Below are positions 1 through 64,000 of a stretch of 64,000 nt of DNA, in pieces. How positions within the stretch are numbered: the first letter of the stretch is position 1; each line of letters opens with the position of its first letter. The position numbers and the translations under genes were made by a program. The notes below the pieces were generated by a model. The model was not told where the DNA came from. It did not search any database and saw only the letters and a program-made list of their open reading frames with translations. This DNA is from Gemmatimonadota bacterium (GTDB taxonomy: Bacteria > Gemmatimonadota > Gemmatimonadetes > Palauibacterales > KS3-K002): contig CP070815.1 of assembly GCA_020344215.1 (NCBI GenBank), forward strand, positions 2,600,644 to 2,664,643, given 5' to 3'.

Positions 1-55273: not shown

Positions 55274-57070
55274 CTACTGAATCGCCACCTCCTCGTCTCT
55301 AAACTGGTGCTGATACAACCGTGCGTACAATCCGTCCAACGCCAAGAGCTCCGCGTGTGTCCCCGCCTCCACAACCTGGCCGCGGTCCAGCACCAGCACG
55401 CGATCGGCGCGCTGCACCGTGCTCAGACGGTGGGCGATAATCAGTGTCGTCCGACCCTGCATAAGCCGCTGCAGCGCCTCTTCGACCAGGCGCTCGCTCT
55501 CCGTATCCAGGCTGCTGGTCGCCTCGTCGAGGATGAGGAGCTGCGGATCCTTGAGCAGCACACGGGCGATGGAGATCCGCTGCCGCTGGCCGACCGAGAG
55601 CTTCACCCCGCGCTCGCCCACCCGTGATTCGTACCTATCGGGCAGACGCTCGATGAACTCTGCGGCGTGGGCTGCCCCCGCCACCGCTTCGATCTCCTCC
55701 CGCGTCGCAGCATCGCGTCCGTAGGCGATGTTCTCCTCGATGGTCGTCCCGAAGAGCATCGGTTCCTGCGGCACGATGCCGACCGCTAACCTCAGGTCGG
55801 CGAGCTTCAGCTCGCGCAGGTCGTAACCGTCGAGGGCGATCGATCCGCGCGTCGGGTCCCAGAAGCGGGAGACTAGACCGGCCAGCGTCGACTTGCCGGC
55901 ACCGCTCGGCCCCACAAGTGCCACGACTTCTCCCGGCGGGATCTCCAGCTCAACCGCCTGCAACGCCCAGGGCAGCGACGCGCCGTAGCGGAACCAGACG
56001 CCCCGGAATGCCAGGGTCCAGCCTCGCCCCGGCTCCAAGCGCCGCGGCTGCGGCGGGTCGGCCACCGTCGGCTTCTGATCCAAGAGCTCGAAGACCCGCT
56101 CGGCGGCACCCTGCGCCTCCTGGTAGCCACCCCACAGGGAGGCGAGTGAAGTGATGGCCGCCGCAACCATCACCGCGTACAAGAGGAAGGAGACGAGCTG
56201 CCCACCTGTGATATCGCCGGACAGCACCATACGGCCGCCCTGCCAGAGGACGGCGACGATGCCGCCGAAGGTCACCAGCGTGATGGCGCCGAAGAACACA
56301 CCGCGAGTCAAGGCGCGGCTCAACGCCGCCCGCAGCGCCGCGTCGATCCCCTCCCGATACCGCAAGGCCTCCGTCGCCTCGCGAACGAAGCTTTGCACGG
56401 TGCGGATCTGCACGATCGCCTCCTCCGCCACCGTGTTCGCTTCCGCGATCTCGTCCTGCACTAGCGTGCTCGCTCTGCGCAGCCGCCGGCCGAATAGCAT
56501 CGCGAAGAACACGACCGCCGGCGCCACGGCCAGCGTCGTGAAGGTCAGCTGCCGGTGCATCAGCGTGAGCAGGGTGAGCGAGCCCACCAGGTAGAGCAGC
56601 TGGCGCAACAACTCCGAGATCTGATAGCTCAGCACCCCCTGCAACCTCACCACGTCTGAGGTCAGGCGGCTGGTGAGCTCGCCGGTCGTGCGCTCGGTGA
56701 AGAAATCGGGCGACAGCGTGAGTAGGTGAGTGAAGAGATCCTTCCGGATACCGGCGATCACCTTCTCGCCCGTCGCCCCCAGCAGGTAGACCTGGGAGAA
56801 GTTGAAGAGGGCTTGGATACTGAACAGCCCCAGCAGCAGCAGCGCGATCCGGTTGAGCAGTCCTCGATCCATGGCGACGAACGCCGCGTCCATCAGGTGC
56901 CGGACCACCAACGGGAAGGCCAGCCCGATGCTGCCGCTCAACAGCAGCAGAACCGTCGCCGCCGCCAGTGCCCAGCGGTGAGGGTAGAGCCGCGAGCCCA
57001 GGCGCCGGAAGACGAACAGCGGCACCTGGATCGGTGGCACGCGCAGCTTCGTGCGGGTCGTCTCTGCCAT
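55274..57070 (-). CDS. ABC transporter, fused permease/ATPase (exporter type, MsbA-like)
   Basis: Six TM helices, Walker A GPSGAGKST, LSVGQRQR signature, Walker B ILDEATS. Start at MAETTRTKL, 57070. Confidence 0.9.
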   Translation of the reverse strand: MAETTRTKLRVPPIQVPLFVFRRLGSRLYPHRWALAAATVLLLLSGSIGLAFPLVVRHLMDAAFVAMDRGLLNRIALLLLGLFSIQALFNFSQVYLLGATGEKVIAGIRKDLFTHLLTLSPDFFTERTTGELTSRLTSDVVRLQGVLSYQISELLRQLLYLVGSLTLLTLMHRQLTFTTLAVAPAVVFFAMLFGRRLRRASTLVQDEIAEANTVAEEAIVQIRTVQSFVREATEALRYREGIDAALRAALSRALTRGVFFGAITLVTFGGIVAVLWQGGRMVLSGDITGGQLVSFLLYAVMVAAAITSLASLWGGYQEAQGAAERVFELLDQKPTVADPPQPRRLEPGRGWTLAFRGVWFRYGASLPWALQAVELEIPPGEVVALVGPSGAGKSTLAGLVSRFWDPTRGSIALDGYDLRELKLADLRLAVGIVPQEPMLFGTTIEENIAYGRDAATREEIEAVAGAAHAAEFIERLPDRYESRVGERGVKLSVGQRQRISIARVLLKDPQLLILDEATSSLDTESERLVEEALQRLMQGRTTLIIAHRLSTVQRADRVLVLDRGQVVEAGTHAELLALDGLYARLYQHQFRDEEVAIQ

Positions 57071-57370
57071 AGCTACCTGTAATGTAGACGGGGAGGCGGC
57101 CTCTGTCTTGGTGCGGGTTCGGAGGCGGGAGGGCCACCTCCCGCGCTTGCAGCATCTCACTATCGAGGGAGGGGGCGGGAGGACCACCTCGCGTAGTTCG
57201 CGAGCTCACACCGGAGTCTTTGGGTCGCCTTCGGCCGGTGGCGCGAGCACGTAGCGAGTGGTTCTCTCGCCCCCTCCCTCCCGCCAGCGCCCCCTGGCAT
57301 CTCCCTACCGTGTCGCCATATTGCCTTGGCCCACCATGTTCGATATCAGGACACCGGGAGGCGGTAGACC

Positions 57371-58330
57371 ATGTCTGAGCACTCCGAACCGGCGGCGCGA
57401 GCGACGCTGATGCGCTTCGCCGCGCTGGCCTTCGTCACCGCGGTCTTCACCTACGCGCTTATCGTATTCGGCGGCATCGTGAGGATCACCGGCTCCGGCA
57501 TGGGGTGCGGCAACGACTGGCCGCTGTGTAACGGCCGGCTCATTCCACCGATGGACTTCGAGACCCTGATCGAGTACGGCCACCGGCTGGCCGCCCTTCT
57601 CGTCAGCGTCCTCGTCCTCGCCGTCACGGTCTATGCGCTCCGCCACCGTCGATCGATCGGCGCCGGCGGCCGCGGTATCGTCGGGCTGGCTATCGCGGCG
57701 CTCGTTCTCCTGATCGTACAGATCCTGGTCGGCGCCGTCACCGTGTGGCTGGAATTGCCCACCGCCACTGTGGTCCTCCATCTCATCGTCGCATCGACGA
57801 TTCTCGCTCTGTTGATCATCGCCAGCCTCCAGGCGCGGGCGGAGGCGCGCCCGGCGTTCCAGGCCGGCGGCGCGCAAGCCAGCTACCCGCGCTGGGTGGT
57901 GACTACAGCCGCACTCGGCTTCGTTCTTATCCTCTTCGGCGGGCTAGTCGCCAACACCGGCGCCGGGCCGCTCTGCCAGGGCTTCCCACTCTGCAACGGC
58001 CAGCTCTTCCCCGAGGGCGGTGGTCTCGTTCACCTACACTGGACGCACCGGCTGCTCGCCTACGCCATGCTGGTCCTGGTCATACTGTCAACGGCGAAGA
58101 CCTTGCGGGAGAAAGCGCCGCCGCCGATTGGGCGCTGGTCGCTGGCCGCGCTGATCCTGGTCGTGGTGCAGATCGTGGTGGCCGCGGCCCTCGTGCTCCG
58201 TCACCTCCCCTCCGACCTCCGGGGACTGCATTTGGCGGTCGGCGTAGCCTTGTGGGCGGCGCTCGTCGTATGGGCGACCCTCGCCCTGCAGCACGCAGCT
58301 TCGCCGACGCTGCACGGCCGGGCCGCCTAG
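57371..58330 (+). CDS. ctaA: Heme A synthase (CtaA/COX15 family)
   Basis: GGIVRITGSGMGCGNDWPLCNG motif, duplicated four-helix halves with conserved His. Confidence 0.9.
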   Translation: MSEHSEPAARATLMRFAALAFVTAVFTYALIVFGGIVRITGSGMGCGNDWPLCNGRLIPPMDFETLIEYGHRLAALLVSVLVLAVTVYALRHRRSIGAGGRGIVGLAIAALVLLIVQILVGAVTVWLELPTATVVLHLIVASTILALLIIASLQARAEARPAFQAGGAQASYPRWVVTTAALGFVLILFGGLVANTGAGPLCQGFPLCNGQLFPEGGGLVHLHWTHRLLAYAMLVLVILSTAKTLREKAPPPIGRWSLAALILVVVQIVVAAALVLRHLPSDLRGLHLAVGVALWAALVVWATLALQHAASPTLHGRAA

Positions 58331-58368
58331 CGCCGAGCTGACCCAGCCGTGGGAGGCCCCGGCCGGCT

Positions 58369-58797
58369 CTACGCCGCCGGGTATAGCTGGTAGAGCATCA
58401 GGTAGACGACGATCCCGGTGACCGACACGTAGAGCCAGAGCGGGAACGTCCAGCGGGCGATCCGCCGGTGCCGGTCGTACCTCTTCCAGAGCGCGAAGAA
58501 CAGGGTGACGATCACCAGCGGCACGATGATCATCGCAAGGATCGTGTGGGACGCGAGCACGATGAAGTAGATCGTTCGTGCCAAACCCACTCCCGTGAAC
58601 CGGGTCGTGCCCGCGTGATAGTGGTAGAAGAGGTAGCCGGCCAAGAAGAGCACCGAGGTGCCCAGAGCGGACAGCACCAAGGCGCGGTGCAGCGGGACGC
58701 GGCGCTTGCGAATAGCGATGTAGCCGGCGACCAGCAGCAGCCCGCTGGTCGCGTTGAGTACGGCGTTTACCGCGGGAAGATCATCGACGGAGATCAA
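58369..58797 (-). CDS. DUF420 family membrane protein
   Basis: Four-TM protein with a VLNATSGLLLVAGY...YHYHAG pattern like DUF420. Confidence 0.75.
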   Translation of the reverse strand: MISVDDLPAVNAVLNATSGLLLVAGYIAIRKRRVPLHRALVLSALGTSVLFLAGYLFYHYHAGTTRFTGVGLARTIYFIVLASHTILAMIIVPLVIVTLFFALWKRYDRHRRIARWTFPLWLYVSVTGIVVYLMLYQLYPAA

Positions 58798-58829
58798 GCT
58801 ACCCGACCGTCAGGCGGACCCGGGCTGAC

Positions 58830-59021
58830 CTACTCCTCGCCCAGGAAGCGCTTCAGGTTCCTCAAGTACAATACGAACACGACCGTGGCCACGCCGAACC
58901 CGACGGCCGAGGCCAAGGCCCAGAACTGCCGCGAGCTCGCGTAGGCCATGGCGGACCAAACCGCGAACCCTAAGGTGAAGACAATCGCGGTTGAGATGAG
59001 GACTTTGTGAAAGTTGACCAT
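58830..59021 (-). CDS. Small two-TM membrane protein, hypothetical
   Basis: 63-aa hydrophobic ORF between DUF420 and ctaB, same strand. Confidence 0.45.
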   Translation of the reverse strand: MVNFHKVLISTAIVFTLGFAVWSAMAYASSRQFWALASAVGFGVATVVFVLYLRNLKRFLGEE

Positions 59022-59023
59022 CG

Positions 59024-59905
59024 TTAGACCTTATCCACCACCATCAGGATGAGCAGGACGGGGAGATAGAGCACCGAGCCCAGGAACAGGCGACGCGCGT
59101 TCAGGCCGGTGCGTGACGCTGCGAGCGCTACACCCAGGGCCAAGAAGGCCAGTCCCAGCGTCAGCGCGCCGAAGAAGTAGATCGCTCCCGTCAGGCCCAT
59201 CACCGTGGTCAGCAAGCTCACCGCCACGAGCGCCAGCGTGTAAAGGATGATCTGCCGCGAGGTCCGTTTCCCTTCGTCGTCGATCACCGGCAGGATCGGG
59301 AAGCCGGCGCGAGCGTAGTCCTGCTTGTACAACCAGCCGATGGCGAAGAAATGCGGCATCTGCCACAGAAAGACGATCCCGAACAGCACCCAGGCCAGGC
59401 TATCCAGCCGCCCCGTCACCGCCGTGCACCCCATCATCGGCGGGATCGCCCCCGGCACCGCGCCCACCACCGTGCACAGCCAGCTCCGCCGCTTGAGCGG
59501 TGTGTAAGCGAAGATGTAGATCAAAAGCGACGCCGCACCGAGCACCGCCGTCAGCGGGTTGACCAGCGCCACCAGGTACAGCGCACCGCCCACGGAGATC
59601 CCCGCCGAGAACACAAGCGCCGTCGACGACCTGAGCCGCCCGGCGGGCAGCGGCCGCTTACTGGTCCGCTTCATCTCCGCGTCCGCACGTCGCTCGGCCC
59701 ACTGGTTGAGCGCGTTGGTCCCGGCCGCCAAGAGCCCGGTGCCAAGTAGCGTGTGAACCAGAAGCACCCAATCCAGCGACCCTGAAGCCGCGAGGTAGAA
59801 GCCCACACCGGTGGTGATCAGCACCAGCCATGTGATGCCCGGCTTCGTCAGCGCCCAGAGATCGGCGGACACGGTCCTAACGTGCATACTCCAAAAGGAT
59901 GGCAA
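59024..59905 (-). CDS. ctaB: Protoheme IX farnesyltransferase (heme O synthase)
   Basis: UbiA-type prenyltransferase motifs (LAAGTNALNQWAERRADAEMKRTSKRPLPAGRL). Confidence 0.9.
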   Translation of the reverse strand: MPSFWSMHVRTVSADLWALTKPGITWLVLITTGVGFYLAASGSLDWVLLVHTLLGTGLLAAGTNALNQWAERRADAEMKRTSKRPLPAGRLRSSTALVFSAGISVGGALYLVALVNPLTAVLGAASLLIYIFAYTPLKRRSWLCTVVGAVPGAIPPMMGCTAVTGRLDSLAWVLFGIVFLWQMPHFFAIGWLYKQDYARAGFPILPVIDDEGKRTSRQIILYTLALVAVSLLTTVMGLTGAIYFFGALTLGLAFLALGVALAASRTGLNARRLFLGSVLYLPVLLILMVVDKV

Positions 59906-60158
59906 GCACCAGAATGACCGCCAGCGGGAGCGGTGCCGAGGCCAGCAGGATCACCCGCAGCCGCTCGAACCTCAGGTGCATGTAGTACATCGCCACCAGC
60001 GTCGCCTTCCAGATCGCCAACCCGACCAGCACCAGAATCAATACGCTTCGGGGCAGGCCGCTCAGGTAGGCGATCCCCACCTCGACCACTGTCAGCACCA
60101 ATAGCAGGAACCAGATGAAATAGTAGTTCGGCTGCTTCTTCTTCTCCACCATCTCCAT
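59877..60158 (-). CDS. Cytochrome c oxidase subunit IV (prokaryotic COX4_pro type)
   Basis: Three TM helices. AGGTGA RBS before the ATG giving MEMVEKKKQPNYY. The ORF-track GTG at 60203 likely over-extends into the repeat element. Confidence 0.75.
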   Translation of the reverse strand: MEMVEKKKQPNYYFIWFLLLVLTVVEVGIAYLSGLPRSVLILVLVGLAIWKATLVAMYYMHLRFERLRVILLASAPLPLAVILVLAILLEYAR

Positions 60159-60208
60159 CAACTCACCTCGAGACCGCTCGATTCCACGAGCCATTCCCCT
60201 CACTACCC

Positions 60209-60270
60209 CGTCATCCTCGTCCTCGTCATCGTTCTCATTCTCGCCCTCGATGACGAGGGCGAGGGCGACG
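60209..60270. repeat. Hexamer-array palindromic element (TCGTCC-type arm / GACGAG-type arm) between coxIII and coxIV
   Basis: Left arm tcatcc tcgtcc tcgtca tcgttc tcattc tcgccc. Right arm gacgag ggcgag ggcgac gaggag gagta. Confidence 0.65.
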
Positions 60271-60287
60271 AGGAGGAGTACCCCCGA

Positions 60288-60938
60288 TCAGATCAAGTAA
60301 ACGATCGTGAACAGGATGATCCAGACCAGGTCGACGAAGTGCCAATACAGCCCGATCACCTCCACTCCCCCGTGGCTCTCCTTCGTGTAACCGCCGCGGA
60401 ATGCCTTGACGGTCACCCAGACCATGCACAGCACACCGATCGAGACGTGCGCACCGTGGAAGCCCGTCATCGTATAGAACGTCGAGCCGAACAGGTGACA
60501 GCTCGGCACCACGGTCGCGAGCTCCTCGCTGCAGTGCGGCAGGAACCCTTCCCGCGCCAACTCGATGTACTCCATGACTTGGATGCCCACGAAGGCGGCA
60601 CCCAGCAGCACCGTGGCCAGCAGGAAGCGCTTCAGGTTCTTCTGGTCCCCCTGCTCGATAGAGGCGAACCCCTTGACCATCGTCACGCTGCTACAGATCA
60701 GCACGAACGTATTGAAGGCGGTGAGGTTGATGTTGAGCGGTGTTCCACCCTCGTCGAGCGGCACACCCGGCAACGCCCAAGCGCTCGCGCCGAAGCGCAG
60801 GATGATGTAGGCGCCGATCAGCCCGGTGAAGAACATGACCTCGGAAGCCAGGAAGACCCACATCCCCAGCTTCTGGTTGTAGATCCGCATGCCGGGCTCG
60901 GCCTTGACACCTCCCGGGAGTGTTATCGCTTCGTTCAT
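60288..60938 (-). CDS. ctaE: Cytochrome c oxidase subunit III
   Basis: Seven-TM CoxIII pattern (WHFVDLVWIILFTIVY). Confidence 0.95.
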   Translation of the reverse strand: MNEAITLPGGVKAEPGMRIYNQKLGMWVFLASEVMFFTGLIGAYIILRFGASAWALPGVPLDEGGTPLNINLTAFNTFVLICSSVTMVKGFASIEQGDQKNLKRFLLATVLLGAAFVGIQVMEYIELAREGFLPHCSEELATVVPSCHLFGSTFYTMTGFHGAHVSIGVLCMVWVTVKAFRGGYTKESHGGVEVIGLYWHFVDLVWIILFTIVYLI

Positions 60939-60976
60939 CGATCTCGCCTATTCTGTCTCTCCAGTTCCTGCCTGGA

Positions 60977-61051
60977 GTAGTCGGTCGTCAGTGGTCGGTG
61001 GTCAGTAATTCCCAGTTCGCCAATCACCGACCACTGACTACCGATCACCGA
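60977..61051. repeat. Heptamer-array palindromic element (GTGGTCG-type), a sequence relative of the element at 44589-44677, between coxI and coxIII
   Basis: Left arm gtagtcg gtcgtca gtggtcg gtggtca gtaattc. Right arm aatcacc gaccact gactacc gatcacc ga. Ends one base before the coxI stop. Confidence 0.7.
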
Positions 61052-62791
61052 TCACTCCTCTCCGACACCGGCCCCAACAACTTCGCGCTCGCCGTTCAGC
61101 GGGACGTCCTGCGGCAAGTAGTCCTCCTCCACCTCGGGCGAGCTGAACTCGTACGGCCCGCGATAGACGATGGGCGTCACCGCGAAGTTCCCGTGCGGCG
61201 GCGGCGACGCGACCGTCCATTCCAACCCGTTGTCCCGCCACGGGTTGGCTTCGGCCTTCTTGCCTCTGAACAGGCTCCAGAAGAAGTTGGCGATGAGCGG
61301 CAGCTGGGCGACGAACAGCAGAATCGCGCTGATCGTGATGAACTTGTTCAGCGGCTGATACGGCTGCAGGAACTCGTACTGCGTGGGATCGTAGATCCGA
61401 CGCATGTGGCCGCCCATGCCGAGGATGTGCATGGGGAAGAAGGTCAGGTTGTAGAAGATGAATGTGAGCGCAAAGTGGATCTTGCCCCACGCCTCGTTCA
61501 TCATCCGGCCGAACATCTTCGGGAACCAGAAGTAGATGGCGGCAAATATGGCCATCAGGCTGCCGCCGAACAGCACGTAGTGGATGTGGGCGACGATGAA
61601 ATACGTGTCGTGGATGAAGATGTCTACGGAGTTGGACGCCATGAAGATGCCGCTCAACCCACCGATCGTGAACAGCGACACGAACCCGATGGCGAAGAGC
61701 ATCGGCGTGTGGAAGCGCAGGTTCCCACGCCACATGGTGCCCAGCCAGTTGAACACCTTGATCGCCGAGGGGATCGCGATCGCCATCGTCGAGATCATGA
61801 ACGACGTACCCAGCAGCGGGTTCATCCCGCTCTGGAACATGTGGTGGCCCCAGGTGATCCAGCCCAGGAACGCGATGGCGATGATCGCCAGTACCATCGA
61901 GTGGTAGCCGAAGACCGGCTTCCGCGACCCATTGGCGATGACGTCCGAGATGATCCCCATCGCCGGCAGGATCAGGATGTAAACCTCCGGGTGCCCGAAG
62001 AACCAGAACAGGTGCTGCCAGAGGAGCGGCTGCCCGCCGTCCGCAGGCAGGAAAAACGTCGTGCCGAGCGTCTGGTCGAAGAACAGCAAGATCACCGCCG
62101 CTGCCAGGATCGGAACTGCCAACAGCGCTATGATCGCCGTGATGAACAGCGCCCAGATCGACAGCGGCATCCGGAACAGCGTCATCCCAGGCGCCCGCAT
62201 GTTGATTACGGTCGTGATATAATTCACCGAGCCGAGCAGCGAAGAGGCACCGAAGAGAACGATGCTGATGATCCAGAGCTGTTGTCCCAGCGAGACTCCG
62301 GTGTATTGCGGAACGGCACTCAGCGGCGCATAGGCGGTCCAGCCCGCACCCGGCGCACCGCCCTCCACGAACAGGCTCGCCGTCATGACGATCCCCGACT
62401 GTACGAATATCCAGAAGGAGAGCATGTTGAGCCGTGGGAAGGCCATGTCCGGCGCGCCGATCTTCAAAGGGATCAGATAGTTGGCGTAGACGCCGACCAG
62501 CAGCGGCATTACCGCGAAGAAGACCATGAACGTGCCGTGCATCGTCACCAGCGCGTTGTAGAACTTCGGCGCTACAACCCCGACGCCGGGCATCGCCTCA
62601 CCAGGGAACCCGAGCTGCCAGCGCAGCATGATCGCCAGTACCCCGCCGAGCGCCAGGAACGCCAGGCTGGCAAACAGGAACTGAATCCCGATGATCTTGT
62701 GGTCCGTCGAGAAGATGTACTTGCGAACGAAACTCATCTCCTCGTGGTGCCCGTGTGCCAACGGGGCAGCCATCGCCTCAACTGTCGCCAT
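61052..62791 (-). CDS. ctaD: Cytochrome c oxidase subunit I (heme-copper oxidase catalytic subunit)
   Basis: Canonical CoxI His ligands (WFFGHPEVYILILPAMG, HHMF, DTYFIVAHIHYVL). ATG at 62791 lies just after the coxII stop; the ORF-track start at 62830 would overlap. Confidence 0.95.
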   Translation of the reverse strand: MATVEAMAAPLAHGHHEEMSFVRKYIFSTDHKIIGIQFLFASLAFLALGGVLAIMLRWQLGFPGEAMPGVGVVAPKFYNALVTMHGTFMVFFAVMPLLVGVYANYLIPLKIGAPDMAFPRLNMLSFWIFVQSGIVMTASLFVEGGAPGAGWTAYAPLSAVPQYTGVSLGQQLWIISIVLFGASSLLGSVNYITTVINMRAPGMTLFRMPLSIWALFITAIIALLAVPILAAAVILLFFDQTLGTTFFLPADGGQPLLWQHLFWFFGHPEVYILILPAMGIISDVIANGSRKPVFGYHSMVLAIIAIAFLGWITWGHHMFQSGMNPLLGTSFMISTMAIAIPSAIKVFNWLGTMWRGNLRFHTPMLFAIGFVSLFTIGGLSGIFMASNSVDIFIHDTYFIVAHIHYVLFGGSLMAIFAAIYFWFPKMFGRMMNEAWGKIHFALTFIFYNLTFFPMHILGMGGHMRRIYDPTQYEFLQPYQPLNKFITISAILLFVAQLPLIANFFWSLFRGKKAEANPWRDNGLEWTVASPPPHGNFAVTPIVYRGPYEFSSPEVEEDYLPQDVPLNGEREVVGAGVGEE

Positions 62792-62792
62792 A

Positions 62793-63449
62793 TCACTCCC
62801 CCAGCCCGGCGAGCCAGCCCTCGAACTCATCCTGCGGGAGCACGACGACCTTTCCCTTCATAAGACCGTGCGCCACTCCACAGAGCTCGGCACACGCCAG
62901 CTCGTATTCGCCGACCTCGGTCGCCTCGAACCACGCACGCGTGTTCAGTCCCGGCACCGCGTCCTGCTTAATCCGGAACGCCGGCACGAAGAACGAGTGC
63001 ACTACGTCCGCAGACGTCATGTTGAAGACAACCGGCCGGTTCACCGGCACACGCATCTCGTTGTAACGGGTGAAGTCGTCCTCGGTCCCCAGCTCACCAT
63101 CCGGGCCCGGATAGGTGATGCTCCACGCGAACTGCCGCGCCTCGACGTTCAGTTCCAGCGCGTCCGCGGGAAAACGGTCCGGGTTCTTCACCTGGGACCA
63201 GACTCTCTGGCTGGCTACGGCGATCCCAACGATCAGCACCGCCGGGATCACCGTCCAGATGACCTCCGCCTTCGTACTCCCCTCTACATACGAGGCTCGC
63301 CGGCCCTCCCGTCCCCGGTACTTCACCAGGAAATAGACCAGCGTGACTTGCACGCCGACCAGGACGATGCCGGTCACCGCCAGGATGACCCAGAAGATCG
63401 TGTCCAGCTCCGCTGCGTACGACGACGCTGCACCGGGAAGCCAATCCAT
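62793..63449 (-). CDS. ctaC: Cytochrome c oxidase subunit II (CuA, no fused cytochrome c domain)
   Basis: Two N-terminal TM helices; CuA site HSFFVPAF...ELACAELCGVAHGLM. Confidence 0.95.
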   Translation of the reverse strand: MDWLPGAASSYAAELDTIFWVILAVTGIVLVGVQVTLVYFLVKYRGREGRRASYVEGSTKAEVIWTVIPAVLIVGIAVASQRVWSQVKNPDRFPADALELNVEARQFAWSITYPGPDGELGTEDDFTRYNEMRVPVNRPVVFNMTSADVVHSFFVPAFRIKQDAVPGLNTRAWFEATEVGEYELACAELCGVAHGLMKGKVVVLPQDEFEGWLAGLGE

Positions 63450-63832
63450 CTAGTGCTCCTCCTGATTCCCCACACCCGGTATGCGCGCAGGCTGCCACTT
63501 GAGGGCCCGACTGTAGATGTAATCCATCACACCACCACCACGCCCGATCAGCAGAATCCGGCCCTCAGGCCGGTAACGCGCATCAGACCTGAGATTGCAG
63601 TACGCTGCCGGGTACCTCCCGAGTCACCAGCAGCGGCCAGCTCGGACTATCCAGGGTGGAATCCTGCTGTGTCTACCGATAACGGTAATTACTACTGCCC
63701 TGCAGACCGCAAAGTATACCCAACGCCCCCGAGACCTGTCAACGCAGTCCCGAACCTAGCGCCCCCCAGCTCCTCCTTCCCCACGTCGTGTAGCTTTCCC
63801 TCGCGCCGTCCGGTCCATAGCTTTTCACGCCG

Positions 63833-64000
63833 ATGACCGGCGAGCCCACCATTGTAGCCGTCGACACCGGCGGCACGTTCACCGACTTCGTCGTACTGCG
63901 CGGCGAGGCCGTCGCGGTACACAAGCGCGCCTCCACGCCGGCAAACCCGGCGGAAGCGGTGCTGGAGGGTCTGCGCGAGCTCATCGAGCCGGGCGAGGAG
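63833..64000 (+). CDS. Hydantoinase/oxoprolinase family protein (HyuA-like N-terminus); the 3' end runs off the window.
   Basis: MTGEPTIVAVDTGGTFTDFVVL is a typical hydantoinase A N-terminus. Confidence 0.7.
   Translation, partial: MTGEPTIVAVDTGGTFTDFVVLRGEAVAVHKRASTPANPAEAVLEGLRELIEPGEE

Follow-up and report, generated by a model that had tools for sequence, protein, structure and literature searches.

The closest described match to the element studied here is the STRR hairpin of the cyanobacteria Nostoc, Anabaena, and Lyngbya, where 7-bp repeats form hairpins between hupS and hupL and a role in transcript stability or translational coupling has been proposed (PMC2670836). The hyp/hup region of Nostoc is rich in heptamer repeats (PMC2408588). 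Heptamer repeats with the unit TAACTGA were described from marine Beggiatoaceae, cyanobacteria, and some Bacteroidetes; nearly all of them are direct (169 sets compared to 1 inverted set) and mostly placed just upstream of start codons (PMC4679880). Polymerase slippage has been invoked to explain why heptanucleotide simple sequence repeats are in excess in bacteria, as summarized in the same work (PMC4679880). With regard to palindromes, the REP/BIME elements of enterobacteria are imperfect extragenic structures at gene 3′ ends and in intercistronic spacers that are transcribed with the operon, and protective 3′ structures are also found inside operons, such as that of malE-malF and the consecutive hairpins in menBCE (PMC5927463). 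The established effect of both is a block of 3′→5′ exonucleases, resulting in a differential stability of mRNA segments. REPs furthermore have a conserved sequence of 35–40 nt genome-wide and a cognate RAYT transposase.

The element compared with these systems, termed element 1, is located at positions 60974–61058 (minus strand) of the window, i.e., of the whole stretch of 64,000 nt that was analyzed. Like the STRR hairpin, it consists of 7-bp tandem units and lies intercistronically in an operon, between the genes for two subunits of a membrane redox enzyme. The dispersed Nostoc PCC 7120 repeat csR1.3, 'ccactgactactgac' (PMC2408588, Table 3), equals the YACTGAC heptamer of the element 1 arms. 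A search of the window with csR1.3 returned 6 matches with at most two mismatches, where 0.05 were expected, and all of them fell into the loci starting at 44588 and 60977. YACTGAC matches were located at 44647–44661 and 61031–61045, and the ACTGA core is also part of the Beggiatoaceae TAACTGA repeat. One heptamer type thus recurs in different phyla. However, the host differs from that of the STRR hairpins, being Gemmatimonadota-like with 65% GC and not a cyanobacterium, and most members of the family described below have locus-specific units. With the TAACTGA repeats, element 1 has in common the intergenic heptamer array with forward-frame stop codons and the related core, but its arrays are paired in inverted orientation and directly follow a stop codon, instead of being direct and preceding a start codon.

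Element 1 within the cox operon

Genes were assigned from open reading frames (ORFs) and Pfam scans, which took in 18 proteins of the window. On the minus strand, the operon comprises coxII (62793–63449), coxI (61052–62830, Pfam COX1), coxIII (60288–60938, stop codon at 60288–60290), coxIV (ending at 59877), ctaB (59024–59905), and DUF420 (58369–58797), with a 63-aa minus-strand ORF listed between the latter two; ctaA (57371–58330, plus strand) is divergent from the cox genes. The earlier note had placed the element inside this co-directional operon rather than at a convergent junction, more precisely between the coxI stop and the coxIII start. Both statements agree with the gene map, as minus-strand coxI and coxIII flank the element in a spacer of 113 nt and 35 nt separate the end of the stem from the coxIII ATG. 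The gene call on the identical contig L081 starts coxIV at the ATG at 60158, which follows GAGGTGAG and opens the protein with MEMVEKKK; this is probably the correct start, and not the GTG at 60203, so that the coxIII-coxIV spacer would measure 129 nt. A sigma-70-like match of 11/12 (TTGACA-18-TATACT) at 63713–63742 on the minus strand, approximately 260 nt upstream of coxII, is likely the operon promoter. The consensus promoter scan also gave one 9/12 match within coxIII, which was not significant.

The heptamer-array hairpin that had been recognized in the letters at 60977–61051 was borne out by the sequence, TRF, arm complementarity, the predicted fold, and shuffling. On the plus strand, the left array reads GTAGTC GGTCGTC AGTGGTC GGTGGTC AGTAATT and is followed by the loop and the right array CACCGAC CACTGAC TACCGAT CACCGAT CAC. 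The unit can be written as RGTNGTC, with approximately five tandem heptamers per arm. TRF returned period-7 arrays at 60980–61003 and 61023–61055, and a repeat search delimited arms of 20 nt with 95% complementarity. The lag-7 self-identity of the arms was 0.68–0.71, a value attained by 0 to 3 of 100,000 shuffles. As minus-strand RNA (61058–60974, 85 bases), element 1 was predicted to fold into an imperfect hairpin of 33 bp with −48.2 kcal/mol (z = −6.24), which none of 200 dinucleotide shuffles matched. The RNA of the full coxI-coxIII spacer reached −52.8 kcal/mol.

In this fold, five helices are separated by internal loops of 1–2 nt. The 5′ arm GGAGUGAUCGGUGAUCGGUAGUCAGUGGUCGGUGAUU (61022–61058, minus strand) corresponds to GUGAUCG GUGAUCG GUAGUCA GUGGUCG GUGAUUG in the mRNA and contains stop codons in all three frames. 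It is followed by the loop GGCGAACUGGG (61011–61021, minus strand) and the 3′ arm AAUUACUGACCACCGACCACUGACGACCGACUACUCC (60974–61010, minus strand), an array of heptamers complementary to the 5′ arm. According to the ORF, the Pfam COX1 match, and the fold, the TGA stop codon of coxI (61052–61054, minus strand) lies within the basal helix. The subsequent coxIII leader AGGCAGGAACUGGAGAGACAGAAUAGGCGAGAUCG (60939–60973, minus strand; 35 nt) is unstructured in the fold and likely carries the ribosome-binding site, which is not sequestered by element 1.

Two Logan contigs with the exact CoxIII, L081 and L082 from the samples SRR14739666 and SRR35494106, were 100% identical to the window. The short-read contig L082 starts inside the hairpin (its position 1 equals approximately 61012 of the window), so assemblers do break there, as would be expected if the element were an assembly or sequencing artefact; such palindromes may also be under-represented in MAGs for this reason. 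However, the independent assembly L081 is identical over the entire element 1, homologous hairpins were found in several independent metagenomes, the sequence of the related lineage L166 was found again on contig L167, and the two copies L173 and L174 are near-identical. The probability of an artefact is hence regarded as negligible.

Element 1 resembles an intrinsic terminator in being a GC-rich stem-loop past a stop codon and in belonging to a family with members at convergent gene ends. It differs in its stem of 33 bp with internal loops, compared to 5–15 bp, in lacking a U-tract, and in that the cox copies precede co-transcribed essential genes. A consensus terminator scan of positions 57000–64000 returned no site at element 1 or at element 2, the second array hairpin of the operon, and all nine terminator-like hits were intragenic. 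A T-run after the stem was absent at element 1, where the sequence is AGGCAGGAACUGG, and without a U-tract element 1 does not qualify as a canonical intrinsic terminator. An Rfam search of the whole window at the gathering threshold gave 0 hits, and at E ≤ 1 the region 59800–61300 yielded only sub-threshold, miRNA-precursor-like matches that reflect generic long hairpins.

Array hairpins in the window and in other phyla

Element 1 had been described as one member of a family, with a second, hexamer-type element one gene further along the operon. Both statements hold. Element 2 (60199–60278, minus strand) is located between the coxIII stop and coxIV, folds with −48.8 kcal/mol, has 26-nt arms with 85% complementarity, and shows a lag-6 identity of 0.71–0.76 in its arms. 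Hairpins of period-6 or period-7 arrays were also found at 12352–12482, 30314–30428, and 44588–44680. The last of these is a sister locus at a convergent junction, whose heptamer, RGTNGTC, is that of element 1 while its loop and flanks are unrelated. The dimer pattern RGTNGTCRGTNGTC occurs 10 times in comparison to 1.2 expected occurrences, nine of them in the loci 44588 and 60977, and RGTNGTC arrays are present at 2 loci within 64 kb, the remaining members using other units. The stop codon of the gene at 43962–44600 sits within the 44588 array, as the TAG (44598–44600) of a GGTAGTC unit.

The hairpin at 30314–30428 (period 7, CGAATGT/TGAATGG units, −69.6 kcal/mol, z = −6.7) is flanked by convergent genes of the hydrogenase-maturation type (29244–32716), for an AIR-synthase-family (HypE-like) protein and HypF, a likeness to the hyp/hup repeats of Nostoc that is probably a coincidence. 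At 12352–12482, a convergent junction holds a hexamer-array hairpin (TCGTAA/TCGTAC ... GAGTAG/GAGTAC) with −64 kcal/mol and z = −5.95, which has CGTCATCCTC(A/G)TC in common with element 2. A degenerate, weakly period-7 hairpin at 20914–20987 (−46 to −49 kcal/mol), also at a convergent junction, is possibly a decayed family member. In the same convergent spacer, at a distance of 30 nt, a direct heptamer array (GATGCGG GATGTTG GATGTGG) was observed at 21019–21041; with neither an inverted partner nor a significant fold, it was excluded from the family.

A gene map based on GC3 gave 33 spacers of at least 30 nt, namely 7 convergent, 7 divergent, and 19 co-directional ones. The five or six array hairpins per 64 kb occupy three to four of the convergent spacers, two of the co-directional, and none of the divergent spacers. 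This distribution would suit a U-tract-independent (I-shaped) terminator or pause element that acts bidirectionally at convergent junctions and as a leaky attenuator in the cox operon. Of the array hairpins, the region 57000–64000 contains just the two cox elements, and neither overlaps with a canonical site of hairpin plus U-tract there, as expected for such an element. Hairpins lacking U-tracts generally terminate poorly with high-GC RNA polymerases in vitro, however, and a T-run was sought after the family members and was absent at every one. Termination upstream of the essential coxIII and coxIV, as well as ctaB, would moreover be costly, and related lineages manage without the hairpin, which makes a terminator of this kind improbable.

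These predicted hairpins have an architecture in common but no conserved sequence, which speaks against a mobile element of the MITE or REP type. Spreading as a non-autonomous element (MITE or REP/REPIN-like) by a transposase such as RAYT would account for the extragenic distribution with its bias toward gene 3′ ends, as known for REPs, for the presence of one heptamer type at two loci, and for the variable presence among relatives. In contrast to REPs, only a heptamer is conserved here and the arms are internally periodic, so that of the REP characteristics the 3′-end bias was found and the consensus was not. The loci 44588 and 60977 do not share any loop, flank, or terminal sequence, the units of the other members are unrelated, and orthologues differ in unit number and sequence at a fixed site. 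A MITE was rejected, as neither a pattern of terminal inverted repeats and target-site duplications nor a clean presence/absence was seen; losses left remnants of the 5′ arm in the non-carriers rather than clean excisions. Mobility by a transposase is accordingly considered very improbable.

For a broader comparison, 1.88 Mb of loci around coxIII were fetched from many phyla, and hairpins with arms of at least 18 nt were scored. Among the 98 hairpins obtained, 26 had periodic arms, and 20 of these were of period 7, each with its own unit. The hosts of the period-7 hairpins were Acidobacteriota, Gemmatimonadota, Chloroflexota, Planctomycetota, and the unassigned metagenome contig L108. In a set of 1.97 Mb, an inverted partner within 120 nt was found for 37 of 52 heptamer arrays in comparison to 3 of 59 hexamer arrays. 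The heptamer arrays in the sampled phyla are thus mostly paired as palindromes, whereas STRR and related repeats have been described mostly as direct arrays. Based on rough gene calls, most heptamer-array hairpins start between −11 and +17 nt from the upstream stop codon. Two Gemmatimonadales MAGs carry orthologous heptamer hairpins downstream of ctaB (L008, 12088–12152; L009, 3570–3645) with the units GGGAGCG and GGGAGCA, respectively, which is a second case of whole-array unit turnover at a fixed site.

STRR-like heptamer hairpins now extend beyond cyanobacteria, and the combination of period 7, palindromic pairing, and stop-codon proximity in several phyla bears on the origin and persistence of bacterial repeats and palindromes. 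For heptamer hairpins beyond cyanobacteria and Beggiatoaceae, the literature searches returned nothing specific, and a search for REP elements near stop codons in connection with ribosome stalling did not return a paper. It is a tentative proposal, and one that we consider rather unlikely, that heptamer-array hairpins constitute a bacterial element class of their own, widespread but for the most part undescribed. If true, it would imply a dedicated mechanism for generating or maintaining them, either slippage in a 7-nt register together with correction templated by the hairpin or a protein recognizing units of 7 nt, and might also imply an RNA function close to the stop codon that is common to several phyla.

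The coxI-coxIII junction in related lineages

The junction was compared in eight related lineages with a CoxIII identity of 84–94% and the same synteny. The closest GTDB species representatives, with a CoxIII identity of only 63–64%, are too distant to judge gain or loss of element 1, and named CoxIII relatives at 65–81% identity belong to Gemmatimonadetes/Longimicrobiales. Lineage L166 has a clearly orthologous hairpin with the same units (GTGATCG), one fewer in number, and a similar loop (spacer −42.6 kcal/mol). A heptamer hairpin with GGTGGCC/AGTAGCC units paired with CTACCGG/TTACCGG was found in L168 (−48 kcal/mol), and one with GGTATGC/GGTGTGC units in L173 and L174 (−51.6 kcal/mol), whose copies differ by one SNP in an arm; the loops of L168 and L173 differ from that of the window. 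In L168, the coxI stop is located inside the array, as the TAG (2129–2131) of an AGTAGCC unit. All carriers have the unit form RGTRNNC, a loop-adjacent RGTAAYY unit, and direct contact with the coxI stop in common, which supports the homology of their hairpins.

In the remaining lineages, the spacers are shorter. Those of L163–L165 (52 nt) contain two direct units only (GTCAGTGG GTCAGTAG), and that of L169 (59 nt) approximately two decayed units (GGTGGTGGCTGG), while the spacers of L170/L171 (41 nt) and L083 (35 nt) are plain. Spacers lacking the hairpin (35–59 nt) had minimum free energies of about −10 to −13 kcal/mol, and these weak folds indicate that no substitute structure is present where the hairpin is absent.

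A neighbor-joining tree with bootstrap was calculated from the CoxI C-terminus, CoxIII, and CoxIV. The window, L163, L173, L168, L166, and L169 form one clade with 100% bootstrap, and four of these six lineages carry the hairpin. The carrier L166 and the non-carrier L169 are sisters, again with 100% bootstrap, and their CoxIII proteins are 94% identical. Approximately two direct 5′-arm units are kept in L163 and L169, and the plain spacers of L170/L171 and L083, the outgroups, have none. Most parsimoniously, the hairpin was gained once, at the root of the clade, and decayed twice.

The coxIII-coxIV spacer is no less variable: the window has a hairpin there, L170/L171 a small hairpin of hexamers, L173 and L168 direct purine-rich hexamer arrays, and L163 nothing. 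Upstream of coxIV, GCGGGCGGGGGC is repeated 2.5 times in L168 (2895–2935), and GATGGAGACGGA repeats are present in L173 (7165–7215). Given their repeated GGAG or G-runs, these hexamer/dodecamer arrays might function like Shine-Dalgarno sites or fold into a G-quadruplex.

With regard to the mode of evolution, RNAalifold on the carriers gave 30 consensus pairs, 13 of which were changed on both sides. These two-sided changes (U-A / G-C / C-G) affect one and the same position of the heptamer, in all units of either arm, which points to concerted evolution and not to many independent compensations. The arms of L173 are each homogenized to their own variant (GTATGC and the complement of GTGTGC), leaving A·C mismatches on the sense strand, and within-arm turnover is thus faster than the matching between arms. 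At the sequence level, the comparison showed that element 1 originated a single time between coxI and coxIII, in a small clade of Gemmatimonadota-like bacteria without cultured members, that it evolves by gain and loss of units and by within-arm homogenization while the arms stay broadly complementary, and that it was lost repeatedly through deletion of the loop and the distal arm with no replacement. Slipped-strand mispairing in a 7-nt register would change the length of the arrays, and the arms would stay alike through correction directed by the palindrome (with the hairpin as template) or through weak selection on pairing. The spacer right after a stop codon would tolerate such an element, which may be why it survives there. 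As the array contains stop codons in all three frames, it can supply a gene's own stop codon. The stop codons inside the arrays at 44598–44600 of the window and in L168 give the appearance of arrays overwriting gene 3′ ends, a process that may explain the variable C-terminal tail of CoxI.

For the cox locus, the outcome is mostly deflationary, in that element 1 behaves as a repeat palindrome with rapid turnover, whose loss in close relatives was not compensated. We consider it likely, though by no means assured, that element 1 is an STRR-like heptamer palindrome shaped mainly by repeat dynamics and dispensable for the cox operon, with at most a modest effect on mRNA stability or processing. 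In this reading, it is neither a canonical terminator nor a conserved regulatory device of the cox operon.

Possible effects on the cox mRNA

As the operon is transcribed through element 1, the cox mRNA bears a stem-loop of −48 kcal/mol with the coxI stop in its base. In analogy to malE-malF and menBCE, this stem-loop would most likely impede 3′→5′ exonucleases or serve as a double-stranded site for RNA processing. It would stabilize the 3′ end of the coxII-coxI segment and uncouple the translation of coxIII from that of coxI. Element 2 would act likewise after coxIII, leading to a stepwise decay along the operon; consecutive hairpins after successive genes are found in menBCE and in the cox operon alike. 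The location of the coxI stop inside the basal helix means that a terminating ribosome must melt that helix, and element 1 would also separate coxIII initiation from coxI termination.

The earlier note had suggested a role in differential mRNA stability or partial termination. In such a role, element 1 would be a selected intra-operon regulator that tunes the ratios of subunits or assembly factors. Four diverged lineages indeed have the hairpin at this one junction, their arm complementarity surviving complete unit turnover, and within 17–20 kb around the operon, L173 has no other long hairpin and L166 has just one other. Precedents exist in the protective structures of operons (PMC5927463) and in the hupS-hupL STRR hairpins (PMC2670836). 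Array hairpins were also found on both sides of coxIII in the Chloroflexota MAG L013 (3696–3744 and 4360–4411, AATGAAC units) and in the Acidobacteria MAG L076 (4896–4966 and 5588–5676, with its own unit), and upstream of coxIII only in the Acidobacteriota locus L007 (approximately 1900–2000, a heptamer hairpin with again another unit), where a direct heptamer array follows downstream (after 2585). This recurrence around coxIII in other phyla could mean selection at cox spacers and not mere tolerance.

However, the comparison with the same operon in relatives, which had been proposed as a check, gave a divided answer. The hairpin was kept in four lineages, but L169 and L163 have lost it without a substitute, and L170/L171 and L083, whose synteny is identical, do not have it, which weakens the proposed role in mRNA stability or termination. 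Mismatches occur at the polymorphic heptamer position, as independent homogenization of the arms predicts, and there is no U-tract. A higher stability of the sense than of the antisense strand was tested as a signal of RNA-level selection in four carriers and had no consistent sign. The sense and antisense energies were −48.2 and −44.0 kcal/mol in the window and −47.3 and −43.9 kcal/mol in L168, compared to −37.2 and −45.3 kcal/mol in L166 and −42.9 and −58.3 kcal/mol in L173, the antisense being more stable by 8 and 15 kcal/mol in the latter two. Without a consistent direction, these values cannot be used as support for RNA-level selection. A selected regulator is therefore regarded as possible but doubtful. 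Nevertheless, since four diverged lineages have retained the hairpin precisely at this junction and with complementary arms, a modulatory effect at the RNA level is still plausible. As one syntenic operon offers carriers, variants of the units, remnants, and empty sites, the lineages represent a clean natural series, suited to tests of how an intercistronic stem-loop abutting a stop codon affects mRNA decay and translational coupling.

Outside the operon, a non-periodic inverted repeat was observed at 57165–57280, with G-rich arms of 23 nt (GAGGGAGGGGGCGGGAGGACCAC, 91% complementary) and a loop of 70 nt. Its left arm overlaps the 5′ end of an ABC-transporter ORF as called (55274–57187), and the remainder lies in the divergent spacer before ctaA. 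Over positions 1–64000, the cumulative GC skew declines almost monotonically from −0.09 to −1.76, which places the window within one replichore with a C-rich plus strand.
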